From NCBI GenBank assembly GCA_963837465.1, contig CAWINB010000004.1, positions 650,853 through 714,852 on the forward strand: 64,000 nucleotides of DNA. The letters are read 5' to 3'. The position numbers and the translations under genes were made by a program. This stretch comes from Candidatus Doudnabacteria bacterium (GTDB lineage Bacteria > Patescibacteriota > Doudnabacteria > UBA920). The notes under the pieces are model-generated. The model searched no databases. It had not been told where the DNA came from and worked only from the letters and a program-made list of their open reading frames with translations. This document shows, one piece after another, positions 1 to 64,000 of this stretch (positions within the stretch are counted from its first letter, which is position 1; each line of letters opens with the position of its first letter).

Positions 1-22
1 AAATTTTCCTACAAAAAGCGGT

Positions 23-1126
23 TTGAGGACTAATTTGGAAGAGGTTGAGTATGTTAGTAAATCAAGGAGTTCTAATTTACTTAATAAGCAAGAAAGAGCA
101 TTTTTATTGCATTTTTTAATGTTACGAGACTTGCTTTTTAATTTGATACAAAAGTATAATTCTCTTCCCGAAACAAATGACGAAAAACAAGCGTTTAAAG
201 ATTTTAATTTATATAATTGGCTACCGGGCCTGGGGGATTCAGAGTATGATAACGAGATTAAATTATCAAGTCCAATAAAAAGTAGAGACACAATTGCTGG
301 TATTGGCGTCGCTCCGATTTCAGGGGCAAATAATTATATTAGTGCTCAAAAGTCTACATTGTCGAATGGAATTTCACAGCCGCCACAAAACACTTCGCCG
401 TCTAGAATATCGGACCCTGCCATATCTTCTGTCACTCCAAAATCAATCCTCTCAAATACCCGCAGTGTTCTGGAAAGCGATAATCAAGACATAGTTAATC
501 TTGGGCCGGGGTTGAGGATGGGTGGTGGCGCGACACAAGTTCCAAGTTCCAAGTTGAAAGTTGAAAGTGGGGAACAGGCTGGTAAAGAGGGACAAATGCC
601 AAATGCCAAATTACCAATTTCAAATGCGGGTTTGCGCGGTGGCAGTGATTTGGGCAACCAATCCAACTACGCCAAGGCTTCGTCGGACAAAATGAAACCC
701 AGCCAAAGGCTGGGTGGTTTGGCAGACTCCAAACTGGAGTTTGAGCCAGGCTTGCTATCCAACAATAGTGTATCAGAAAATAATAAAACCGCCCAGTTAA
801 GGGCGGTTCCAGGGTCTCTACCGGATAATTTAAGACCTGGGTTGACGCTTAACAAAAGCATATCAGAAGCAAAAAATTTGTCAAGTTACCGTTCTTCAGG
901 TGGTGGACCCGGGGGGAGTCGAACCCCCGAAACCTTGGCGTCAACCCAGGCTTCATTCCCGGTACGGGCCCACTCGGATGAATTATACCATAAACAAGGC
1001 AATAATCAAAAATATCCTCAAATTAATGAGGTTTTATTGCCGCCACCTTCAAAGTTGCGGATAAAACAAGCGGATATTGACAGGAAGCTTGAGGAGCTCG
1101 ATAAGAGATTAAGTAAAAATAAGTAA
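23..1126 (+). CDS. hypothetical low-complexity (Ser/Gly/Pro/Asn-rich) protein
   Basis: 367-aa ORF with strong compositional bias and no recognisable catalytic motif. It may be regulated or translated together with the next ORF (28-bp gap). Confidence 0.4.
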   Translation: MRTNLEEVEYVSKSRSSNLLNKQERAFLLHFLMLRDLLFNLIQKYNSLPETNDEKQAFKDFNLYNWLPGLGDSEYDNEIKLSSPIKSRDTIAGIGVAPISGANNYISAQKSTLSNGISQPPQNTSPSRISDPAISSVTPKSILSNTRSVLESDNQDIVNLGPGLRMGGGATQVPSSKLKVESGEQAGKEGQMPNAKLPISNAGLRGGSDLGNQSNYAKASSDKMKPSQRLGGLADSKLEFEPGLLSNNSVSENNKTAQLRAVPGSLPDNLRPGLTLNKSISEAKNLSSYRSSGGGPGGSRTPETLASTQASFPVRAHSDELYHKQGNNQKYPQINEVLLPPPSKLRIKQADIDRKLEELDKRLSKNK

Positions 1127-1154
1127 AATTGTCCAGAGTTAAGTAAAATTACCA

Positions 1155-2330
1155 ATGCAAATGCAACCAGGACAAACAGAAAAACTAAAAATCCTTATCC
1201 AGACTTCCGCTATACTTTCGCCTTCTGAACGCGCGGAATGGCTGGCGCTTTTGGATGTGATGAATGATAAGCAGGTTTTTGAATTGGAAAAGATTCTGAC
1301 AGTGGGTCAGCAGTCATCGGTTAAAGCCGCGGTTCCCGATTTCAGAACAAGCGGGGTTAATTTGCCGCCCCCATCGCTTAGGCAAGTGCCGCATCTGAGC
1401 CATATTTTAAATCTTCCCCAGCACTTAAACCCTTCGGGTGATGCGCTTGCCGCTCCTCCAACTGCTGAGCCTCCCAAAGTTGACAACAAGCCCAAATCGC
1501 GTTTTGGCGAAAAATTAAAATCTATTTTTGCCGAAAAAGAACTGCCGCCCGGCCATGGCGATATTTTGGATTTGCCGGCTCCGCCGACCAAGATTGCGAC
1601 TCCGGGTTCCGCCTTGCCTTCGCGGGATACCGGCGGCGTTGCCGTAGAGAAACCGTCGCTACCCCCGGTTGTGCCAAAGCCAAAAACACCCGCGGCGGCG
1701 CTAAACAATATTTCGGAACCTCCGGTTAAGTTAAATCACCCCGATGTTTTAAATACTACTTTACCCCCGGCAGTGCCTTTGGTGTTTTCCAAACATGCTG
1801 ATAATTCCAAGGTTAATCCCGCGGCAGCCGCCATATTGCAAAAAACGCCGGTTAAGCCTGTTCTGCCCGGGCTTGAGCCTCCGTCCGCCATACCCCCCGG
1901 CCAGAAAAATAATTTGCCGCCCAAAGCCCCGGCGCAAAAGCCCGCGCCCGCGCAGCCCGCGCCGCCGGACGTTTCGGCGCAAAAAAAGCAGACAACGCCG
2001 CAGCCGGCCGTTCACCTTCCGGATGCCAAGCTGGAGCTTGATAAGTTAAGCGACACGGCCTTGTTGGATGTAAAAAATTTGCGGATTTTGGATCCGGAAT
2101 TTTTGGTTAAGCAAATTAAAGCGCTGATTGGCCAAAACGGCTACCACGAGGTCATTTTCAACCTTGAAAAAAGCCCGCTTTACTTAAACTATATCAAGAC
2201 GGGCGCGGAAATTTTAAACGGCCGCGCCGATTTTGAAGCCTTAAGCCAAAAGCCGGAAGCGGAAAGTTATTTAAACAGGCAGGAGTTTGAACGGATGACG
2301 GATTTATTAAGGGCGATTCAAGCGGAGTAA
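1155..2330 (+). CDS. hypothetical proline-rich protein with a small folded C-terminal domain
   Basis: 391-aa ORF. The central region is PPxxP/PAPAQ-rich. No motif recognised. Confidence 0.4.
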   Translation: MQMQPGQTEKLKILIQTSAILSPSERAEWLALLDVMNDKQVFELEKILTVGQQSSVKAAVPDFRTSGVNLPPPSLRQVPHLSHILNLPQHLNPSGDALAAPPTAEPPKVDNKPKSRFGEKLKSIFAEKELPPGHGDILDLPAPPTKIATPGSALPSRDTGGVAVEKPSLPPVVPKPKTPAAALNNISEPPVKLNHPDVLNTTLPPAVPLVFSKHADNSKVNPAAAAILQKTPVKPVLPGLEPPSAIPPGQKNNLPPKAPAQKPAPAQPAPPDVSAQKKQTTPQPAVHLPDAKLELDKLSDTALLDVKNLRILDPEFLVKQIKALIGQNGYHEVIFNLEKSPLYLNYIKTGAEILNGRADFEALSQKPEAESYLNRQEFERMTDLLRAIQAE

Positions 2331-2334
2331 AGAT

Positions 2335-2365
2335 AATATCAAATTACAAATTTCAAATGACAAAT
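2335..2365. repeat. left arm of inverted repeat flanking the 4HB gene (CAAATTACAAATTTCAAAT motif)
   Basis: Reverse-complementary to 2731-2755 (ATTTGATATTTGTAATTTGAAATT). The same motif family recurs at 11382-11488. Confidence 0.6.
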
Positions 2366-2725
2366 GAAAAAAAATTTGACCTTGAAGAGCGGACTGCAAA
2401 ATTCGGGGAATCAACAATTGAGTTTGCGGGATTTATTCCACAAGGGCCTATTACCAACCCCTTAATTAACCAATATGTTAAATCCGGCACCTCAATCGGG
2501 GCAAATTATTGTGAAGCTGATTCAGCAGAATCAAGAAAAGACTTTGAGCACAAAATCGGTATTTGTAAAAAAGAGTCCAAAGAAACCCGCTACTGGTTGC
2601 GTATGATACCAAAAGCCAGACCTGAATTAGACCAAAAGGCCGCGATTCTTTGGAAAGAAGCTAATGAGCTATTATTGATATTTTCCGCGATTATCAAAAA
2701 GTCACGTATTAACGGATCAAAGTAA
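2357..2725 (+). CDS. four helix bundle protein (TIGR02436 / 23S rRNA intervening-sequence protein family)
   Basis: 122 aa with motifs IGANYCEA...SRKDFxHKIGICKKESKETRYWL typical of the family. Flanked by inverted repeats. Confidence 0.7.
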   Translation: MTNEKKFDLEERTAKFGESTIEFAGFIPQGPITNPLINQYVKSGTSIGANYCEADSAESRKDFEHKIGICKKESKETRYWLRMIPKARPELDQKAAILWKEANELLLIFSAIIKKSRINGSK

Positions 2726-2730
2726 TTTAG

Positions 2731-2755
2731 AATTTGATATTTGTAATTTGAAATT
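2731..2755. repeat. right arm of inverted repeat flanking the 4HB gene
   Basis: See left arm (2335-2365). Confidence 0.6.
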
Positions 2756-2781
2756 ATTAATTATGTTATAATTAAGTCGAT

Positions 2782-3237
2782 ATGCAATTTCCCGTGCCAC
2801 AATTTACGGATGTTGAGGATAAAATCATCGGCTCGCTTACGATTAAGCAGTTTGGGATTTTGTTTGGCGTCGGCATTGTCATTTTTTTGGGCTACTCTGT
2901 TTCCAAAAGCATTTTGGTGGCGATATTTTTGTTTTTGTTGTTCGGCGTGCCGGGTCTGGGCGTGGCCTTTGCCAAAATTAACGGCCGGCCCATATACAGC
3001 AGCATAGGCAATTTTATTAAGTTTTTTACCAGTCCCAAAGTCCTGATTTTTCACAAGGAAACTGTAAGTTCGTCGGCATCGACTGCCGCTTTTAAAGACG
3101 CCCAAATGGCCGCGGCCGAAGTAAAAGTCCAGGCTCCTGTTCCGGCCGAAAACACCCAAACGCATCTTAAACAAGTGGAGGAGCTCCTGAGAAAAACATC
3201 AAACCAGGAACAGGAAATGGCTAATAAAATCCGTTAG
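2782..3237 (+). CDS. PrgI-family protein (T4SS/conjugation-associated small membrane protein)
   Basis: N-terminus MQFPVPQFTDVEDKIIGSLTIKQF followed by two TM helices. Matches the PrgI family as found next to VirB4 in Gram-positive and CPR T4SS loci. Confidence 0.6.
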   Translation: MQFPVPQFTDVEDKIIGSLTIKQFGILFGVGIVIFLGYSVSKSILVAIFLFLLFGVPGLGVAFAKINGRPIYSSIGNFIKFFTSPKVLIFHKETVSSSASTAAFKDAQMAAAEVKVQAPVPAENTQTHLKQVEELLRKTSNQEQEMANKIR

Positions 3238-3270
3238 AATCAGGAGTTAGGAATTATGAGTTAGGGTCCT

Positions 3271-3317
3271 CCCTAACCCCTAACCCCTAACCCCTAACCC
3301 CTAACCCCTAACCCCCT
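3271..3317. repeat. tandem heptamer repeat (CCCCTAA)x~6.5, telomere-like, preceded by hairpin GTTAGGG-TCCT-CCCTAAC
   Basis: Direct reading of the sequence. Lies in the 83-bp gap between prgI-like and virB4-like genes. Confidence 0.95.
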
Positions 3318-4004
3318 CTGATGAAACTAGAAATGCAAAAGAAAAATAAGGCGCCCGGGAAAACCACCCAGAGTTTTTTGCGCTTAAGCGAAATTAAAAA
3401 CGATACCGTGGTGGTGGACGACGGCACTTTGCGCGCCATTATTTCCGTTTCCAGCACCAATTTTGATTTAAAAAGCCAGGATGAGCAGAATTCCATCATC
3501 TTTAACTTCCAGCGTTTTTTAAACTCCCTGGATTTTTCCATCCAGATTTTAATGCAGAGCCGCAAAATGGAAGTCGGGAGCTATATTGAAAAACTCCACC
3601 GTTTGGCGGAAAAACAGACTAACGAACTGCTTCGGGTGCAGACGGCCGAATATATAGAGTTCATTAGCCGCCTTATTGAGAATGCCAGCATTATGAACAA
3701 AAATTTTTACATTATTGTTCCGCTTGGCGAAAGCATTTTTCCCAACGCCGCGGGTTTGTTTAGCCGGCTTTTGGGCAACGGGAAATCAAAGGAGATTAGC
3801 CAGAAAATAGAGAACTTTGAAAAGGCCAAGGAAAAATTGGACACCAGGGTGGTGGCGTTAATGTCCAATTTGTCGGGAATAGGCATCCGCGGCCAGCGGC
3901 TTAAAACCGAGGAAATTATCCAGCTCTATTACAACTCCTATAATTTTGAAGAAGCTCCGCTGGTGGATCCTGGGCAGCTTAAAGATATAAAAATCTCCGA
4001 ATAG

Positions 4005-4487
4005 TTATCAGGATACTGATATACCGATATGAATACGAATGATACCAATAATACGGATTCTAACAACCAACGCGGTGAATTAATTCATGGGGATTTAACA
4101 TATAAAATTAACAGTGTATTATTTTCTACCCACAATGAACTTGGTCCTTACGTCAGGGAAAGCAATATGAAGATGTGGCAAAAAGAATATTTAAAGAAAA
4201 AGGCATTGGTTATGAACAACAGGTTTCTATCGGCGATTCAGGTAATATAGTAGACGGCATTATTGATAAAAAGGTTCTTATTGAATACAAGGCCAAAAGG
4301 ATATTAACTAAAGAAGATTATTATCAAACCCAAAGATACCTTCAGGAAACCGGTTTAAAACTCGCTATTTTAGTCAATTTTAGAGATAAATATATTAAAC
4401 CCAAACGGATTATAAAAATAGATAACTGGAAATATTAGAATCAGTATTATTGGTATCATCTGTATCTTATCCGTATATTAGCATCAT
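4005..4487. mobile_element. 483-bp insertion in virB4 carrying the GxxExxY gene, bounded by inverted words GATACCAATAATAC (about 4050) and GTATTATTGGTATC (about 4450)
   Basis: virB4 N- and C-terminal parts are contiguous in homologues. The inverted repeats were read directly. Related repeat words also occur at 52840-52958. Confidence 0.5.
4029..4438 (+). pseudogene. GxxExxY-family protein (PD-(D/E)XK-like) gene, frameshifted, inside the insertion that splits virB4
   Basis: ORF 4029-4250 (LTYKINSVLFSTHNELGPY) and ORF 4175-4438 (YEDVAKRIF...IEYKAKRILTKEDYYQTQRYLQETGLKLAILVNF) together reconstruct the family consensus. The frames differ near 4160-4175. Confidence 0.6.
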
Positions 4488-6359
4488 ATGTCCATATTCA
4501 GTAAAATCAACGAAGAAGAATTAAAGAAAAAGAAGGAGCAGGTCAGCGAGGCCGAGACCGAGCGGAACTTGAGTTCTTCTTTGGGGGATCTGGAAAAAAC
4601 CTATCGCGAAGGCTTGACTACCCTAAAGGATATTATCGCGCCTTCGGCCCTGAAGTTTGAAAGTTCCCACTTTGAAATTAACGGCAAGTTCGGCCGCAGT
4701 TTTTTCGTGCTGGCTTATCCGCGCTTTTTGTCCAGCAATTGGCTGTCGTTTATTATCCAGGCCGAGGGAGCTTTGGATTTGTCCATGTTTATTTATCCCA
4801 TTGATTCCGCCGACATCCTGAAAAAACTCAAGAGCAAAGTCGGTGAAATCGGCTCGCAAATGTCCATTAACCAGGAAAAAGGCATGGTGCGCGACCCGAT
4901 GCTGGAAACCGCTTACAAAGATGTGGAAAGTTTGCGCGACAACCTCATGCAGGGAACGGAAAAATATTTCCGTTTCGCGCTTTACTTTACCATTTACGCC
5001 AACGACTTAAAGGAGCTGGACAAGTTTTCCTCCACTTTGGAAAGTTCTTTGGGAGCCAAACTTATAGTAACCAAGCGCGCGCTTTTGCAAACGCAAAACG
5101 GCCTTAACTCCAGTCTGCCTTTGGGGCTGGATGAACTGGACGTGGCCAACAATATGAACACCGGCCCGCTGTCTTCCTGCTTTCCTTTCGTGTCTTCCGA
5201 TTTAACCAGCAATGACGGAATTTTATACGGCATCAACCGCCACAATAACAGCCTGATTTTGTTCGATCGCTTTGCCATGGAAAACGCCAATTCCGTGGTG
5301 TTTGCCAAGTCCGGGGCCGGTAAATCTTACGCCGTCAAACTGGAAGTTTTGCGCTCGCTTATGGTGGGTACGGACGTTATTATAGTGGACCCGGAAAACG
5401 AGTACCAGCATTTGGCTTCGGCCGTGGGCGGGACTTATTTGAGCGTGTCGCTGAATTCGGAATTCGCGCATCAACCCTTTTGATTTGCCCACGGGCCTTG
5501 AGGGCGAGGACAGCGCCGATATTTTACGCAGTTCCGTCATCAATCTTTTGGGCTTGCTTAGTCTGATGCTGGGAAAACTTGACCCTACGGAAGAAGCGCT
5601 TATGGACAAGGCCATTTGGCAAACCTATGCCAAAAAAGACATTACGCCGCAACTGGAAGATTTTAAAGGCATAGAGCCTCCGACCATGAACGATTTGATA
5701 GAAATTTTAAACGGCATGGTCGGCGCCGAAAGCCTGGCCCAGCGCTTGTTTAAGTTTACCCAGGGTACTTTTGGCGGCTTGTTAAACCAGCCGACCAACG
5801 TGGTGCTGAACAATCAACTTGTAGTATTTAGCATTCGCGATCTGGAAGAGGAACTGCGGCCGATTGCCATGTACATTATTTTAAATTATATTTGGAATAT
5901 TGTGCGTTCGGAATTAAAGCGCCGAATCCTGGCCGTGGACGAGGCCTGGATTTTAATGCAGCACGAAGATTCGGCCAGGTTTTTGTTCGGCATTGCCAAG
6001 CGCGCGCGCAAATATTACCTGGGCCTGACCACCATTACCCAGGACGTGGCCGATTTTCTGGCCAGCCCGTACGGCAAGCCTATTGTCACCAACTCATCCA
6101 TCCAAATGCTGCTTAAGCAGAGTCCGGCGGCCATTAACGTTATCGCGGAAACGTTTTTTTTAACCGAGGGCGAAAAATACCTGCTGCTGGAAAGCGAAGT
6201 CGGCGAAGGCATCTTTTTTGCCGGCCTCAAGCACGCCGCGATTAAAATTTACGCCTCCTACGTGGAAGACCAGATTATCACCACGGATCCCAAACAGTTG
6301 CTGGAGATTCAGGAGAGCCAGGAGAAGTTGAATTAAATTCATGGATATGACAGATGCCA

Positions 6360-6393
6360 CTGTTTTCACAGACGCGCGCGTCTGTGAAAACAG
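6360..6393. repeat. 34-nt perfect palindrome CTGTTTTCACAGACGCGC|GCGCGTCTGTGAAAACAG
   Basis: Direct reading. Lies between virB4 and the giant downstream gene. Confidence 0.9.
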
Positions 6394-6399
6394 GGTTGT

Positions 6400-9300
6400 T
6401 TGTCTGTCCGTGAATTATTTTTTATGGCGGAAGAAGATTCACAATCAAATATAGGCGTAGCCGATGGGCAAGAAGATGCTGTTAGGTCTGACAAACAACC
6501 AGCCGCGTCTAAAAAATTTATCCCATTGTCGGGTAAACCGCAAATTGTCAGATTGGGGGAAAGCTTTTTGGGCGGCCGGGTGTTAATTGTTAATGTTACA
6601 GTTGGCGGCGAGCCTCTTAATAATGGCATCAAGGTTTATAAAGATTCCGAGATTATTTTTACCGGGCGGGGTTTGGATAATTTAGATTTTTGGGAAGTCA
6701 GCCGGGAGGGGCGCGACTCTCTGCCTTTTACCCGTTTTAGAACAAAAAGTCCGTCCTTGGCTGTATTCAGCCCGCAAGACGCGCTTGGCGCTCTGGAAAA
6801 CGGCGAGAGTTTCGGTATTTCTTTTTTTTCCAGCAAGTACGGCGGGACGATGCGCACATTATCGGCGCTTTTTACTTACGAAACCGAGGAAGCGGACGAA
6901 GAAGCCGCCCGGAAGGCTAAAGCCGCGCGGGCGGCGGCGGAGGCGGCGCAGTCGGAGGGCGGAGGCGGAACTTTGGGTATTTCCCAGTTGATTGATGAAA
7001 GCATTGGCGGGGTGGCTAACGCGGTTGGGAGGGGGTTGCGGAGTTCGGCGAGGTCGGCGGTTTCCGGGACCGCAGGGGCTTACGCTGCCGGTTCTCAAAC
7101 TGTCAGCCAAAAATCAACCACGGAAAGTGCCGGAGGTGGAGGGTATGATGAGGAGACAGCCCAAGTCTCAACCGTAAACGTTCCTTCATCTACCATTGAA
7201 GCTTCTTCGGCGGGCACGCGGGTTGTAAGCCAGTCAGGAACTGTGGGCGGGTCACGCGGCGCGGAGATTACTTCTTCGGGTACGGTTTCAGGGTCGGGTG
7301 GCGGTACAATTTCTTCTTCGGGTACGGTTGAACCGCGAACTCGGGTAGGTGCAACTGCCCAGGTTAGTTCAGCGTCCGGCGGCGGACAAACTTTTGGCGG
7401 CGGGACTGTATCTGCCGGTGGTACGGCATCGGCTCAGGCATTTGTGGAAGCCAGGGTTTCGGGATCAGCTTCGGGACAAGCTTCCGGCGGCGGGCAAGTA
7501 TCGGCTTCTGTTTCAGGCGGGGGCGGAGTTTCATCCGGCGGCGGCGGAAATATTTCCGGACAGGCTTCGGTTCAAAGCGGCGGATCCCAAGCCGCATCGG
7601 CGCGGCCGGTTTCGCAAGGTCTCCAGGGAGGGGGAATATCGTCCGGGCGTCAACAGACAGCGCAGGCTCAGTCAGCCGGACAAAACGCCGGCCAGCAGGC
7701 ACAGACAGTGTCTCAAAATCAGGGCGGGCGGGCAGGATCAACAATTTCCGGCACAGCGCAAACAGCCGTTCCTTCTTTTTCATCAGGGACAAACTTAAAG
7801 ACACAAATAGGTGGCGCGGGCGCAACTTCTCCGGCTGTGCCTAAAAGCCGACCTTTGGCATCGGGAGCACCAGCCACGCCTTTGGGTAGTTTACCGCAAA
7901 ATTTTTCGGGTGCCTCGGGAACTTTTCAGCCCGGTTTAAATTTAGGCGCCAGCACACCCGTGGATGGCATCGCGGTAAACCCTCCCGCGGGCATGGAAGG
8001 CACTTTGAATAAGTTTTTTGAAAACCAGTCGGCTTTGGGCAGGTTAGATTTGGGGCCTGCCGAGAATCAAAATCATGAAATTCAGGGTCAGGAAAGTTCT
8101 TTGCCGGACGGGGAGAATGTAACAGAATCATCTGGATCTCCTGCCTCCGATGGCCAGCCGGAAATTTCAGGCTCCCCGGAAACCGAGCCGGATGTCGCGC
8201 CGCCTTTGTCCGAAGCGGGACTTCCGGGCGAAGGCGCGGGTGGCGAAGGTCAGGGTGGTCAGGAAGGCGCGGTCGATTCGGGGGATTCGGGGTCAGGAGC
8301 TCAATCAGGAAATTCGGAGCCGGGAGCGAAAGGGGGATTGAATGGTCAAACAGAAGGCGGCCAGGGAGGCCCGCCGGATAAAAATGCTCCGACCGGAACA
8401 AAGCCGCCGGGGCAAAATCCCGAAGCGACCGGGGCGCCTGACGCTGCCGTTCCGGGACAGCAGCCCGCCGCGGAGGGAGCCGCTCCGGATTCGGCCGAAG
8501 CAGACGCTTTAGCAGGACCTGAAGCAGACGGGGAAGCGGGAGCTGGCGCGGGGCCCGAGGGAGCCGCCGCGGCAGGGGCCGCGCTTTCCGGCGGCGGGCT
8601 TGATGCCGCCGCCGCGTTGGTCAACACGGAAGTAAATAGTCTTCTCACTGCCGCGGCTTTATGGGTCTGGGGATCGGGGATAGTCAGCTGCGGTTTTACC
8701 ATTGTGCTGGGGGCGCTAGTTGGGGATTTTCTCGTGCTGATGAAGAAGCGGTTGGCCAAAAGGGCTGTCAGCGCGCTTTCGGTAACCAGTTTAGGCGCTG
8801 GGATGAAACTGGCTTCATTTTCAAATGACCAACTGGCGGAAAAAATTAAGTTTAATCTGCCGGTTAAGGCCAATATCGCGGCGATGAACGCGGTAGTGGC
8901 AGTTATGATTTTTGGGGCAATATTTTTTTTCGGTGTGGTGTTATACGCCGGCTGTACCTGGCCGTTGGGCCAGTTCATCAGTTCGGCAACCAATTTTAAA
9001 GCCTCCATTATCGGCGGAATGGGTTATTCCAATGTTTGCCAGGATTTTTTATCGTTCCCCGCCGGACTCAGCGGCGCGGCGCAGGGAGCGACTACTGCCG
9101 GACCGGGTGCGCCATCTCCGAGTACTTCGTCTTCCAGGACTTGCAATGTTTTACCTTCCGGCAATGCCAGCGTGGCGCAATTATCTACTACCTGCTTTGG
9201 CGCTAACGCCTACACCGCCGCTGTTGTTGCGGCGCACGAAAGCGGCGGTACTCCGGGTATTGCCAGCGGTACGGATTATTGCCGTAATCCGGATGGTAGT

Positions 9301-9591
9301 CCGGTAATGATAAACGGTAAAATAGCCTCTGTCTCTTTTGGTTTGTTTCAAATTAATATTACCGCGCATCCTCTTGGAAATTTAAATTGCCCCACTGCTT
9401 TTAGCAACCTTTACACCGGCAGTAATAAGCAATGCCAGATTACAAACCCGAACCTTTACAACCAATGTGTTGCCGCGGCTGAAGACCCCCAGCAAAATAT
9501 CCAGGCCGCCTGCCAAATTTCCAACAATGGTACCAAATGGAGCGCTTGGCAGGCCGATATTAATGCCTGCAATATAAATCCAGGTTCATAA
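6400..9591 (+). CDS. giant secretion-system-associated membrane protein: Gly/Ser/Ala-rich low-complexity N-terminal half, TM helices, C-terminal lytic-transglycosylase-like (SLT/VirB1-like) domain
   Basis: 1063 aa. TM segments lie near residues 735-760 and 800-830. The C-terminus reads AHESGGTPGIASG...SVSFGLFQIN, cf. the SLT E-S...G-L-M-Q motif. The true start may be the ATG at 6424. Confidence 0.55.
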   Translation: MSVRELFFMAEEDSQSNIGVADGQEDAVRSDKQPAASKKFIPLSGKPQIVRLGESFLGGRVLIVNVTVGGEPLNNGIKVYKDSEIIFTGRGLDNLDFWEVSREGRDSLPFTRFRTKSPSLAVFSPQDALGALENGESFGISFFSSKYGGTMRTLSALFTYETEEADEEAARKAKAARAAAEAAQSEGGGGTLGISQLIDESIGGVANAVGRGLRSSARSAVSGTAGAYAAGSQTVSQKSTTESAGGGGYDEETAQVSTVNVPSSTIEASSAGTRVVSQSGTVGGSRGAEITSSGTVSGSGGGTISSSGTVEPRTRVGATAQVSSASGGGQTFGGGTVSAGGTASAQAFVEARVSGSASGQASGGGQVSASVSGGGGVSSGGGGNISGQASVQSGGSQAASARPVSQGLQGGGISSGRQQTAQAQSAGQNAGQQAQTVSQNQGGRAGSTISGTAQTAVPSFSSGTNLKTQIGGAGATSPAVPKSRPLASGAPATPLGSLPQNFSGASGTFQPGLNLGASTPVDGIAVNPPAGMEGTLNKFFENQSALGRLDLGPAENQNHEIQGQESSLPDGENVTESSGSPASDGQPEISGSPETEPDVAPPLSEAGLPGEGAGGEGQGGQEGAVDSGDSGSGAQSGNSEPGAKGGLNGQTEGGQGGPPDKNAPTGTKPPGQNPEATGAPDAAVPGQQPAAEGAAPDSAEADALAGPEADGEAGAGAGPEGAAAAGAALSGGGLDAAAALVNTEVNSLLTAAALWVWGSGIVSCGFTIVLGALVGDFLVLMKKRLAKRAVSALSVTSLGAGMKLASFSNDQLAEKIKFNLPVKANIAAMNAVVAVMIFGAIFFFGVVLYAGCTWPLGQFISSATNFKASIIGGMGYSNVCQDFLSFPAGLSGAAQGATTAGPGAPSPSTSSSRTCNVLPSGNASVAQLSTTCFGANAYTAAVVAAHESGGTPGIASGTDYCRNPDGSPVMINGKIASVSFGLFQINITAHPLGNLNCPTAFSNLYTGSNKQCQITNPNLYNQCVAAAEDPQQNIQAACQISNNGTKWSAWQADINACNINPGS

Positions 9592-9602
9592 TTTCAGCTT
9601 TT

Positions 9603-10079
9603 ATGAAAAAATCCTACAAATTTTTAATCGCGATAATAATTATCGGCTTGTTTGCTTACAGCCTGTACTTCGCGCTGACTTCCAAAAAACAGGTTGCCGC
9701 GCCGGTTGTGACCAGCCAAATAAGCGGGCCGACTTTAACCGTGCCTACGCAAAACGGGAGCAGTACCCAGGTTAGTGATATTACCAAAAATCCCCAGGCA
9801 GTTTTGGGCGACACCGATGTCATTGACCAGAACAGCGGCTACAGCATTGTTTATTTTAGCAAAGACCAAAGCTTTTTGATTACCATTCTTTCGGAGCCGG
9901 CGCAGGAAAACCGGGACGCGGCGGAACAGGAATTGCTCACCAAGCTGCAAGTCAGCCAATCCACGGCCTGCGATTTAAAAGTAGCGCTGACCGTGCCCGC
10001 GGATGTAGACGAAGCGTTATCCGGACAGGACTGGGGCTTAAGTTTTTGTCCCATAGGACAGACATTTCCGATTGAATAA
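9603..10079 (+). CDS. hypothetical secreted/membrane-anchored protein
   Basis: 158 aa with an N-terminal TM/signal sequence (KFLIAIIIIGLFAYSLYFAL). Confidence 0.4.
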   Translation: MKKSYKFLIAIIIIGLFAYSLYFALTSKKQVAAPVVTSQISGPTLTVPTQNGSSTQVSDITKNPQAVLGDTDVIDQNSGYSIVYFSKDQSFLITILSEPAQENRDAAEQELLTKLQVSQSTACDLKVALTVPADVDEALSGQDWGLSFCPIGQTFPIE

Positions 10080-10189
10080 GGTCGTAAAACCATCCCCTTG
10101 AAGGCTGCCTTCAAGGGGAATTTTGCCGCCTTGGATTTTTGTGCTATAATATTTTTATTAACGAAGTATTATCATCGAAATAAAAATAA

Positions 10190-11347
10190 ATGAATAAAAG
10201 AGCTATTGCCATTTTAGGCGTTATTTTTCTTCTTATTGTGGGCACTTTGGGTTTTTTGATTTACGCCAAATATTCGGGCGGCAAAGCAAAAACACCGGCT
10301 GCGCCGTCTTTATCCCAAACCGCTACTTCCACCAGCACGCCTAATTCAACTGCTTCCACCACACCGCCATCAACAAGTCAGGGCATCGGGCAACTGACAA
10401 CCGACCAGGTGGTTTCCCCCGCTTTGTTTTTTAACGACAGCGGCATAACTTATTTTGACAATCAGGGCAATTTGTACCAGTCAACCCTGCAAACCAGCAA
10501 CGGCCAGCTTGAGTTAACCGATAAAAAACAGCTGGATATTCCGGTTAAGGCCAACATTACCAAAATTTTATGGCCGCAAAAAGGCAACGATTTTATAGCG
10601 GAAATTACCGACCCGGCGACCCAAAAAATAAGCTGGAGTTATTTTAACAGCAACAGCGGGGCTTACACGGACTTGCCGCCTCAGGTTGAAAGCGTGGATT
10701 GGATGCCCGACGGAACCCGGATAGCCTACGTTTGGCTGGCTAACGGTAAAGCCAGTTTGAGCATGGGCAATCCCGACGCTACCAGCTACAAAACCCTGGC
10801 TCCCATGTGGGAAACAGACGACACTTTGAGCGTCTCCCCCGACGGCTCGCAGATTTTGTATTACGAAACCAACAATACGGGTTTGACCAACGCCATTAAC
10901 TCCGTCAGCATAGACGGCAAGGTTTGGAAAGGCTTGGTTAAAAGCGGCCAGAATTTTGGGGTTTTGTGGAGCCCGGACGGACAAAAATTTTTGTTTGGCA
11001 AAAAAGATCCGGCCACGCTGCAGTACCAGTTGTGGTATTACAACTTAACTTCCGGCGAAACGGAAAATCTCGGCCTGTTTACCACCGTGGATAAAGCAGT
11101 ATGGGCCGGCGACAGCAATATTATTTACGCCGCCGTGCCCAATTCAACTTCTCCGGCCCAGGGTAGTTTAACCAGCGATAGTTTTTACAGCCTTAACACT
11201 TCCACTTTGGCCAAGCAGCAGTACGGCGTTGGCGTAACTACGGCCATTGACGGCCAGGATTTGTTCTTAAACTCCAGCGGCAACGACTTATTTTTTAAGA
11301 ACGCGCAGGATGGGGGCCTTTACTATCTTGATTTAAGCCAGCAGTAG
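10190..11347 (+). CDS. membrane-anchored PD40/TolB-like beta-propeller repeat protein
   Basis: N-terminal TM. Repeats DWMPDGTRIAY, SVSPDGSQILYY and WSPDGQKFLF. An extended -10 (TGCTATAAT) lies about 40 bp upstream. Confidence 0.5.
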   Translation: MNKRAIAILGVIFLLIVGTLGFLIYAKYSGGKAKTPAAPSLSQTATSTSTPNSTASTTPPSTSQGIGQLTTDQVVSPALFFNDSGITYFDNQGNLYQSTLQTSNGQLELTDKKQLDIPVKANITKILWPQKGNDFIAEITDPATQKISWSYFNSNSGAYTDLPPQVESVDWMPDGTRIAYVWLANGKASLSMGNPDATSYKTLAPMWETDDTLSVSPDGSQILYYETNNTGLTNAINSVSIDGKVWKGLVKSGQNFGVLWSPDGQKFLFGKKDPATLQYQLWYYNLTSGETENLGLFTTVDKAVWAGDSNIIYAAVPNSTSPAQGSLTSDSFYSLNTSTLAKQQYGVGVTTAIDGQDLFLNSSGNDLFFKNAQDGGLYYLDLSQQ

Positions 11348-11381
11348 GTCTGGATTTTATATATTCAGGCAGCTCCAGGTT

Positions 11382-11488
11382 AATTTCAAATTTCCAATTA
11401 CAAATTTCAAATTAATGCCGAGTACCCAATTTTGAATTTGATTGTTGGGGTTTGGTTTGAAATTTGATATTTGCAATTTGGAATTTTT
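11382..11488. repeat. solo copy of the CAAATTTCAAAT inverted-repeat element (no internal gene)
   Basis: Arms AATTTCAAATTTCCAATTACAAATTTCAAATT and TTTGAAATTTGATATTTGCAATTTGGAATT are inverted. Same family as the flanks of the 4HB gene at 2357. Confidence 0.6.
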
Positions 11489-11495
11489 TATTTTT

Positions 11496-12815
11496 ATGCC
11501 TAAAACATCAACAATCTTCGTCTGTTCCAACTGCGGCCACAAGAGTCCCCGCTGGCAGGGCAAATGCCCAAATTGCGGGCAATGGAACACTTTGGAGGAA
11601 AAGCACGAAGCAAAAGCCGGAGGCCGGACTTACAAAGCTTCGCGGATTGTGGATTTGTCTTCCGTGGACGTTGACCAGCGGCCGAGAATAATAACCGGCA
11701 TTGGGGAGTTTGACGAGGTCTTGGGCGGCGGCATTGTGCCGGGCAGTTTGGTGCTCCTGGGCGGTGACCCCGGCATAGGAAAATCCACTTTGGCGCTGCA
11801 GCTTTGCATGAAGGTTAAAGACAGCGTGCTGTATGTTTCGGGCGAGGAGTCGGTTAGCCAGATTAAACTGCGGGCGACGCGGCTGGATAAAAACCACCAA
11901 CTGGGAGTTTTGGCGGAGACCGATTTAGCTGCCATTTTGGCCACAATCCAAAACCAGGATCCGGCGTTGGTAATTTTGGATTCCATCCAAACCATTTACT
12001 CGGCCGAAAGCAGCGGCGTGGCAGGCGGCGTGGCCCAGGTTACCGGCGCGGTACAGCAGGTTATGCGTCTGGCCAAGCAAAACCATATTTCTTTTTTGGT
12101 TATTGGCCATGTAACCAAGGAGGGATATTTGGCCGGGCCCAAGACTTTGGAGCATATGGTGGACACCGTTTTGTATCTGGAAGGAGAACGGTTTGCCAAT
12201 TTCAGGATTTTGCGCTGCGTTAAAAACCGCTTTGGCACCACCAACGAAGTCGGAGTGTTTGAAATGCAGGGGCAGGGGTTGGTGGAAGTAAAAAATCCCT
12301 CCCAACTGTTTTTGGGCGAGGAGCAGTTGCAGGCTTCGGGGAACGTGGTAACTTCGGTTATGGAGGGCAGCCGCGCCCTGCTTTTGGAAATTCAGGCGCT
12401 TACTTCAACTACCAGTTTTGGTTATCCCAAGCGCACTACTGCCGGGTTTGATGTCAATCGTTTACAGTTATTAACCGCCATTCTTTCCAAGCGCGCGGGA
12501 CTGAACCTGTCCAACCAGGATATTTACGTCAACGTGGTCGGCGGCATAAAAATAGACGAGCCAGCCGCGGATTTAGCCGTGGCGCTGGCCATTGTTTCCA
12601 GCCTCAAAGATTCCATAATGTCCGAGACCGTGGCCATAGGCGAACTCGGCCTCTCCGGCGAAGTCCGCTTTGTCCCCAACCTGGAAAAACGCATAAAAGA
12701 AGCCGAAAAACTCGGCTTTAAAAAAATAATCTGCCCGAAAACTAAATTAACATCGCAAAATAAAATTGAGGTGGCGCAGGTTAGGACTTTGGCGGAAGCG
12801 ATTGTGAAAATATAA
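11496..12815 (+). CDS. radA: DNA repair protein RadA/Sms
   Basis: N-terminal zinc finger CSNCGHKSPRWQGKCPNCGQWNT, Walker A GGDPGIGKST, KNRFG motif and a Lon-like C-terminal domain. Confidence 0.9.
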   Translation: MPKTSTIFVCSNCGHKSPRWQGKCPNCGQWNTLEEKHEAKAGGRTYKASRIVDLSSVDVDQRPRIITGIGEFDEVLGGGIVPGSLVLLGGDPGIGKSTLALQLCMKVKDSVLYVSGEESVSQIKLRATRLDKNHQLGVLAETDLAAILATIQNQDPALVILDSIQTIYSAESSGVAGGVAQVTGAVQQVMRLAKQNHISFLVIGHVTKEGYLAGPKTLEHMVDTVLYLEGERFANFRILRCVKNRFGTTNEVGVFEMQGQGLVEVKNPSQLFLGEEQLQASGNVVTSVMEGSRALLLEIQALTSTTSFGYPKRTTAGFDVNRLQLLTAILSKRAGLNLSNQDIYVNVVGGIKIDEPAADLAVALAIVSSLKDSIMSETVAIGELGLSGEVRFVPNLEKRIKEAEKLGFKKIICPKTKLTSQNKIEVAQVRTLAEAIVKI

Positions 12816-12825
12816 AAAAAGGGGG

Positions 12826-12860
12826 CATCAGGACTGGCCTAGTCCATCCGCCCCCGGCTT
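12826..12860. terminator. GC-rich hairpin (GGGGGC...GCCCCC with inner AGGACTGGCCTAGTCC) after radA
   Basis: Direct reading. No clear T-run, so it may be a bidirectional terminator or a structural element. Confidence 0.4.
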
Positions 12861-12998
12861 GCTGTAGCCAGAGCATTGTGGTTTGGTTCAGCAAGATCGA
12901 GAAACGAAATACGGTTCGTCAGCCTAATGCTCGCTCAATCATGGGGCGAGGCGGGCAAGATGATTGAGAAAAGTTGGCGATCGACATTTCGCGTCTTG

Positions 12999-13232
12999 TT
13001 AGTCAACAGGTAATTCCTTTTGTTGGGCAACCCACTGCCCAACTGTTTGAGTAGCCGGAAAAAGAGGTATCTGGGAAAGAACCGTAGGTAAATTGCCTTT
13101 GTGTTTGCGCACCCATGATGCGACGATCATGAGTTGCTCATTTCTGGGAATTCCCCAGAAAAATTTTCCCCTACTATCCCAGCAGGGAAATGCTTGCGAT
13201 TCATCGTCGGCGTGTAACATGCTGGTAAACAT
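12999..13232 (-). CDS. small hypothetical protein (77 aa) downstream of recG
   Basis: Strong SD AAAAGGAGAG 6 nt before the ATG (minus strand). No homology recognised. Confidence 0.4.
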   Translation of the reverse strand: MFTSMLHADDESQAFPCWDSRGKFFWGIPRNEQLMIVASWVRKHKGNLPTVLSQIPLFPATQTVGQWVAQQKELPVD

Positions 13233-13338
13233 TGAACTCTCCTTTTAAAATATCCTAAAAGCCTACTGTTGATTATATTTGGCCTCCTCCGAATATTTAG
13301 CGATATTATGGCAGAAGGTTTATAAAAAAGCAAATCTA

Positions 13339-15393
13339 TCATTCAAAATGTACCACTTTATCTTTTATTTTGTCTTGTAGTAAAGGATATTTTTGTAAAT
13401 TTAGATCATCTTTTAACAGCTTTACAGCTTCCTGGCGGGCTGGTTCTATTAAGGCTGTGTAGCTTGGGTCAAAGTATTTAAAGTTCCAGCCGGCTTGGGC
13501 TTGGCCGTAGATTTCGCCGAAGCCGCGGGTTTTTAGGTCGGCTTCGGCCAGGGCAAAACCATCCTGGATTTTGGTAAAGGATGTTAGGCGGTTTATAGTG
13601 TCAGGGTTTTGGTTGTCTGTAAACAGAAAGCAAAAGCTTTGGTGCTCGGCCCGGCCCACGCGGCCGCGGAACTGGTGGAGCTGGGACAGGCCAAAACGGT
13701 CGGCGCCTTCAATCAACATAACCGAGGCGTTGGGTATGTCCACGCCTACTTCCACCACTGAGGTTGAAACTAAAATATTAATTTTATTGGCCAGGAAATC
13801 GGCCATGACGCTTTCTTTTTCTTTGGATTTCATCCGGCCGTGGAGCAGTCCGATGTTAAACCGCGGGAATATTTTTTTCAGGCTTTCCAGTTCTTTTTTG
13901 GCGGATTTGGTTTCCAATACCGCCGATTGCTCCACCAGCGGCGTAATCACAAAAGCCTGTCTGCCCAAAAGCAGTTGTTTTTTTACAAACTCGTAAGCCT
14001 GGCCGCGGTTTTGGGCCAGGACCAGTTTTGTCAGAATGGGTTTTCTGCCCACCGGCTTGGTTTTAATCTGGGAAATTTCCAGTTCGCCAAAAAAAGCCAG
14101 CTGCAGCGTGCGGGGTATGGGCGTGGCCGATAACGAAAGCAGGTGCGGGACTATTTTAGCGTTTTGCATTAACGCCGCCCGCTGCTCCACGCCAAAACGG
14201 TGCTGCTCGTCTATAATTACAAGAGCCGGATTTTTAAATTTGATATTTTTTTGCAGCAAAGCGTGGGTGCCTATGTAGATTCCCGGCATACCTTGGCTTA
14301 TGAGCATTTGCAATTTATCCTTGCTTAAGGATTCGTCGCCTATCTGGTTATAATTTTGAGTCAGCAGTATGATTTTAAGATTTTGACGGCCCTGGGAACC
14401 GGGCAAAAGTTTTTTTGCCACTTCAAAATGCTGGCGGGCCAAAATTTCCGTGGGCGCCAGAAAAACGGCCTGAAGATTCTGGCTGGCCGCTTCTAAAGAC
14501 GCGATTAAAGCCACCACGGTTTTGCCGCTGCCCACATCCCCCTGCAGCAGCCGGTTCATTGGCACGGGTTTTTCCAAATCCCGCAAAATATCCCAGGCCG
14601 CTTTTTTTTGCTCCACGGTAAGTTTAAAAGGCAGACTATCTACAAATTTTTTTACCAATACTTGGTCAAATTTTACAATATGGGATTTCTTGCGGGCCAG
14701 CTCCATTTTATGCCTTTGCGCCGCCAGCTGGCTTAAAAATATTTCTTCAAAAGCCAGACGTTTTTTCGCGGCCGCTAAAACCTGCTCGCTTTCCGGAAAG
14801 TGGGATTGGCGGATGGTTTGGCTTATATCCATCAGGCCTTGATTTTTTATTACGGCCGCGGGCAATTCGTCCGTCACTTCCCCGGCCAGCGGCAAAATAT
14901 TGGCTACCAGGTTGCGGAAAGTTTTTGGGTACAATCCTTGTTTGAGATGATACAGCGGGACCAAACGCGAGGTGTGCACCGGGAAATCGGCGGCTTTTTC
15001 GTAAATCGGGTTGGTAAGCTGCAGGGAAAAATTGTAATAGTCGGGCTGTCCGGCCAAAAATATTTCATCGCCGGTTTTTAAGCTTTGGGCCAGATACGGC
15101 TGGTTGAACCAGACCACCTTTAAAGATCCGGTTTCATCGCTGACTATGGCTTCAGCCAAAGACATCCGTCCCTTAAAGGAAAAACGGCTGCCGATGCTTT
15201 TAATTTGTACTTTCAGGCTGACGCTTTCGCCGGGCCTGATAGCTTTAATATTAACTACTTTGCTAAAATCCAAATAGCGGTAGGGGAAATACAGCAACAA
15301 ATCCCGGACCGTTAAAATTCCGAGTTTTTTTAAAGCCGCTAATTGCGGCTTTTGAAGTCTGGGCAGGTTTTCGATTGTGTCCGTAAGCTTCAT
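13339..15393 (-). CDS. recG: ATP-dependent DNA helicase RecG
   Basis: Motifs DVGSGKTVVAL, DEQHRFGV, SATPIPRTL and the wedge/OB region. The likely start is MKLTDTIENL at 15393; the ORF track extends to 15483, which would overlap the tRNA. Confidence 0.85.
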   Translation of the reverse strand: MKLTDTIENLPRLQKPQLAALKKLGILTVRDLLLYFPYRYLDFSKVVNIKAIRPGESVSLKVQIKSIGSRFSFKGRMSLAEAIVSDETGSLKVVWFNQPYLAQSLKTGDEIFLAGQPDYYNFSLQLTNPIYEKAADFPVHTSRLVPLYHLKQGLYPKTFRNLVANILPLAGEVTDELPAAVIKNQGLMDISQTIRQSHFPESEQVLAAAKKRLAFEEIFLSQLAAQRHKMELARKKSHIVKFDQVLVKKFVDSLPFKLTVEQKKAAWDILRDLEKPVPMNRLLQGDVGSGKTVVALIASLEAASQNLQAVFLAPTEILARQHFEVAKKLLPGSQGRQNLKIILLTQNYNQIGDESLSKDKLQMLISQGMPGIYIGTHALLQKNIKFKNPALVIIDEQHRFGVEQRAALMQNAKIVPHLLSLSATPIPRTLQLAFFGELEISQIKTKPVGRKPILTKLVLAQNRGQAYEFVKKQLLLGRQAFVITPLVEQSAVLETKSAKKELESLKKIFPRFNIGLLHGRMKSKEKESVMADFLANKINILVSTSVVEVGVDIPNASVMLIEGADRFGLSQLHQFRGRVGRAEHQSFCFLFTDNQNPDTINRLTSFTKIQDGFALAEADLKTRGFGEIYGQAQAGWNFKYFDPSYTALIEPARQEAVKLLKDDLNLQKYPLLQDKIKDKVVHFE

Positions 15394-15475
15394 AAATCCG
15401 TCAGTTTGACAGCCCTCCGCAGTCATCCGCTGCCGCGGATTCCGGCGCGGGACACGTTTTCGCGAAGCGAAAACG

Positions 15476-15552
15476 TGGTGCACCCGGCAGGGATCGAACC
15501 TGCGGCCTTTCCCTTCGGAGGGGAACGCTCTAATCCACTGAGCTACGGATGC
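15476..15552 (-). tRNA. tRNA-Arg (anticodon CCG)
   Basis: Cloverleaf folded by hand: acceptor GCATCCG/CGGGTGC, anticodon loop CTCCGAA, T-loop GGTTCGATCC and a 3' CCA. Confidence 0.85.
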
Positions 15553-15564
15553 TTAATATTCCAC

Positions 15565-15670
15565 AGATCACGGATAAGCACAGATTCACAGATTGATTAT
15601 CCGCTTAGTAGTATTGTTGGAAGAATTTAAATTATCAGATAAATAATCTGCGTATCTGTGTCAATCTGTG
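15565..15670. repeat. about 40-bp imperfect inverted repeat (CCACAGATCAC...CACAGATTCACAGATTGA / TCTGTGTCAATCTGTGATCTGTGG)
   Basis: Direct reading. Lies between tRNA-Arg and the downstream membrane-protein gene. Confidence 0.7.
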
Positions 15671-15681
15671 ATCTGTGGACA

Positions 15682-16152
15682 TTAAAATTTAAACCTATGC
15701 GTAATCTTTTGTGCCGGGGTTTCCTGGGTTTCGTGGTGTTCGGGCAGCCGGCGCGCAAGGTAATCCCGGATAGTATCCGGGTTTTGGTCTTCAAGTTCCA
15801 AAATCAGGGTATTGTTAACCAAGGCTGATGTGTGGAAATTTATGGTTTGGTGTCTTTCGTTGTGCACCACCCAGAAATATTTTAACTGTTTGTAGGGGTA
15901 AAATAAATTGCCGAATTTTATGCCACGGTCGTTAAGCTCTATGGTTACCACCCGCGGAATTTGCCGGGAGAACACAATAATTAAAAGGCAGATAATTCCC
16001 AGTGTGACGGAGGCGAAAAGATCGCTTTCCACTATGGCAAAAAAGGCAATCAGCAAAATAAAAACACAAATCAGCGTAACGTACCACCCTATGTTTTTGG
16101 GATAATGCTTAAACTCCGGAGCTTGCCAGGAAATATTGGCTGGGTTAGACAT
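15682..16152 (-). CDS. hypothetical small membrane protein
   Basis: 156 aa with two TM helices near the N-terminus. Confidence 0.4.
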   Translation of the reverse strand: MSNPANISWQAPEFKHYPKNIGWYVTLICVFILLIAFFAIVESDLFASVTLGIICLLIIVFSRQIPRVVTIELNDRGIKFGNLFYPYKQLKYFWVVHNERHQTINFHTSALVNNTLILELEDQNPDTIRDYLARRLPEHHETQETPAQKITHRFKF

Positions 16153-16356
16153 ATTGGCTTGAATTGATTAAAATGTATTGAGAAACCGTATAAAAAGTCC
16201 ATTCCGGCTGAAATCCCGTAATTTCGGCCGTTGTCATAAAAATTTTATCGGCTTGGCTTTAGGCTGAACCTTAAAAATTATTTATGCCAACCGCCACGAA
16301 ATTCTGAAATTTCATCACTAAAGCAACTTTCTGTACCGTTTCCAAGTATTTATCAC

Positions 16357-16448
16357 GGAGAGGTCGCATAGTGGTTTAGTGCACCGGTCTTGAAAACCGG
16401 CAGTAGCTTTATAAGCTCTCGAGGGTTCGAATCCCTCCCTCTCCGCCA
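16357..16448 (+). tRNA. tRNA-Ser (anticodon TGA)
   Basis: GGAGAGG acceptor, anticodon loop CTTGAAA, long variable arm, GGTTCGAATCC and CCA. Confidence 0.85.
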
Positions 16449-16528
16449 GGTTTGGCAAATAAGCCGCTTAAGCCGTTTAAAAGAAATACCGCGCAAATTT
16501 ATTATAACATAAGTTTTATTAAGACAAA

Positions 16529-16561
16529 AACAGCCTTTCTCTAGAAAAGGCTGTTTTGTAT
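16529..16561. terminator. rho-independent terminator AAAAACAGCCTTTCTCTAGAAAAGGCTGTTTTGTATT (bidirectional)
   Basis: Stem-loop with flanking A/T runs. Confidence 0.7.
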
Positions 16562-16670
16562 TCATTCACCCTAACGTTTTTAGGGCGTGGTGGTTATAGC
16601 CTCCACGGCCACTGCCATCATTAAATATATGGTGGAAATGGCAGCGGAGGCTATTTGGCTTGGAAACTGT

Positions 16671-17921
16671 TTAAGGATTAAATTGGGGGCTCGGACTTTC
16701 TAAAATAAACGAACCGGAATCCGAGTTGGGATCAAAATTTAAAACGGGACTGGTGCTGGATGTGCCATTTTTATCAACCGGCTGCGCGGCGTCGGTTTTA
16801 TCCGGTTTTTTGACGTCAGGATACGTGGAAGTGGCCGTAGAAGAAGCGCCGGTTAAGGACGTGCCCGGGACAGAGCCTGTCAAAACAAGTGTGGAGCCGG
16901 CGGTTGTTGAGGCCGAAGATGAAGCAATCTGGCTGGTAACCAGAATCTGCTCGGCAAGGATGGCATTTTTTTGCTGCGTGCCCACCACATTGGCCTGGTC
17001 GCCGGACGACAAATCTTTAATTTGCAAATTGTCGCCATTGGTATCCGTTATGGTTGTCTGGCTGTCAAGCTGAAATGTGGTTTTTTCCACTGTAATTTGA
17101 TCGGCCGAAACCTGGCTAATTTGTCCCAATACGGCTACGGCGGTGGAAGTGGAGTTTAAGTTGGTCAGAGTCTGGTCGCTGTCCGCCACGGCCACCGACT
17201 CCTTAATTTGGGACAATTGTTCGGAATTTTGTCCAAGAGTTTTTAAGGCATTGTTGGTGGCCGCCTGGATTTGGCTGTCCGGTTTTATTTGGGTAAGCAG
17301 GCTTTGCTGCTGCTTGGTAATGTTTTCCAGAGAATTTAAAAGAGGAGGGTTGCTTTGCGATTGCGGGTTGTTTTGGGCAACACTGCCTACAACAGCAACG
17401 GCGCTGCTGGTTTGGCTCGTGAGTTCATTAAGCGCCGCGTTCTTTTCATCCGCCGGGCTTTGGGGATTGCTAAAAACCTCCTGGGCATCGCTTAAGCGGC
17501 TTTGCGCAATGGCAATCTGTAAATTTGCCCTGTTTTGGGCGCTGCCGGCAAAAGCCAGTTGTACCTGCTCGCCGATTTTTTTAACCGCGAATAAGGCCTG
17601 GCCGGGCAGCGAGCCGGCCGCGGCATAGCCGGTGGCGGCGAAAGCCGAGAATACTAAAATCAAACTTAAGCTGGCCGCGGCCAAGCGCGACATTGGCACC
17701 CAGTTCAACCAAAAACTTTTTGTTTTAGCCAGGGCGTATTTGCGGTTCACCATAGGCGTTGGCACAATATTTTTGGGAATTGATAAAAGACTATGGCTTA
17801 AATCCAACAGCGGCTCCAGCTCATTTTTATAATCGGCAAATTTAACCAGGACATCCTGCTGGGAATGCCCTTTTCTCATAAGCTCAATGGCTTGGTCGTA
17901 AATTTCTTCTATGCTGTTCAT
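16671..17921 (-). CDS. putative anti-sigma factor / membrane protein downstream of ECF sigma
   Basis: Lies 16 bp downstream of the sigma gene. Cytoplasmic N-domain, one TM (LAAASLSLILVFSAFAATGYAAA) and a long Q/S/T-rich extracytoplasmic region. Confidence 0.45.
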   Translation of the reverse strand: MNSIEEIYDQAIELMRKGHSQQDVLVKFADYKNELEPLLDLSHSLLSIPKNIVPTPMVNRKYALAKTKSFWLNWVPMSRLAAASLSLILVFSAFAATGYAAAGSLPGQALFAVKKIGEQVQLAFAGSAQNRANLQIAIAQSRLSDAQEVFSNPQSPADEKNAALNELTSQTSSAVAVVGSVAQNNPQSQSNPPLLNSLENITKQQQSLLTQIKPDSQIQAATNNALKTLGQNSEQLSQIKESVAVADSDQTLTNLNSTSTAVAVLGQISQVSADQITVEKTTFQLDSQTTITDTNGDNLQIKDLSSGDQANVVGTQQKNAILAEQILVTSQIASSSASTTAGSTLVLTGSVPGTSLTGASSTATSTYPDVKKPDKTDAAQPVDKNGTSSTSPVLNFDPNSDSGSFILESPSPQFNP

Positions 17922-17937
17922 CTCTGGTAATTGACTA

Positions 17938-18528
17938 TTATTCGCGGTTGCCGGTCTTCTTTATTAATTCCTGGAGTTTTAAAATAGCGCGGTGCTGGAT
18001 TACCCTTATAGCGCCTTCTTTTTTATCCAAAGCCTGGGCGATTTCGGTGTTTTCCAGACCCTCGAAAAATTTTAATTTAATTACAGTTTGCTGCTCGGGG
18101 CCGAGCTCCTTCATCAACTTAAGCAAAGTTTTTTGCTGGTCTCGCAGGCTTAATACGTCAATAATATTGCTTTCGTACTCCAGGGTATTTTCCACATCTT
18201 CCAGGGCCACAGTAAATTTTTTCTGGCGGTAATAATCTATTACCAAATTCCTGGCAATTTGGTAAAGCCAGCCCTCAAACGAGCCGTCTTCGTTAATCCC
18301 GCTGATTTTGCCGAAGGCCTTTAAAAAAACTTCTTCGGCCAAGTCTTCGGCTATTTCTTTGTGGCCGACGCGGAAAAAAATAAACCGGTAAATCTTTTTA
18401 AAATAAAGATCATAAATTTCGCCAAAGGCTTCCTGGTTTCCCTGTTTGGCTCTGGCCAAAAGCCCAAGCAAAATATCATCTTTGCCTAAAGTGGGGGAAC
18501 TGATATTATAGACGGAAGTTGAGTCCAT
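17938..18528 (-). CDS. ECF-type RNA polymerase sigma-70 family factor
   Basis: Region 2 (YDLYFKKIYRFIFFRV...FEGWLYQIARNLVIDYYR) and region 4 HTH (TEIAQALDKKEGAIRVIQHRAILKL). Confidence 0.75.
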   Translation of the reverse strand: MDSTSVYNISSPTLGKDDILLGLLARAKQGNQEAFGEIYDLYFKKIYRFIFFRVGHKEIAEDLAEEVFLKAFGKISGINEDGSFEGWLYQIARNLVIDYYRQKKFTVALEDVENTLEYESNIIDVLSLRDQQKTLLKLMKELGPEQQTVIKLKFFEGLENTEIAQALDKKEGAIRVIQHRAILKLQELIKKTGNRE

Positions 18529-18776
18529 TTGTTACAGGTTGGTATTTATTAAACTATAAACGGCCAATTTCGGTGAAATCAGTAATAATTATACGATTTA
18601 TCGCGAGTTTTTGTTTCAAAGATGATGAGTATGAAAACACTACCGTAATTTTACCTGTAAAACCAAAAACCGCCAAATTGACTGTAGCCGGTTTTTTGGC
18701 TAAAATAGTTAGGATAATCTTAGCGGTGATTCCTGTAGGGGCTGGCCTTGGCCGCCCGTATTAAGTTTGAACATAT

Positions 18777-18868
18777 GGAGAGGTCGCATAGAGGCCTAGT
18801 GCGCTGGTTTGCTAAACCGGTAAAGGAGTCAAATCCTTTCGGGGGTTCGAATCCCCCCCTCTCCGCCA
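18777..18868 (+). tRNA. tRNA-Ser (anticodon GCT)
   Basis: GGAGAGG acceptor, anticodon loop TTGCTAA, long variable arm, GGTTCGAATCC and CCA. Confidence 0.85.
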
Positions 18869-18917
18869 GAAAATTTTATTTTGAAAAATCCAACGACCAT
18901 ATTTTGTGATCAGATAT

Positions 18918-19640
18918 TTAGTCCCTCGCCGCCGTCAAGCAAATCACTTTTGCCGCGCCGTTGCGTTTTAGGATTTTGGCGGCTTCCTGGAGGGTGGAGC
19001 CGGTGGTGGCGACATCGTCTACAAGGATAATATTTTTGCCGCGGACATCCGCTCCGGGTTTTAGCTTAAAGGCATCGCTGACATTTTTTAGGCGCTGCTC
19101 TTTTTTTAAATCTTTTTGCGTTTTCGTATGCTTACAGCGTACTAGTACGCTAGCGCACGCGATACCCAGTTCCCGGCTCAGGCTTCGGCATAAAATTTCC
19201 GCCTGGTTAAAGCCGCGCCAGCGTTCGCGGGATGGATGGAGCGGGACATAGGCTAATTCGTACGAATTAGCAGTCAGATGCGTATGGTCATTTTTAATTT
19301 TTTGCGCCACGGTTTTCCCAAAAATATTATAAACTTCCGATATGAATTTGTATTTTCCGGCGATTATTATTTTAGCGACTTTGTCATCGTGATAATCGTA
19401 AAAACTAATCAATCCGTCGGCTCCGTGAGGCGTTTGGCAGCCGGGATGTGTAAAGCCGAATATCGCCTGTTTTTGGCAGGCAATACAGCGCTGGCGCTCC
19501 AGCACCGTTAAAGATATTTTACATTCAGCGCAAATAAAATTTCCCTCACCGCCACAGCTCACACAGGAAATGGGGAATAAAGTGTCCAGGACGAAAGTTT
19601 TAATATCCAGCCAGAACGGTTTTATAAATGTTTGATACAT
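18918..19640 (-). CDS. comF: ComF family protein (phosphoribosyltransferase domain, competence)
   Basis: N-terminal Cys4 zinc ribbon (CVSCGGE...CAEC...CIAC) and a C-terminal PRTase motif ILVDDVATTGSTL. Confidence 0.75.
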   Translation of the reverse strand: MYQTFIKPFWLDIKTFVLDTLFPISCVSCGGEGNFICAECKISLTVLERQRCIACQKQAIFGFTHPGCQTPHGADGLISFYDYHDDKVAKIIIAGKYKFISEVYNIFGKTVAQKIKNDHTHLTANSYELAYVPLHPSRERWRGFNQAEILCRSLSRELGIACASVLVRCKHTKTQKDLKKEQRLKNVSDAFKLKPGADVRGKNIILVDDVATTGSTLQEAAKILKRNGAAKVICLTAARD

Positions 19641-20014
19641 GGCTTAACTATAACAGGATTTTAGGCAAAAGAAAAAGCGGACACAGTAGTGTCCGCCGCT
19701 CAACATTGCTGAGTAGGGCTATGGGGTTTTGGTTTAGCGACGCGGAGTATTTGCGTATTCGATGCCGGAATTTATCCGACTCCGTTCGTCTTCGCCTATA
19801 TCCGTGCTGGATTTACGCCGTGCTGACACTTTGAGCCTTTTGAGCTCTTGTGGACGCGCTCCGTGTTTTCTTGCGCTTGCGTATTTTTGCCCTGCAAAGG
19901 GTATTGTAGCGTGTGCCAACGCACACCTCCTTTGCAAGGAGGTTATCAAATTCGAGAGAGAGTCAATGGTTGATATAATAAAATGCGGCCGTTGTTTTTT
20001 ATACCAAAATAATT

Positions 20015-20045
20015 AAAAACCCCGCCCTTAAATAAGGGCGGGGTT
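20015..20045. terminator. hairpin AAAACCCCGCCCTTAAATAAGGGCGGGGTTT downstream of the clp gene
   Basis: Perfect GC stem with flanking A/T runs. Confidence 0.75.
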
Positions 20046-20088
20046 TGGTATGTCATCAATTCAATGATGTAGCTGATAAATTGTCGCG

Positions 20089-22656
20089 CTACACCACCAC
20101 AGCCAGTTTTTCCGCCTTGTGCACGCTAAAGGTAATTTTATCGCCTTTTACGTCCGCGGAGATTTTTGCGCCGTCTTTTAGGCCCATACCGGCAATAATT
20201 TTTTCGGCCAAAGGGTCTTCCAAAAACTGCTGGATGTTTTTGCGCACAAAGCGCGCGCCCTGGGCAGGGTCAAAACTTTTTTCCGATATAAATTTAAACA
20301 CCGCCGGAGTCACCTTGAGCTGGATATTCTGGCTAAGCAGTCTTCCCTGCAGCTGGGCGATTTGCAGCTGGGTGATTTTTTTCAGCTCGTCAAACCCCAA
20401 AGGTTTAAAGACGATAATTTTATCTATCCTGTTTAAAAATTCCGGGCGGAATTCCTGCTTAAGTTGTTCCATTACGCCTTCTTTAATGTGCTCGTACTCC
20501 TGTTCCAGCTTGGCTTTGTGGTCTTTTTCCTCGTTGGAACGGTCGGCAAAGCCGATTTTAGCCGCCTGGTTGGTAAGTTCCCTCATGCCCAAATTGGAAG
20601 TCATTATTATTACGGTGTTGCGGAAGTTGACCTTTTTCCCCTCGGCATCTGTCAGCTGTCCATCTTCCAAAATCTGCAAAAAGACGTTAAAGACATCGGG
20701 GTTGGCTTTTTCAATTTCATCAAACAGCACCACGCTGTAAGGTTTTCTGCGCACCGCTTCGGTCAGCCTGCCGCCTTCGCCGTAACCCACGTAACCGGCC
20801 GGCGCGCCAATCAATCTGGCGACATTGTGCCGCTCCATCAGTTCCGACATATCCACCCGAATAAGCGCGTCTTCGTCCTCAAAAATTTCTTTGGCCAAAA
20901 CTTTGGCGGTTTCGGTTTTGCCCACTCCGGTTGGCCCTAAAAATATAAAAGAACCAAGGGGTCGTTTTGGGTCCGTAATGCCGGCACGGGAACGCCTTAT
21001 GGCCCTGCTTATTTCCGAGCAGGCCTCGTTTTGTCCCACAATCTTGGCTTTAAGAGTTTTTTCCAGCAGGGACAGTTTGTTTAAGTCGGTTTTGGCCAGC
21101 TTGTGCAGGGGGATTTTGGTCATCATGGAAACCGTGTGGGCAATGTCCTCTGAACCGATAATGTGTCCGGAGCTTTTTTCTTCCGCGGCCAGGCTTTTCC
21201 CCAAAGTCTCTTTTTGCTTGAGCAGTTTTTCTTCCTGGGCGCGCAAGTGCAAAGCCGTGGTAAAATCCTGGGCCAGCACCGCTCTGGTTTTTTCCTGTTC
21301 CAGGGCGGCCAAATCGCCTTCTATTTTTTTGGCGGCCCGCAAAAATTTGCTGCCGGAATTTATGCTGCGCAAAAACGCGGCTGTTTCATCTATTAAGTCC
21401 ACGGCTTTATCCGGCAAATAGCGGTCCTGGATGTAGCGCGCCGAAAGCTCCACCGCGGACTTTATGGCCTCTTCGGTAATGGTAACGTTGTGGTGTTTTT
21501 CGTAATTCGGCCTAAGCCCGCGTAAAATAGCCATGGTTTCTTCCGGGCTGGGCTCATCAACAACAATGGGCTGAAAGCGCCTTTCCAGCGCCGCGTCTTT
21601 TTCTATGTGCTGTTTGTATTCCGTAAGGGTGGTGGCTCCAATGGCGCGGAGTTCGCCGCGGGCCAGGGCGGGTTTTAGAATGTTGGCGGCATCCAGCGAT
21701 CCGGTGGTGGCGCCGGCCCCGACCATGGTATGCAGTTCGTCTATGAACAATATAACGTCCGCGGAGTTTTTAACTTCATCTATAATTTGTTTCAGCCGGT
21801 TTTCGAACTCGCCCCGGAACATTGAACCCGCGACTATTAAGGCCAGATCCAAAGACAAAATCCTTTTATCCAGCAGGGAGTCGGGGACTTCTCGTTTGGT
21901 AATGGCCAGAGCCAGGCCCTCCACGATGGCGGTTTTGCCCACGCCGGCTTCGCCGATTAAAATAGGATTGTTTTTGGTGCGGCGGTTGAGTATGGAAACC
22001 ATGCGTTCTATTTCCCTTTTGCGGCCTATGACAGGATCAATGGAACCGGCGGCGGCTTTTTTGGTCAGGTCCGTGGTGAAGTAATCAAGCAGGCCCCCCT
22101 TTTTGGCATCCCCAATTTTAGATCCCAGGCTCGGCGGAGGCGGCATTGGGCCTTCCACCGGCGGCATTCCGTGGTCGTGCTGCTCGGGCATTTCCGGAAA
22201 CTTGGAAATATTTTCAAAAACATTGAGCAGGTTTTGTTCCAGCTCGTATGCATCTGTGCCAAGCTTGGAAAGTATGACCTTAGCCTTGTTTTGCGGCACG
22301 GTTAACAGGCCGTACAAAAAATGTTCGGTGCCGATAAACTGGTAACCGTACTGGCTGGCCACGATGGCCGATTTTTCTATGACCGATTTTAAGTTTTCGC
22401 TTAACACAGGCTTCCAGGCCGCCACGGAGTTGTTGCTGTTGACCAAAATTAATTCCTGTTTAATGACTTCCGGAGTCAGTTTGGTCTTTGTCAAAATTTC
22501 CGCGGCAAAAGAACTCTTTTCTGAAATCACCCCGTACAAAAGATGTTCGGTGCCAATATGGTCGTGCTTCAGCTCCTCGCTCACCAGCTGTGCCATTATA
22601 AGCGCGTTTTTGGCGCGCGAGGATAATCGTTCAAGAATGTAAGTGAAATTTGTCAT
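20089..22656 (-). CDS. clpC: Clp/Hsp100 ATP-dependent chaperone (ClpC/ClpB-like, two AAA+ modules)
   Basis: Clp_N repeats, two Walker A motifs (GEAGVGKTAIVEGLA and GPTGVGKTETAKVLA) and a short middle domain. The ATG at 22656 is preferred over the TTG at 22692. Confidence 0.8.
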   Translation of the reverse strand: MTNFTYILERLSSRAKNALIMAQLVSEELKHDHIGTEHLLYGVISEKSSFAAEILTKTKLTPEVIKQELILVNSNNSVAAWKPVLSENLKSVIEKSAIVASQYGYQFIGTEHFLYGLLTVPQNKAKVILSKLGTDAYELEQNLLNVFENISKFPEMPEQHDHGMPPVEGPMPPPPSLGSKIGDAKKGGLLDYFTTDLTKKAAAGSIDPVIGRKREIERMVSILNRRTKNNPILIGEAGVGKTAIVEGLALAITKREVPDSLLDKRILSLDLALIVAGSMFRGEFENRLKQIIDEVKNSADVILFIDELHTMVGAGATTGSLDAANILKPALARGELRAIGATTLTEYKQHIEKDAALERRFQPIVVDEPSPEETMAILRGLRPNYEKHHNVTITEEAIKSAVELSARYIQDRYLPDKAVDLIDETAAFLRSINSGSKFLRAAKKIEGDLAALEQEKTRAVLAQDFTTALHLRAQEEKLLKQKETLGKSLAAEEKSSGHIIGSEDIAHTVSMMTKIPLHKLAKTDLNKLSLLEKTLKAKIVGQNEACSEISRAIRRSRAGITDPKRPLGSFIFLGPTGVGKTETAKVLAKEIFEDEDALIRVDMSELMERHNVARLIGAPAGYVGYGEGGRLTEAVRRKPYSVVLFDEIEKANPDVFNVFLQILEDGQLTDAEGKKVNFRNTVIIMTSNLGMRELTNQAAKIGFADRSNEEKDHKAKLEQEYEHIKEGVMEQLKQEFRPEFLNRIDKIIVFKPLGFDELKKITQLQIAQLQGRLLSQNIQLKVTPAVFKFISEKSFDPAQGARFVRKNIQQFLEDPLAEKIIAGMGLKDGAKISADVKGDKITFSVHKAEKLAVVV

Positions 22657-22789
22657 ATAGATGGTACGAAAATATGGATGATAAACGGACAACGCTGATA
22701 TATGTTATATTTATTATACCACGCAAGTTGATTATATGGCGCATTAGCACTCTTGTCAATAGACTGATAATAAAAAATTTTAAAAGTTT

Positions 22790-23320
22790 GTGTTTAAGGC
22801 AAAAAATAAAACCAAGCAGCCGGAAAACGAGCAAAAGGCCTACGAGTATGCCGTGTTTTTGCTGTCTTTGCAGTTAAGGACTGTTGGTGAGGTTAGAAGT
22901 AAGATGGAAGGTCGCGGTTATTCTCCAGCGGTTATCGAAAACGTAACCGAGCAATTACGTAAACAGCGTTATTTGGATGACGAACGCTATGCCGAAGTTT
23001 TTTTGGAAAATTTAAAGCAATACAAAAATTTGGGCTATTATGGCATAAAGAAAAAATTTATGCTTAAAAAGTTGCCCGCTAACATAATCGAAAGAACTTT
23101 GGCCGATGGTTTATCCGTTGAAGAGGAATTAAAAATCGCCAAAAGGCTTTTAAAAAAAGAAGGGGTTGCGGCGGCTTCGTCCGATTCGGATAATAATCAG
23201 GTCGCGGATAATTCTTACGCCATTTTTAGTGAAGATCAGAGCAAACAAAAACAAAAAATCACCCAAAAATTAAGGGTGAGAGGATTTAGAGGAGAGGTTA
23301 TCGCCAGGCTTGTCTATTAA
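22790..23320 (+). CDS. recX: recombination regulator RecX
   Basis: RecX repeats (EQKAYEYAVFLLSLQLRTVGEVRSKMEGRGYSPAVIE...RYLDDERYAEVFLEN). Confidence 0.7.
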   Translation: MFKAKNKTKQPENEQKAYEYAVFLLSLQLRTVGEVRSKMEGRGYSPAVIENVTEQLRKQRYLDDERYAEVFLENLKQYKNLGYYGIKKKFMLKKLPANIIERTLADGLSVEEELKIAKRLLKKEGVAAASSDSDNNQVADNSYAIFSEDQSKQKQKITQKLRVRGFRGEVIARLVY

Positions 23321-23344
23321 GATTGAGGTTGGGGTAAATAAAAT

Positions 23345-23378
23345 CCGGGCCCGCTTACTGGTAGCGAGGCCCGGTTTT
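23345..23378. terminator. bidirectional rho-independent terminator CCGGGCCCGCTTACTGGTAGCGAGGCCCGGTTTT
   Basis: GC stem with T-run on the plus strand and A-run upstream. Confidence 0.7.
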
Positions 23379-23547
23379 GCGGGCAGTGCAAATACCACTA
23401 CCTGCGGGACGCAATCTCATGCGCGAGTGAGATAAGATTCAGCAAGCATCCAGCGAATTCCGGATTGCTTATTCTTAGAGTCTCAAACACTTCAGGTCCT
23501 CTGGTCAGAAGAGCCTGGATTAGACTTTCGTCGCAGAGACTTAGCCG

Positions 23548-24757
23548 ATACCGTTCGGAAATCCGTTGGTGAAATCAGATGTTCCTGTTAAGCTTAAGCG
23601 ATAAAACCAAGGTTTAACCAGTTAACTAAGAAAGGAATCTAGTCATGCCAAAAAAAACGTCGCCATGTTTGTCCACATTGCAGCAGTTTAAAAACAATTA
23701 AATTTGGTAAGGATGGCAAGAGTCATCGCTACCTCTGCCATTTTTGTAAGCGCACCTTTTCCATTTACCACGGCCAGGATTCTCACAACCTTTGGATAGA
23801 GCATATTGACGGCGTGGGCTTTAGACGCTTAGGCGATGAAAACACCCTGTCAGGGCCCCAGACCTACGCGCGCGTCATCACAGAGCTGGATCAGCTGCCA
23901 AAAAACGACTTTTTGACCAAAACCCTCTGTGATTTGGCCCACTGCCAGGGGATTTTAATCCTTGACGGCAAATACATCGCGGTTAAAGGCTTTGAGCGGA
24001 AGATTCCATTCCTGTTCGGCATTGATTACCTGACTCACGATATTTTACACGGAGAATTGTTCTTTTCTGAGGACGAAGCGGCTTTCTCCCAGTACTTTCA
24101 GAAACTAAAAGACCTGGGCTACAACCTTAAAATAGTTGTCGCCGATGACAGAGCAGGCATAAAACAGGCTCTAAACAAGGTCTTTCCCTACGCGCGGCTG
24201 CAGCTCTGCCATGTCCACTTCCTGGAAAACATCCGCGCTGTGCTTAGGGTTAAAACCGAGGAGCGCTACAGACACTTTTTTAATTCACTTAAGCTCCATG
24301 TGTTTACCGAAGGAGCGGATGAGGAAAAAATTGACGCCGGACTGGAGCATGTCTTAAGAAATCATGCCCAACACAGCCCCAAACTCCAGGATATTATCTG
24401 GGAAGTTAAGCGTAGACGCGAAGCCTTGTTTAATTACCTGAAAGTCAAAGACTGTCCCAACAACACCAACCTCATAGAACTTTTTAATTCCCACTTAAAC
24501 GGCCGCCTTAAAACCATCAAGGGTTTCCAGAGTTTTAAGTCGGCAAATCGCTGGCTTAACGCCTGGATGATTCGGCGCCGCAGCAAGACTTTTACCGATT
24601 GCGACAAAAAATTTAAATATTTAAACAAACACTGCTCCCTGGAATTTACCATTAAAAAACAGGCCCTGTGGCCTGAAACTTTAAAAACTTTAGGAATTAA
24701 CAAAATAAATTTTTTCGAAAAAAGCGATTACTAACAACGGATTCCCGAACGGTAACC
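23548..24757. mobile_element. IS1-family-like insertion sequence (about 1.2 kb) with imperfect terminal inverted repeats TACCGTTCGG(A/G)AATCCGTTG
   Basis: IRL 23548-23568 vs IRR 24735-24757 (19/20 match). Encodes one transposase with an InsA-like zinc ribbon and an InsB-like DDE domain. Confidence 0.65.
23645..24734 (+). CDS. IS1-family transposase (InsA-like Zn-ribbon fused to InsB-like DDE domain); frame broken in an A-run at 23650-23657
   Basis: Zinc ribbon CPHCSSLKTIKFGKDGKSHRYLCHFCKRTFS, cf. IS1 InsA ...[20 protein letters not shown]. DDE region ILDGKYIAVKG / IVVADDRAGIK / IELFNSHLNGRLKTIKGFQSF, cf. InsB MDEQWGYVGAK / WMTDGW / [22 protein letters not shown]. The ATG at 23645 is +1 out of frame with the body. 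The A-run is the only place they can be joined. Confidence 0.6.
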
Positions 24758-24943
24758 TCCAAGCGATCAAACGCCTCGAGCCAGGACTCGGAAACATGAC
24801 TTTGATTCATCATATTCTGTTACCTCCTTCCTCCAGTCAAATTCAATGCACTTTATATTAATAAACTATAACAAAAAAAGCAACCATAAATACTATGATG
24901 GTTGCTTTGTCCGCGTCCTTAGTATAGGAGTTTAGCCGACGAC

Positions 24944-25885
24944 TTATAAATTCATCTCCCGTAACCTCTTAACCCTGTCCTCAATCGGCGGGTGGGTGTT
25001 AAACAGGCTGGCGAACCAGCTGCGCGCGCCGTGGGCGCTGCCTTGTTGGCTGGAAGTGGCTTCCATCCTGTCCTGGTGGAATGGATTGACTATGTAAAAA
25101 TGCGCCGTGGCATTGTTGGCTTCGGCGAGCGGAGCGGAGTCATCTGAAATTTTTTCCAAAGCTGACGCAAGACCTTCGGGGTATCTTGTTAAAAGCGCGC
25201 CGCTGGCATCTGCCAAATATTCCCTTTGGCGGGAAACAGCCAGTTTTATTAAAGTGGCAATGAGCGGTGAAAGGATGGCCAAAAGAATACCAACCGCGAA
25301 AAGTATCATGCCTAAATTGCCATTATTGTTGTTATTGCTCCTGCGGCCGCCGAAAATGGAAAAGCGCAAAAACCAGTTGGACATAAGCGCTATCATGCCC
25401 ACCAAAACCACAACCAGGGTCATTAAACGGATATCGTAATTGCCAATGTGCGAAAGTTCGTGCGCGGTAACGCCTTCCAGTTCGGTTTTGTTCAATTTTT
25501 GCAGAATCCCGCTGGTGTAGCAAATGACCGCGTGCTTTGGGTCGCGGCCCGTGGCAAAGGCGTTGGGAGCGGAGTCTTGAATAATATAGATTTTTGGCGT
25601 AGGAATGCCCGCGGCAATGCACAAATTTTCCACTATGTTATAGAGCTGCTGGTTTGTCGCCCGGTCAACGGCCTGGGCTTTGGAAACCGCTAGCGTGATG
25701 GAGTCGGCAAAATAATAAGAGAATAATGCCGAGAAAACGCTAATAAACACAGCCAAATACAAAATCGCGTCGTCCTGATAAATTTGCGCGAACACCCAGC
25801 CAATAGCCGAAATTACCACTAAAAAGCTGAATATTAATATCCAGCTGTCGCGTTTATTTTTGGCGATAAAATCGTAGGTAAGCAT
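24944..25885 (-). CDS. htpX: zinc metalloprotease HtpX (M48)
   Basis: HELSH zinc motif (TAHELSHIGNYD) and a multi-TM topology. Confidence 0.8.
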   Translation of the reverse strand: MLTYDFIAKNKRDSWILIFSFLVVISAIGWVFAQIYQDDAILYLAVFISVFSALFSYYFADSITLAVSKAQAVDRATNQQLYNIVENLCIAAGIPTPKIYIIQDSAPNAFATGRDPKHAVICYTSGILQKLNKTELEGVTAHELSHIGNYDIRLMTLVVVLVGMIALMSNWFLRFSIFGGRRSNNNNNGNLGMILFAVGILLAILSPLIATLIKLAVSRQREYLADASGALLTRYPEGLASALEKISDDSAPLAEANNATAHFYIVNPFHQDRMEATSSQQGSAHGARSWFASLFNTHPPIEDRVKRLREMNL

Positions 25886-25886
25886 T

Positions 25887-25923
25887 GGGGGTAGGGTATA
25901 GGGGCTAGGGGGTTAGGGGTTAG
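25887..25923. repeat. G-rich flank GGGGGTAGGGTATAGGGGCTAGGGGGTTAGGGGTTAG (GGGGTTA units)
   Basis: Inverted complement of the C-rich flank 26308-26343 on the other side of the 4HB gene. Has at least 4 G-tracts. Confidence 0.85.
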
Positions 25924-25931
25924 AAAAGCAC

Positions 25932-26303
25932 CTAATTGATTGTAGTTGAGCGAAGTTTTTTGATTAGCGCTAGTAGCATTTTTTGTACTTGCAGAAGTAA
26001 TGACTTAGCGATCAAATAATCAAAATTCGGATACAATTTTTCCATCAGTAATATTTGTGTTTCAAGTTCTGCCGTCGATCCAAAAGCTATGCCCAAAAAT
26101 TGAATGAATTCTTTGGTATGGTTCCTCGCGTGGCCTTCTGCTATGTTGGAAGGTATAGAGATGGCAGCTCTTTGTGTTTGTGAACAAAGGCCGTAAAGTT
26201 CGTGTTTAGGAAATTGGCGGGTAATTTTATATATTTCTAATACTAAATCATTAGATTTTTGCCAAACAATTAAGTCTTTGTAGCTTAAGATCTGGTTTTG
26301 CAT
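25932..26303 (-). CDS. four helix bundle protein (TIGR02436 / 23S rRNA IVS protein family), second copy
   Basis: Motifs DLIVWQKS...FPKHELYGLCSQTQRAAISIPSNIAEGHAR...GSTAELETQ, canonical for the family. Confidence 0.8.
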   Translation of the reverse strand: MQNQILSYKDLIVWQKSNDLVLEIYKITRQFPKHELYGLCSQTQRAAISIPSNIAEGHARNHTKEFIQFLGIAFGSTAELETQILLMEKLYPNFDYLIAKSLLLQVQKMLLALIKKLRSTTIN

Positions 26304-26307
26304 ACTA

Positions 26308-26343
26308 TTCCCTAATCTCTATTCCCTAGCCCCTACCATTAGA
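26308..26343. repeat. C-rich flank ATTCCCTAATCTCTATTCCCTAGCCCCTACCATTAG
   Basis: Shares the core AGGGGCTAGGG/CCCTAGCCCCT in inverted orientation with 25887-25923. Confidence 0.8.
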
Positions 26344-26884
26344 ATTTCACCGCCACCGGCTGCGCCTCCGGACCGCTTTCGTCTATCCCAAAGAATTGCT
26401 TAGCCGTAAAACCAAACATGGAAGCGAACAGGTTGGTAGGGAAGACCTGGAGTTTGGTGTTGTAGTCGCGGGCGGTGCCGTTGTAGAAGCGGCGGGCGGC
26501 CTGGATTTTGTCTTCGGTATCGGTTAAATCGCTTTGCAGCTGCAAAAAGTTTTGGTTGGCTTTTAAGTCCGGATAGGCTTCGGCCACGGCAAACAAACTT
26601 TTTAGCGTGCCGGAAAGCGCGTTTTCCTTAGCCAGTTTATCATCAAGCGATCCTGCTCCCATAGCCGCGGTGCGGGCAGCCGTGACTTTTTCAAAAACTC
26701 CGGATTCATGAGCGGCGTAGCCCTGCACGGTACTGACCAAATTGGGGATTAAATCATACCGACGCTTTAACTGAACGTCTATATCGCTCCACGCTTCATC
26801 CACGCGGTTTTTGGAACGGACCAGACCGTTAAATAGCAGGACGGCAATAATCACAATTGCCAAAATTATCCACAAAAATACCAT
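26339..26884 (-). CDS. lemA: LemA family protein
   Basis: N-terminal TM followed by the LemA domain (RYDLIPNLV...). Confidence 0.75.
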   Translation of the reverse strand: MVFLWIILAIVIIAVLLFNGLVRSKNRVDEAWSDIDVQLKRRYDLIPNLVSTVQGYAAHESGVFEKVTAARTAAMGAGSLDDKLAKENALSGTLKSLFAVAEAYPDLKANQNFLQLQSDLTDTEDKIQAARRFYNGTARDYNTKLQVFPTNLFASMFGFTAKQFFGIDESGPEAQPVAVKF

Positions 26885-26987
26885 ATATTTAAGCTTTTCG
26901 TTTAATATTTAAGCTTTTCCATATTATACCATATATACGCAAAATATCATAAAATTGTTGCAAACCCAGGTTTAACCCGTGGCCGCC

Positions 26988-27016
26988 TTGACAAGTTTGG
27001 GGTGATGATATATAAT
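26988..27016 (+). promoter_or_regulatory. sigma70-like promoter TTGACA-17-TATAAT for the yerC-like gene
   Basis: Exact consensus hexamers with 17-nt spacing. Confidence 0.6.
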
Positions 27017-27017
27017 C

Positions 27018-27056
27018 GCTTTAGTTAACTAAAGCGCTTTAGTATGCTAAAGCGAC
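27018..27056. promoter_or_regulatory. two tandem palindromic operator-like sites, CGCTTTAGTTAACTAAAGCG and CTTTAGTATGCTAAAG
   Basis: Perfect dyads between the -10 and the start codon of a TrpR-like regulator gene. A related half-site GCTTTAGTGCACTAGC lies at about 27417-27436. Confidence 0.55.
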
Positions 27057-27065
27057 AACAATTAA

Positions 27066-27404
27066 ATGCTTATGAATAAATCCAACAAATGGGATAACAA
27101 AAAAACGGATGCTTTGGTAAAAACTGTTTTGGCTTTGAAGACCAAAAAAGAAGCCAAAAAGTTTTTGCGCGACCTGTTAACCGAAGACGAAATCCTGGAA
27201 TTCGGCAACCGCTGGCAAGCCGCGCAAATGTTAAGCAAAAAATTGTCCTACACTACCATATCCGGCAAAACCGGCCTGTCCAGCGCCACCATAGCCCGCA
27301 TTTCCAATTGGTTAAAAAACGGCCGCGGCGGATACAAATTAATGCTCAAACGCCTAGCTTTACATCATCACAACTCTCTTCCTGTTGGGAAAGGGTTGCG
27401 TTGA
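27066..27404 (+). CDS. YerC/YecD (TrpR-like) family DNA-binding protein
   Basis: LLTEDEILEFGNRWQAAQMLSKKLSYTTISGKTGLSSATIARISNWLKNG matches the family consensus. Confidence 0.7.
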   Translation: MLMNKSNKWDNKKTDALVKTVLALKTKKEAKKFLRDLLTEDEILEFGNRWQAAQMLSKKLSYTTISGKTGLSSATIARISNWLKNGRGGYKLMLKRLALHHHNSLPVGKGLR

Positions 27405-27575
27405 TAATATTTCGTAAGCTTTAGTGCACTAGCTGCAAGTCCGCCATAGCGCTTTGGCGAAGGCGGATACGCTAGCGTAAAAGGACTTGAAAATATCAAC
27501 TTAACCCGTTCCCAAGAGGAGCGGGTTTTTTGTTTGTCCCAAAACGAGCAAAATTTACAATCAAAAGGATGGAAT

Positions 27576-28193
27576 ATGAGTGATTTTTACCATTGTAGAA
27601 GGGCCCCGTACTTGGAAGAGATTGTTGAGGTTGAAGAAGCGGAACCAAAAAGGATGGTACGTAGATTGCAGATTGGCGTAATGGGAAGCGCTGCTGACCT
27701 CGGATATTCCGAAGCAGTAGCAAAATTGGCCGAAGATATCGGCCGCGAAGTGGCTTTGGCCGGATGCACTTTAGTCTTTGGCGCGGAGAAAGATTGTGAT
27801 TCGCTTTCTACCGCGGCCGGACGAGGCGCTCGAAGTGTCGGCGGCCTGACTGTCGGCGTGACTTATGGCAAGGGGCTGCAAGTTCACGACGATGCTGACG
27901 TTATTATCGCCACCGGCATGGAGCGCGGCGGCGGACGTGAGTTTGTGCTGGCGATTTCCTGCGATGCCATTATCGCCATTTCCGGAGGCAGCGGCACCTG
28001 CAACGAAATCGTTGTGGCTTACCAGGCCAGCATTCCGGTTATCGGAATTGTCGGCTGCGGCGGCTGGAGCGAAGAAATGGCTGGCCGGGCGTTTGATGCT
28101 CGGCGGCAGCACCTAGCGGTTAAGCCAGCTCGCACGGCCAAGGAAGCTGTAATGTTGGCGGTAGAAGCTGCACGTACAGGAGGGGAGCACTGA
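27576..28193 (+). CDS. TIGR00725/LOG-like (SLOG superfamily) Rossmann-fold protein
   Basis: GVMGSAADLGY...GCTLVFGAEKD...ISGGSGTCNEIVVAYQASIPVIGIVGCGGW matches the LOG/TIGR00725 pattern. SD AAAAGGATGG is present. The ORF track extends to 27534. Confidence 0.55.
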   Translation: MSDFYHCRRAPYLEEIVEVEEAEPKRMVRRLQIGVMGSAADLGYSEAVAKLAEDIGREVALAGCTLVFGAEKDCDSLSTAAGRGARSVGGLTVGVTYGKGLQVHDDADVIIATGMERGGGREFVLAISCDAIIAISGGSGTCNEIVVAYQASIPVIGIVGCGGWSEEMAGRAFDARRQHLAVKPARTAKEAVMLAVEAARTGGEH

Positions 28194-28194
28194 C

Positions 28195-28923
28195 ATGAAG
28201 AAGCTCAAGCTGGCCGTTTGCAACGGAACCATGGAACAGCAGATGGTGAATTATTTGGAACAAGCCGGTCTGAGGTTTCAAAAAGAGCCGCGGCGGTTTC
28301 GTTACGTCATCGGGCATGACTTGGTTTCCGAAGTTGTGTTCATGCGCCCGCAGGACATGCCGCGCGAAGTGGCGCATGGCAATTACGACATGGGGATTTG
28401 TGGCTTTGATTTTTTTCTGGAATATGGATCCAGCATTGATCACAATTCCGATAAACAAACTCCGGGCTGTGGAATGCATGGTTCATTCGATACCTCCAAA
28501 GCTGGTGCCCACAGCACGAAGGTGGTGCTCATTGCCCACAAAGACGATCCGGCCTCTTCCAAAGCGGATGTGCCGAAGGGAGCTAAGATCCTTTCTGAGT
28601 ACCCGTGGCTAACCCGGGAAGTGCTATCGCCAAATAAAGTCGAAGGTAGTGACCTGTGGACTTACGACTTAAATCGCAATGCGCATCCTGGAGTGGTTTA
28701 TTCCTGCGGTGCGACCGAAGCCCATATTCCGTGGAATTATCGTTTTGGGGTTTGCCTGGTCGCTTCAGGCCTGACGCTGGCTGCCAACAATCTCAAAATC
28801 GTCGACGTGCTTTGTGAAACCTGCCCGGTTATGTTACATGCGGGGCAGGATAAACAAAAAGAGCAGCGGCAGCTGCGGCATTTGTTCGCCGAAGCTGGGT
28901 TGCTGCGATTGGGGTTGTTATGA
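28195..28923 (+). CDS. HisG-like ATP phosphoribosyltransferase (short form, 242 aa)
   Basis: RPQDMPREVAHGNYDMGICGFDFFLE and SCGATEAHIPWN...SGLTLAANNLKIV resemble HisG catalytic signatures. There is an AGGAGG SD and a 1-nt gap from the upstream gene. Confidence 0.55.
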   Translation: MKKLKLAVCNGTMEQQMVNYLEQAGLRFQKEPRRFRYVIGHDLVSEVVFMRPQDMPREVAHGNYDMGICGFDFFLEYGSSIDHNSDKQTPGCGMHGSFDTSKAGAHSTKVVLIAHKDDPASSKADVPKGAKILSEYPWLTREVLSPNKVEGSDLWTYDLNRNAHPGVVYSCGATEAHIPWNYRFGVCLVASGLTLAANNLKIVDVLCETCPVMLHAGQDKQKEQRQLRHLFAEAGLLRLGLL

Positions 28924-30068
28924 AATACATCGTCGCGTACCCGCCAGTAGATTTTTCTATCCCTTTTTCGGAACTAAAGCCGGAAGATATTGACATCTAC
29001 TTTCACTACACAAACCGCATTGGCGCCGCTACCTGCAAGGCCGCGTGCGCCCATTGTTACTTTCGCAACAAGCCCGAGTTCCATATTCCGGTGGATAAGG
29101 CCCTAGCAATTACCCGTTCGCTTCGGACCCAAGGCTACAACATCGGGATGGCGCCGGCGGACAGCTTTGGCGATGAGGCGTTGTTGGCCGGGGACGCCGG
29201 TTCGGCTTTCCGCCTTAAGCCCATTGGTACGTCGGCTTGGAGCAGTGGAGTGCCGTTGTTTATCGCTGGCTGGCAAGAGCGGCTAAACCGCGCTTGGGAG
29301 ATTGGCTTTCGGTCAATCATAATCACCGCTCACGAAGCGGCCGGAACCCCTGTCCCAATAAAAGGTGTGACCAGGGCCCCGGTAATTTTAGGAGCCGTAA
29401 GCAACATCAAAACCTGGAATAGGATGAACCCAAACAAGCAATTCGCCATTTCCACCACTTTTACCATCCGCGCCGACAACTGCAAGTTGGAGTTGATGCG
29501 TCAAATGGTGCAGTGGGGCGTAGGAGAAGGGATTGATCTTGTTCGGTTCAACTGCTTTGCGAATTTTCAGGGTTTGTCTGAACATCGTCAGTATGAGATG
29601 TCGCGACGGGATATTACCAAGTTTTTCGGCTACCTTGCCTTGTTGCAGGAAGAGTTTTTGGAAACTCCGACTGCGCTGGGTATTTCGGAAGACTGGGGCG
29701 ACGCGGGAATAGAACAAATTTACCCGTACTTGCCGCCGGTCTGGCAAACTCGTACGGCCGGTTGGTGCCGCGCCGGGTATCGGCTATTTGCGATGATTGA
29801 AGTCCGGGGCCAAATTGTATTAACCGGATGCGTGGACAAATGGGAGCCTGAGCTTGGCCTGCTGCATCAAGTCGGCGAAGACAACTACCGCATTCAATGG
29901 CGGTATGATCAAATCGAAACGCTGCGGCAGGCGGTGCTTCAAAACCGAGTCTACGCCTGCTGGGGAGGCGTGGGTTGCGGTCGCGGTAAATCTGCCGGTT
30001 TTGCCACCGGCCAAAAAACAGAACAGCAAATCTTTGGCGGAAATAGTCCGCTTGAGATTTTAGCCTAA
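28920..30068 (+). CDS. radical SAM enzyme of unknown function
   Basis: CKAACAHCY equals CX3CX2C at residues 39-46. Extra C-terminal Cys cluster CWGGVGCG. ATGA start/stop overlap with the upstream gene. Confidence 0.6.
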   Translation: MKYIVAYPPVDFSIPFSELKPEDIDIYFHYTNRIGAATCKAACAHCYFRNKPEFHIPVDKALAITRSLRTQGYNIGMAPADSFGDEALLAGDAGSAFRLKPIGTSAWSSGVPLFIAGWQERLNRAWEIGFRSIIITAHEAAGTPVPIKGVTRAPVILGAVSNIKTWNRMNPNKQFAISTTFTIRADNCKLELMRQMVQWGVGEGIDLVRFNCFANFQGLSEHRQYEMSRRDITKFFGYLALLQEEFLETPTALGISEDWGDAGIEQIYPYLPPVWQTRTAGWCRAGYRLFAMIEVRGQIVLTGCVDKWEPELGLLHQVGEDNYRIQWRYDQIETLRQAVLQNRVYACWGGVGCGRGKSAGFATGQKTEQQIFGGNSPLEILA

Positions 30069-30096
30069 AGGAGGTTTTATCGAAAAGTAAAAGCAA

Positions 30097-30142
30097 GCCG
30101 GCGGTGAAGTTGAGAAATCAATTTTTCCGCCGGTTTTGTTTT
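30097..30142 (+). terminator. rho-independent terminator GCCGGCGG...CCGCCGGTTTTGTTTT
   Basis: 8-bp GC stem plus T-run immediately after the radical SAM gene. Confidence 0.75.
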
Positions 30143-30196
30143 AGGAGGGTTTTATGTTATAATTTAATCAAATTGTAAAAAGTTTTTGAAACAAAA

Positions 30197-32626
30197 ATGC
30201 CGGATTTTTTGGATAATTTAAAAGATAGTGTTGATAGCTATATTGACAATCGCGCTTTGGCGGATTTGCAGTATCGGGTGAAGTTGATTTTAAAGGAGCG
30301 CGAGGAGTTAAGGGACTGGAGCGACAAGGAGCTGCGTCTGGCGGCTTTGGCTTTTAAGGACGATTTGGCCAAAGGCAAGCGGCTGGATACTTTGGTGGTG
30401 CAGGCTTTTGCCGTGGTTAACGAAGCCGCCCGCCGCGTGACCAGGCAAACGCCTTTTCCGGCGCAAATTTTGGCGGGACTGGTCATCAACAGCGGCATTG
30501 TGGCGGAAATGAAGGCCGGCGAGGGTAAGACTTTAACCGAAACTATGCCGGTTTACACTAACGCGCTGCTTGGCCACGGCGTGCATCTGGTTACCACCAA
30601 CGATTACCTGGCCGAGCGCGACGCCGCGCAAAACGGCAAGCTGTTTAATTTTTTGGGCCTGTCCGTGGGCTTTGTGACCTCGACTATGAAGAGCGACGAG
30701 CGCAAAAAATCCTACGCCGCGGACATCACTTACGTCACCAACCAGGAGGTCGGGTTTGATTACCTGCGCGACAACCTGGTATTTTCCAAAAACCAAAGAG
30801 TTTTAAGGGCCGAGCATCCGCTTTATTTTGGCATTGTGGATGAAATTGACAGCATCTTAATAGACGAGTCGCGCACGCCGCTTATTATAGCCGAGCCGGT
30901 TAAGGAAGAGCGGAATTTTTACGATTTGTTCACCCAAATTGCTGAACAGTTAAAAGAAGACGAAGACTATACTGTTGATTACCAAAAAAAACAAATCAGC
31001 ATGACCGACGAAGGCCTTAACAAAGTGGAAAAATTTTTGGGCAGTCCGGTGTTTTCCAAAGACAATCCCATGTACGTGTTTTACCTGGATGTTTGTTTAA
31101 AGGCCAGGGTAATTTTTGAAAAAAACCGCGACTATATTTTAAGCGACGAGGGCGTGGAAATCGTGGATGAATTTACCGGCCGCGTTTTGCCCGGCCGCAG
31201 GTTCACCGACGGCGTGCACCAGGCCATCGAGGCCAAGGAAAAGGTTAAGGTTAAACAGGCGGACAGGATCCAGGCCAGCATCACCTTCCAGAATTTTTTT
31301 CCCATGTACGAAAAACTTTCCGGCATGAGCGGCACCGTTATGCGCGCCCGCGACGAGTTTAAAAAAGTCTACAAACTGGAAGTGGTTCAGATCCCAACCA
31401 ACCGGCCTATCATTCGCGTTGACCACAACGACTTGTTTTTTAAAACCCAAAAAGGCAAGTTTATGGGACTGATGAAAAAAGTCAGCCACCTTAACCAAAA
31501 AGGCCAGCCGGTATTAATCGGCACCCGCAACGTGGAGACCGCGCATTTGGTGGCTGAGCTTTTGGACCAGGCCCGCTATCCCTATCAGATGCTTACGGCC
31601 AGCGACCACCGCGCCGAGGCGGAAAAAATCCAGAAAGCCGGCCAAGACGGCATGATAACCGTGGCCACCAATATGGCCGGGCGCGGCACCGACATTTTGC
31701 TCGGCCCGGGAGTGGAAAATTCCGGCGGCTTGTTTGTGCTGGGTACGGAACGCCACGAATCGCGCCGCATAGACGACCAGCTGGTGGGACGCAGCGGCAG
31801 ACAGGGCGAACCCGGAGAATCGCAATTTTTAATTTCCATGGAAGACGAAATTATGCAGCTGTTCGGCAGCGAAGCGATTATTGACGCCATGGAAGCTTAC
31901 GATATCCCGGAGGACGAATATGTTTCCGGCAACAACCTGACCAAAGCTTTTAAAAAAGCCCAGGATTTTGTGGAAAGCAAAAATCTGGACAGCCGGCTCT
32001 ATCTTTACAAATACGACAGCGTCACCAATTACCAGAGGCGCTATGTTTACGGCCAGCGCGACAGCCTGCTGGAAAACGAAGCCAATTTTTTGGATTTTTT
32101 AACAACTTCCGTCCGCCGCCGCCTGAGGCAAATTTTGGAATTAAAAGATCCGCGGTTAATCGCCGGGGAAATGCTGGCCGTGTTCAGGGTGGAGGCGGCG
32201 CCCGAAGAAATTGCCGCTTCTTTGGGGCTGGAGCCGGATGCCGCCAAAACAACCCGCGCCATAAATGAGTGGCTCAATCCTTTTTACAAAAACCCGAACC
32301 CCCCAAACAATACCTTTAACGCGGCTCAGGAAAAACTGGCTTCGTATTTGGAAAAGTTGGCCTTAAAGATAAAGCGGGAGCCCGAGGTTTACCAGGCCGC
32401 CGGCAGTTTAATTCTGCAAATTATAGACAACCAGTGGAGCCAGCAGCTGGAGCTGATGGAAGCGCTTAAGGAACAGGCGGGACTGTTTTCCTACGTTTCC
32501 CAGGATCCGCTCATAGATTTCGTGCTGGAAGGCCAGAAACTGTTTGACCATAGCCAAAACGAAATGGCGCGCCAGTTTTTATCTGCCATATTTTTGCACT
32601 TGGAGCAAAAGGGGATGATAGAGTAG
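30197..32626 (+). CDS. secA: preprotein translocase ATPase SecA
   Basis: MKAGEGKTLTETMPVYTNALLG...LVTTNDYLAERD and DEAD-like motifs. 809 aa. Confidence 0.9.
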   Translation: MPDFLDNLKDSVDSYIDNRALADLQYRVKLILKEREELRDWSDKELRLAALAFKDDLAKGKRLDTLVVQAFAVVNEAARRVTRQTPFPAQILAGLVINSGIVAEMKAGEGKTLTETMPVYTNALLGHGVHLVTTNDYLAERDAAQNGKLFNFLGLSVGFVTSTMKSDERKKSYAADITYVTNQEVGFDYLRDNLVFSKNQRVLRAEHPLYFGIVDEIDSILIDESRTPLIIAEPVKEERNFYDLFTQIAEQLKEDEDYTVDYQKKQISMTDEGLNKVEKFLGSPVFSKDNPMYVFYLDVCLKARVIFEKNRDYILSDEGVEIVDEFTGRVLPGRRFTDGVHQAIEAKEKVKVKQADRIQASITFQNFFPMYEKLSGMSGTVMRARDEFKKVYKLEVVQIPTNRPIIRVDHNDLFFKTQKGKFMGLMKKVSHLNQKGQPVLIGTRNVETAHLVAELLDQARYPYQMLTASDHRAEAEKIQKAGQDGMITVATNMAGRGTDILLGPGVENSGGLFVLGTERHESRRIDDQLVGRSGRQGEPGESQFLISMEDEIMQLFGSEAIIDAMEAYDIPEDEYVSGNNLTKAFKKAQDFVESKNLDSRLYLYKYDSVTNYQRRYVYGQRDSLLENEANFLDFLTTSVRRRLRQILELKDPRLIAGEMLAVFRVEAAPEEIAASLGLEPDAAKTTRAINEWLNPFYKNPNPPNNTFNAAQEKLASYLEKLALKIKREPEVYQAAGSLILQIIDNQWSQQLELMEALKEQAGLFSYVSQDPLIDFVLEGQKLFDHSQNEMARQFLSAIFLHLEQKGMIE

Positions 32627-32880
32627 AACCTGTTTTAAAAATACTCCGGGCCGCGATTTAAGAATTTTGGCCAAAATCCCAAAAAAATTGTTCCGTTTAA
32701 CTTAGGTTAAACACCAAAATTTATATTGAAATTTTGTCACAAAATTCTTAAATTCCGCCCGCGAATTATTTTTCAAACAGGTTTTAGTGATAAAAATGAA
32801 CAAAAATTAAAAAAATGACAAAAATTAAACGCCCCACGCGGCGCATTGCCAAGTAGGCTTATTTTTAATATAATTGCTCC

Positions 32881-33162
32881 ATGCTTTCCAAAGAAGATGT
32901 TTTAAAAATCGCTGAATTGGCGCGTATAGCTTTAACCAATGCCGAGGTGGAAAAGTTCCAAAAGGACCTTTCCGCGGTTTTGGATTATGTGGACGAGTTA
33001 AAATTGGTTGACGTTTCCGGTTTGGAAGAAGTTTCGCAGGTTACGGGACTGGTTAATGTCCAGCGCGAAGACAAAACCGTAACGGCCGAAAACCACGAAG
33101 CTATTTTTAAAAACGCGCCGGAGATGAAAGACGGGTATTACAAGGTTAAAGCAATATTGTAA
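32881..33162 (+). CDS. gatC: Asp/Glu-tRNA amidotransferase subunit C
   Basis: LSKEDVLKIAELARIALTNAEVEKFQKDLSAVLDYVDEL. Confidence 0.85.
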   Translation: MLSKEDVLKIAELARIALTNAEVEKFQKDLSAVLDYVDELKLVDVSGLEEVSQVTGLVNVQREDKTVTAENHEAIFKNAPEMKDGYYKVKAIL

Positions 33163-33218
33163 TTTACGAAGTCGTGCCATTCGTAAGTTCGTAAATTTTT
33201 CGTACTTCGTAAACTAGA

Positions 33219-34688
33219 ATGAACTTCCAATATCTACAACTAACCGAATTGCGCAAGCTTTTGGATGACAAACAACTCTCCTCCGTTGAACTGACGAAGT
33301 ATTTTTTGGAGCGGATAAAAAACAGCGACCTTAACGCTTTTATTACGGTAACCGAAGATTTGGCTATCCAGCAGGCAAAGCGCGCGGATGATTTTATATC
33401 AAGCCCAGGTGAAAACCCTTTTTTATGCGGTATTCCTTACGCGGCCAAAGATTTGTTTTGCGCAAAAGGCGTCCGCGCCACCGCGGCCAGCAAAATTTTG
33501 GACAACTATATCGCGCCGTACAATGCCACGTCAATTAGCAAAATCAAACAAAATTACGGAGTATTAATCGGCAAAACCAATTTGGACCAGTTCGCGCACG
33601 GCTCAAGCGGCGAGACATCGGCTTACGGCCCCACCAAAAATCCCTGGGACGAAACCCGCATGCCCGGCGGCTCGTCTTCCGGCTCATGCGCGGCCGTTGC
33701 CGCCGGCCTTAGTCCCTGGGCGGTGGCGACCGAAACCGGCGGCAGTATCCGCCAACCCGCCTCGCTTTCCGGCATCAGCGGCTGGAAACCAACATACGGC
33801 CGCGTTTCGCGCTACGGAGTTATTTCCATGGGCTCGTCACTGGATTCCATAGGAGCGGTAGCCTATTCGGTCCGCGATCTGGCGGAAATTGCCAATGTTA
33901 TGTCGGGCATTGACCCCAAAGATTCAACCACCGGCGACCATCCCGCAAACTACAAACTACATCCTACAAACTTGTCCCACATCCGCGTGGGCATCCCCAA
34001 ACAATATTTTGTGGATGGCATGGAAGCGGGCGTAAAGCAGCGCGTAATGGAAGCGATTAAAGAACTGGAAAAGTTGGGCGCAACGCTGGTGGAAGTTGAT
34101 TTGCCGAATACCAAATATGGTTCCTTGGTTTACGCGATTATCTGCCCATCGGAAGTTTCTTCCAATTTGGCGCGCTACGACGGCATTCGCTACGGACATG
34201 TAACCAACGAGGCCAAAGATCTTTTGCAGGTTTACGAAAAATCCCGCGCCGAGGGTTTTGGCAACGAAGCCAAGCGCCGCATTTTAACCGGTACTTACGT
34301 GCTGTCCGCCGGTTATTACGATGCTTACTACAAAAAAGCCCAAAAAGTCCGCAGGCTGATTATTAACGAATTTGCCGAAATTTTTAAACAGGTGGATGTT
34401 TTAGCCTGCCCCTCCACCCCGAATGTGGCCGCAAAGCTTGGCCATGCCGCCGACAACCCGCTTCACGGCTACATTGCCGACCAGTTAAATATTCCCGGCT
34501 CCCTGGCCGGCCTGCCCGCTTTATCGGTACCCTGCGGTTTTGCCAAAGCTCCCGATGCCGATGTTGACCTACCCGTGGGCCTGCAAATAATCGGCCCGCA
34601 ATGGGGCGAGCAAAAAGTTTTTGATGTCGGGCATGCGTACCAGTTGGCTACGGACTGGCATAAAAAACATCCGGACAGTATGAATTAG
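33219..34688 (+). CDS. gatA: Asp/Glu-tRNA amidotransferase subunit A
   Basis: Amidase signature (GGSSSGSCAAVA...ETGGSIRQPAS). Confidence 0.9.
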   Translation: MNFQYLQLTELRKLLDDKQLSSVELTKYFLERIKNSDLNAFITVTEDLAIQQAKRADDFISSPGENPFLCGIPYAAKDLFCAKGVRATAASKILDNYIAPYNATSISKIKQNYGVLIGKTNLDQFAHGSSGETSAYGPTKNPWDETRMPGGSSSGSCAAVAAGLSPWAVATETGGSIRQPASLSGISGWKPTYGRVSRYGVISMGSSLDSIGAVAYSVRDLAEIANVMSGIDPKDSTTGDHPANYKLHPTNLSHIRVGIPKQYFVDGMEAGVKQRVMEAIKELEKLGATLVEVDLPNTKYGSLVYAIICPSEVSSNLARYDGIRYGHVTNEAKDLLQVYEKSRAEGFGNEAKRRILTGTYVLSAGYYDAYYKKAQKVRRLIINEFAEIFKQVDVLACPSTPNVAAKLGHAADNPLHGYIADQLNIPGSLAGLPALSVPCGFAKAPDADVDLPVGLQIIGPQWGEQKVFDVGHAYQLATDWHKKHPDSMN

Positions 34689-34705
34689 GAAGTATGAATT
34701 AGGAA
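34678..34705. repeat. 14-bp tandem duplication GTATGAATTAGGAA x2 spanning the gatA stop codon
   Basis: Direct reading. Confidence 0.9.
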
Positions 34706-34710
34706 TAAGG

Positions 34711-34786
34711 GTGTCATCCCGGAATTTTTACAGCGTCCGACGTAGCTTTAGCGAAGTCGGAAGGGCTGTTAAAATATCCGGGATCC
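34711..34786. repeat. copy D of the dispersed palindromic element family (GTCATCCCGG...GCGTCCGACG...CCGGGAT)
   Basis: Shares words with 53857-53937, 59562-59652 and 62539-62606. Confidence 0.5.
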
Positions 34787-35089
34787 AGAATTAAGTGTGC
34801 CGCGCCGATTCATCGGCTTAATTATTAAAGGTTATAAAATGACAAGCGCAATTGTGTTTATAATTTTGTTAGAAGATGTTTAAAAAGTGCTTTGTAGGCG
34901 AAATTACAGAATTTTGCGCGGATTGACGGAAACAAATTTTGACGTTTAGCCTAAAGCTAAGCGGAAAAATTTTTTTCGGCAAGGCGCCAAACATTCTGGA
35001 ATCGCGGCCCAAATGACTTTTTAAACAGCTTCTTAGATGTTTTGGCTTTAATTACAATAATTTATTATTTTTTACAAAGAAGGTAACTA

Positions 35090-36730
35090 ATGCCTAAAGA
35101 ATTTCCATCATCAACCCAATATCAACCCGTCATTGGCTTTGAAATCCACGTCGAACTTGCCACCAAGAGCAAGATGTTCGGGCCGGCGGCCAATAATCCG
35201 GATGAGAACAGGCCGAATGTAAATATAGACGAGATTGTCACGGCTGAGCCGGGGACTTTACCCGTGGCCAACAAAGAAGCCATACGTTTAGCCGCTATGG
35301 TTGGTTTAGCTTTGAATTGTACGATTGATGAATGGAGCAAGTTTGACCGCAAACATTATTTTTATCCGGACTTGCCAAAGGGCTACCAAATTTCGCAGTA
35401 TGACCAGCCGATATCTAAAGACGGATATTTGGATATTGAGCTTCCTGTTAGTAACGAGTCTGCCTTCGCCAAGGCTACGGCGGATAAATTCGCAGTCTCA
35501 TCGGGCAACGCCTACAAAACATCCAAACTCGGAACTGTAATTAAGCGCGTGGGTATAACACGTGCTCATTTAGAAGAAGACGCGGGAAAAAATATCCATC
35601 CCGAGGGTTTGCCGTATTCGCTTGTGGATTACAACCGCGCCGGCTGCGCTCTTTTGGAAATTGTCACGGAACCGGACATAGAAAGCGGCGAAGAGGCAAA
35701 AGTTTTTTTAACCGAACTCCGCAATATTATCCGCTACCTGGGCGCCAGTGATTGTGATATGGAAAAGGGGACTATGCGCGTGGAGCCGAATATTTCGGTG
35801 CGGATGCCCGGCGAGACCGGTTTGCCGAAATATAAAGTTGAAGTAAAAAATATCAACAGCTTTAAATTTGCCCAAAGCGCGATTGATTATGAAATCGCGC
35901 GGCAGACGGAAATTTTAAAGGAAGGCAAAACGCCTAAGCAGGTGACTATGGGCTGGAACGAAAAAGACAGCATGACGGTTGAGCAAAGAAGCAAGGAAGA
36001 AGCCAACGACTACCGCTATTTTCCGGAGCCGGATTTGCCGGTACTGCAGTTTACAAAAGAATATCTCGATACCTTGCGGGCCGAAATGCCCGAGTTGCCG
36101 GCGCAAAAACGCGCGCGCTTTTTGGAAGAATTTGGCTTGCCCGCGGCCGATGTGGAAAATTTAATCAACTGGAAGGAGCTGGCTAATTATTTTGAGGAAG
36201 TTGTTTCGGAAATTGACGAATGGATAAATCAGGACGCAGGGGCTGGGCTTGCCCGCCCGCTTTTCGACGATGGCGGGCAGCTAAAGCCAGCCCCCACAGA
36301 TCGTCAAATACTAATCAAACAAGCAGCCAACTGGTGCCTGCAGGATTTTTCCGCGGCCTTGAACCAAAAACTAATCAATCCCGCAGATTCCGAAGTAACC
36401 CCGGAAAATTTTGCCGAACTGTTAAAATTAATCCAGCAACAAAAAATTTCCGTCAGCGCGGCAAAAACCGTATTTAAAGTAATGTTTGAAAAAGGCGGCG
36501 AACCTCTGTCTATTGTTTCGGATTTAGGCCTTGAGCAGACATCCGATAGCGATGCCATTGCGTCAGCCATAGACAAAGTCCTTGCCGCCAACCCAAAAGC
36601 CGCCGCTGACTACAAAGGGGGCCTTGAAAAATCTTTCGGCTTTTTGGTGGGACAAACAATGAAAGAGCTAAAAGGCAAAGGCAACCCGCAGGTAATAAAC
36701 GAGTTATTAAGGAAAAAATTATCAGCCTAA
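35090..36730 (+). CDS. gatB: Asp/Glu-tRNA amidotransferase subunit B
   Basis: YQPVIGFEIHVELATKSKMF and the GatB/YqeY C-terminal domain. Confidence 0.9.
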   Translation: MPKEFPSSTQYQPVIGFEIHVELATKSKMFGPAANNPDENRPNVNIDEIVTAEPGTLPVANKEAIRLAAMVGLALNCTIDEWSKFDRKHYFYPDLPKGYQISQYDQPISKDGYLDIELPVSNESAFAKATADKFAVSSGNAYKTSKLGTVIKRVGITRAHLEEDAGKNIHPEGLPYSLVDYNRAGCALLEIVTEPDIESGEEAKVFLTELRNIIRYLGASDCDMEKGTMRVEPNISVRMPGETGLPKYKVEVKNINSFKFAQSAIDYEIARQTEILKEGKTPKQVTMGWNEKDSMTVEQRSKEEANDYRYFPEPDLPVLQFTKEYLDTLRAEMPELPAQKRARFLEEFGLPAADVENLINWKELANYFEEVVSEIDEWINQDAGAGLARPLFDDGGQLKPAPTDRQILIKQAANWCLQDFSAALNQKLINPADSEVTPENFAELLKLIQQQKISVSAAKTVFKVMFEKGGEPLSIVSDLGLEQTSDSDAIASAIDKVLAANPKAAADYKGGLEKSFGFLVGQTMKELKGKGNPQVINELLRKKLSA

Positions 36731-36743
36731 TATTTTTATGTAA

Positions 36744-36787
36744 ATTCGTATGTTTTAGCGTACTAGTACGTTAGCTATTACGAAATC
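36744..36787. repeat. palindromic element (core AGCGTACTAGTACG), copy 2
   Basis: ATTCGTATGTTTTAGCGTACTAGTACGTTAGCTATTACGAAAT, related to 58514-58559 and 19122-19165. Confidence 0.7.
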
Positions 36788-36901
36788 CGAAAATTAATAT
36801 AATTAGGACTTACGCCTTTGACAATATTACCTAAGTTATTGTTTAATCAGCTTTTAAAAAAGCCATAATTTAGACCCCAAAGGCGTAAGTCCTAATAATA
36901 A

Positions 36902-36940
36902 ATCAACGCCGCGCAGGAACTGCAAGTCCTGGCGGCGTTT
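36902..36940. terminator. bidirectional terminator CGCCGCGCAGGAACTGCAAGTCCTGGCGGCGTTTTTG
   Basis: Stem plus T-run. Confidence 0.65.
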
Positions 36941-36947
36941 TTGCTTT

Positions 36948-37172
36948 CTATGCGTGCCTTTCCCAATCTTTCTTAGCTTCCGGTACTGATTCCGAGTAAG
37001 GCGACGGTTGTCGCGGTCTTTCGTGTCTGGATGCGAATAGAGCCTGCGAAGCCTCAAACGACTCATCGGACTCAACAGGTTCGGCGTTAACGGCATCGTT
37101 TTGCTTTTCATAATGCTTGGCTGCGATATTGACTAATTCGTTGTAAAGCCTCTCAGCGTCTTTCTGTTCCAT
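36948..37172 (-). CDS. small acidic hypothetical protein (74 aa)
   Basis: Strong SD AAAGGAGGAG upstream of the ATG. Confidence 0.45.
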   Translation of the reverse strand: MEQKDAERLYNELVNIAAKHYEKQNDAVNAEPVESDESFEASQALFASRHERPRQPSPYSESVPEAKKDWERHA

Positions 37173-37297
37173 GGAATAACTCCTCCTTTCGGAAGAAGTA
37201 TATATATATTGATTAAAAGTTGCAAATAAATAAAGATGAAAAAGCTCAATAGTTTAGACTATCAGGCTTTTTATTTTAATAATTTTACAACCAGCTT

Positions 37298-38224
37298 TTA
37301 CGTTTCAGATAGTTTTGCCACCCAGACAATATCCTTATTCTTTTTCCACCACGTCATCTGCCGTTTGGAGTAGTGCTTAATGGCAAAAGAAAGCTGGGTG
37401 AGCATTTCTTCACGCGACAGTTTTTTTTGCAGGAATAGCGCTATATATTTGTATTCCAGGCCGAATGATTCCAGCCGTTTCCAGGACAGGCCGAGGCTAT
37501 GGAGTTTTCGGACTTCCTTTACTACTCCCGCCTTAAAGCGCAGCTTTAGCCTGACGTCTATTTTTTCATAAAGCTCATCTTGCTCCGGATACAAGCCAAG
37601 CCAAAGAGCGTCATAGCTGACTGCTGACTGCTGATTACTTTTGACAGGCACAGGCTTGCCGGTTGTTATAACAATTTCCAGCGCGCGGATGAGGCGGCGT
37701 TTGTTGTGGCGGTCGATGGTTGTTGCGCGGCTTGGATCCAGTTTTTTAAGTTGCCGGTACAAATCATCGGCCGATTTTTTTTCCAGTTTCGCCCGCAATT
37801 TCAAGTTCGGCTTAACATCTGGAATTTTTTGATCGTAAACAACGGCATCAATCCAGTGCGCCGTGCCGCCGCAGAGGATGGGCAGTTTGCCGCGGCTTAA
37901 AATATCGGCGATGGCTTTTTTGGCGTCTTGCTGAAAAAGCGCGGCGGAATATTGCCTGTTCGGATTTATAAAGTCTATGCAATGGTGCGCGATTTTTTTA
38001 TAAACAAACTGTTTGCATAAATGACGGCCGTCATTTATAGTAACACTCCATTTGCCGGGGACTTTGCCGGTGCCCAGGTCAAGGCCGCGGTAAATTTGCC
38101 GGCTGTCGCAGGAAATTATCTCGCCGTTGAATTTTTTTGCCAGTTTGACGGCAAGTTCCGATTTACCGGACGATGTAGGGCCGACGACGATAATTATCTT
38201 CGGGAGGTTATTTTTTGCCATCAT
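37298..38224 (-). CDS. miaA: tRNA dimethylallyltransferase MiaA
   Basis: P-loop GPTSSGKS and DSRQIYRGLDLGTGK. Confidence 0.85.
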   Translation of the reverse strand: MMAKNNLPKIIIVVGPTSSGKSELAVKLAKKFNGEIISCDSRQIYRGLDLGTGKVPGKWSVTINDGRHLCKQFVYKKIAHHCIDFINPNRQYSAALFQQDAKKAIADILSRGKLPILCGGTAHWIDAVVYDQKIPDVKPNLKLRAKLEKKSADDLYRQLKKLDPSRATTIDRHNKRRLIRALEIVITTGKPVPVKSNQQSAVSYDALWLGLYPEQDELYEKIDVRLKLRFKAGVVKEVRKLHSLGLSWKRLESFGLEYKYIALFLQKKLSREEMLTQLSFAIKHYSKRQMTWWKKNKDIVWVAKLSET

Positions 38225-38471
38225 CGTTTTGTTATCTTTTTCCCGGCGTGCTTTTGCGCAACTATTAAACCCCGTCCGTGGATTTGCATCCGCGGGCGTT
38301 TTTTTAGCTCCCGCTTTTTAGCCCGGGTTACGTATTCGTCTGTAATTTTTTTCTTCATGGCATTATGATTATCATATCATTAGTTGCGATTCCCTTGAAG
38401 GCAGCCTTTAAGGGAAGCCTTGTTTACAGCTGTTTTTGCTCTAACGGCTCCAAAATGTTATAATTAAACCT

Positions 38472-39302
38472 ATGGATTGGCAAACTTTTGGGCATAAGGG
38501 CGTAAAAAATACTTTAGAGCGGCAGCTGTTTTCGGCCAATCTCCCGCAGACCTATCTTTTTACGGGCCCCCGGGGTTTGGGTAAGCAGAGTTTGGCTCTG
38601 GAATTCGCGCGCAAAATTTTGCGCGCCGAGAACTTGCCAACGCATCCCGACTTCGCCCTTTTAAGCCAGGACGGCGAAATTACCATGGAGTCGGCCGTAA
38701 CTTTTATGGCCAAATTGCCGTTTAAGCCTTTTGTCGGGCAAAAAAAAGTCGCTATTATAAACGACGCCCAAAATTTGAACCCGCAGAGCAGTAACGCTTT
38801 GCTTAAAACTCTGGAAGAGCCGTCGCCCAGCGGTGTTATTATCCTTGTGGCCAGCGGCAGACTTTTGCCCACAATTGTTTCGCGCTGCCAGGTTTTAAAT
38901 TTTAGTTTGTTTAGCGCCGGTGATTTATCCGCTTTTGCCCAAAGCCTGGGCCACAAACCCGTGCAGGAAATTTTGGACTTGAGTTTCGGCCGTCCCGCGA
39001 GGCTAAAAAGGTTTTTGGAAGACAGGGATTATTTTTCGGAGCAGCAAAAAATCCTGCGAAAGTACAGGGAAATTACAAAGCTTTCGGTCGGGGAAAAACT
39101 TTTGGCTATCGGTGATTTTGCGGATGTGGAAAGCCAGCAATTATCGGGGCGGTTTGAAAATTGGCTTTTTTGGCAGGCTGGTAACCTGCGCTTTGAACCT
39201 CAGGATTTCCCCAAAGTACGCGCTTTAATGGACGCGGTTTTGGGGCTTAAGATGAATAAGAATAAAAAATTGGTTTTACAGAGTTTGTTTTTAAAAATAT
39301 GA
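38472..39302 (+). CDS. holB: DNA polymerase III subunit delta' (HolB-like clamp-loader subunit)
   Basis: LFTGPRGLGKQSLALEFARKIL, AAA+ delta' type. Confidence 0.65.
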   Translation: MDWQTFGHKGVKNTLERQLFSANLPQTYLFTGPRGLGKQSLALEFARKILRAENLPTHPDFALLSQDGEITMESAVTFMAKLPFKPFVGQKKVAIINDAQNLNPQSSNALLKTLEEPSPSGVIILVASGRLLPTIVSRCQVLNFSLFSAGDLSAFAQSLGHKPVQEILDLSFGRPARLKRFLEDRDYFSEQQKILRKYREITKLSVGEKLLAIGDFADVESQQLSGRFENWLFWQAGNLRFEPQDFPKVRALMDAVLGLKMNKNKKLVLQSLFLKI

Positions 39303-40360
39303 AAAACAAAAAACTTTTTCTAACGGCAGCCTTTATTTTTTTGGCGGCCGGATGCAATCCTTTCAGCAAATCGCTGCCCGCCGGCGTGGTCAAAAGCGTC
39401 AATGGCGGCGTGGACTGGCAGTTTGCCAATACCGCCAGCGGCAGTCCGGTTTCCGGCTTGTCAACTTTAAGCATCTCCAAACTGGCCTTCGACCCGCAAA
39501 ACCGCCAAACTGTCTTCGCCGCCAGTTATACCGGCGGTATGTATAAATCGGAAGACGCGGCCGGCAGTTGGGCCAATATTTTATCCGACATTTATGTTTA
39601 CGATTTTGCCATCAGTCCCATTGACTCCAAAACCATTTACGCCGCTGGCTTTTATAATGCCGATGGCCGCGCGCTAAAAACTACGGACGGCGGCGCCAGC
39701 TGGAACCAAATTTATGACGAAGAAACGCCTTCGGACGCCGTCAGAAGCATCGCCTTAAATCCAGCCAACCCCAATGAATTGGTTATTGGCACTACAGTAG
39801 GCGATGTAATTAAAAGTTCCGACGGCGGTCAAACCTGGCTGCTGCTTAAAAGTTTTAACGACCAGGTTAATAGGGTGCTGTGGCAGGATAATTCTGTTTA
39901 CGTGCTGCTTAAAACCAAGGGCTTGTTTGCTTCCACCGATTCCGGCGCGACTTTTACCCAACTGACTTCGTCCCTGGCCAATGTTTACGGTTTAGGCGGC
40001 CTTTCTTACAGTTCCAGCCCCATAGAAAACTTCAGCCAGGTTTATGTTGATTTTGACAGCCAAGACTTAATTTACATCACCACCAATAAAGGTTTGTATA
40101 AAACCATTGATGGCGGCAAGACCTGGACCTTTTTGCCTCTGCCTGTAAGCGCCCAGGACAGCGCCGCCCGCGCCATTGCCGTGGCCCCGGGCGACAGCAG
40201 CACGGTGTTTACCAGCGTGGGTTCCACTGTATATAAGTCTTTGGATGCCGGCCAAACCTGGCAGACTCAGGGCTTGACCACAGCAGGCTTTATCAATTAC
40301 ATTCTAATAGACCCCCAGTTGCCGCAGATTGTGTACGCGGGAGTGTATAGCACGCAGTAA
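39299..40360 (+). CDS. BNR/Asp-box repeat lipoprotein (Ycf48/sialidase-like beta-propeller)
   Basis: Lipobox LAAGC. SxDxGxTW repeats (TDGGASW, SDGGQTW, IDGGKTW, LDAGQTW). Confidence 0.6.
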   Translation: MKNKKLFLTAAFIFLAAGCNPFSKSLPAGVVKSVNGGVDWQFANTASGSPVSGLSTLSISKLAFDPQNRQTVFAASYTGGMYKSEDAAGSWANILSDIYVYDFAISPIDSKTIYAAGFYNADGRALKTTDGGASWNQIYDEETPSDAVRSIALNPANPNELVIGTTVGDVIKSSDGGQTWLLLKSFNDQVNRVLWQDNSVYVLLKTKGLFASTDSGATFTQLTSSLANVYGLGGLSYSSSPIENFSQVYVDFDSQDLIYITTNKGLYKTIDGGKTWTFLPLPVSAQDSAARAIAVAPGDSSTVFTSVGSTVYKSLDAGQTWQTQGLTTAGFINYILIDPQLPQIVYAGVYSTQ

Positions 40361-40458
40361 CAACAAATTGAGCAAAATTAAATAAAATTAAGTAAAATGG
40401 AACAAAATTTACCGCGGTCAAATTTTACTTGATTTTTTAAATTTTATTTAATAATTCT

Positions 40459-41016
40459 ATGATCGACCAAATCCTGAACGAACACAAAGAAAATTTTGAA
40501 AAAGCCATGGAGCATTTCGCGCATGAACTTTCCGGCGTGCGCACCGGCCGCGCCAACCCGGCTTTGTTAAACAGCGTAACGGTGGAGTCTTACGGATCCA
40601 AAATGCCGCTTGAGCACGTGGCTTCGGTTACGGTTAGCGATGCCAAGACTCTGGTAATTTCGCCGTGGGACAAAGGCCAGATTCCGGCCATTGAAAAAGG
40701 CATCCAAACGGCCAACCTGGGGTTTAACCCATCAAACGACGGAGTTGTCATACGCATAACTTTGCCGGCGCTTAACGAGGAGCGCCGCAAAGAAATGGTT
40801 AAGTTGGTGGGCCAAATAGCGGAAAAAGGCAAAATCGGCATCCGCAACGTCCGCGAAACCATCCACAAAGAAATGAAGAAAGCCGAAAGCGAAAACAGCA
40901 TCAGCAAAGACGATCTCCAGGCAGGCCAAAGAAAACTCCAGGAAGTAGTGGATAAATACAACGAAGAAATCAAGCAACACGCGGAAGCCAAAGAAAAAGA
41001 AGTAATGACGGTTTAA
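40459..41016 (+). CDS. frr: ribosome recycling factor
   Basis: Full-length RRF consensus. Confidence 0.9.
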   Translation: MIDQILNEHKENFEKAMEHFAHELSGVRTGRANPALLNSVTVESYGSKMPLEHVASVTVSDAKTLVISPWDKGQIPAIEKGIQTANLGFNPSNDGVVIRITLPALNEERRKEMVKLVGQIAEKGKIGIRNVRETIHKEMKKAESENSISKDDLQAGQRKLQEVVDKYNEEIKQHAEAKEKEVMTV

Positions 41017-41019
41017 AAT

Positions 41020-41538
41020 ATGCAAGAAAGGCCAGAAGCGAATATTGGTAACCATGAATTGATGTCTGAGCAGGAAGCCTATGATTTGACTAAGCTAATG
41101 TGGGCAAAGATGCGAATGGATCCCCGTAGCGGCGAAATTCGAACAGAAGATCCCAGAACTGAAAGCCAAAAGCAACACAATCAGTTTTTTGGTGTTCCCG
41201 AAGGAGGTTTTGATAACTTGCCTAATGCCGCAGATTATAATCTGGCCTTATCAGCAATAGAAAAATTAAGCCACGCCGCCGCAGAGGAAAGTGATTTTGA
41301 AAAATTAAAATCCCGTGTCGCTGTCATACTTTCATCTTTAAGTTTTAATGTAAAAGAATTAATTGGTTCGATATTTTATTCCCATCCAGAAAATGATCAT
41401 GGGCCTAACAGTAGGTATGCTAGGCAGCAAGTAAAGCAAAAACATCACTCAGTAAAGGTAGAAGGCATTAAAGGCCCAAGCGCAAAATTAGGTGATTTAA
41501 GAAAAGCTGGTAGCAGAATAGAAAAAAACGCAAAGTAG
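41020..41538 (+). CDS. hypothetical protein, AT-rich relative to its neighbours
   Basis: 172 aa with no motif. Lies between frr and rseP. Confidence 0.4.
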   Translation: MQERPEANIGNHELMSEQEAYDLTKLMWAKMRMDPRSGEIRTEDPRTESQKQHNQFFGVPEGGFDNLPNAADYNLALSAIEKLSHAAAEESDFEKLKSRVAVILSSLSFNVKELIGSIFYSHPENDHGPNSRYARQQVKQKHHSVKVEGIKGPSAKLGDLRKAGSRIEKNAK

Positions 41539-41548
41539 ATTATTTACT

Positions 41549-42667
41549 ATGTTTGTCACAATCCTCATCTTCATCCTCATCCTCGCCATCCTCGTGTTCG
41601 TCCACGAGTTTGGTCATTTTATCGTGGCCAAAAAAAGCGGTATGCAGGTGGAGGAGTTTGGGTTTGGGTTTCCGCCGCGGATTGTGGGTTTGCAAAAAAT
41701 TAACGGCAAGTGGAAAGTTGTGGGGGCAAAAAATCAAAATGTAAATCCTAACGCCACGGTCTATTCCATCAACTGGATTCCCCTGGGCGGCTTTGTGCGC
41801 ATCCTGGGCGAAAATAACGAACGCGAAGACCACCCCGGAAGTTTTATCAACAAAGGCTTCTGGCCCAGATTTTTAACATTGGTGGCGGGGGTATGCATGA
41901 ACGTAATTTTAGCCTTTGTTATTTTTTCAGCCGGTTACTTAATCGGCCTGCCGGTGGCCGTAGACAGCCTGGCGGACGTTCCGGCTCACGCCACTTTTAG
42001 CCATCAGCAAACCGGCATTTTAGATGTCCAGAGCGGTTCTCCGGCCGCCAAAGCCGGTGTTGAGCCCAATGACATTTTGCTTTCGATTGATGGCAATGCT
42101 TTTTCCGGGGTTGCTGACATACAAAATTATATTTACAGTCACGAAGGCAAGCAAATAACGTTCGCAGTCCAAAGAGGACGGCAGGATCTATCTTTTAAAG
42201 TAACTCCTTTGGTAAACCCGGGGCCAAACCAGGGACCTACGGGAATTGAGTTGTCGTTGGTCGGCAGGTTAAAATATTCGCTGGTTTTTGCGGTTTGGGA
42301 AGGAGCCAAAACTACCGGCTCCGAACTGGGGGCTATTGTGGCGGGAATTTACCAGCTGTTTTCTCAGCACTTGGGTTTTTCCAGCCTCGGCGGCCCGGTT
42401 CAGATTGAGCGGCTGACCGGACAAGTGGCGGGTTTGGGTTTTGTTTACTTAATGCAATTTGTGGCTTTTTTGTCTTTAAACCTGGCCGTGCTTAACATTT
42501 TGCCGTTCCCGGCCCTGGACGGCGGCCGCGTATTGTTTTTGTTGATAGAAAAAATCCGCCGCAAGCCCAACAACCAAAAAGTTGAGCAGATTATAAACAC
42601 CGCGGGATTCGTGTTTTTAATTTTACTGATGGTAGCGGTAACGATTAATGACATAATCAGGAAATAA
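41549..42667 (+). CDS. rseP: RIP metalloprotease RseP (site-2 protease, M50)
   Basis: HEFGHF zinc motif, a PDZ domain and the LDGG motif. Confidence 0.85.
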   Translation: MFVTILIFILILAILVFVHEFGHFIVAKKSGMQVEEFGFGFPPRIVGLQKINGKWKVVGAKNQNVNPNATVYSINWIPLGGFVRILGENNEREDHPGSFINKGFWPRFLTLVAGVCMNVILAFVIFSAGYLIGLPVAVDSLADVPAHATFSHQQTGILDVQSGSPAAKAGVEPNDILLSIDGNAFSGVADIQNYIYSHEGKQITFAVQRGRQDLSFKVTPLVNPGPNQGPTGIELSLVGRLKYSLVFAVWEGAKTTGSELGAIVAGIYQLFSQHLGFSSLGGPVQIERLTGQVAGLGFVYLMQFVAFLSLNLAVLNILPFPALDGGRVLFLLIEKIRRKPNNQKVEQIINTAGFVFLILLMVAVTINDIIRK

Positions 42668-42949
42668 TATAGGTGATTTTTATAGGGGAACCAGGAGAAT
42701 CACAGAATTATTTGGCAGCGCCAAGATAAAATTGTTCCGCCGACTGTCAAGCCGCTTGAAATTGAGCCAAAAAGCGATATTAAGACAAAATTGCCGCCTA
42801 AGCTTATTAATGGCGTGGAAGTCAAAATTTTACCCCCGGGCGAACAAAGAAGAGAACTGGAATTTGATTATAAGGGTCGTGAATTAAAATCCGATGAAGA
42901 AATAAGAAGAATAACATCTGAGCATCAAAGAAGTAAATAAAATTTAATT

Positions 42950-44640
42950 ATGCGGCAATCCAAATATTTTTTAAAAACTTCCAAAACATTTTCCGAAGAA
43001 GATGTTAAGATTATTTCTTCCAAGCTTTTAAAGCAGGCCGGGTATATTGCCGAGTCGGTGGCCGGACGGTATTATTTTTTGCCGGCCGGACAGCGGGTCC
43101 AGCAAAAGATTATGAAAGTTATTAAGGAAGAAATGGACGCGGCCGGGGCCCAGGAAATGGTCGCGCCGATTTTGCATCCTTTGGAGTTATGGAAAGAGAC
43201 CAACAGGACTTCCACGGCGGGGTTTGAGCTTATGAAAGTCAAAGACCGGCGCGACAGCGAATTCGCCCTAGGCGGCACGGCCGAGGAAATGTTCGTGGAC
43301 TTGGCGCGCAAATACCAGCTCAGCTACAAAGATTTGCCGTTTCAGTTGTATCAGTTTTCTCCAAAATTTCGCGACGAACTGCGCGCGCGCGGCGGACTTT
43401 TGCGCGTCCGGGAGTTTATAATGAAGGACGGTTACTCTTTCCATCGCGACGAACAAGATTTCAGGCTGACTTATGAGCAGATGAAAAAAGTTTACAGCGT
43501 GATTTTTAGCCGCTTGGGACTGAAAACAGATATAGTGGAATCGGACAACGGTTATATCGGCGGCGAATATTGCCATGAATTTGTGGTTGAATCGGAAATC
43601 GGCGAAACCCGCTATTTCGCCGCGGAAGACGGCAGCTACGCGGCGCACGAAGACGTGGCTAAATTTAAAAAATACCGGGACGAACAGGACGAAGCCGGAC
43701 AGGAACGCCGGGATGTGGAAGGCGCGGGAATTATCGGGGTTGAGCAACTGGCTAAATTCTTAAAAATCCCCGTGGAAAAAACCACCAAAACAATTTTGTT
43801 TGAAACCGACAAAGGCCAAGTCGTGGCCGCCGCGGTTAACGGCATGTACGATATTAACGAGACCAAGCTGAAGCATGTTTTGGGCTGTAATGATTTAAAG
43901 CTGGTCAGTCCCGAGACAATAAAAAAACTTACCGGCGCCGAGGTCGGCTATGCCGGAATTTTAAATCTTCCCGAAAGCGTCAGGGTTGTCATGGATGAAT
44001 CGGTAGGCGCGAGGAAAAATTTTGAATGCGGCGCCAATAAAACCAATTACCATTCCATCAACATCAATTTTGGCCGTGATTTGCCGCTGCCGGAAAAATT
44101 TTACGACATCGCCATGGCCAAGGCCGGATATTTGTCGGTGGACGGACGGAATCAGTTAGTGGAGAAACGCGGCATTGAAGTCGGCAATATTTTCCAGCTC
44201 GGCTACCATTACACGAAACTTATGAAGGGCGCCAATTTCCGCGACGAAGACGGCCTGGAAAAACCCTATTACATGGGCTGTTACGGCATTGGCGTGGGCG
44301 CGCTATGGCCACGCTGGTGGAAGTATTCCATGATGAAAAAGGCATTATGTGGCCGGAAAGTTCGGCGCCGTTTAAGGCTCATCTTATTGCCCTTAAGGGA
44401 GCGGAAAAAGAAGCCGAAAAAATTTACCGCAATCTTCTTGAACAAGGCATTGAAGTACTGTATGATGACAGGGAAGCCAGCGCCGGAGTAAAATTCGCGG
44501 ACAGTGATTTAATCGGCATTCCCTGGCGCCTGGTAGTTTCGGCCAAAACTCTGGAAAAAAACAGCGTGGAAGTCAAAAAAAGGGCGGAAAAGGATTTTAA
44601 GCTGGTGGAAATCCCCAAAATCTCAGAAGCAATAAAATAA
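42950..44640 (+). pseudogene. proS: prolyl-tRNA synthetase with an apparent -1 frameshift near 44296-44302 (ORFs 42950-44491 and 44305-44640)
   Basis: Class II motifs are intact. ...GCYGIGVG is followed out of frame by RAMATLVEVFHDEKGIMWP, the anticodon-binding domain. One C appears to be missing in a GGCCGCGC context. Confidence 0.8.
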
Positions 44641-44719
44641 AAAACACAAATTTTTGTTTTTATCACAGGCGATAATTTGTGTTTTTGTTTTATCCTAAAA
44701 TCTATATTAAAAATATTTC

Positions 44720-45772
44720 GTGCTACAAAAATTTTACCAAAAATTCAGCAAAGACATCGGCATAGATTTGGGCACGGCCAATACGCTTGTGTATGTTAAA
44801 GGCAAGGGGATTGTTATTAATGAGCCCAGTGTTGTTGCCATTAACCAGCGCACCAAACAGATTTTGGCCATTGGCAGCGAGGCTCGGAACATGGTCGGCC
44901 GCACGCCGCCGCACATTGTGGCTACCAGGCCGTTGGTGGACGGCGTCATTTCGGATTTTGAAGTTACCGAAGCCATGCTCCGTTATTTTATAGACAAAGT
45001 CCACAACCAGACTTATCCTTTTTTGCGCCGGCCGCGGGTGGTTATAGGAATCCCCAGCGGCGTCACTGAAGTGGAAAAACGCGCGGTTATTGACGCGGCC
45101 ATTAACGCCGGAGCCAGCCGGGCCTACTTGATAGAAGAACCCATGGCCGCGGCCATTGGCGCCAGGTTAAAAGTCCAGGACGCCGCCGGCAGCATGATTG
45201 TTGACATAGGCGGCGGCACCACGGAAATTGCCGTCATCTCTTTGGGAGGCATTGTTATCTCCAAAAGTTTGCGCGTGGCGGGCGACGAAATGAACCAAAA
45301 TATAGTCCAGTACGCCCGCGAACATTTTAACCTGCTGTTGGGCGAGCGCACGGCCGAAGATGTCAAAATAAAAATCGGCAGCGCTTATCCGCTGGAAAAA
45401 CCAATCTACGCCCAAATGCGCGGCCGGGATTTGGTCAGCGGCCTGCCCAAAGAAGTTACAATTTCCGATACCCAAGGCAGGGAAGCTTTAATGCGCAGCT
45501 TGAAAGTTATTGTCAACAGCATTAAAAGCGTGGTTGAGGAAATTCCGCCTGAACTGATATCCGATATTTTGGGCAGCGGCATAGTTCTTGCTGGCGGCGG
45601 CTCGCTTTTGCGCGGCCTGGACAAGCTGGTTTACGAGGCCACCTCCCTGCCGATTAACGTGGCCGAAGACCCGTTAACCTGCGTGGTCCGCGGCACGGGA
45701 GTTATCGTGGAAGACCTGGAGGTTTTAAAGGATGTGTTAGTCCCCACGGAGTTCGCCAAGATCCCGAGATAA
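44720..45772 (+). CDS. mreB: rod shape-determining protein MreB
   Basis: DIGIDLGTANTLVYVKGKGIVINEPSVVAI. Confidence 0.9.
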   Translation: MLQKFYQKFSKDIGIDLGTANTLVYVKGKGIVINEPSVVAINQRTKQILAIGSEARNMVGRTPPHIVATRPLVDGVISDFEVTEAMLRYFIDKVHNQTYPFLRRPRVVIGIPSGVTEVEKRAVIDAAINAGASRAYLIEEPMAAAIGARLKVQDAAGSMIVDIGGGTTEIAVISLGGIVISKSLRVAGDEMNQNIVQYAREHFNLLLGERTAEDVKIKIGSAYPLEKPIYAQMRGRDLVSGLPKEVTISDTQGREALMRSLKVIVNSIKSVVEEIPPELISDILGSGIVLAGGGSLLRGLDKLVYEATSLPINVAEDPLTCVVRGTGVIVEDLEVLKDVLVPTEFAKIPR

Positions 45773-45797
45773 AAGTATTAAAGGTTAAGGATAAAGC

Positions 45798-46598
45798 ATG
45801 AGATTCATCTATACCAAAGCTTTTGCCATGTTCGCTTCGTGTCTGGCGCTGCTGGCGGTACTGGTACTTTTGCAGGTTAAAGGTTTGCTTGGCCCGATAA
45901 GAGTGGCTATTTTAGAGGCGCCGCGGCCGGTAACCAGCCTGGCGGGCGCCGCCGCTTCGCCCGTGAAAAATTTTTTCCTTACCATTTACCAATTAAAAAA
46001 AATCAGCCAGGAAAATTCCCGGTTGCGGGCCCAGGTATCCGCGCTGGAGCAGAATTTGGCGCAGTATCAGGAAGAAAGCCGTGAAAATCAGGCCTTAAGG
46101 ACGGAGCTGGGGTTTGTCAAAAGCAGCCAGATGCAGCTTTCATCCTGCACGGTGCTGTCGGAAAACCCTTTCGGTTTAACTGACGACATAGTTTTGAACT
46201 GCGGCAGCAATGATGGCGTGCAACTGGGGCAGGCCGTGATTTCCCAGGGCTATTTGGTGGGCAAAATTATTTACGCCGGCAGCGACTCCAGCACTGCCCA
46301 ACTTATAACGGCTTCGGATTTTTCCACTGATGCCAGAGTCAGCGAGACCGCGGCCACGGCCATTGTCACAGGTTCCTTTAACTCCGGCATCACCCTGGAC
46401 CAAGTGCCTCAAACATCCGATCTGCGGGCAGGCTGGCTGGCGGTAACGGCCGGCATTAATTCGCAAATCCCCAAAAATATTTTAATCGGCCAGGTCAGCC
46501 AGATTCTTTCTTCCGGCAACGATTTGTTTAAAAAAGCCGCTCTGACAAGCCCCATTGATTTTAATAATTTACAGTTTGTGTTCGTGGTAAAACAGTAG
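45798..46598 (+). CDS. mreC: rod shape-determining protein MreC
   Basis: N-terminal TM, coiled coil and MreC beta domain. Lies downstream of mreB. Confidence 0.7.
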   Translation: MRFIYTKAFAMFASCLALLAVLVLLQVKGLLGPIRVAILEAPRPVTSLAGAAASPVKNFFLTIYQLKKISQENSRLRAQVSALEQNLAQYQEESRENQALRTELGFVKSSQMQLSSCTVLSENPFGLTDDIVLNCGSNDGVQLGQAVISQGYLVGKIIYAGSDSSTAQLITASDFSTDARVSETAATAIVTGSFNSGITLDQVPQTSDLRAGWLAVTAGINSQIPKNILIGQVSQILSSGNDLFKKAALTSPIDFNNLQFVFVVKQ

Positions 46599-46636
46599 TA
46601 GTGAGTAGCGCGCAACCCGCTACCTGCCGGCCTCCC

Positions 46637-47173
46637 ATGAAATACCTCATCTATACAATTTCCATCATCTTGGTGCTTGGGCTTAATGTCGGCTTGTTCG
46701 GCAACCTCCAGATTAACGGTCAAATTCCCGATTTGCCGCTGTTGATGGTCCTGTTTTTTGCCCTGGATAAAAAAAATTGGGATTTTTTTTTCGTGGCTTT
46801 CGCGGGCGGAATTTTTTTGGATTGCTACTCCGCGGGCTTTTTTGGCGGCTTTACCCTGGCGTTCCTGGTGCTGGCGCTTATCTGCCATCTGCTGGTCAGT
46901 AATCTTATGGTTTTGGAATTAACCTGGAAAAATTTGGTTTTGCTGGTTTTTGGCGCTCTGATAGTGGTGGATTTTTGCCTGTGGTTTTACTCGCTGGCGG
47001 CGTTTAAGTTGGGCCTAAGTCCGGATTATTCCGGCTTGAGAGTTTACGCGGACGCGTTTTTACCGCAGTTATTTTATAACTTACTCCTGTTCTATCCCAC
47101 GCGCCTGTTGTGTGATTTTATAAAAAAAACAGTGGAGAATTTTACCATCCGCCGCCGGAGTTTGGTTAGGTAG
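46637..47173 (+). CDS. mreD: rod shape-determining protein MreD (putative)
   Basis: Small polytopic membrane protein sitting between mreC and the PBP2 gene. Confidence 0.5.
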   Translation: MKYLIYTISIILVLGLNVGLFGNLQINGQIPDLPLLMVLFFALDKKNWDFFFVAFAGGIFLDCYSAGFFGGFTLAFLVLALICHLLVSNLMVLELTWKNLVLLVFGALIVVDFCLWFYSLAAFKLGLSPDYSGLRVYADAFLPQLFYNLLLFYPTRLLCDFIKKTVENFTIRRRSLVR

Positions 47174-47248
47174 TCCTAAACTGCGCAGGGCTTCCGAACT
47201 AAGCCTTTAGGTTCTGAATATTTATAGCTAAAACGCGGTAAGTCCTGT

Positions 47249-49198
47249 ATGTACGACCCTTTTGACATTAAAACCGGCTCCAGCGCCCCGGGCAAAAAAA
47301 AACCCCTGGACTGGGAAGAGTCGGCCGTGGACACCAACAGCAGCATCAAAGAGCTGCATGATTCCGATCGCCTAACGCCGACTTTGTGGTGGCTGGGTGG
47401 TTTGCTGCTCCTGACTTTTTTTATTTTAGCCTCCAGGATATTTTTTCTTCAGATTGTCCAGGGGAAAAGTTTCCGCCAGCTGTCGGACAGTAACCGCATC
47501 CGCAGCCAGGCTATCCTGGCGCCGCGCGGGTTAATCGCAGACAGAAACGGCCAGCCTTTGGTGCAGAATGTGGCCAGTTTTAATTTAGTAGCGGTACCTT
47601 TTGACTTGCCCAAAGACAGTTCCGTGCTGCAGTCTGAAATTCAGAGTTTGGCCCAAACTTTTTCCCTGAACGCTTCGGATATCAGCCAAAAATTGGCGGA
47701 CGTAAACCGTGACTCCGTGGATCCGGTGGAAATCAAACAGGGTTTAACCGGCGACCAGAGTATCCTGCTTCAAACCCAGAGCGACCAGTTCGCGGGTTTT
47801 GAGGCGCAGCAGGTTCCCATAAGGCAGTATCTGGACCCGCTGGCTTTTTCCGATATTTTGGGATATACCGGCTTAGTCGGTCCCGGGGACTTAACCGCGC
47901 AAAACCAGGATTTATACAATACGGTTGATTTTATCGGCAAAACCGGCGTGGAAGCTTCCTACGAAAAATACCTGCACGGGCAAAACGGGGAAAATATCAT
48001 AGAGGTGGACGCGACCGGAAAATTTTTAAGCGCCCTGGGGCAGCAAAATCCGGTTGCCGGCGACAAGCTGGTCTTAAATATAGACAAAGGTCTGCAGGAC
48101 CGCTTGTATCAGGATTTGGCGTCGGTTAAGTCCCCCAGGGCCGCGGCCGTTGCTTTGGACCCGCGGACCGGAGCCGTGTTGGCTTTAGTCAGCCTGCCGG
48201 GGTTTGACGACAATCTTTTTGCCGCCGGCATAAGCTCGCAGGACTATCAAAAACTTTTAAACGATCCCAACCTGCCTCTTTTTAACCGCGCCATTGCCGG
48301 GCAGTATCCGCCCGGCTCCACTTCCAAACTTATGACGGCCACGGCCGGACTCCAGGAAGGTGTTATCACTCCGGACACGGTGATAGTGGACAATGGTGAT
48401 CTTATAGTACCCAACGAGTTTGGAGGCACCCCCGCCCAGTTCCACGGCTGGAAGCCCGGCGGTCTTGGCCCGATGACCGTGCGCGGCGCCATCGCCTTAA
48501 GCTCGGACATCTTTTTTTACCAGGTGGCAGGCGGTCCGCCCAACGGTTCCTGGCCCGGGTTGGGCCCAAACAGGCTGGCGGAGTATTTCCGGAAGTTCGG
48601 CCTTGGTAAAGCATTGGGCATAGACATCCCTGGAGAAAAAGGCGGTCTTGTGCCGGACCCTGCCTGGAAAATGCAGTATTACAACAACGACCCGCTTTTG
48701 GGCAAATGGTACTTGGGCGACACCTACCACATGGGCATTGGCCAGGGTGATTTGCTGGTCACGCCGCTGCAAGTGGCGGAGTGGACCGCGATTGTGGCCG
48801 ATGGCGGCACGGGATATGTACCCGAGGTGGCGCAGCAGGCCGTAGACCAAAACGGCCAGGTTGTTTGGCAAAACAAACCCAAGGTCCTGGTTTCCAATAT
48901 TGCCTCGCCGGCAGTGTTTAAAATTGTGCAGGAGGGGATGAGGCAAACGGTCACCGCCGGCACGGCCAAGCCTTTAAATTCCCTGCCCATAACATCCGCC
49001 GGGAAAACCGGAACCTCCCAGTTTGACGGTTCCGACCCAAGCGCGACGCATGCCTGGTTTACGGCCTACGCGCCCTATGAGGATCCGCAGATTGTGGTAA
49101 CCGTCCTGGTTGAGGCCGGCGGCGAAGGCAATGCCGTGGCCGAGCCCGTAGTCAAAGACGCCCTCAACTGGTGGGCGGTTAACAGGATGGGGAAATAA
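47249..49198 (+). CDS. mrdA: penicillin-binding protein 2 (transpeptidase)
   Basis: N-terminal TM. SxxK (PGSTSK) and KTG (GKTGTS) motifs. Confidence 0.8.
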   Translation: MYDPFDIKTGSSAPGKKKPLDWEESAVDTNSSIKELHDSDRLTPTLWWLGGLLLLTFFILASRIFFLQIVQGKSFRQLSDSNRIRSQAILAPRGLIADRNGQPLVQNVASFNLVAVPFDLPKDSSVLQSEIQSLAQTFSLNASDISQKLADVNRDSVDPVEIKQGLTGDQSILLQTQSDQFAGFEAQQVPIRQYLDPLAFSDILGYTGLVGPGDLTAQNQDLYNTVDFIGKTGVEASYEKYLHGQNGENIIEVDATGKFLSALGQQNPVAGDKLVLNIDKGLQDRLYQDLASVKSPRAAAVALDPRTGAVLALVSLPGFDDNLFAAGISSQDYQKLLNDPNLPLFNRAIAGQYPPGSTSKLMTATAGLQEGVITPDTVIVDNGDLIVPNEFGGTPAQFHGWKPGGLGPMTVRGAIALSSDIFFYQVAGGPPNGSWPGLGPNRLAEYFRKFGLGKALGIDIPGEKGGLVPDPAWKMQYYNNDPLLGKWYLGDTYHMGIGQGDLLVTPLQVAEWTAIVADGGTGYVPEVAQQAVDQNGQVVWQNKPKVLVSNIASPAVFKIVQEGMRQTVTAGTAKPLNSLPITSAGKTGTSQFDGSDPSATHAWFTAYAPYEDPQIVVTVLVEAGGEGNAVAEPVVKDALNWWAVNRMGK

Positions 49199-49263
49199 CG
49201 ACCCTTTCTTACTTTCTATGGATCCGCGTGGGCGATAGGGCTGATTTTTGATATAATTGCCCT

Positions 49264-49341
49264 ATGAAACTTGTATTGATAGACGGTGGTCCTGCGTCCG
49301 GGAAAAATACTCTCGGGAATTTATTAGAACCTATTTAAAAA
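49264..49341 (+). pseudogene. remnant of a P-loop nucleoside/nucleotide kinase gene (MKLVLIDGGPASGKNTLG then stop)
   Basis: Walker-A-containing N-terminus of only 25 codons. Confidence 0.4.
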
Positions 49342-49580
49342 ATCCTTTATGGCTGAAGTAGCGGAGTTTCGGCATCCTGCCGCAAAAATTTTTTCCTCTT
49401 AACTTATTGACTTTCCGCATTTAAGTTAATATTGATGCTTGTTAAAAATGTCCGATTTTATTAGGTTTTACCACTATAATGATAGCCAGCTTTTTGACAT
49501 TTATTACATTATAATTTACCATATTATCATGAAGACCGTTACAATTTCCAAAAAAGAATACAATGCTTTAGCCATTACAT

Positions 49581-49832
49581 ATGAGAGACCGAGTTAAAAT
49601 CCGAAGTTATTTTGTCGTATTTGAACCCGCGGAGGAGGGTGGTTTTAATGTTACTTTTCCGGATTTTCCGGGATGCGTGACTTTTGGAAAAAATTTTGAA
49701 CAGGCAAAAAAAATGGCTCAGGAAGTTTTGGAATTGTGGATTGAAGAATTAAATGCCAGTAAACAGGTCATTCCAAAAAAAGTCTTCCGGCCTATCATCG
49801 ACCAAATAAGCGTTTCCGTTCCGTTAAAATGA
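49581..49832 (+). CDS. hicB: HicB-family antitoxin
   Basis: YFVVFEPAEEGGFNVTFPDFPGCVTFGKNFEQAKKMAQEVLELWIEEL matches the HicB/UPF0150 pattern. Confidence 0.7.
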   Translation: MRDRVKIRSYFVVFEPAEEGGFNVTFPDFPGCVTFGKNFEQAKKMAQEVLELWIEELNASKQVIPKKVFRPIIDQISVSVPLK

Positions 49833-50040
49833 AGCCCCTGCCTTATAAAAAACTTATTAAAGTTCTTGAGGCCAGGGTTTTGTAATTGCCAGGCAAAAAG
49901 GGAGTCATGTCATTCTAAAAAATATCCGGACCGGCAAAATGGTTCCGGTTCCTTCGCACGGCAGAAACAAACGCATCTACATCGGGACTTTTTTAGCTAT
50001 CTTAAAACAGGCTAATATTGAACCAAGGGATATAAATTAA
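49829..50040 (+). pseudogene. hicA: HicA-family toxin, frameshifted at a G-run (about 49874-49876)
   Basis: ATGA overlap with hicB. MKPLPYKKLIKVLEAR, then after a 1-nt shift GFVIARQKGSHVILKNIRTGKMVPVPSHGRNKRIYIGTFLAILKQANI. Confidence 0.65.
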
Positions 50041-50080
50041 CCCCCCAAAGCATTGTTAGAAGTTATCTTAAAAATAAATT

Positions 50081-50917
50081 TTGATGAAAATTCTAGACGG
50101 CAGGAAAATTGCGGCAGACATTTTGGATGAGGTAAAATTGGAAGTAGGCAAGCTTCCTTTCCAGCCTGTCTTTTGCGATGTCCTGGTCGGCGGGGATCCG
50201 GCTTCGGCCCAGTATGTAAAGATGAAGGGCGGAACGGCCGAAAAAGTCGGAATAAAGTTTAGGACCGCCAATTATCCGGAAAATATTTCTACCAATGATC
50301 TGGTAGCGGAAATACAAAAAATCGGCCGGGAACAAAGTATGCGCGGCTTGATTGTCCAGTTGCCTTTGCCCCCGTCAATAGACAGGCAGGCCGTGCTTGA
50401 CGCCATTGACCCGAAAATAGATGTTGACTGCACCGGCAGCGTCAATACGGATTTATTTTACGCCGGCAAAGCTTACGTGGAATTCCCCACAGCCGCGGCG
50501 GTTATGAAAATTCTGGACAGCGCCGGGATTAATTTGCGGGGTAAGAATATTTTGGTGGTGGGTTTTGGGCAACTGGTCGGACGGCCGGTAAGTTTTTTGC
50601 TGCGGCAAAGGGGGCTTAAGGTTGAAGTGGCGCGCAGCAAAACGGAAAACATAGATGAGTTGATGAAAAACGCGGACGTGATTATTTCCGCGGTGGGCAA
50701 GCCCAAACTGATTACCGGGGATAAAATTAAGCCCGGTTCCGTAATTATTGATGCCGGGACTTCGGAAAGCCAGGGCGGCATTGTAGGCGATGTGGATTTT
50801 GAAAGCGTAAAAGACGCAGCTGATTTTGTCTCGCCGGTGCCCGGAGGCGTAGGTCCGGTTACGGTGGCGAAGCTGCTGTTTAATGTTCTTAAAACCGCAA
50901 AAATTGATTATGCCTGA
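50081..50917 (+). CDS. folD: bifunctional methylenetetrahydrofolate dehydrogenase/cyclohydrolase FolD
   Basis: ILDGRKIA...GLIVQLPLP...VVGFGQLVGRP...ISAVGKP. Confidence 0.9.
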   Translation: MMKILDGRKIAADILDEVKLEVGKLPFQPVFCDVLVGGDPASAQYVKMKGGTAEKVGIKFRTANYPENISTNDLVAEIQKIGREQSMRGLIVQLPLPPSIDRQAVLDAIDPKIDVDCTGSVNTDLFYAGKAYVEFPTAAAVMKILDSAGINLRGKNILVVGFGQLVGRPVSFLLRQRGLKVEVARSKTENIDELMKNADVIISAVGKPKLITGDKIKPGSVIIDAGTSESQGGIVGDVDFESVKDAADFVSPVPGGVGPVTVAKLLFNVLKTAKIDYA

Positions 50918-51845
50918 AACAAAAATCCCCGCAAATAACGCTCGCCCTTATAAAATAACAACCGGATTTTTCAGCGGTTTTGGCCTTGCTTGCCTGGATT
51001 TTACCAACCGGCTGCTGGTACTTTTTAATTTAAAAGACAGTAAGCGGTTTTGGGGCATTGTTTATGACAGCGTAAGCAAGCAACCTCTGGACCCCGTCAT
51101 AGTTAAACTGGTTTATACCGATGGTTACGAAATAGAACAAGCTATTACGGATTTGGGGGGCGGTTACGGTTTTTTGGCCCGCAAGGGCAAATTTAAAATC
51201 TTTCCCCATAAAAGCAACTATACTTTTCCTTCAAACTATGTCCAGGGCGACAGGGACGGTGTATATGAAAATTTATACCACGGCGAATTCTTTGTCGTTG
51301 ATAATGACGATGGGGACGATGAAGTAGTGGCCCCAAATATCCCCATGGACCCGCAAAATTTTGACTGGAACCAGAAGGACAAGCAGCGGGTTTTAAACAC
51401 TTATCCTTATTTGCGTTTATTTTTCAGGCGCCTGCTGGGCGTGCTGTTCTGGTTTGGCTTTATTTTTACTGCCCTGCGTTTTTGGGCTTCTTATCAGGAT
51501 GTAAGCTGGTACATTTATTTTATACTGGGGGTGTATGTTATTCTTGTATTTTTGGCCGGGGTCCTGCCCGAACCACGGTTATTGGGAAAAATTGTCGTCA
51601 GAAATTCCGACCTGAGCGCGGAAAAATTATTTTTACAACTCCATCGGCCCCAGCTTCCGGGCGTAAGGTTTGGGTCAGCCAGAGTAAGCGAAACGGGAAA
51701 ATTTCTGCTCAGGGCCAATAAAGGCAGTTACGCGCTTTCAGTCAGCAGTTTAGGCCCCAATAAGGAGGAAAACCTTTTGGGTTCCGTAAAAGTAAAAATC
51801 GGCTCAACAGGGGTATTTAACGGTTCGGTAATCATAGATATCTAA
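50910..51845 (+). CDS. hypothetical membrane protein
   Basis: Multi-TM protein. Its start overlaps the folD stop. Confidence 0.4.
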   Translation: MPETKIPANNARPYKITTGFFSGFGLACLDFTNRLLVLFNLKDSKRFWGIVYDSVSKQPLDPVIVKLVYTDGYEIEQAITDLGGGYGFLARKGKFKIFPHKSNYTFPSNYVQGDRDGVYENLYHGEFFVVDNDDGDDEVVAPNIPMDPQNFDWNQKDKQRVLNTYPYLRLFFRRLLGVLFWFGFIFTALRFWASYQDVSWYIYFILGVYVILVFLAGVLPEPRLLGKIVVRNSDLSAEKLFLQLHRPQLPGVRFGSARVSETGKFLLRANKGSYALSVSSLGPNKEENLLGSVKVKIGSTGVFNGSVIIDI

Positions 51846-51861
51846 GAACCTATTGACCAAT

Positions 51862-51891
51862 TTGACAGTTTTTTTGTCCCCGTGGTATAAT
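51862..51891 (+). promoter_or_regulatory. sigma70-like promoter TTGACA-18-TATAAT upstream of secE
   Basis: Exact hexamers. Confidence 0.55.
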
Positions 51892-51960
51892 CCTCAACAT
51901 AAAGGCCTGCGGGGCCTTTTAAAAAAGGCTGATTTATTTTAGGGAAACCCATCAAACCAA

Positions 51961-52134
51961 ATGTTCCAATTCCTAACCCAGGTTAAAAATGAGCTTAGTA
52001 AAGTAGTTTGGCCCACAAGGGCTGAAACCATCAGGTATACCTTTACGGTTATTATTTTTAGTTTGGTTGTGGCTGCCATTTTAGGCGCGTTTGATTTTTT
52101 GCTGCTGACTGTGATTGAGAAAGTCCTGACTTAG
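51961..52134 (+). CDS. secE: preprotein translocase subunit SecE (57 aa, below the ORF-track cutoff)
   Basis: MFQFLTQVKNELSKVVWPTRAETIRYTFTVIIFSLVVAAILGAFDFLLLTVIEKVLT. Canonical position upstream of nusG. Confidence 0.7.
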   Translation: MFQFLTQVKNELSKVVWPTRAETIRYTFTVIIFSLVVAAILGAFDFLLLTVIEKVLT

Positions 52135-52302
52135 AACTTATCTTAAAAATACTTAGGGCCGCAATTCCGTAATTTTGGCGGCTTGCCTGGAAAAACATTT
52201 TTGCTTAATTCAGGTTAAACATCAAAGTTTGTTTGGAGCTAATCCGTCCAAAATTCCGAAATTCCACCTACAAATTATTTTTAAGGCCGGTTCTCATTAA
52301 AA

Positions 52303-52839
52303 ATGTTGCCTCCAGGACATATTGCCGCGGGTTTTTTAACAGCCAAAGCTCTTTTGCGCTACAACCACCGTTCTTTGACCATTCACCAGCAATCCATGCT
52401 TTTATTCTGGGGAGCTTTGTTTGGCTTTAGTCCGGACTTGGATACCTTTGTGAGTTTTGCCCGGGAAAAGGCCTTTGTGGTCAAAAATCGGCAAAACAAC
52501 CACCGTAAGTTTGTCAGCCACGCGCCAATATTATGGCTTTTTGCCGGACTGCTGATTTATTTTTTGGCTAAAACCGCTTACGTTAAGGATATTGGTTTGC
52601 TTTTATGGCTTGCCAGCTGGAGCCATTTCATCCTCGACTCCATAGATTACGGTATTATGTGGCTGTGGCCGTTTTCCAAAAAAGTTTACGCCTTGCGCAA
52701 CCGTGAAGTTAACTTTAAAATAGCGGATAAAACCTTTTTGGGTTACTGGTTTGAATTCCTAAAATATTACTCCAAAACCTGGACATTTTATACTGAAATT
52801 TTAATTCTCGCGCTTTCATTAATAATTTATTTTAAGTAA
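52303..52839 (+). CDS. membrane-bound metal-dependent hydrolase-like protein (DUF457/YdjM-like)
   Basis: His-rich TM protein (HIAAGF...SHAP...SWSHFILD). Confidence 0.4.
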   Translation: MLPPGHIAAGFLTAKALLRYNHRSLTIHQQSMLLFWGALFGFSPDLDTFVSFAREKAFVVKNRQNNHRKFVSHAPILWLFAGLLIYFLAKTAYVKDIGLLLWLASWSHFILDSIDYGIMWLWPFSKKVYALRNREVNFKIADKTFLGYWFEFLKYYSKTWTFYTEILILALSLIIYFK

Positions 52840-52958
52840 TTAATATCATACGGATATACGGATTTAAATACTAATTATACGGATAATCCTGATGCTAAAA
52901 ACGTCAGTATTCGTATTATCGGCATCATCCGTATGTATCAGTATATCGGCATCGTACT

Positions 52959-53504
52959 ATGTCACGACAACAAGTTACCGGGCAGCGCCATTGGTATGTT
53001 TTGCACACTTACAGCGGTTATGAAGACAGCGTGGCTTTTAATTTGAAGCAGCGCATAGAAACCATGAACATGCAGGACAGCATTTTTGACGCCATGGTGC
53101 CCAAGGAAAAGAAAATCAAGATTAAAGACGGCAGGCGCGCAACTTTTGAGGAGAAAATTTTTCCCGGATATGTTTTGGTGGATATGGTCGTAACCGACGA
53201 TTCCTGGTACGTGGTCCGCAACACGCCCAACGTTACGGGTTTTGTGGGCAGCGGCACCGTTCCCACGCCAATCAGCGAAGACGAGCTCAGCTTCCTTAAA
53301 AAGCGTATGGGCGCGGATGAGCCCAAATACAAGGTTGAGTTTATCGCCGGCGATTTGGTTAAAATAAACGACGGGCCGTTTAAGGATTACGAAGGCAAAG
53401 TCGGCTCCCTGGACGAAGCCCACGGCAAAGTCAAAGTCATGGTCACTATCTTCGGTCGCGAAACCCCGGTGGAGCTGGACTTTTTGCAGGTTAAGAAAAT
53501 GTAA
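52959..53504 (+). CDS. nusG: transcription antiterminator NusG
   Basis: NGN domain plus KOW (GDLVKINDGPFKDYEGKV). Confidence 0.9.
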   Translation: MSRQQVTGQRHWYVLHTYSGYEDSVAFNLKQRIETMNMQDSIFDAMVPKEKKIKIKDGRRATFEEKIFPGYVLVDMVVTDDSWYVVRNTPNVTGFVGSGTVPTPISEDELSFLKKRMGADEPKYKVEFIAGDLVKINDGPFKDYEGKVGSLDEAHGKVKVMVTIFGRETPVELDFLQVKKM

Positions 53505-53513
53505 ATTTTTTAA

Positions 53514-53789
53514 ATGCTAATAACAAAAAGTAAAATACCTAGGTATGTAAGTGGTTTTATAATAGGAGTTATATTGGCAGTTTTCGGTTTAGGTAAATTA
53601 TATTATTTGCCTCCTCCAGTTGACTTGGACGCAACACCTAATCAGTTCATTATTGGTTTTGGATTACTCTTTATTATTATAATAGGCTGCTTGATAGCAG
53701 TTATTTGCTTAATAATGATAATTATAGAATCGGTTCAAGCTCATAAAAGAGATGTAGATCAGAATAAAACCGGCGATAAAATCATTTAA
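53514..53789 (+). CDS. hypothetical small membrane protein, strongly AT-rich
   Basis: 91 aa with two TM helices. Lies between nusG and rplK. Confidence 0.4.
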   Translation: MLITKSKIPRYVSGFIIGVILAVFGLGKLYYLPPPVDLDATPNQFIIGFGLLFIIIIGCLIAVICLIMIIIESVQAHKRDVDQNKTGDKII

Positions 53790-53856
53790 TTTTTGAAAGG
53801 CATGGTTGGTCACGGATTCGTCCTGTGATCCCGATCGCGCTAAAAAGCCATAAATT

Positions 53857-53937
53857 GTCACCATTCCGAGGAGCGCGTCCGACGAGGAATCCCTTATCCC
53901 TATGTTTAAGGGATTCCTCGGATGCGCTAGGGATGGT
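53857..53937. repeat. copy A of the dispersed palindromic element (CCATTCCGAGGAGCGCGTCCGACGAGGAATCCCT ... AGGGATTCCTCGGATGCGCTAGGGATGG)
   Basis: Self-complementary arms. Same family as copies B, C and D. Confidence 0.7.
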
Positions 53938-53972
53938 ACAATGAGGGCAGCGGTCTACCATCGTAAAAACAT

Positions 53973-54395
53973 ATGGCAAAGAAAGTTAAAGTTTTAATTA
54001 AGCTCCAGCTTCCGGCCGGAAAGGCCACTCCCGCTCCTCCGGTTGGTACGGCGCTTGGTCCCCACGGTGTGAACATCGCGGCTTTTGTTAAGGAATTTAA
54101 CGACAAAACAGCGGGCGGAGACATGCTTATCCCGGTGGACATGACGGTTTACGAGGACAGGTCATTCAGTTTTGTTTTAAAAACTCCTCCGGCCGCCAAC
54201 CTGATAATGAAGGCGATTGGCCTGGCCAAAGGTTCGGCCAACCCTTTAACCACCAAAGTCGGCAAAATCACCTCCAAACAAATTAAGGAAATCGCGGAAA
54301 AAAAGATGGCGGACTTAAACGCCAACGATTTGGCCGCGGCGGAGAAAACCATACGGGGAACGGCACGGAGCATGGGAGTTGAAGTGATAGATTAA
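53973..54395 (+). CDS. rplK: 50S ribosomal protein L11
   Basis: Full consensus. Confidence 0.95.
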
Positions 54396-54567
54396 TTGAC
54401 CTAATTATACTAATTACCCTAAGTGCCCTAAGAATAACTAATGTCCAATTTCTAATATCCAAGCATCACGAGGTTTTGGGTATTAGACGTTAGATATTGT
54501 TAATTATTTAGAGTACTTGGGTTAATTAGAACAATTAGTATAATTTATAAACTTAATTTTTATTACT

Positions 54568-55326
54568 ATGTCTATACTCTCCATCTTATTCCTCATCCTA
54601 ATCTTCATCATCCTCCCCGGTTTTCGCGTGGTCCAGCAGTACCAAAAAGGCGCGGTGTTTTTGTTCGGTAAAATTACCGGGATTAAGGACCCCGGCTTGA
54701 CTTGGATCGTCCCTTATTTCGCTAACATGCGCAAAGTGGATTTGCGCACCATTACTTTGCCCATCCCTGCCCAGCGCATTATTACCAAAGACAATGTCTC
54801 TTTGGATGTTTCGGCCGTGGCTTACTATAAGGTCGTGGATGTTACCAAAAGTATTGTCGGCATTGAAAACGTCATGTCGGCTATAAACCAGCTTTCTCAA
54901 ACCACTATGCGCAACATTGTCGGCAAGTTCCAATTGGATGAAATTTTATCAGAACGTGACGCCATCAACGGCGAAATCCGCACAACCTTGGACGCTCGGA
55001 CCGAGGAATGGGGAGTTATAGTTTCGGCCGTGGAAATTAAGGATATTGAACTGCCGGAAAATATGCAGCGGGCCATGGCCAAGCAGGCCGAGGCCGAACG
55101 CGAAAAGCGCGCCAAAATAATCGCGGCCGAAGGAGAATTCCTGTCCGCGCAAAAACTGGCGGACGCCGCCGATGTAATCGCGGCGCATCCAATCGCTTTA
55201 CAGTTAAGGAATTTACAGACAATGTCGGAAATTTCCGTGGAAAAAAATTCCACAATAATCTTCCCGGCCCAGTTTATGAGCACTGTTAAGGACATCCAGA
55301 AGTTTATGGAGAGTGAGAGCAAATAG
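54568..55326 (+). CDS. SPFH/band-7 (stomatin/prohibitin-like) membrane protein
   Basis: N-terminal TM. SPFH core plus a C-terminal coiled coil (RAMAKQAEAEREKRAKII). Confidence 0.8.
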   Translation: MSILSILFLILIFIILPGFRVVQQYQKGAVFLFGKITGIKDPGLTWIVPYFANMRKVDLRTITLPIPAQRIITKDNVSLDVSAVAYYKVVDVTKSIVGIENVMSAINQLSQTTMRNIVGKFQLDEILSERDAINGEIRTTLDARTEEWGVIVSAVEIKDIELPENMQRAMAKQAEAEREKRAKIIAAEGEFLSAQKLADAADVIAAHPIALQLRNLQTMSEISVEKNSTIIFPAQFMSTVKDIQKFMESESK

Positions 55327-55439
55327 GCATCCTATAATTTTAACATCATATCAAGCGGCGATGTTAAAATTATAGGACGGTAAAATTAATTGTTTGTGGG
55401 AGATCTTTACGATCGCTTACCACGAAAGGAACCAAGACG

Positions 55440-56120
55440 ATGAAAATTGCCAAGAGAGCTAAAGCCAACAGCGCGCTGGTAGACGCCAATAAAATCTACA
55501 CTCCGGAAGAAGCCATTGAGTTGGCCAAAAAGACGGCCAACACCAAATTTGTTGGCAGTATTGAAGTGCATGTGCATACTTTGGTTGAGGCCAAAAAAAC
55601 CGACCAGGCTGTCCGTGGCACCGTAAGTTTGCCGCACGGAACGGGCAAGAGCAAAAAGGTGGCGGCTTTTGTTACAGAGGGTAAGGAAAAAGAAGCGCGC
55701 GATGCCGGGGCTGTTTTAGTTGGCGGTGAAGATTTAATTAAACAAATTAAGGAAACCGAAAAAACCGACTTTGAAGTGGCCGTGGCCGAACCGGCTTTAA
55801 TGCCCAAGCTGGCACAGATTGCCAAAATTTTGGGTACCCGCGGCCTTATGCCCAACCCCAAAACCGGCACCGTGGGTGTCAACATTGGGGCGATGATTAA
55901 GGAAATTGCCGGCGGCAAAGTCAACTTTAAAAACGACGACAGCGGCAACCTCCACCAAATTATCGGCAAAAGCAGTTTTGAGTCCAAAGCCCTTTTGGAA
56001 AACCTTCGCGCGCTTTACAAAGCCATAACCGAAAGCAAACCCGTTACGGTTAAGGGGCAGTTTATATCCGGCGTCAGCGTAAACTCCACTATGGGACCGG
56101 GGATCAAGGTTAAGATGTAG
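55440..56120 (+). CDS. rplA: 50S ribosomal protein L1
   Basis: Full consensus. Confidence 0.95.
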   Translation: MKIAKRAKANSALVDANKIYTPEEAIELAKKTANTKFVGSIEVHVHTLVEAKKTDQAVRGTVSLPHGTGKSKKVAAFVTEGKEKEARDAGAVLVGGEDLIKQIKETEKTDFEVAVAEPALMPKLAQIAKILGTRGLMPNPKTGTVGVNIGAMIKEIAGGKVNFKNDDSGNLHQIIGKSSFESKALLENLRALYKAITESKPVTVKGQFISGVSVNSTMGPGIKVKM

Positions 56121-56137
56121 TTGTTTTTGATCTTTAG

Positions 56138-56172
56138 AAAAGCGTTCCGCTTAAGGCGGGACGTTTTTTTTG
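56138..56172 (+). terminator. rho-independent terminator CGTTCCGCTTAAGGCGGGACGTTTTTTTT
   Basis: Stem plus T8. Confidence 0.75.
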
Positions 56173-56310
56173 GTAAAATGCTATAATCAACTCAGAGATG
56201 GCGGGATTTTTATCAGCATTTATCCCTAGAGGCTGGCTTTGGCCGCCGCCATCAGAGACACAGGCGGCCAAGGCCAGCCTCCGCACGGACAATCCAGCTT
56301 GTCTTAACCA

Positions 56311-57144
56311 ATGAAACAAAAAACCCTCCTCTACCAACAACTCATTCCCATTCCGCTTACCGTTGTGGTCTTCGCGGGGCTGTCGGCCGCGTTGTTTTTT
56401 CTTATCCGCCTTTTAAACCATTTGCCCGGGCCGCACATGGTTTTGCGACTGCGCTGGACAGATGTCGCGGCCGGGCTGCTGGTTTATTTTAAAACCTCGG
56501 TGGATTTTGCTTTGTTTATCGGCAGGCTGATGCGGTCCAACCAGGGCTGGAAAAAACGCATTGCCATAGAAACCGGCACGGCTTTGGGCAACGCCGTAAG
56601 CACAATGCTTATTCTGTCCCTTTGGGTGATATTTAAACAGCTCCACATTCTGCTGGGGCTGATGACGCTTTTGGCCGCGCTGGTTTTGTTTGAAATGGCC
56701 GCCGAAGGACTAAGCCATTTTGAAGACTGGAACTCGGCCGGAAAATTTAAAAAATCTTTTTATCTGGTTTTGCAGAAATTGCTGAACGCGATTTTAAAAG
56801 TCACCCACCCCGTAACATCGCGCATAATGCCCAATCTTTCCAAAAAATTAAAAGGCGAAGAAACTTTGCCCTGGTTTAGCCTGTTTATATTCGCCCTGTC
56901 CATCCCATTTATTTTAGGTTTGGATGATTTTGCCGGCTACGTCCCGCTATTTTCCTTAGTCAACGTTTTTGGTTTCGCCGTAGGCGTAATGGCCGCGCAT
57001 ATGATTTTAAATCTGGCTTTATTCCTAAAACCCCAAACCACCATAACCTGGGTCCGCAACCAATGGGTCGCCCTGTTGGGTTCTGTGGCTTTTATTGGAT
57101 TGGGGGTGTGGGGAATAATTGAGGCGATTAGGGTTTTGATTTGA
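56311..57144 (+). CDS. hypothetical polytopic membrane protein
   Basis: 277 aa with at least six TM helices. A 5'-UTR hairpin lies at 56228-56281. Confidence 0.4.
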   Translation: MKQKTLLYQQLIPIPLTVVVFAGLSAALFFLIRLLNHLPGPHMVLRLRWTDVAAGLLVYFKTSVDFALFIGRLMRSNQGWKKRIAIETGTALGNAVSTMLILSLWVIFKQLHILLGLMTLLAALVLFEMAAEGLSHFEDWNSAGKFKKSFYLVLQKLLNAILKVTHPVTSRIMPNLSKKLKGEETLPWFSLFIFALSIPFILGLDDFAGYVPLFSLVNVFGFAVGVMAAHMILNLALFLKPQTTITWVRNQWVALLGSVAFIGLGVWGIIEAIRVLI

Positions 57145-57154
57145 GCTTCCGACA

Positions 57155-57269
57155 GCGCGCCCCTCAAGGGCAACCCTCGCGCGGAGGCTTTATATAATTT
57201 AATTATGGCCATATGATTAATTTACTACAAACCTAAACCGGGCGGCGCGAGGGTTGCCCTTGAGGGGCT
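57155..57269. repeat. perfect 24-bp inverted repeat GCCCCTCAAGGGCAACCCTCGCGC separated by 63 nt of AT-rich loop
   Basis: Direct reading. Confidence 0.9.
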
Positions 57270-57592
57270 AACTCCTTAAAATAAAAACATCCCAAACTAC
57301 CAATGTTTGAGGAACTCGGAAGTAAGAAGGTGGGGAGCTTTCTTAAAAAGTTGGTAATATATTACATCATTTTATGCTTATATTGCTAACTGAGGCAAAA
57401 ACCTTTAAATAAGCCGAGTTTGGTCATAATTCTACATTTTTATTGGCGATTTTGGGTGTTTCTCTTGACATCTTTTAAAAACCCTTGATTTTATTAGCTT
57501 TTTTGGGTAATATGTAATTGTTAACTAATAAATTAGCCTACGGATTCCGTCATCTTTAAAGATTGGGGGAAAAGTGGGCAGGAGACAAAAAA

Positions 57593-57865
57593 ATGACAAA
57601 GTCAGAAATCTTGCAGGCCTTGGCCGAAAAAACGGGCATGACCCGCAAGCAGGTTAGTGAATTTATGGATGCTATGGTGGAAATGGCTTACGCCGTAACC
57701 AAAAAAGAAGGCGAATTCGTAATTCCGGGTATGGGCAAGTTGCAGAAAAAGCACCGCGACGCCAGAATGGGCAGAAACCCCGCCACCGGCGCGTCTATTT
57801 CCATTCCTGCCAAAACCGTGCTTAAATTCCGCGTAGCCAAGGCCGCCAAGGATGCTATTCTTTAG
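57593..57865 (+). CDS. hup: HU/IHF-family DNA-binding protein
   Basis: MTKSEILQALAEKTGMTRKQV...GMGKLQKKHRDARMGRNPATGASISIPAKTV. Confidence 0.85.
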   Translation: MTKSEILQALAEKTGMTRKQVSEFMDAMVEMAYAVTKKEGEFVIPGMGKLQKKHRDARMGRNPATGASISIPAKTVLKFRVAKAAKDAIL

Positions 57866-58033
57866 TAATTCGCGGGAATCCGTAATATAGAATTTAGACA
57901 GTAATTAGAAAACCGTCCTTTGGCTTCGCTAAGGGCGGTTTTTTAATTTGGGGACTCTATGTTATAATGGGGTTATAATGGGATTGTAAATTATTTTTTT
58001 TGTGCAGAGTTTAAACCAAGCTTGAAATAAAAT

Positions 58034-58474
58034 ATGCAGAATTACCTAAAAAAAATCCAGCTGGAAACCAAAAAGCAATTTGAAATTATAGATATCACCG
58101 CCTATGCCAAACAGGCTGTTGCCGAGTCTAAGGTTAAAAGCGGATTGGCTGTGGTGGTTTGTCCCCATACTACGGCCTCGGTGCGGCTTAACCACAACGA
58201 GCCGTTGCTTATGCAGGATATTATGAAAGCGCTTTACCGTTTGGTGCCGATTGACAACAGCTACAGCCACGATCTGTTTGAGGTGCGGCAGAACGTGGCG
58301 CCCAACGAGCGCAGTAACGGCCACGCCCACGTTAAAGCTTTTTTAATGGGGTCTTCGGAATCGCTGATTATTGAAAACAGTCAACTTATGCTTGGCGGCA
58401 AGCAAAGCCTGTTTTTTGTGGAGCTGGACGGCGGCCGGAGCAGAGAGGTTTTTGTAAAGGTTTTGGGAGAGTAG
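58034..58474 (+). CDS. YjbQ/UPF0047 family protein
   Basis: ITAYAKQAVAESKVKSGLAVVVCPHTTASV...SHDLFE matches the family. Confidence 0.65.
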   Translation: MQNYLKKIQLETKKQFEIIDITAYAKQAVAESKVKSGLAVVVCPHTTASVRLNHNEPLLMQDIMKALYRLVPIDNSYSHDLFEVRQNVAPNERSNGHAHVKAFLMGSSESLIIENSQLMLGGKQSLFFVELDGGRSREVFVKVLGE

Positions 58475-58513
58475 ACGTTTAGGATAGATAATAGAAAAAC
58501 TGGTTTCCTTTTA

Positions 58514-58559
58514 GGTTTCGTGTGCGCTAGCGTACTAGTACGCTAGCGCACACGAAACC
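58514..58559. repeat. 46-bp perfect palindrome GGTTTCGTGTGCGCTAGCGTAC|TA|GTACGCTAGCGCACACGAAACC (copy 3 of the palindromic element)
   Basis: Direct reading. Contains NheI- and SpeI-type hexamers. Related copies at 36744-36787 and 19122-19165. Confidence 0.9.
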
Positions 58560-58585
58560 CGTTTTAGCCTCTGCGTATCTAAAAA

Positions 58586-59431
58586 ATGGCCAAAAGATTT
58601 TTAATCTGCTTAGTGTTGGTGTTATTGTTTTTTGCCGCGGCAGGAATTTACGGGGCGCTAAAGTACCGCGCCCAAATAAGGCAGGCCAGGCAAACCGCCA
58701 AAGCGCCGCAAACAAGCATTACTTTACTGCCGGGATGGAATAATCAGCAAATCGCCGATTATTTGCAGAAGAATAATATTGTTTCCGCGGCTGATTTTTT
58801 GAGCGCGGAGAAATCTTTTAACCTTTCCGTTTTTAATATGTCATATTATCCCAACCTAACAAGTAAGCCGGCCGCCGCCGACTTACAGGGCTTTATTTTT
58901 CCGGATACTTATTTTATCCCGGCCGCGGCACCCAGCGGTACCAATATTAGCGACATAATTATAGAAAAAGCACTGGATAATTTTTCCCAAAAGATTACGC
59001 CCCAAATAATTGACCAAGCGCAAAGCCAGGGGCTGGATTTGTACCAGCTCATTACTTTGGCATCTATAATAGAAAAAGAAACCGGGGCAAGCCAGGATGA
59101 CAAAAGAATAGTAGCCGGAATTTTTTATAACCGCCTTAACGCCGGTATGCCTCTGCAAAGCGATGCCACGGTAGAATACGCCTTGGGGCAAAGCAACAGC
59201 CATACCAGCGACCAGGACACGCAGGTTAATTCTCCATACAATACTTATTTGCATAACGGCTTGCCTCCGGGGCCGATATGCAACCCCTCCCTGGCTTCCA
59301 TTATGGCCGCGGCAGACCCAATCCAAACCAGTTATTTTTATTTTTTGACAGACCCCAAAACCGGCCAGGCCATTTACGCGCAAACGTACCAGGAGCAGCG
59401 GCAAAACCAGCAAAAATATTTGGGTGATTGA
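58586..59431 (+). CDS. mltG: endolytic murein transglycosylase MltG (YceG-like)
   Basis: N-terminal TM. GIFYNRLNAGMPLQSDATVEYALG. Confidence 0.75.
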   Translation: MAKRFLICLVLVLLFFAAAGIYGALKYRAQIRQARQTAKAPQTSITLLPGWNNQQIADYLQKNNIVSAADFLSAEKSFNLSVFNMSYYPNLTSKPAAADLQGFIFPDTYFIPAAAPSGTNISDIIIEKALDNFSQKITPQIIDQAQSQGLDLYQLITLASIIEKETGASQDDKRIVAGIFYNRLNAGMPLQSDATVEYALGQSNSHTSDQDTQVNSPYNTYLHNGLPPGPICNPSLASIMAAADPIQTSYFYFLTDPKTGQAIYAQTYQEQRQNQQKYLGD

Positions 59432-59561
59432 ATTTTGATAATTATCGTGTGTTTTGTAGGGCTGGCTTTCTTGACCGACGAAGCCTCGGCGAAGTTGGTA
59501 GTCGCCCGTCAAAGGATGGAGGGCTGCTAATCCCCGCACCTACAAACTTTGAATCACAAAA

Positions 59562-59652
59562 CGCCATTCCGAGCGCGGCGAGGAATCCCTTTCCATAAAG
59601 AATTATCCTTAGATAAGGGATCCCTCACTCGGCTGCTACTGTTCGGGATGGC
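59562..59652. repeat. copy B of the dispersed palindromic element (CATTCCGAGCGCGGCGAGGAATCCCT ... AGGGATCCCTCACTCGG...CGGGATGG)
   Basis: Same family as A, C and D. Confidence 0.65.
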
Positions 59653-59695
59653 CAAAATAGTGTTTCGTAATTTAAAGCTACAAAGATGGTTCGAG

Positions 59696-60616
59696 TTACC
59701 CTAAATGGCTACCCACAAAATCCCTATAACCATTTAAAAAATCGTTTATTGCCATTTCATTTTTACCCTCAAGCTTGAGGGTTTTTATTTGGATTATTGT
59801 GCTATTGCCGGAGGACACTTTGCCGCCGGGCATTATTGTCCCCGGGTCGCTAAGCGCAGTCTCGTCCGTTGGCAGGCAATCCAAAATCTGGATTTTTTTG
59901 CCCTGCCAGGTTGTCCAAATTCCCGGCCAAATATAGAAAGCGCGGAACTGGTTGTATATTTCCGCGGCTGTTTTTTGCCAGTTAATCTGCCCATCCTGTT
60001 TGGCTATGATTTTGCTGTAACTGGCGGCGGAATCATCCTGGGGCAGGGGAGTTATTTTGCCGTTCGCGTAGTCATTTAATACTTCGTTAATGATTTTCGC
60101 GGAAAGCCGGGCTAACTTATCTGACAGCGTAAAGAAATTGTCATCGGAGTCTATACCTGTAATTTCCTGGGATAACAGCGGGCCGTCATCAACTTTTTCA
60201 TCCAGCAAAAATATGGAAGTGCCGGTTTGCGCGTCACCGTTAAGCAGCGCGAACTGAATGGGGGATGGGCCCCGGTATTTCGGCAAAACCGAAAAGTGGA
60301 CATTGACGGTTTTAAATTTCGGCAGGTTAATTATCTGGGGCGGCAAAATTTTGCCGTAAGCCACCACTACAAAAATATCAGCGCCTAAATTTCGCAGCTC
60401 TGCCGGAAGTTCCTGGTTATTTTTTACTTTTTCGGGCTTAAAAGTTTTTAAGCTTAAATCTTTGGCCAAAGCCGCAACGGGGCTTTCCCGGGTCAATTGT
60501 TTGCGCCCGACCTTAACATCCGGCGTGGTAACCACAGCCAAAACCTCATGCTGCTTTTTTAAAGCTTCCAAAACCGGCAGTGCCACGTTGGAAGTGCCAA
60601 AAAATATTATTTTCAT
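59696..60616 (-). CDS. fmt: methionyl-tRNA formyltransferase
   Basis: MKIIFFGTS...VVTTPD...SLLPKYRG. Confidence 0.85.
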   Translation of the reverse strand: MKIIFFGTSNVALPVLEALKKQHEVLAVVTTPDVKVGRKQLTRESPVAALAKDLSLKTFKPEKVKNNQELPAELRNLGADIFVVVAYGKILPPQIINLPKFKTVNVHFSVLPKYRGPSPIQFALLNGDAQTGTSIFLLDEKVDDGPLLSQEITGIDSDDNFFTLSDKLARLSAKIINEVLNDYANGKITPLPQDDSAASYSKIIAKQDGQINWQKTAAEIYNQFRAFYIWPGIWTTWQGKKIQILDCLPTDETALSDPGTIMPGGKVSSGNSTIIQIKTLKLEGKNEMAINDFLNGYRDFVGSHLG

Positions 60617-60679
60617 AGAGTTTGCAAAGTACGAAAAATTTACGAGCTCGCGAATCGCCGCGCAGGTCCTTCATAAATT

Positions 60680-61249
60680 CTATTTTAATTGCGACACTAT
60701 TTTTCTTAAAATTTTCGCTTCCAGCCGGCAATCCACCAAAGCGTCGTGGAGTTGATTTTTATCAACTTTTATCTTAAGCATCTTAACCAGACTTTCCAGC
60801 CCAAAACCGGCAAAGTCCTTTTTGGACGTCAGCCGGTTTTTGTTGGCCAGATAAGCGTAGAACAAGCCCCAGATGTTAAAGGTATGGTAGTCAAAGGGAT
60901 AGTTTAGTTTAGTTTTTTTGTAGGCCGTGGATAAAAACAGGATGTCATTAATGCCTACATAATAGGCAAGAATTACATTTTTAAGGTCAAAAATTTTGCC
61001 GAATTTTTGCAGGGCCTGCTTAAGCGTCGGCGCGTCTTTTAGCTGCTCCCAGCTAATTTTGTTCACAGCCATGGATTCCGGGTCGCGATTTTTCCAGTTT
61101 AAGGGCTTGATGTAAGTGTTAAAAGCCTGTTTTTCCTTAAGAGTTTTTTTATCCAGAAGCACGGCCGCCAACTGGATAAGGTCGTGTTTGCCCGCGTCCA
61201 GGCCAGTAAATTCGGTATCAATCAAAAGGATGTCTTTCTTAAAGTTCAT
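60680..61249 (-). CDS. DEDDh-type 3'-5' exonuclease domain protein (paralog 1)
   Basis: Exo I IDTEFTGLD and Exo III HDALVDC. Confidence 0.6.
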   Translation of the reverse strand: MNFKKDILLIDTEFTGLDAGKHDLIQLAAVLLDKKTLKEKQAFNTYIKPLNWKNRDPESMAVNKISWEQLKDAPTLKQALQKFGKIFDLKNVILAYYVGINDILFLSTAYKKTKLNYPFDYHTFNIWGLFYAYLANKNRLTSKKDFAGFGLESLVKMLKIKVDKNQLHDALVDCRLEAKILRKIVSQLK

Positions 61250-61376
61250 AGCGCGCCATTCCGAGGGCAGGCGCAGCCGCCGCCCGGGGAACCCTTTAAA
61301 TTTAATTATTGCGAAACAGTACGGTTAACGTAGTGTCAAGGGTGACCCTTGACACTACGTGGGGTGCCGTGTCCTT

Positions 61377-61913
61377 CTACACTTCCTTGATTATTCTTCT
61401 GAAAATTTCCGCGTCCAGCCTGACTTTTTCCAGAGCGTCGTAAGGATTTTTTTGCTTTAGCCTGAAGTAATCAATAAAAGTATGGAAGCTCGGCATTTTT
61501 TTCAGGCCGTAATTCAGGGTATAAATGTAACCCAGAGTCCATACTTGGATTATGTGCGGATCGTAATCAAATTTGGCCGCGGCTTTTTTAAAAGCGTTTT
61601 TTAAAAACAGCAGATTGTTAAAATTATGGCTGCCCAAAAGTAAATTTGTGCCAAACTTGCCGTGGAAATTTTTCACCGCGTCGTAAATTTTCGGGCTTTT
61701 GCGCAGGGTTTCGTAATCGGTGTGGAGCAATGCCGCGTGTTCGTTTATAATACTGTCCAGATAACTTATGCGGATATAGCTGGTAAAATTGTCTTTTTCC
61801 AGCAGGTTATCTTTATCCAGTAAAACCGCGGACAATTGGATTACCGAATCTTTGTCCGGATCCGGCCCGGTGGTTGTGACTTCAAAAAATAACAAATCTT
61901 TGATGAACTTCAT
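61377..61913 (-). CDS. DEDDh-type 3'-5' exonuclease domain protein (paralog 2)
   Basis: Same architecture as 60680-61249 (FFEVTTTGPD...DALEKVRLDAE). Confidence 0.55.
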   Translation of the reverse strand: MKFIKDLLFFEVTTTGPDPDKDSVIQLSAVLLDKDNLLEKDNFTSYIRISYLDSIINEHAALLHTDYETLRKSPKIYDAVKNFHGKFGTNLLLGSHNFNNLLFLKNAFKKAAAKFDYDPHIIQVWTLGYIYTLNYGLKKMPSFHTFIDYFRLKQKNPYDALEKVRLDAEIFRRIIKEV

Positions 61914-61993
61914 AAAATTTACGAGATACGGAAATTTGCGAACTTACGAATGGCGCGACTTCGTAAGTTCGCACGCGTTCGACGGTTCGCAAA

Positions 61994-62497
61994 CTACAAC
62001 TTTTTTTCTTTCTTCCATTGACTGACAATTTCCTCCCCCTGCGTGTACTTGTTAATCAAATCTATAATCAGCCGGCCGTTAATGTGGTCAATTTCGTGCT
62101 GCGCCACGCGGCTGACCCAGGCCTCATCCGTAAAAGTAATTTTTTCCCCCAGCGCATTTTGCGCCGCAATGGTAACTTTTCGCGGGCGCTTGACCATGCC
62201 AAATACTCCGCGAATGGACAGGCAACCTTCTTCCAGTTCTGTTTTTTTTAGTCCTTTATAAACAACTTTCGGGTTGTAGAGCGCCAGCAGGGGAATGCTG
62301 TTTTTTTCCAGATTAATGATAATCAATTTTACGGATTTTCCAACCTGCGGCGCGGCCAACCCAATGCCGTCAGCCTGCCGCACCGTGTCCATCATGTCTT
62401 TGGTCAATTTTTTTATTTCCGGCGGCAAAGGAAAAATTACCGGCTCGGTCGGTTTGCGCAAAGCTTCGTTGGGATAAGTAAGGATTGGTAGAATCAT
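61994..62497 (-). CDS. def: peptide deformylase
   Basis: GIGLAAPQVG, EGCLS and HEIDH. Confidence 0.9.
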   Translation of the reverse strand: MILPILTYPNEALRKPTEPVIFPLPPEIKKLTKDMMDTVRQADGIGLAAPQVGKSVKLIIINLEKNSIPLLALYNPKVVYKGLKKTELEEGCLSIRGVFGMVKRPRKVTIAAQNALGEKITFTDEAWVSRVAQHEIDHINGRLIIDLINKYTQGEEIVSQWKKEKKL

Positions 62498-62531
62498 ACT
62501 GGTAATGACAAAAATAACAAACCTTAATTTA

Positions 62532-62948
62532 TTATTCAGCTGTCATCCCGAGCGCGTCCGAGGAATCCCTCGCTTTGTCCGGGACGGCAGTAAACTGCCG
62601 TTTTCGCATAATTTTGTCATTTTTGCCCAATTCCTGATTGTTCTTTTTTATCAAATAAGCAAACAGCCGTCCCGGGGTTTTTACGGTTTTGCTTTCCGTT
62701 ATCTGTCCCGCCAGTCCCCGTAGAAAGTCGTGATTATACAAAACCGCCATCTTTAAATAAAACGCGAAGTGTTTCCTGTCGTTCAGTTTTTGGGAAAGTT
62801 CGTCGGCCAAAAGATGGTTGGCAGAATGCAAATGGGGGCTGGGCTTAGGCTTGGCCGCTTTTCTCTGCTCAAATTTGGCGATTTTACCCAAAAGTTCCAT
62901 AAGATTATTATACATTATTTTCTTAAAAAAGGCTATTAAAATAGGCAT
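62532..62948 (-). CDS. hypothetical protein whose 3' end is encoded by repeat-element copy C
   Basis: The likely start is MELLGK at 62898. The last 15 or so codons overlap element C. Confidence 0.35.
   Translation of the reverse strand: MPILIAFFKKIMYNNLMELLGKIAKFEQRKAAKPKPSPHLHSANHLLADELSQKLNDRKHFAFYLKMAVLYNHDFLRGLAGQITESKTVKTPGRLFAYLIKKNNQELGKNDKIMRKRQFTAVPDKARDSSDALGMTAE
62539..62606. repeat. copy C of the dispersed palindromic element (GTCATCCCGAGCGCGTCCGAGGAATCCCT...), followed by hairpin CGGCAGTAAACTGCCG
   Basis: Same family as A, B and D. Confidence 0.65.
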
Positions 62949-62968
62949 TTTTGGGTTATAATTGGTTT

Positions 62969-64000
62969 ATGGAAAAAATGGATATTGCCGGATTAAAAGT
63001 CAATGCCGTTACCAAACGGGAATTTCTGGCCCAATGCCTGGCGCGGGTAAAAGCGGGAGAGAAAACTTTTGTCATCACGCCTTATTCCGAGTTTTTGTAC
63101 CGTGCTTTTAAGAACCCATCGCTTTTGGAAATTTTCAACGCCGCGGATTTTTCCCTGGCCGACGGCATCGGAATTTTTTGGGCCAAAAAATATTTGGGCT
63201 TGCCTTTAACCGCCAAAAGTTTTTACGGAAAAATTTTGCAGAGTTTATGGCAAATGTTTTATAGTTTGGCCGCGATAATTTTTTATCCCGCCTGGATAAA
63301 ATTGGCATTGCCGGAAAAAATCGTAGGCGCGGACTTGGTATGGGATTTGGCAAGACTTGCGGCCAACAACAACCTGTCAATTTATCTTTTGGGCGGGTTC
63401 GGCGACACGGCAAAAATAGCCGCCCATCAACTAACCGCTGTTACTAAAAATGACGGCCGTCATTTAAGCGAACGGTTAAAAATCGCGGGATGGTCAAATA
63501 AAAATCCGGATGACCTCTCGGTTATGAAGGACATTAACAAATCATCAGCGGATATTTTGTTTGTGGCTTACGGCCCGGTAAAACAGGAGAAATGGATAGC
63601 GGAAAATTTAAAAAACCTTAACGTTAAACTGGCCATAGGCGTGGGCGGCAGTTTTGATTACATCGCGGGAGTAAAATCCGCGCCGCCGAAAATCATCAGA
63701 TATTCCGGCCTGGAATGGTTATGGCGGCTGGTTACCCAACCCTACCGTTTTAAAAGAATCGTGAACGCGACTTTTGGGTTGATGACTTATCTTACCCGCT
63801 ACAAAGTTTTTATGAGCTATCCTTATCGTAAAAACGTTGTCAGTATTATTTTAAACTCAAAAAATGAAGTGCTGATATGCCGCCGCAATCCCAACAATCC
63901 CCAAGACATACTCTACGGTTTTCAAAAAAATGACATGGTTAATTATTGGCAGTTTACCCAAGGCGGGATAGATGATGGAGAAACCATTGAACAAACGGCT
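62969..64000 (+). CDS. WecB/TagA/CpsF-family glycosyltransferase fused to a C-terminal NUDIX hydrolase domain (3' end beyond the window)
   Basis: Absent from the ORF track because the frame is open to the window end. DGIGIFWA and DILFVAYGPVKQEKW match TagA. The Nudix box begins GGIDDGETIEQ. Confidence 0.6.
   Translation, partial: MEKMDIAGLKVNAVTKREFLAQCLARVKAGEKTFVITPYSEFLYRAFKNPSLLEIFNAADFSLADGIGIFWAKKYLGLPLTAKSFYGKILQSLWQMFYSLAAIIFYPAWIKLALPEKIVGADLVWDLARLAANNNLSIYLLGGFGDTAKIAAHQLTAVTKNDGRHLSERLKIAGWSNKNPDDLSVMKDINKSSADILFVAYGPVKQEKWIAENLKNLNVKLAIGVGGSFDYIAGVKSAPPKIIRYSGLEWLWRLVTQPYRFKRIVNATFGLMTYLTRYKVFMSYPYRKNVVSIILNSKNEVLICRRNPNNPQDILYGFQKNDMVNYWQFTQGGIDDGETIEQTA

Follow-up and report, generated by a model that had tools for sequence, protein, structure and literature searches.

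The lemA-htpX locus and its arms

The subject of this work is a gene for a four-helix-bundle (4HB) protein that lies between lemA and htpX at 25932..26303, all three genes being on the minus strand of a 64-kb stretch of DNA, referred to here as the window. The genes, the arms that fill the two spacers and the complementary core within the arms are as follows.

26339..26884, minus strand: lemA, upstream member of the operon (PF04011, 3.5e-60); stop codon at 26339-26341
26304..26338, minus strand: 5' arm (mRNA sense), UGGUAGGGGCUAGGGAAUAGAGAUUAGGGAAUAGU; the entire 35-nt lemA-4HB spacer
26324-26335: right copy of the 12-nt complementary core, CCCTAGCCCCTA on the plus strand; pairs with 25899-25910
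25932..26303, minus strand: 4HB gene, 123 amino acids; PF05635/TIGR02436, the '23S rRNA-intervening sequence protein' family
25886..25931, minus strand: 3' arm (mRNA sense), GUGCUUUUCUAACCCCUAACCCCCUAGCCCCUAUACCCUACCCCCA; the entire 46-nt 4HB-htpX spacer, CUA-phased
25899-25910: left copy of the 12-nt complementary core, TAGGGGCTAGGG on the plus strand; 100% complementary to 26324-26335
24944..25885, minus strand: htpX, M48 protease, the downstream gene (PF01435, 5.5e-31; NF003425, 2.1e-98); ATG at 25883-25885

A first-pass annotation of this DNA had likened the arrangement to an rRNA intervening sequence with a 4HB ORF inside it, and both the profile matches and the fold of the protein put the ORF in the family that 23S rRNA intervening sequences carry. 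The protein matched PF05635 at 2.2e-34 (118.3 bits, cut-off 33.8) and TIGR02436 at 4e-34 (117.1 bits, cut-off 24). Its AF2 monomer model (pLDDT 94.4) has four helices, and a Foldseek search with that model gave 2gsc at TM 0.86-0.92 (rmsd 1.2), 2rld at TM ~0.77-0.84 and the Avd structures 4dwl and 8ube at TM about 0.75; phmmer also found 2gsc, at 1.8e-20. Neither of the two 4HB proteins of the window matched any defence system in PADLOC, Rfam gave no match over 25700-26500 even at E <= 1, and rRNA is absent from the 64-kb window. A promoter-like site is located 5' of lemA (26950..26923; 10/12 positions match, TG present). The missing Shine-Dalgarno sequence before htpX is uninformative because, of 40 genes in the window, only 6 are preceded by anything resembling an SD motif, loosely defined.

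Both spacers of the 4HB gene are inverted arrays of ~7-nt units. The tracts from which the annotation had started are present in the DNA, GGGGGTAGGGTATAGGGGCTAGGGGGTTAGGGGTTAG at 25887-25923 and CCCTAATCTCTATTCCCTAGCCCCTACCATTAG at 26310-26342, and their placement was described correctly: the right tract overlaps the lemA stop codon (26339-26341 is inside the tract), the left tract abuts the htpX start, beginning 1 nt past the ATG, and the inverted core is real, being exact over 12 nt and extending to 19 nt at 79% complementarity. In the 5' arm UAG recurs each 7 nt (offsets 4, 11, 18, 25 and 32), a period that closes each of the three reading frames with a stop codon; this arm also has a direct repeat with 14-nt spacing, and its heptad frame is conserved in the orthologue alignment. 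The 3' arm includes the plus-strand G-rich array at 25887-25923 (TRF period 7, 5.1 copies). With no more than one mismatch allowed, AGGGGCTAGGG has 7 sites in the window, where 1.07 are expected, and all of them are confined to the two lemA-htpX arms and an array at 3271-3309.

When the flanks were folded as RNA, the arms were predicted to pair and to close a stem around the 4HB ORF. The predicted stem is interrupted and ~25 bp long, consisting of helices of 5-7 bp with 2x2 internal loops between them, and the 370-nt ORF is looped out; at its base the lemA stop codon is 1 nt away and the htpX ATG begins 4 nt beyond the last paired base. The fold of the whole cassette region reached only z = -1.8. 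The 3' spacer was shuffled 3000 times with its dinucleotide content preserved; 27 shuffles (0.9%) gave a complementary word of at least 12 nt and 105 (3.5%) a duplex energy as good or better. Taken alone, the complementarity of these arms is only moderately beyond chance, and it is the comparative data rather than this single locus that make the bracketed layout convincing. A terminator or attenuator was considered as an account of the arms and rejected, as the stem encloses a 370-nt loop and is not followed by a T-run, and a search between lemA, the 4HB gene and htpX found no site resembling a terminator.

Orthologues and the history of the insertion

Ten distinct orthologous loci with 70-89% protein identity were gathered individually, outside a metagenome protein scan that topped out at 62% identity. 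All ten have the order lemA-4HB-htpX with complementary arms; the comparison with related genomes that the first-pass annotation had named as a check on its reading thus showed no loss of the flanks. The 4HB protein is as conserved among these orthologues as LemA and HtpX, with an amino-acid identity of 75-84% and a dN/dS of about 0.05-0.07 at saturated dS, and it is under strong purifying selection.

The arms of the orthologues come in two flavors, TAGGGG/CCCCTA and AGCGGTAAG/CTTACCGCT, and arms of different flavor pair poorly, with words of just 5-7 nt. The flavor switched on both arms jointly, and the two flavors map onto two host subclades. In an unbiased MAFFT alignment the stem derived from the window, itself one of the aligned sequences, was paired in 74.8% of cells, as compared with 36-56% when it was slid. 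The covariation score was 0.132 versus 0.080 for shuffles (0/500 shuffles reached it) and nine stem pairs had changed on both sides, although this covariation is largely one whole-flavor switch common to related sequences and not many independent events.

The earlier proposal that the cassette is an insertion is borne out by the closest outgroups, which do not carry it and in which the lemA stop and the htpX start overlap as TAATG; outgroup L098 provides such an empty junction. In most Patescibacteria (~60 loci compared) the lemA-htpX spacer is 0-100 nt, and the carriers of lemA-4HB-htpX form a monophyletic clade. Sporadic presence among relatives argues for insertion and against ancestral sequence. 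Furthermore, the saturated orthologues that still have arms, the flavors that follow the host tree and the empty outgroups together indicate a single ancient insertion, vertically inherited with its complementarity maintained; the copy has been immobile since the origin of its clade. We also looked for a target-site duplication. AATG is found at both cassette ends in the window, but a duplication is found in none of the orthologues, and we treat the AATG pair as chance or as a signal erased by divergence.

Heptad arms in the window and across the 4HB family

The window has seven period-7 tracts and none of period 5, 6 or 8. Beyond the lemA-htpX arms, the heptad elements are the following.

2333..2762, plus strand: second 4HB cassette, with its 4HB gene at 2357..2725, just upstream of a prgI-like gene
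3233..3316, plus strand: ORF-less G-rich heptad hairpin, GTTAGGx / CCCTAAC x6; fold -27 kcal/mol, z = -4.5
4033..4465, plus strand: GxxExxY cassette; arms of 31 nt each, separated by 371 nt and 90% complementary
11379..11496, plus strand: ORF-less AT-rich heptad hairpin, AATTTCA / TTTGAAA; fold -29.2 kcal/mol, z = -1.9

The second 4HB gene matched PF05635 at 6.8e-11 and TIGR02436 at 4.4e-17. Its arms are AT-rich heptads (CAAATTA/CAAATTT/CAAATGA and AATTTGA/TATTTGT), 33 nt long and 85% complementary, and the predicted fold has a stem of ~25 bp (z = -2.7). The cassette at 4033..4465 encloses a frameshifted GxxExxY (PD-(D/E)XK) ORF (TIGR04256, 3.5e-10). Of the two ORF-less hairpins, that at 3233..3316 makes up the whole spacer between prgI and the next gene, and that at 11379..11496 sits in a spacer between co-directional genes; within the 64 kb examined, each arm flavor of the window has one such hairpin. 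It had been proposed that the G-tracts reuse the heptamer of the array near 3271. The lemA-htpX locus and the 3271-3316 array do have the heptamer GGGGTTA in common, but heptad arrays form a broader class in this genome, and the sharing is a sign of that class, not of a link particular to the lemA-htpX locus.

The layout is general: 4HB genes are bracketed by inverted heptad arms and mostly sit tightly between co-directional genes. The 4HB query has 5679 homologues at E <= 1e-10, and the statistics that follow were drawn from 69 distinct metagenomic homologue loci. We found that: (i) the median duplex energy of a gene's own flanks was -27.6 kcal/mol versus -18.7 for mismatched partners; (ii) a complementary word of at least 9 nt was present in 46% of own flank pairs and in 5.5% of mismatched pairs; (iii) period 7 was the best period in the upstream flanks of 49/69 loci, with a TAG-TAG spacing of exactly 7 in 88 cases; (iv) the density of period-7 tracts next to 4HB ORFs was 21.3 per 10 kb, versus 1.17 elsewhere in those loci and 0.37 in the LemA loci; and (v) the neighboring gene was co-directional upstream in 53/62 and downstream in 40/59, with median spacers of 40 nt and 26.5 nt, respectively. 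A strict period-7 criterion was passed by only 26/78 loci. The common layout is a G-rich, TAG-phased heptad arm upstream of the 4HB gene and its reverse complement downstream. Bracketed 4HB genes are also present on Nostoc, Geminocystis, Picosynechococcus and Riemerella plasmids, and inverted arms are missing in a few homologues (Pseudanabaena has direct arrays; PCC 7120 gamma has none). The first-pass annotation had singled out the location outside rRNA; with 0/40 homologue loci in rRNA, it is the norm for the family and no oddity. The open-access literature yielded no paper describing 4HB genes flanked by heptad arrays.

Explanations and known systems

We favor the possibility, which we hold to be somewhat better than even, that the lemA-htpX element is an anciently inserted, vertically inherited cassette of the rRNA-intervening-sequence type, in which a 4HB gene is enclosed by inverted STRR-like heptad arrays. 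In the lemA-4HB-htpX transcript the arms would pair, and the interrupted stem would loop out the 370-nt ORF. Such a stem could let a tightly coupled operon, with TAATG as its ancestral junction, tolerate the insert in either of two ways. RNase III may cut it and so free the 4HB message, in the way known from the intervening sequences of 23S rRNA. Alternatively, ribosomes translating lemA might open the stem and uncover the start of htpX, thereby restoring translational coupling. The UAG heptads would halt read-through in whatever frame it occurred. Avd forms a positively charged barrel of five subunits in contact with structured RNA (10.1101/2023.10.23.563531), and by homology the most plausible role of the 4HB protein is to bind structured nucleic acid as a pentamer, its own stem being a possible target.

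The best of the other explanations, possible although we doubt it, is that the arms matter at the DNA level only. They would then be slippage-prone repeats, the terminal inverted repeats of a cassette, or a palindrome homogenized by hairpin-templated repair or gene conversion; they would have no role in the transcript, and the 4HB gene would be cargo or a resident. Part of the appeal of this explanation is that the mismatches between the arms comprise 20 G:U and 24 A:C, and, with G:U not commoner than A:C, they carry no signature of pairing selected on the sense RNA over the DNA level, in a test that is low-powered because tandem units allow several registers. The arms are, moreover, tandem arrays whose unit number differs between orthologues, ORF-less arrays of the same flavor occur elsewhere in the window and beside the Nostoc copy, and the lemA-htpX spacer has been independently occupied in L126, L119, L097 and L109, which suggests insertional behavior. 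Concerted evolution could also account for retention of the arms without any RNA function. It is harder to reconcile with a DNA-level explanation that the cassettes travel without a transposase or recombinase and that complementarity is present in 10/10 orthologues despite saturated synonymous divergence. Neither the polarity of the arms, which are G-rich 5' and C-rich 3' in 40 loci and the reverse in 2, nor the exact filling of the spacers from stop to start would be expected of a symmetric DNA palindrome.

A broader proposal, to which we would give rather less credence, is that PF05635 proteins and STRR-type heptad hairpins are two halves of one system whose range takes in CPR bacteria, cyanobacteria and Bacteroidota. 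Its complete form would be the cassette with an ORF, ORF-less hairpins in operon spacers and the short inserts in rRNA or RNase P RNA would be derivatives or landing sites, and an Avd-like pentamer would act on stems of its own flavor by binding, processing or propagating them. If this were true, 23S rRNA intervening sequences would be one special case.

The RAYT protein is a Y1/HUH transposase whose gene is flanked by inverted REP sequences, with REPINs dispersed. The likeness to the present elements is that of a small gene bracketed by an inverted short repeat that is also found as ORF-less spacer hairpins; the protein here, however, is a four-helix bundle, and the tandem heptads differ in sequence by locus. 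An autonomous system of the RAYT/REPIN kind, in which the 4HB protein recognizes or propagates its own heptad arrays and ORF-less hairpins (STRR, structural-RNA inserts) are non-autonomous derivatives, strikes us as improbable. It would fit the two divergent 4HB genes of the window, each with arms of its own flavor and one ORF-less hairpin per flavor, the Nostoc edaphicum plasmid, where 4/6 heptad tracts in 50 kb have the 4HB arm unit, and the ORF-less heptad hairpins that are common in Patescibacteria spacers. It would also fit the finding that the homologue Avd, whose PDB entry 8ube is among the fold matches, binds RNA stem-loops in a reverse-transcriptase complex (10.1101/2023.10.23.563531). 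Nevertheless, we know of no catalytic activity in 4HB proteins, unrelated ORFs are bracketed as well (the GxxExxY ORF of 4033-4465 and, in L119, one that is rich in Cys), and the lemA-htpX copy has not moved since its clade arose.

Very improbable, in our view, is that the G-rich tracts are G-quadruplex elements regulating htpX or the 4HB gene. The annotation had credited the tracts with G-quadruplex potential and the motif does exist in the window: in the left tract three or more G occur in a row five times, at intervals of 2-4 nt, and the 64 kb contain just one other tract of this kind. These G-runs, however, are on the template strand, so that the mRNA is C-rich there, and in the mRNA-sense 5' arm such runs number only three. 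Nor are the G-runs conserved, since half of the orthologues (L003, L007, L179, L180 and L182) have AGCGGTAAG-type arms without G-runs and yet keep their complementarity.

Least credible of all are chance complementarity between low-complexity spacers, which composition-keeping shuffles do at times reach (0.9% for the 12-nt word, 3.5% for the duplex energy) but which the pattern across the family and the conservation seen in ten orthologues rule out, and a role of the gene as the Avd accessory of a diversity-generating retroelement, where a homologous four-helix-bundle fold and weak model similarity (PF22296, 6.6e-05; phrog_3206, 6e-08) are set against a sequence only ~12% identical to Avd, an NF033474 score of 25 bits that is below the equivalog cut-off of 80, and the lack of any Pfam reverse-transcriptase domain among the ten large ORFs scanned within ~9 kb on each side of the locus (clpB, recX, htpX, lemA, a sigma factor, a trpR-like gene, hisG and secA were among the ORFs scanned).

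With the cassette of the rRNA-intervening-sequence type as the preferred explanation, its wider meaning lies in the families that it brings together. Few small protein families of unknown function are as common as PF05635, and both the STRR heptamers of cyanobacteria and the intervening sequences of rRNA have, to our knowledge, gone unexplained since about 1990. A 4HB family bracketed by inverted heptad arrays in ordinary operons of CPR bacteria, cyanobacteria and Bacteroidota ties the three together, and it predicts that the arms are processed by RNase III or couple translation and that the 4HB protein binds its own stem. Proteins of this kind here also lie within cas operons, with repeat arrays on either side, and we conjecture that this may bear on the listing of '23S rRNA IVP' proteins as CRISPR-linked. 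For annotation in general, heptad arrays should not be confused with CRISPR arrays, telomere-like contamination or terminators.

The closest known systems are the ORF-bearing 23S rRNA intervening sequences and the cyanobacterial STRR hairpins. The former, as in Coxiella burnetii (S23p) and Leptospira, have the same ORF family, the PF05635 four-helix bundle, and the same anatomy, an ORF of ~120 codons inside complementary termini that form a long stem, and they are likewise sporadic among relatives. In Coxiella the S23p ORF is within a 28-bp terminal stem that is cut by RNase III (PMC4990558). The host RNA here is the lemA-htpX mRNA operon, whereas 23S rRNA intervening sequences are in helix 45 or 25; the arms here are tandem heptads that give an interrupted stem, in contrast to one near-perfect helix; and the 4HB gene here is under strong purifying selection, unlike the Coxiella ORF, which is reported to be decaying. 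Excision by RNase III is known for the rRNA elements and is a prediction for the lemA-htpX element.

STRR are also 7-bp tandem units in inverted arrays, capable of forming hairpins in the spacers of co-transcribed genes; examples are the hairpin in the hupS-hupL spacer and an STRR inside the gene for RNase P RNA. For such heptamer hairpins between operon genes, transcript stabilization or translational coupling has been proposed (PMC2670836). STRR were defined as ORF-less repeats of heterocystous cyanobacteria, whereas here the arrays enclose a gene and the host is one of the Patescibacteria (CPR), the closest LemA relatives being from Patescibacteria/Saccharibacteria MAGs; with a host outside the heterocystous cyanobacteria, 'STRR-like' is the accurate term. 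We found no paper in the open-access literature that links STRR to 4HB genes; the 4HB genes of cyanobacteria are themselves flanked by heptad arrays of the STRR type.

The lemA-4HB-htpX cassette and its arms

The first-pass annotation had described a four-helix-bundle (4HB) gene between htpX and lemA, flanked by G-rich tracts that share an inverted core. Both tracts lie where it placed them, the ORF between them is the 4HB gene, and the common core corresponds to an exact 12-nt complementarity between the two spacers.

Genes of the locus
24944..25885, minus strand: HtpX gene (M48 protease), same strand as 4HB
25932..26303, minus strand: 4HB gene, 123 aa; PF05635 2.2e-34, TIGR02436 'four helix bundle protein' 4e-34
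26339..26884, minus strand: LemA gene, same strand as 4HB

The 4HB gene is an ordinary member of PF05635/TIGR02436. Its AlphaFold model has four helices (pLDDT 94.4), and the top structural matches were XCC0516 (2gsc; TM 0.86-0.92) and BT_0352 (2rld, 'S23 ribosomal protein family'), then Avd (4dwl, 8ube). lemA is preceded by a promoter-like site, and no terminator-like sites were seen between lemA, 4HB and htpX. In mRNA sense the spacers read UGGUAGGGGCUAGGGAAUAGAGAUUAGGGAAUAGU (lemA-4HB, 35 nt) and GUGCUUUUCUAACCCCUAACCCCCUAGCCCCUAUACCCUACCCCCA (4HB-htpX, 46 nt). Folding of the flanks, which the first-pass annotation had suggested as a check, gave a minimum-energy structure of the region closed by a stem between the spacers; folded alone, these form 25 pairs in helices of 5-7 bp with 2x2 loops between them. 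Placement is tight from stop to start, as the predicted stem starts 1 nt past the lemA stop and finishes 4 nt ahead of the htpX ATG. At this locus alone the arm complementarity is only moderately significant: among 3000 shuffles that kept the G-rich/C-rich composition, 27 reached the 12-nt word and 105 the duplex energy.

A search with the 4HB protein gave 5679 homologues (E <= 1e-10), the closest of which (70-89% identity) keep the lemA-4HB-htpX order wherever contig sequence suffices, together with a divergent trpR-like gene and, downstream, recX and clpB. Conservation of 4HB equals that of its neighbours (amino-acid identity among orthologues of 75-84% for 4HB, 69-82% for LemA and 68-83% for HtpX), and a dN/dS of about 0.05-0.07, at saturated synonymous sites, demonstrates purifying selection on the protein. 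Between htpX and recX the window also carries a 306-aa fragment of an IS256/Mutator-type transposase (23814-24734; profile positions 158-367 of 379 only); this position is empty of it in all orthologous loci.

The first-pass annotation had also proposed comparing the spacer among relatives, where the gene might occur without repeats. Complementary arms were present in all ten distinct loci. Their units are of TAGGGG/CCCCTA type in the window and orthologous loci L177, L178, L001 and L011, and of AGCGGTAAG/CTTACCGCT type in L003, L007, L179, L180 and L182; pairing is good within one type and poor between types (words of 5-7 nt). In a neighbour-joining tree built from LemA+HtpX, all carriers form a single clade whose two subclades are the two unit types, establishing vertical inheritance. 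A MAFFT alignment brought the heptad frames of all ten loci into register, and the window-derived stem paired 74.8% of its cells, versus 36-56% when the partner was slid by 1-3 columns. Derived from one sequence within the alignment, the stem gave a covariation score of 0.132 (shuffled mean 0.080; reached by 0 of 500 shuffles), most of which reflects one switch of unit type common to relatives. In nine pairs both partners changed: at the fourth position of the heptad, for instance, G-C gave way to C-G, and at the first U-A to A-U. UAG always keeps its AG, and CUA its CU. Arm complementarity is therefore maintained and co-changing. The idea of G-quadruplexes in the G-tracts is rejected, since half of the orthologues lack G-runs.

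The locus arose by insertion, as the first-pass annotation had supposed. In a LemA scan of species-representative genomes, which returned 80 loci, most Patescibacteria have htpX directly after lemA (spacer 0-100 nt). The tree's nearest outgroup, L098, has the stop of lemA and the start of htpX overlapping within one TAATG. Given this empty junction and these short spacers, the carriers go back to one ancient insertion at a lemA-htpX junction that was translationally coupled. The same spacer is occupied independently in four other Patescibacteria: (i) L126 (3004-3480) has a distant 4HB gene (44% identity) whose arms are complementary and run in the opposite polarity, CTA before the ORF and TAG after it; (ii) L119 (565-962) has a Cys-rich 90-aa ORF inside complementary GTTACGC-type arms; and ORF-less heptad hairpins fill the spacer in (iii) L097 (3046-3135; -32.9 kcal/mol, z = -5.2) and (iv) L109 (3037-3125). 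The TTTCGTA units of the L097 hairpin resemble a leader motif of the window, TTTTCGTAcTTyGyAAAct, found directly before ATGs at 33219 (+), 59696 (-) and 61377 (-).

Arms across the family and elsewhere in the window

Eighty metagenomic loci with 47-62%-identical 4HB homologues in unrelated contexts showed the same arm-ORF-arm anatomy by inspection, and 69 distinct loci were measured. Own-flank duplex energy had a median of -27.6 kcal/mol versus -18.7 for mismatched partners, with 27 loci below the control's 5th percentile, and a complementary word of at least 9 nt occurred in 46% of own flank pairs versus 5.5% of mismatched pairs. Flank self-similarity peaks sharply at a 7-nt lag (best period 7 in 49/69 upstream flanks). 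TAG is the top-ranked trinucleotide upstream and CTA the second downstream, behind AAA; 88 TAG-TAG intervals are exactly 7 nt and, because 7 = 1 mod 3, three heptad units place a stop in every frame. Strand polarity is strong: the G-rich arm precedes the ORF and the C-rich arm follows it in 40 loci, with the order reversed in 2. Per 10 kb, there are 21.3 period-7 tracts next to 4HB ORFs, compared with 1.17 in the rest of these loci and 0.37 in LemA loci. Neighbours are co-directional in 53/62 cases upstream and 40/59 downstream. With median spacer lengths of 40 and 26.5 nt, the arms take up practically all of each spacer. The arm-bracketed layout is the rule for the whole 4HB family.

The window itself contains seven period-7 tracts, versus none of period 5, 6 or 8. 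Its further cassettes and repeats are as follows.

Other cassettes and repeats in the window
2357..2725, plus strand: other 4HB gene (PF05635 6.8e-11, TIGR02436 4.4e-17), bracketed element 2333-2762
3233-3316: ORF-less heptad hairpin, G-rich (GGGGTTA), filling a spacer between co-directional genes
4033-4465: third cassette, frameshifted GxxExxY ORF between 31-nt arms (90% complementary; separation 371 nt)
11379-11496: ORF-less heptad hairpin, AT-rich (AAATTTC), filling a spacer between co-directional genes
15560-15679: inverted repeat, 59-nt arms, CACAGAT-type units, adjoining tRNA-Arg
54398-54547: rplK-rplA spacer hairpin, ~60 bp, CTAA/TTAG-phased units of 8-9 nt; -50.3 kcal/mol, z = -7.1
57159-57268: perfect 24-nt inverted pair 62 nt apart
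58514-58559: perfect 25-nt overlapping palindrome

The arms of the other 4HB gene are inverted AT-rich heptads (CAAATTA/CAAATTT and AATTTGA; 33 nt, 85% complementary) whose folding yields a closing stem of about 25 bp; its ATG falls within the last upstream unit. Each ORF-less heptad hairpin shares its unit type with one of the two 4HB cassettes, and the claim that the lemA-htpX tracts reuse the heptamer of an array at 3271-3317, part of the G-rich hairpin, held up (GGGGTTA). The ORF of the third cassette, just upstream of a virB4-like gene, matches GxxExxY / PD-(D/E)XK (TIGR04256 3.5e-10). A 1-nt frameshift near 4165-4180 breaks it into ORFs 4029..4250 and 4175..4438, which may point to a pseudogene, an error in sequencing or recoding. 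The rplK-rplA spacer is unusually long for a normally short ribosomal-protein spacer. Two period-7 arrays at 529-627 (CAAGTTC x3 / AAGTTGA; CAAATGC / CAAATTA) lie inside a long low-complexity ORF (23..1126); either they are read through as coding or the ORF call is wrong there.

Within a type IV secretion-like cluster, the other 4HB gene immediately precedes a prgI-like gene (2782..3237). The gene directly 3' of the 4HB cassette begins ATGAAATTCCAAGTTCC... (MKFQVPQF..) in six unrelated metagenomic loci (L018, L025, L035, L075, L095 and L096), and the prgI-like start in the window, MQFPVPQF, is related to this. A cassette upstream of prgI thus appears recurrent in CPR type IV secretion-like clusters, judging by neighbours identified from their first residues only.

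Possible roles of the stem

The arms probably pair within a polycistronic lemA-4HB-htpX transcript, where either a more stable transcript or coupled translation would allow a coupled operon to accommodate a 460-nt insert. A ribosome completing lemA would need to melt the base of the stem and would so free the htpX start. Only 6 of 40 likely window genes have even a loose Shine-Dalgarno-like motif. Translation initiation in this organism appears to proceed largely without such pairing, and start-site accessibility likely matters because the motif is so rarely used. RNase III processing and coupling by melting are both candidate roles, between which the data do not discriminate. A sense-strand wobble test on arm mismatches gave no signal (20 G:U versus 24 A:C). 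A purely DNA-level origin, with concerted evolution keeping a palindrome uniform, therefore stays a serious rival to pairing in the transcript.

Relation to known systems

Annotated plasmids of cultured organisms, from Nostoc edaphicum, N. punctiforme, Geminocystis, Picosynechococcus PCC 7003 and Riemerella, carry the same layout. In the nrdA-nrdB spacer of N. edaphicum the arms are (AGTAGGG)n / (TCCCTAC)n with 24 nt of exact complementarity. Four of the six heptad tracts in 50 kb of its plasmid pNe_5 (L195) have this unit (43207-43256, 44382-44449, 44835-44887 and 48932-48969): two are the arms of the 4HB gene, antisense in that spacer, and two lie outside the nrdAB operon, inverted, forming a nested bracket. 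On cyanobacterial plasmids (L186, L188, L191) 4HB genes sit inside cas operons, between cas10 and cmr3 in Picosynechococcus PCC 7003 and between cas6 and cas4 in Anabaena sp. 90 and Pseudanabaena. The Pseudanabaena flanks are direct arrays (AAAAGCT x12 / AAAAGCC x10), not inverted, and the gamma 4HB copy of PCC 7120 has no complementary arms. In a large clustering study (PMC10910872), '23S rRNA IVP' figures among the CRISPR-linked proteins; the insertions into cas operons may, at a guess, bear on that.

The homologue Avd, an accessory protein of diversity-generating retroelements (DGRs), forms a pentamer of positive charge and, within the DGR ribonucleoprotein, touches RNA duplexes and stem-loops (10.1101/2023.10.23.563531), which makes it a reasonable hypothesis that the 4HB protein binds its own stem. 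Identity with Avd is ruled out by a score under the equivalog cut-off and by the lack of a reverse transcriptase nearby: no Pfam domain of this kind was found in ten large ORFs scanned, about 9 kb either side of 4HB. The arms satisfy the structural definition of the short tandemly repeated repetitive (STRR) heptamers of cyanobacteria but, unlike these, occur in a Patescibacteria genome and surround a gene. ORF-less STRR hairpins in the hupS-hupL spacer have been suggested to stabilise the transcript or to couple translation (PMC2670836). Full-text searches of open-access literature turned up the Coxiella, STRR and DGR papers, none of which reports inverted heptad arrays around 4HB genes or a link of STRR to PF05635/TIGR02436. 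The likeness to an rRNA intervening sequence (IVS) drawn by the first-pass annotation stands for anatomy and ORF family and fails for location in rRNA, the defining IVS feature (0/40 homologue loci tested). In the Coxiella 23S IVS, the closest documented case to the lemA-4HB-htpX cassette, a 28-bp terminal stem loops out an S23p ORF, and RNase III cuts this stem in its middle (PMC4990558).

Follow-up and report, generated by a model that had tools for sequence, protein, structure and literature searches.

The closest described system pairs a small nuclease, Ssn, with dispersed repeats, and the pairing of Ssn with SRM/NTS repeats has already been published by Chenal et al. (Nat Commun 2025; PMC11893778). 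The Neisseria repeat (NTS) was defined as CGTCATTCCCGCGMAVGCGGGAATCYRG, and the broader class was named Ssn-related motifs (SRM). SsnA is a 94-aa single-domain GIY-YIG protein which bound the hairpin as single-stranded DNA (ssDNA) only, and the characterised Ssn showed no RNA binding. It cleaved a few nucleotides upstream, 5′ of the tag; cleavage was governed by the three bases 5′ of the palindrome and binding by the C just 3′ of it. An SRM was found near 71% of ssnA homologues and on both sides of 42%. In Neisseria the activity restricts recombination of transforming DNA as it enters, and in N. meningitidis SsnA lowered transformation by NTS-bearing DNA about five-fold. The NTS-ssnA-NTS arrangement resembles an insertion sequence, and domestication was proposed; the characterised Ssn relatives come from Neisseria and Wolbachia (PMC11893778).

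The CGTC-tagged REP superfamily was defined by Di Nocera, De Gregorio and Rocco (BMC Genomics 2013; PMC3733652). It comprises the families CGTC-1 to CGTC-4 and includes dRS3 of Neisseria and RPE-4 and RPE-6 of Rickettsia. Its features include an unpaired terminal tetranucleotide CGTC (or TGTC or CCTC) and mainly head-to-head dimers whose spacers measure about 20–100 bp. The survey listed Proteobacteria, Chlorobi, Bacteroidetes, Spirochaetes, and Thermotogae as phyla, and it excluded any repeat that had more than one mismatch. No Y1 transposase was found adjoining these repeats (PMC3733652).

Here we analysed a stretch of 64,000 nucleotides (the window) from a candidate-phyla-radiation bacterium (Patescibacteria, Doudnabacteria). 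The names attached to homologues of its NusG, Patescibacteria and Candidatus Doudnabacteria, identify the host as such a bacterium. The original prediction had placed four copies of a dispersed palindromic element at 34711–34786, 53857–53937, 59562–59652, and 62539–62606, and direct reading of the sequence confirmed all four sites, called A to D below. The elements very probably belong to the hairpin repeats of the CGTC-tagged REP or SRM kind, as gene-less or solo derivatives associated with Ssn. The gene–repeat pairing is already known, and the window repeats are a divergent form of this Ssn/CGTC-REP system.

Repeat Units in the Window

The units and their parts, in window positions, are as follows.

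34713–34787, plus strand: site A, one long hairpin of a different, related subfamily, from sequence and fold (z −5.5); GTC, stem ATCCCGG, structured interior of 55 nt, CCGGGAT, tail CCA.
53857–53894, plus strand: B-left unit, from sequence, with a covariance-model match at 53854–53894 (E 2.3e-4); GTC tag 53857–59, 3-nt insertion ACC between tag and stem, stem ATTCC 53863–67, GA, inner segment GGAGCGCGTCCGAC, GA, stem GGAAT 53886–90, tail CCCT.
53895–53908, no strand: spacer of site B, 14 nt, from sequence; loop of the long hairpin in the fold.
53909–53939, minus strand: B-right unit, degenerate, from sequence, with a weak model match at 53909–53942 (E 4.4); tag GTACC; the stem pairs ATCCC with GGAAT and has one C·A mismatch; the first GA is replaced by TA.
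59563–59590, plus strand: C-left unit, the top window match of the model (59560–59590, E 2.9e-9); tag GCC, stem ATTCC, GA, GCGCGGC, GA, GGAAT, CCCT.
59591–59615, no strand: spacer of site C, 25 nt, from sequence.
59616–59652, minus strand: C-right unit, from sequence, with a model match at 59616–59655 (E 1.3e-4); tag GCC, stem ATCCC, GA, inner segment of 16 nt, GA, GGGAT, CCCT.
61255–61295, plus strand: candidate fifth unit, degenerate, from sequence only (fold z −0.5 to −0.7); tag GCC, ATTCC, GA, GC-rich inner hairpin, GG, GGAAC, CCT.
62542–62570, plus strand: site D, a single unit (model match 62539–62570, E 3.3e-6); GTC, ATCCC, GA, GCGCGTCC, GA, GGAAT (one C·A mismatch), CCCT.
62561–62591, minus strand: doubtful partner of D, overlapping it (ACTGCCGTCCCGGACAAAGCGAGGGATTCCT), with a model E of only 1.8; it may be due to chance.

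The basic unit had been taken for a palindrome of about 80 nt. The true unit is a hairpin of 28–40 nt, and B and C are inverted dimers of it. Self-complementarity, which had been ascribed to every copy, was found for B and C but not for D, whose one unit formed no full palindrome (fold z −1.9). Folded as ssDNA, the whole dimers gave −24.8 kcal/mol (z −6.2 against shuffles) for B, where B-right paired well with B-left, and −18.9 kcal/mol (z −3.4) for C. A canonical single unit folded at −2.7 kcal/mol by nearest-neighbour energy with z about 0, so the case for the unit hairpin rests on covariation. Such a change was visible inside the window: the C-right stem was compensated relative to C-left, with T-A replaced by C-G.

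B, C, and D are genuine copies of one hairpin-repeat family. The covariance model was built from 33 units, all from other genomes, and was run on the window with filters off; in the 128 kb searched it gave four window matches with E<1e-3. Site A gave no match to the model under the same settings. It had in common with the others only TGTC-ATCCCGG...CCGGGAT-CCA, and its interior was unrelated and lacked the GA...GA. A homologous copy of A was present in a close relative (L127/L128), and because of this recurrence A is a separate small family. The single family originally proposed thus stands for B, C, and D (E 2.9e-9 to 2.3e-4), and A belongs to a separate related subfamily.

The tag touching the stem was GTC in two of the seven window units (D and A) and RCC (ACC or GCC) in the other five, namely B-left, where 3 nt separate GTC from the stem, B-right, both units of C, and the 61255 candidate. 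With the preceding position included, the tags read TGTC (D, A, and B-left), CGCC and GGCC (C), and GTACC (B-right). The C directly 3′ of the stem was kept in 7/7 units, and the stem started with A-T then T-A in all of them. The 61255–61295 segment folded with TTCC/GGAA enclosing the inner hairpin and had no model match at E≤10; it is possibly a degenerate fifth unit.

The original prediction had named chance sharing of short words as the outcome that would speak against it. This applies in part to A, which had only words of about 10 nt in common with the others, and the 61255 candidate was not significant. As an account of the sites, chance palindromes with short common words have next to no probability, given the four model matches with E<1e-3 in 128 kb and the hundreds of homologous, covarying copies elsewhere, and for B, C, and D these matches and copies refute it. 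The word GAGGAATCCCT, with up to one mismatch, occurred five times in the window against 0.8 expected. In the literature, a search by words of the sequence yielded primers only. A relaxed structural regular expression gave nine window matches where shuffles gave 6.2, and of the nine only the known units were real. An apparent extra unit at 49908 (TGTCATTC) was rejected, as it fell in a HicA-like remnant. CCATYCCGA was also rejected as a family marker; its frequency across loci was at the chance level.

Family Consensus and Stem Covariation

When one genome per GTDB species was scanned for the exact pattern, the unit was detected in at least 120 stretches, many of them on megabase contigs, which together represent more than 10 phyla. 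The matches listed included Acidobacteriota, Chloroflexota, Patescibacteria, Gemmatimonadota, Verrucomicrobiota, Bacteroidota, Pseudomonadota, Nitrospirota, and others. Among these matches, solo units and inverted dimers with the tags outside were observed, and the inner hairpin varied from 7 to >30 nt, with GCGNAGC the commonest form. In a scan bearing on phage carriage between phyla, the motif was found in only 6 IMG/VR stretches.

From 5′ to 3′, the consensus unit is (Y)GTC, ATNNN, GA, the inner hairpin, GA, N′N′N′AT, and C(C/T)CT. The invariant positions were the GTC tag, the first two stem pairs, both GA dinucleotides, and the C after the stem. The A-T and T-A first stem pairs were identical in 150/150 aligned copies, and the GTC tag was present in 148/150 family-wide. 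In the 43 model matches that lay outside the selection by the scan pattern, the GTC tag was kept in 42–43 copies and the 3′ C in 40. At position −1, the 107 selected copies had T in 83 cases and C in 21, and the 43 unselected ones had T in 38 and C in 5.

The stem pairs covaried. With anchors that did not include the tested pairs (GTCAT-N3-GA...GA-N3-ATC), the variable stem triplets were complementary in 200 of 227 cases: TCC/GGA (164), CCC/GGG (16), CCT/AGG (8), TTC/GAA (5), and TCT/AGA (4). In the 43 unselected matches, pair 3 was T-A in 31, C-G in 11, and G-C in one, and pair 5 was C-G in 37 and T-A in 5. The covariation lies within the unit and not between the arms of a dimer, as seen from ATTCC/GGAAT in C-left against ATCCC/GGGAT in C-right.

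Association with an Ssn-like Nuclease Gene

The gene neighbours of the repeat were analysed by clustering 926 ORFs from 120 repeat-bearing loci among the matches listed. The recurrent neighbours in this set were common housekeeping families and one small GIY-YIG cluster, and no Y1 gene was among them. In these motif-selected loci the small GIY-YIG ORFs directly abutted units in 4/4 cases, and at one locus (L101) the gene sat between two inverted units.

An independent test used 80 metagenomic loci picked by the protein alone (248 kb), in which the model detected 216 units. Unit density fell from 4.79/kb within 150 nt of the gene to 0.61/kb at 150–500 nt and 0.07–0.08/kb beyond 500 nt, which is an enrichment of about 65-fold within 150 nt of the small GIY-YIG genes; no unit lay inside the gene. 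A structural finder that does not depend on the model showed a same-strand unit upstream of the gene in 52/70 genes (74%), an opposite-strand unit downstream in 47/70 (67%), and both in 39/70 (56%). Mock positions shifted by 1–1.5 kb had a unit on one side in 1–3 of 35–43 and on both sides in 0–1.

The gene enclosed by full-length copies encodes a GIY-YIG nuclease of 94–96 aa. Protein P0121 was 47% identical to the 94-aa N. gonorrhoeae SsnA orthologue (E 2e-26), which has Y6, Y17, and E64 and carries NTS repeats on its flanks. Judged by this alignment, the unit-flanked protein is a true Ssn homologue. NCBIfam had no specific family for the nuclease, and a search of the PDB by sequence returned only the distant UPF0213 entries 1ywl and 1zg2. 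Close homologues of one flanked protein are annotated in Magasanikbacteria, Parcubacteria, Gracilibacteria, and Absconditicoccaceae, and the candidate-phyla-radiation genes fetched by identifier were flanked by units in 3/3 cases. No ssn gene was detected by tblastn (E≤1) in the window plus 129 kb of relatives, which is 193 kb against a genome of roughly 1 Mb.

The ssn-bearing elements measured 343–584 nt from tag to tag. Their ends showed T at −1 in 41/43 and A at +1 in 38/43. Target-site duplication was absent from the 40 full elements with both flanks comparable, and 36 of the 40 showed none at all. The left and right units of one element had a common stem in 10/20 cases against 3.4 expected. 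The stem type does not follow the protein phylogeny: nearest-neighbour proteins had the same stem type in 21/68 against 17.8 expected, which is no signal of co-evolution between nuclease and stem.

These element ends bear on a rival reading, that the sites are MITEs which arose from an insertion sequence encoding a DDE transposase and which have terminal inverted repeats and a target-site duplication. The inverted arms and the short length of the elements fit such an origin, as does an IS1595 transposase in the nusG region of one relative. It is nevertheless hardly credible, as the 40 comparable full elements had no direct-repeat duplication at their ends, each arm is itself a covarying hairpin that is also found alone, and the enclosed gene is the 94–96 aa GIY-YIG nuclease and not a DDE transposase.

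REP/REPIN elements with RAYT transposases, reportedly the subject of Nunvar 2010, Bertels and Rainey 2011, and Ton-Hoang 2012, are alike in design: a tagged ssDNA hairpin, inverted doublets, and repeats that flank a single-copy recognising gene. Mobilisation of the window copies by a RAYT (HUH-Y1) that recognises ssDNA hairpins would agree with this architecture of short tagged hairpins, inverted dimers, and no target-site duplication. It is very unlikely all the same: the tag here is (Y)GTC and not GTAG, no transposase was among the ten ORFs flanking the window sites, and the sole small recurrent neighbour in the 926 ORFs of the 120 loci (among matches listed) was the GIY-YIG gene. CGTC-tagged repeats likewise have no Y1 transposase beside them (PMC3733652). 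RAYT is an HUH-Y1 transposase with a covalent intermediate, whereas the GIY-YIG enzyme is a hydrolytic nuclease, and the window repeats are not members of the REP/REPIN-RAYT group. The cognate transposase to be looked for under the original prediction was not found among these ORFs; a very strong association with an ssn-like gene in other genomes was found instead.

Comparison with SRM and CGTC-Tagged Repeats

Family-wide, the repeats resemble SRM/NTS in the unpaired HGTC tag, which in the window adjoins the stem in only two of seven units, and in the ATTCC...GGAAT-type stem with its A-T, T-A start, the C after the palindrome, and the hundreds of dispersed, mainly intergenic copies. In both systems a gene for a single-domain GIY-YIG protein of about 94 aa is flanked, here in 74% upstream, 67% downstream, and 56% on both sides, there in 71% on any side and 42% on both. 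The idea that the elements are binding sites of a protein, also put forward in the original prediction, was borne out in this sense: the repeat is of the kind bound by Ssn GIY-YIG nucleases in characterised relatives (PMC11893778).

The differences lie in the hairpin, the orientation, and the window itself. A tandem G·A breaks the stem here, and a variable inner hairpin (7 to >30 nt) replaces the loop. The tags point outward around ssn, whereas they point inward at the one N. gonorrhoeae ssnA locus compared. In the window, ssn is missing, and RCC stands in place of GTC in most units. The published SRM search string, HGTCWYN(0-2)YYVSBRHN(0-5)WNVSBRGN(0-2)RNCYNB, is a search heuristic and not a definition; it does match Neisseria NTS. 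Its matches numbered 0 across the window, 7 across 889 kb of motif loci, and 3 across the 248 kb of the ssn loci, because the tandem G·A and the variable inner hairpin fall outside it. G·A-interrupted hairpins surround most ssn homologues in the 80 sampled loci, and since they are excluded, the published motif definition under-counts the Ssn system. Patescibacteria, Acidobacteriota, and Chloroflexota, which are among the hosts here, go unmentioned in the main text of the Ssn paper (PMC11893778).

The REP-like reading of the original prediction also held, within the CGTC-tagged superfamily. Common features are the CGTC/TGTC tag, the A-T and T-A first pairs, the short unpaired C-rich tail, the head-to-head dimers with outward tags and spacers of tens of nucleotides (here 14 nt in B and 25 nt in C), the lack of an adjoining transposase, and the occasional in-frame copies (...RDSSDALGMT here against VIPAKAGI and SFLRKQES there). 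CGTC-tagged REPs have an uninterrupted stem of 8–9 bp and a loop of 4–5 nt, whereas the stem here is 5 bp plus the tandem G·A. CCA, the tail of the CGTC-tagged REPs, was seen here in site A only; the other tails are CCC or CTC. The phyla also differ. As palindromes with more than one mismatch were discarded, the 2013 survey would have missed the G·A variant (PMC3733652).

Three observations go beyond the published main texts and one supplementary set: the G·A form that the SRM string misses, the occurrence in a Patescibacteria genome, and the RCC tags in five of seven units.

Turnover at the rplK Leader

The sites lie beside housekeeping genes, and no transposase was found among the ten flanking ORFs. 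Site A begins 25 nt past the stop codon of gatA (33219–34688), which is followed by gatB (Pfam), in agreement with its predicted place after gatA. Site B had been placed between nusG (52959–53504) and rplK, the L11 gene (53973–54395; both Pfam). It is indeed upstream of rplK, but a 91-aa ORF (53514–53789) intervenes after nusG, and B lies between this ORF and rplK, in the rplK 5′ leader. Site C was confirmed by Pfam between the convergent genes for YceG/MltG (58586–59431) and fmt (59696–60616, minus strand).

In a relative (L124) whose NusG is 86% identical, the same rplK leader contained an intact GCCTTT-GAAA-AAAGGC hairpin and no B. In the window, B is an 86-nt insert in the loop of this conserved leader hairpin, and the flanks are about 85–90% identical to those of L124. 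This empty site at the position of B shows that the elements turn over. At other points of the same spacer, L125 and L127/L128 carried independent dimers, and L126 and L129 carried none. Over the copies, flank complementarity of the kind expected from hairpin-loop insertion gave a mean run of 0.78 against 0.40 in shuffles (shuffle maximum 0.97). As this is only weakly above the shuffles, a general rule of insertion into hairpin loops is not claimed. An IS1595 transposase was observed in the nusG region of one of the relatives.

The location of B inside a conserved leader hairpin raises the question of a functional RNA, in which the elements would act as intrinsic terminators, mRNA stabilisers, or part of the rplK leader. 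The position of C between the convergent mltG and fmt is compatible with this, and on the minus strand the terminator scan gave one weak call, which overlapped the left arm of C. The scan called neither B nor D, and neither is followed by a U-run. The L124 leader works without the insert, and the same sequence occurs in many contexts, also inside ORFs. No Rfam family reached the gathering threshold, either in the window or in 12 loci rich in the repeat, and the characterised Ssn does not bind RNA (PMC11893778). An RNA function is therefore improbable as the main explanation; the elements may have secondary effects on transcripts.

Proposed Mechanism and Significance

If the window copies are Ssn-associated hairpin repeats, a unit in single-stranded form would fold with an unpaired 5′ GTC, a 5-bp stem with the tandem G·A, the variable inner hairpin, and a 3′ C. 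ssDNA carrying TGTCATTCCGAGCGAAGCGAGGAATCCCT would be the expected binding and cleavage substrate of the Ssn from a unit-flanked gene, and an Ssn encoded elsewhere in the genome would recognise the window copies. In the genomes that carry the variant, an ssn homologue is enclosed by two inverted, outward-tagged units. B and C show this architecture minus the gene and are most likely non-autonomous or relict copies, and D is most likely a solo unit. Several points count against the Ssn reading: no ssn gene in the 193 kb searched, almost no matches to the SRM string, a unit hairpin that is not favoured by energy, inward tags at the Neisseria locus, a stem type that does not follow the protein, and, in five of seven window units, RCC in place of GTC at the position critical for cleavage in Neisseria SsnA. 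The RCC-tag copies would be decayed or re-specified. A hydrolytic nuclease cannot itself join DNA. A simple two-cut excision from ssDNA is not obvious, because outward tags leave one forward, cleavable unit per strand.

A broader proposal, to which we give somewhat less than even weight, is that the G·A hairpin is a distinct, uncatalogued SRM class and the main Ssn partner in largely uncultured phyla, reaching the candidate phyla radiation, with RCC tags that are bound but uncut or re-specified. If true, the phyla concerned would be Patescibacteria, Acidobacteriota, Chloroflexota, and Gemmatimonadota. The G·A class would be invisible both to the SRM string and to the 2013 REP survey, and the Ssn-repeat system would be far wider than reported, extending to the ultra-small genomes of the candidate phyla radiation, whose organisms are thought to depend on DNA uptake. 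The RCC tag would then mark sites that are still bound and no longer cut, or a re-specified cleavage determinant.

The current understanding is not overturned by these results. The repeats would put a Patescibacteria genome within reach of the Ssn ssDNA-nuclease system, and they are recognisable with a simple model. For enzymology, they could offer a natural substrate series, with a stem that varies, an inner hairpin of any length, and a variant tag, for the study of Ssn specificity, and for ssDNA tools.

In-Frame Copies and Annotation

Site D had been predicted to overlap the 3′ end of ORF 62532–62948, and this was confirmed. It lies within the last codons of this minus-strand ORF and supplies its C-terminal 13 residues: the tail ...ARDSSDALGMTAE* is unit D read on the reverse strand. 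The neighbouring gene is def (61994–62497, minus strand; Pfam). In this respect D resembles the Rickettsia palindromic elements, which are in-frame selfish repeats; most copies here are intergenic, and the similarity to the Rickettsia elements is only through the CGTC-type core. Translation of the unit accounts for the tails ...RDSSDALGMT, ...GIPRFARND, and ...SLRSE alike. In metagenome-assembled genomes, the repeats give rise to C-terminal extensions that are spurious, along with small 'hypothetical proteins'. Near D, an ACGGCAG-TAAA-CTGCCGT hairpin was also seen, which is unrelated to the repeat.

Edges and flanks of elements in other genomes

At the outer edges of the elements, we observed tandem partial copies that contained only the 5′ end of the hairpin unit, for example TGTCATTCTGATCAC repeated and then followed by a full unit. 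Such copies were present in loci L148 (~2430–2488) and L036 (~2740–2830), and upstream of the small GIY-YIG ssDNA nuclease gene (ssn) in L177, L139, L155, and L194. This pattern suggests that the region of the tag and cleavage site has undergone such events repeatedly. In the Acidobacteriota loci, many dimers (two inverted units with the tags outside) were followed, 15–25 nt past the right unit, by a conserved flank similar to ACTTTTTC(A/C)GCAAnCTGTTAAACC, as in L016, L026, L034, L039, L097, L100, and L102. Because this flank follows many dimers, the dimers in these Acidobacteriota genomes seem to be parts of larger composite repeats.

In L143 (2440–2850), a 17-nt direct repeat, ATAATTTGTATAAATTA, abuts a perfect ssn element (the ssn gene between two inverted units) on the left and recurs 22 nt to the right. 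This was a single case, and target duplication was not found as a general feature of ssn elements. The Gracilibacteria locus L218 (GCA_028685995.1) showed an ssn gene with its flanking units at 1443–1821, placed between atpF and the gene that follows it in the ATP synthase operon. Under table 11, this ssn gene has eight in-frame stop codons. UGA is reassigned in Gracilibacteria, which would explain the in-frame stops.

The nusG–rplK region and its relatives

Two features of the window lie between nusG and rplK:
53514–53789, 91-aa ORF
53800–53972, rplK 5′ leader

The ORF gave no Pfam match. A called gene of similar size was seen in some relatives (L126, 91 aa; L129, 76 aa; L127, 70 aa); in L124 the counterpart is absent and the spacer is only 156 nt. 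Among the close relatives, the rplK 5′ leaders fell into two distinct conserved types. The type common to the window and L124 (10612–10700) reads ATGGTTGGTCACGGAYTCGTCYTGTGATC...GGCAGCGRTCTACCAT, and the other, found upstream of rplK in L122, L123, and L126–L129, reads TTTTATCCCTGCTTCA...CGCTTCTYGA...GGATRRAAT. Neither leader type matched an Rfam family. One relative carries an insertion that separates secE from the response-regulator gene, namely an IS1595-family transposase gene (L127 5190–6050, L128 4252–5112); the window and the remaining relatives lack it at this position.

Surroundings of site D and other repeats in the window

The single unit at site D is bracketed by the inverted short words AATGACAAAA and TTTTGTCATT (window 62503–62514 and 62611–62622). 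Their covariance-model score was only E ~0.2, and these words may derive from additional units or have arisen by chance.

The window also carries the following repeats:
58514–58559, second palindromic family, GGTTTCGTGTGCGCTAGCGTACTAGTACGCTAGCGCACACGAAACC, perfect 46-nt palindrome
19124–19168 and 36745–36792, second family, both copies diverged
33161–33215, 60619–60658, and 61932–61969, third family, dispersed inverted repeats rich in TTCGTAA/TTACGAA (AAATTTACGAAGTCGTGCCATTCGTAAGTTCGTAAATTT)
38007–38045 and 63439–63477, fourth repeat, with palindrome AAATGACGGCCGTCATTT
32624–32794 versus 52132–52303, and 16222–16330 versus 34883–34991, longer dispersed repeats
3271–3319, tandem heptamer array, CCCTAAC ×7
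25887–25923, related stretch, inverted

The second family is unrelated to the Ssn-type units. Sites of the third family are 85–92% complementary to one another and occupy intergenic spacers beside gatC/gatA, fmt, and def, and the two sites of the fourth repeat are 90% complementary. The longer dispersed repeats (~110–170 nt, 71–79% identity) occupy spacers that precede genes, among them the gatA–gatB spacer immediately 3′ of site A, the related-subfamily copy after gatA.
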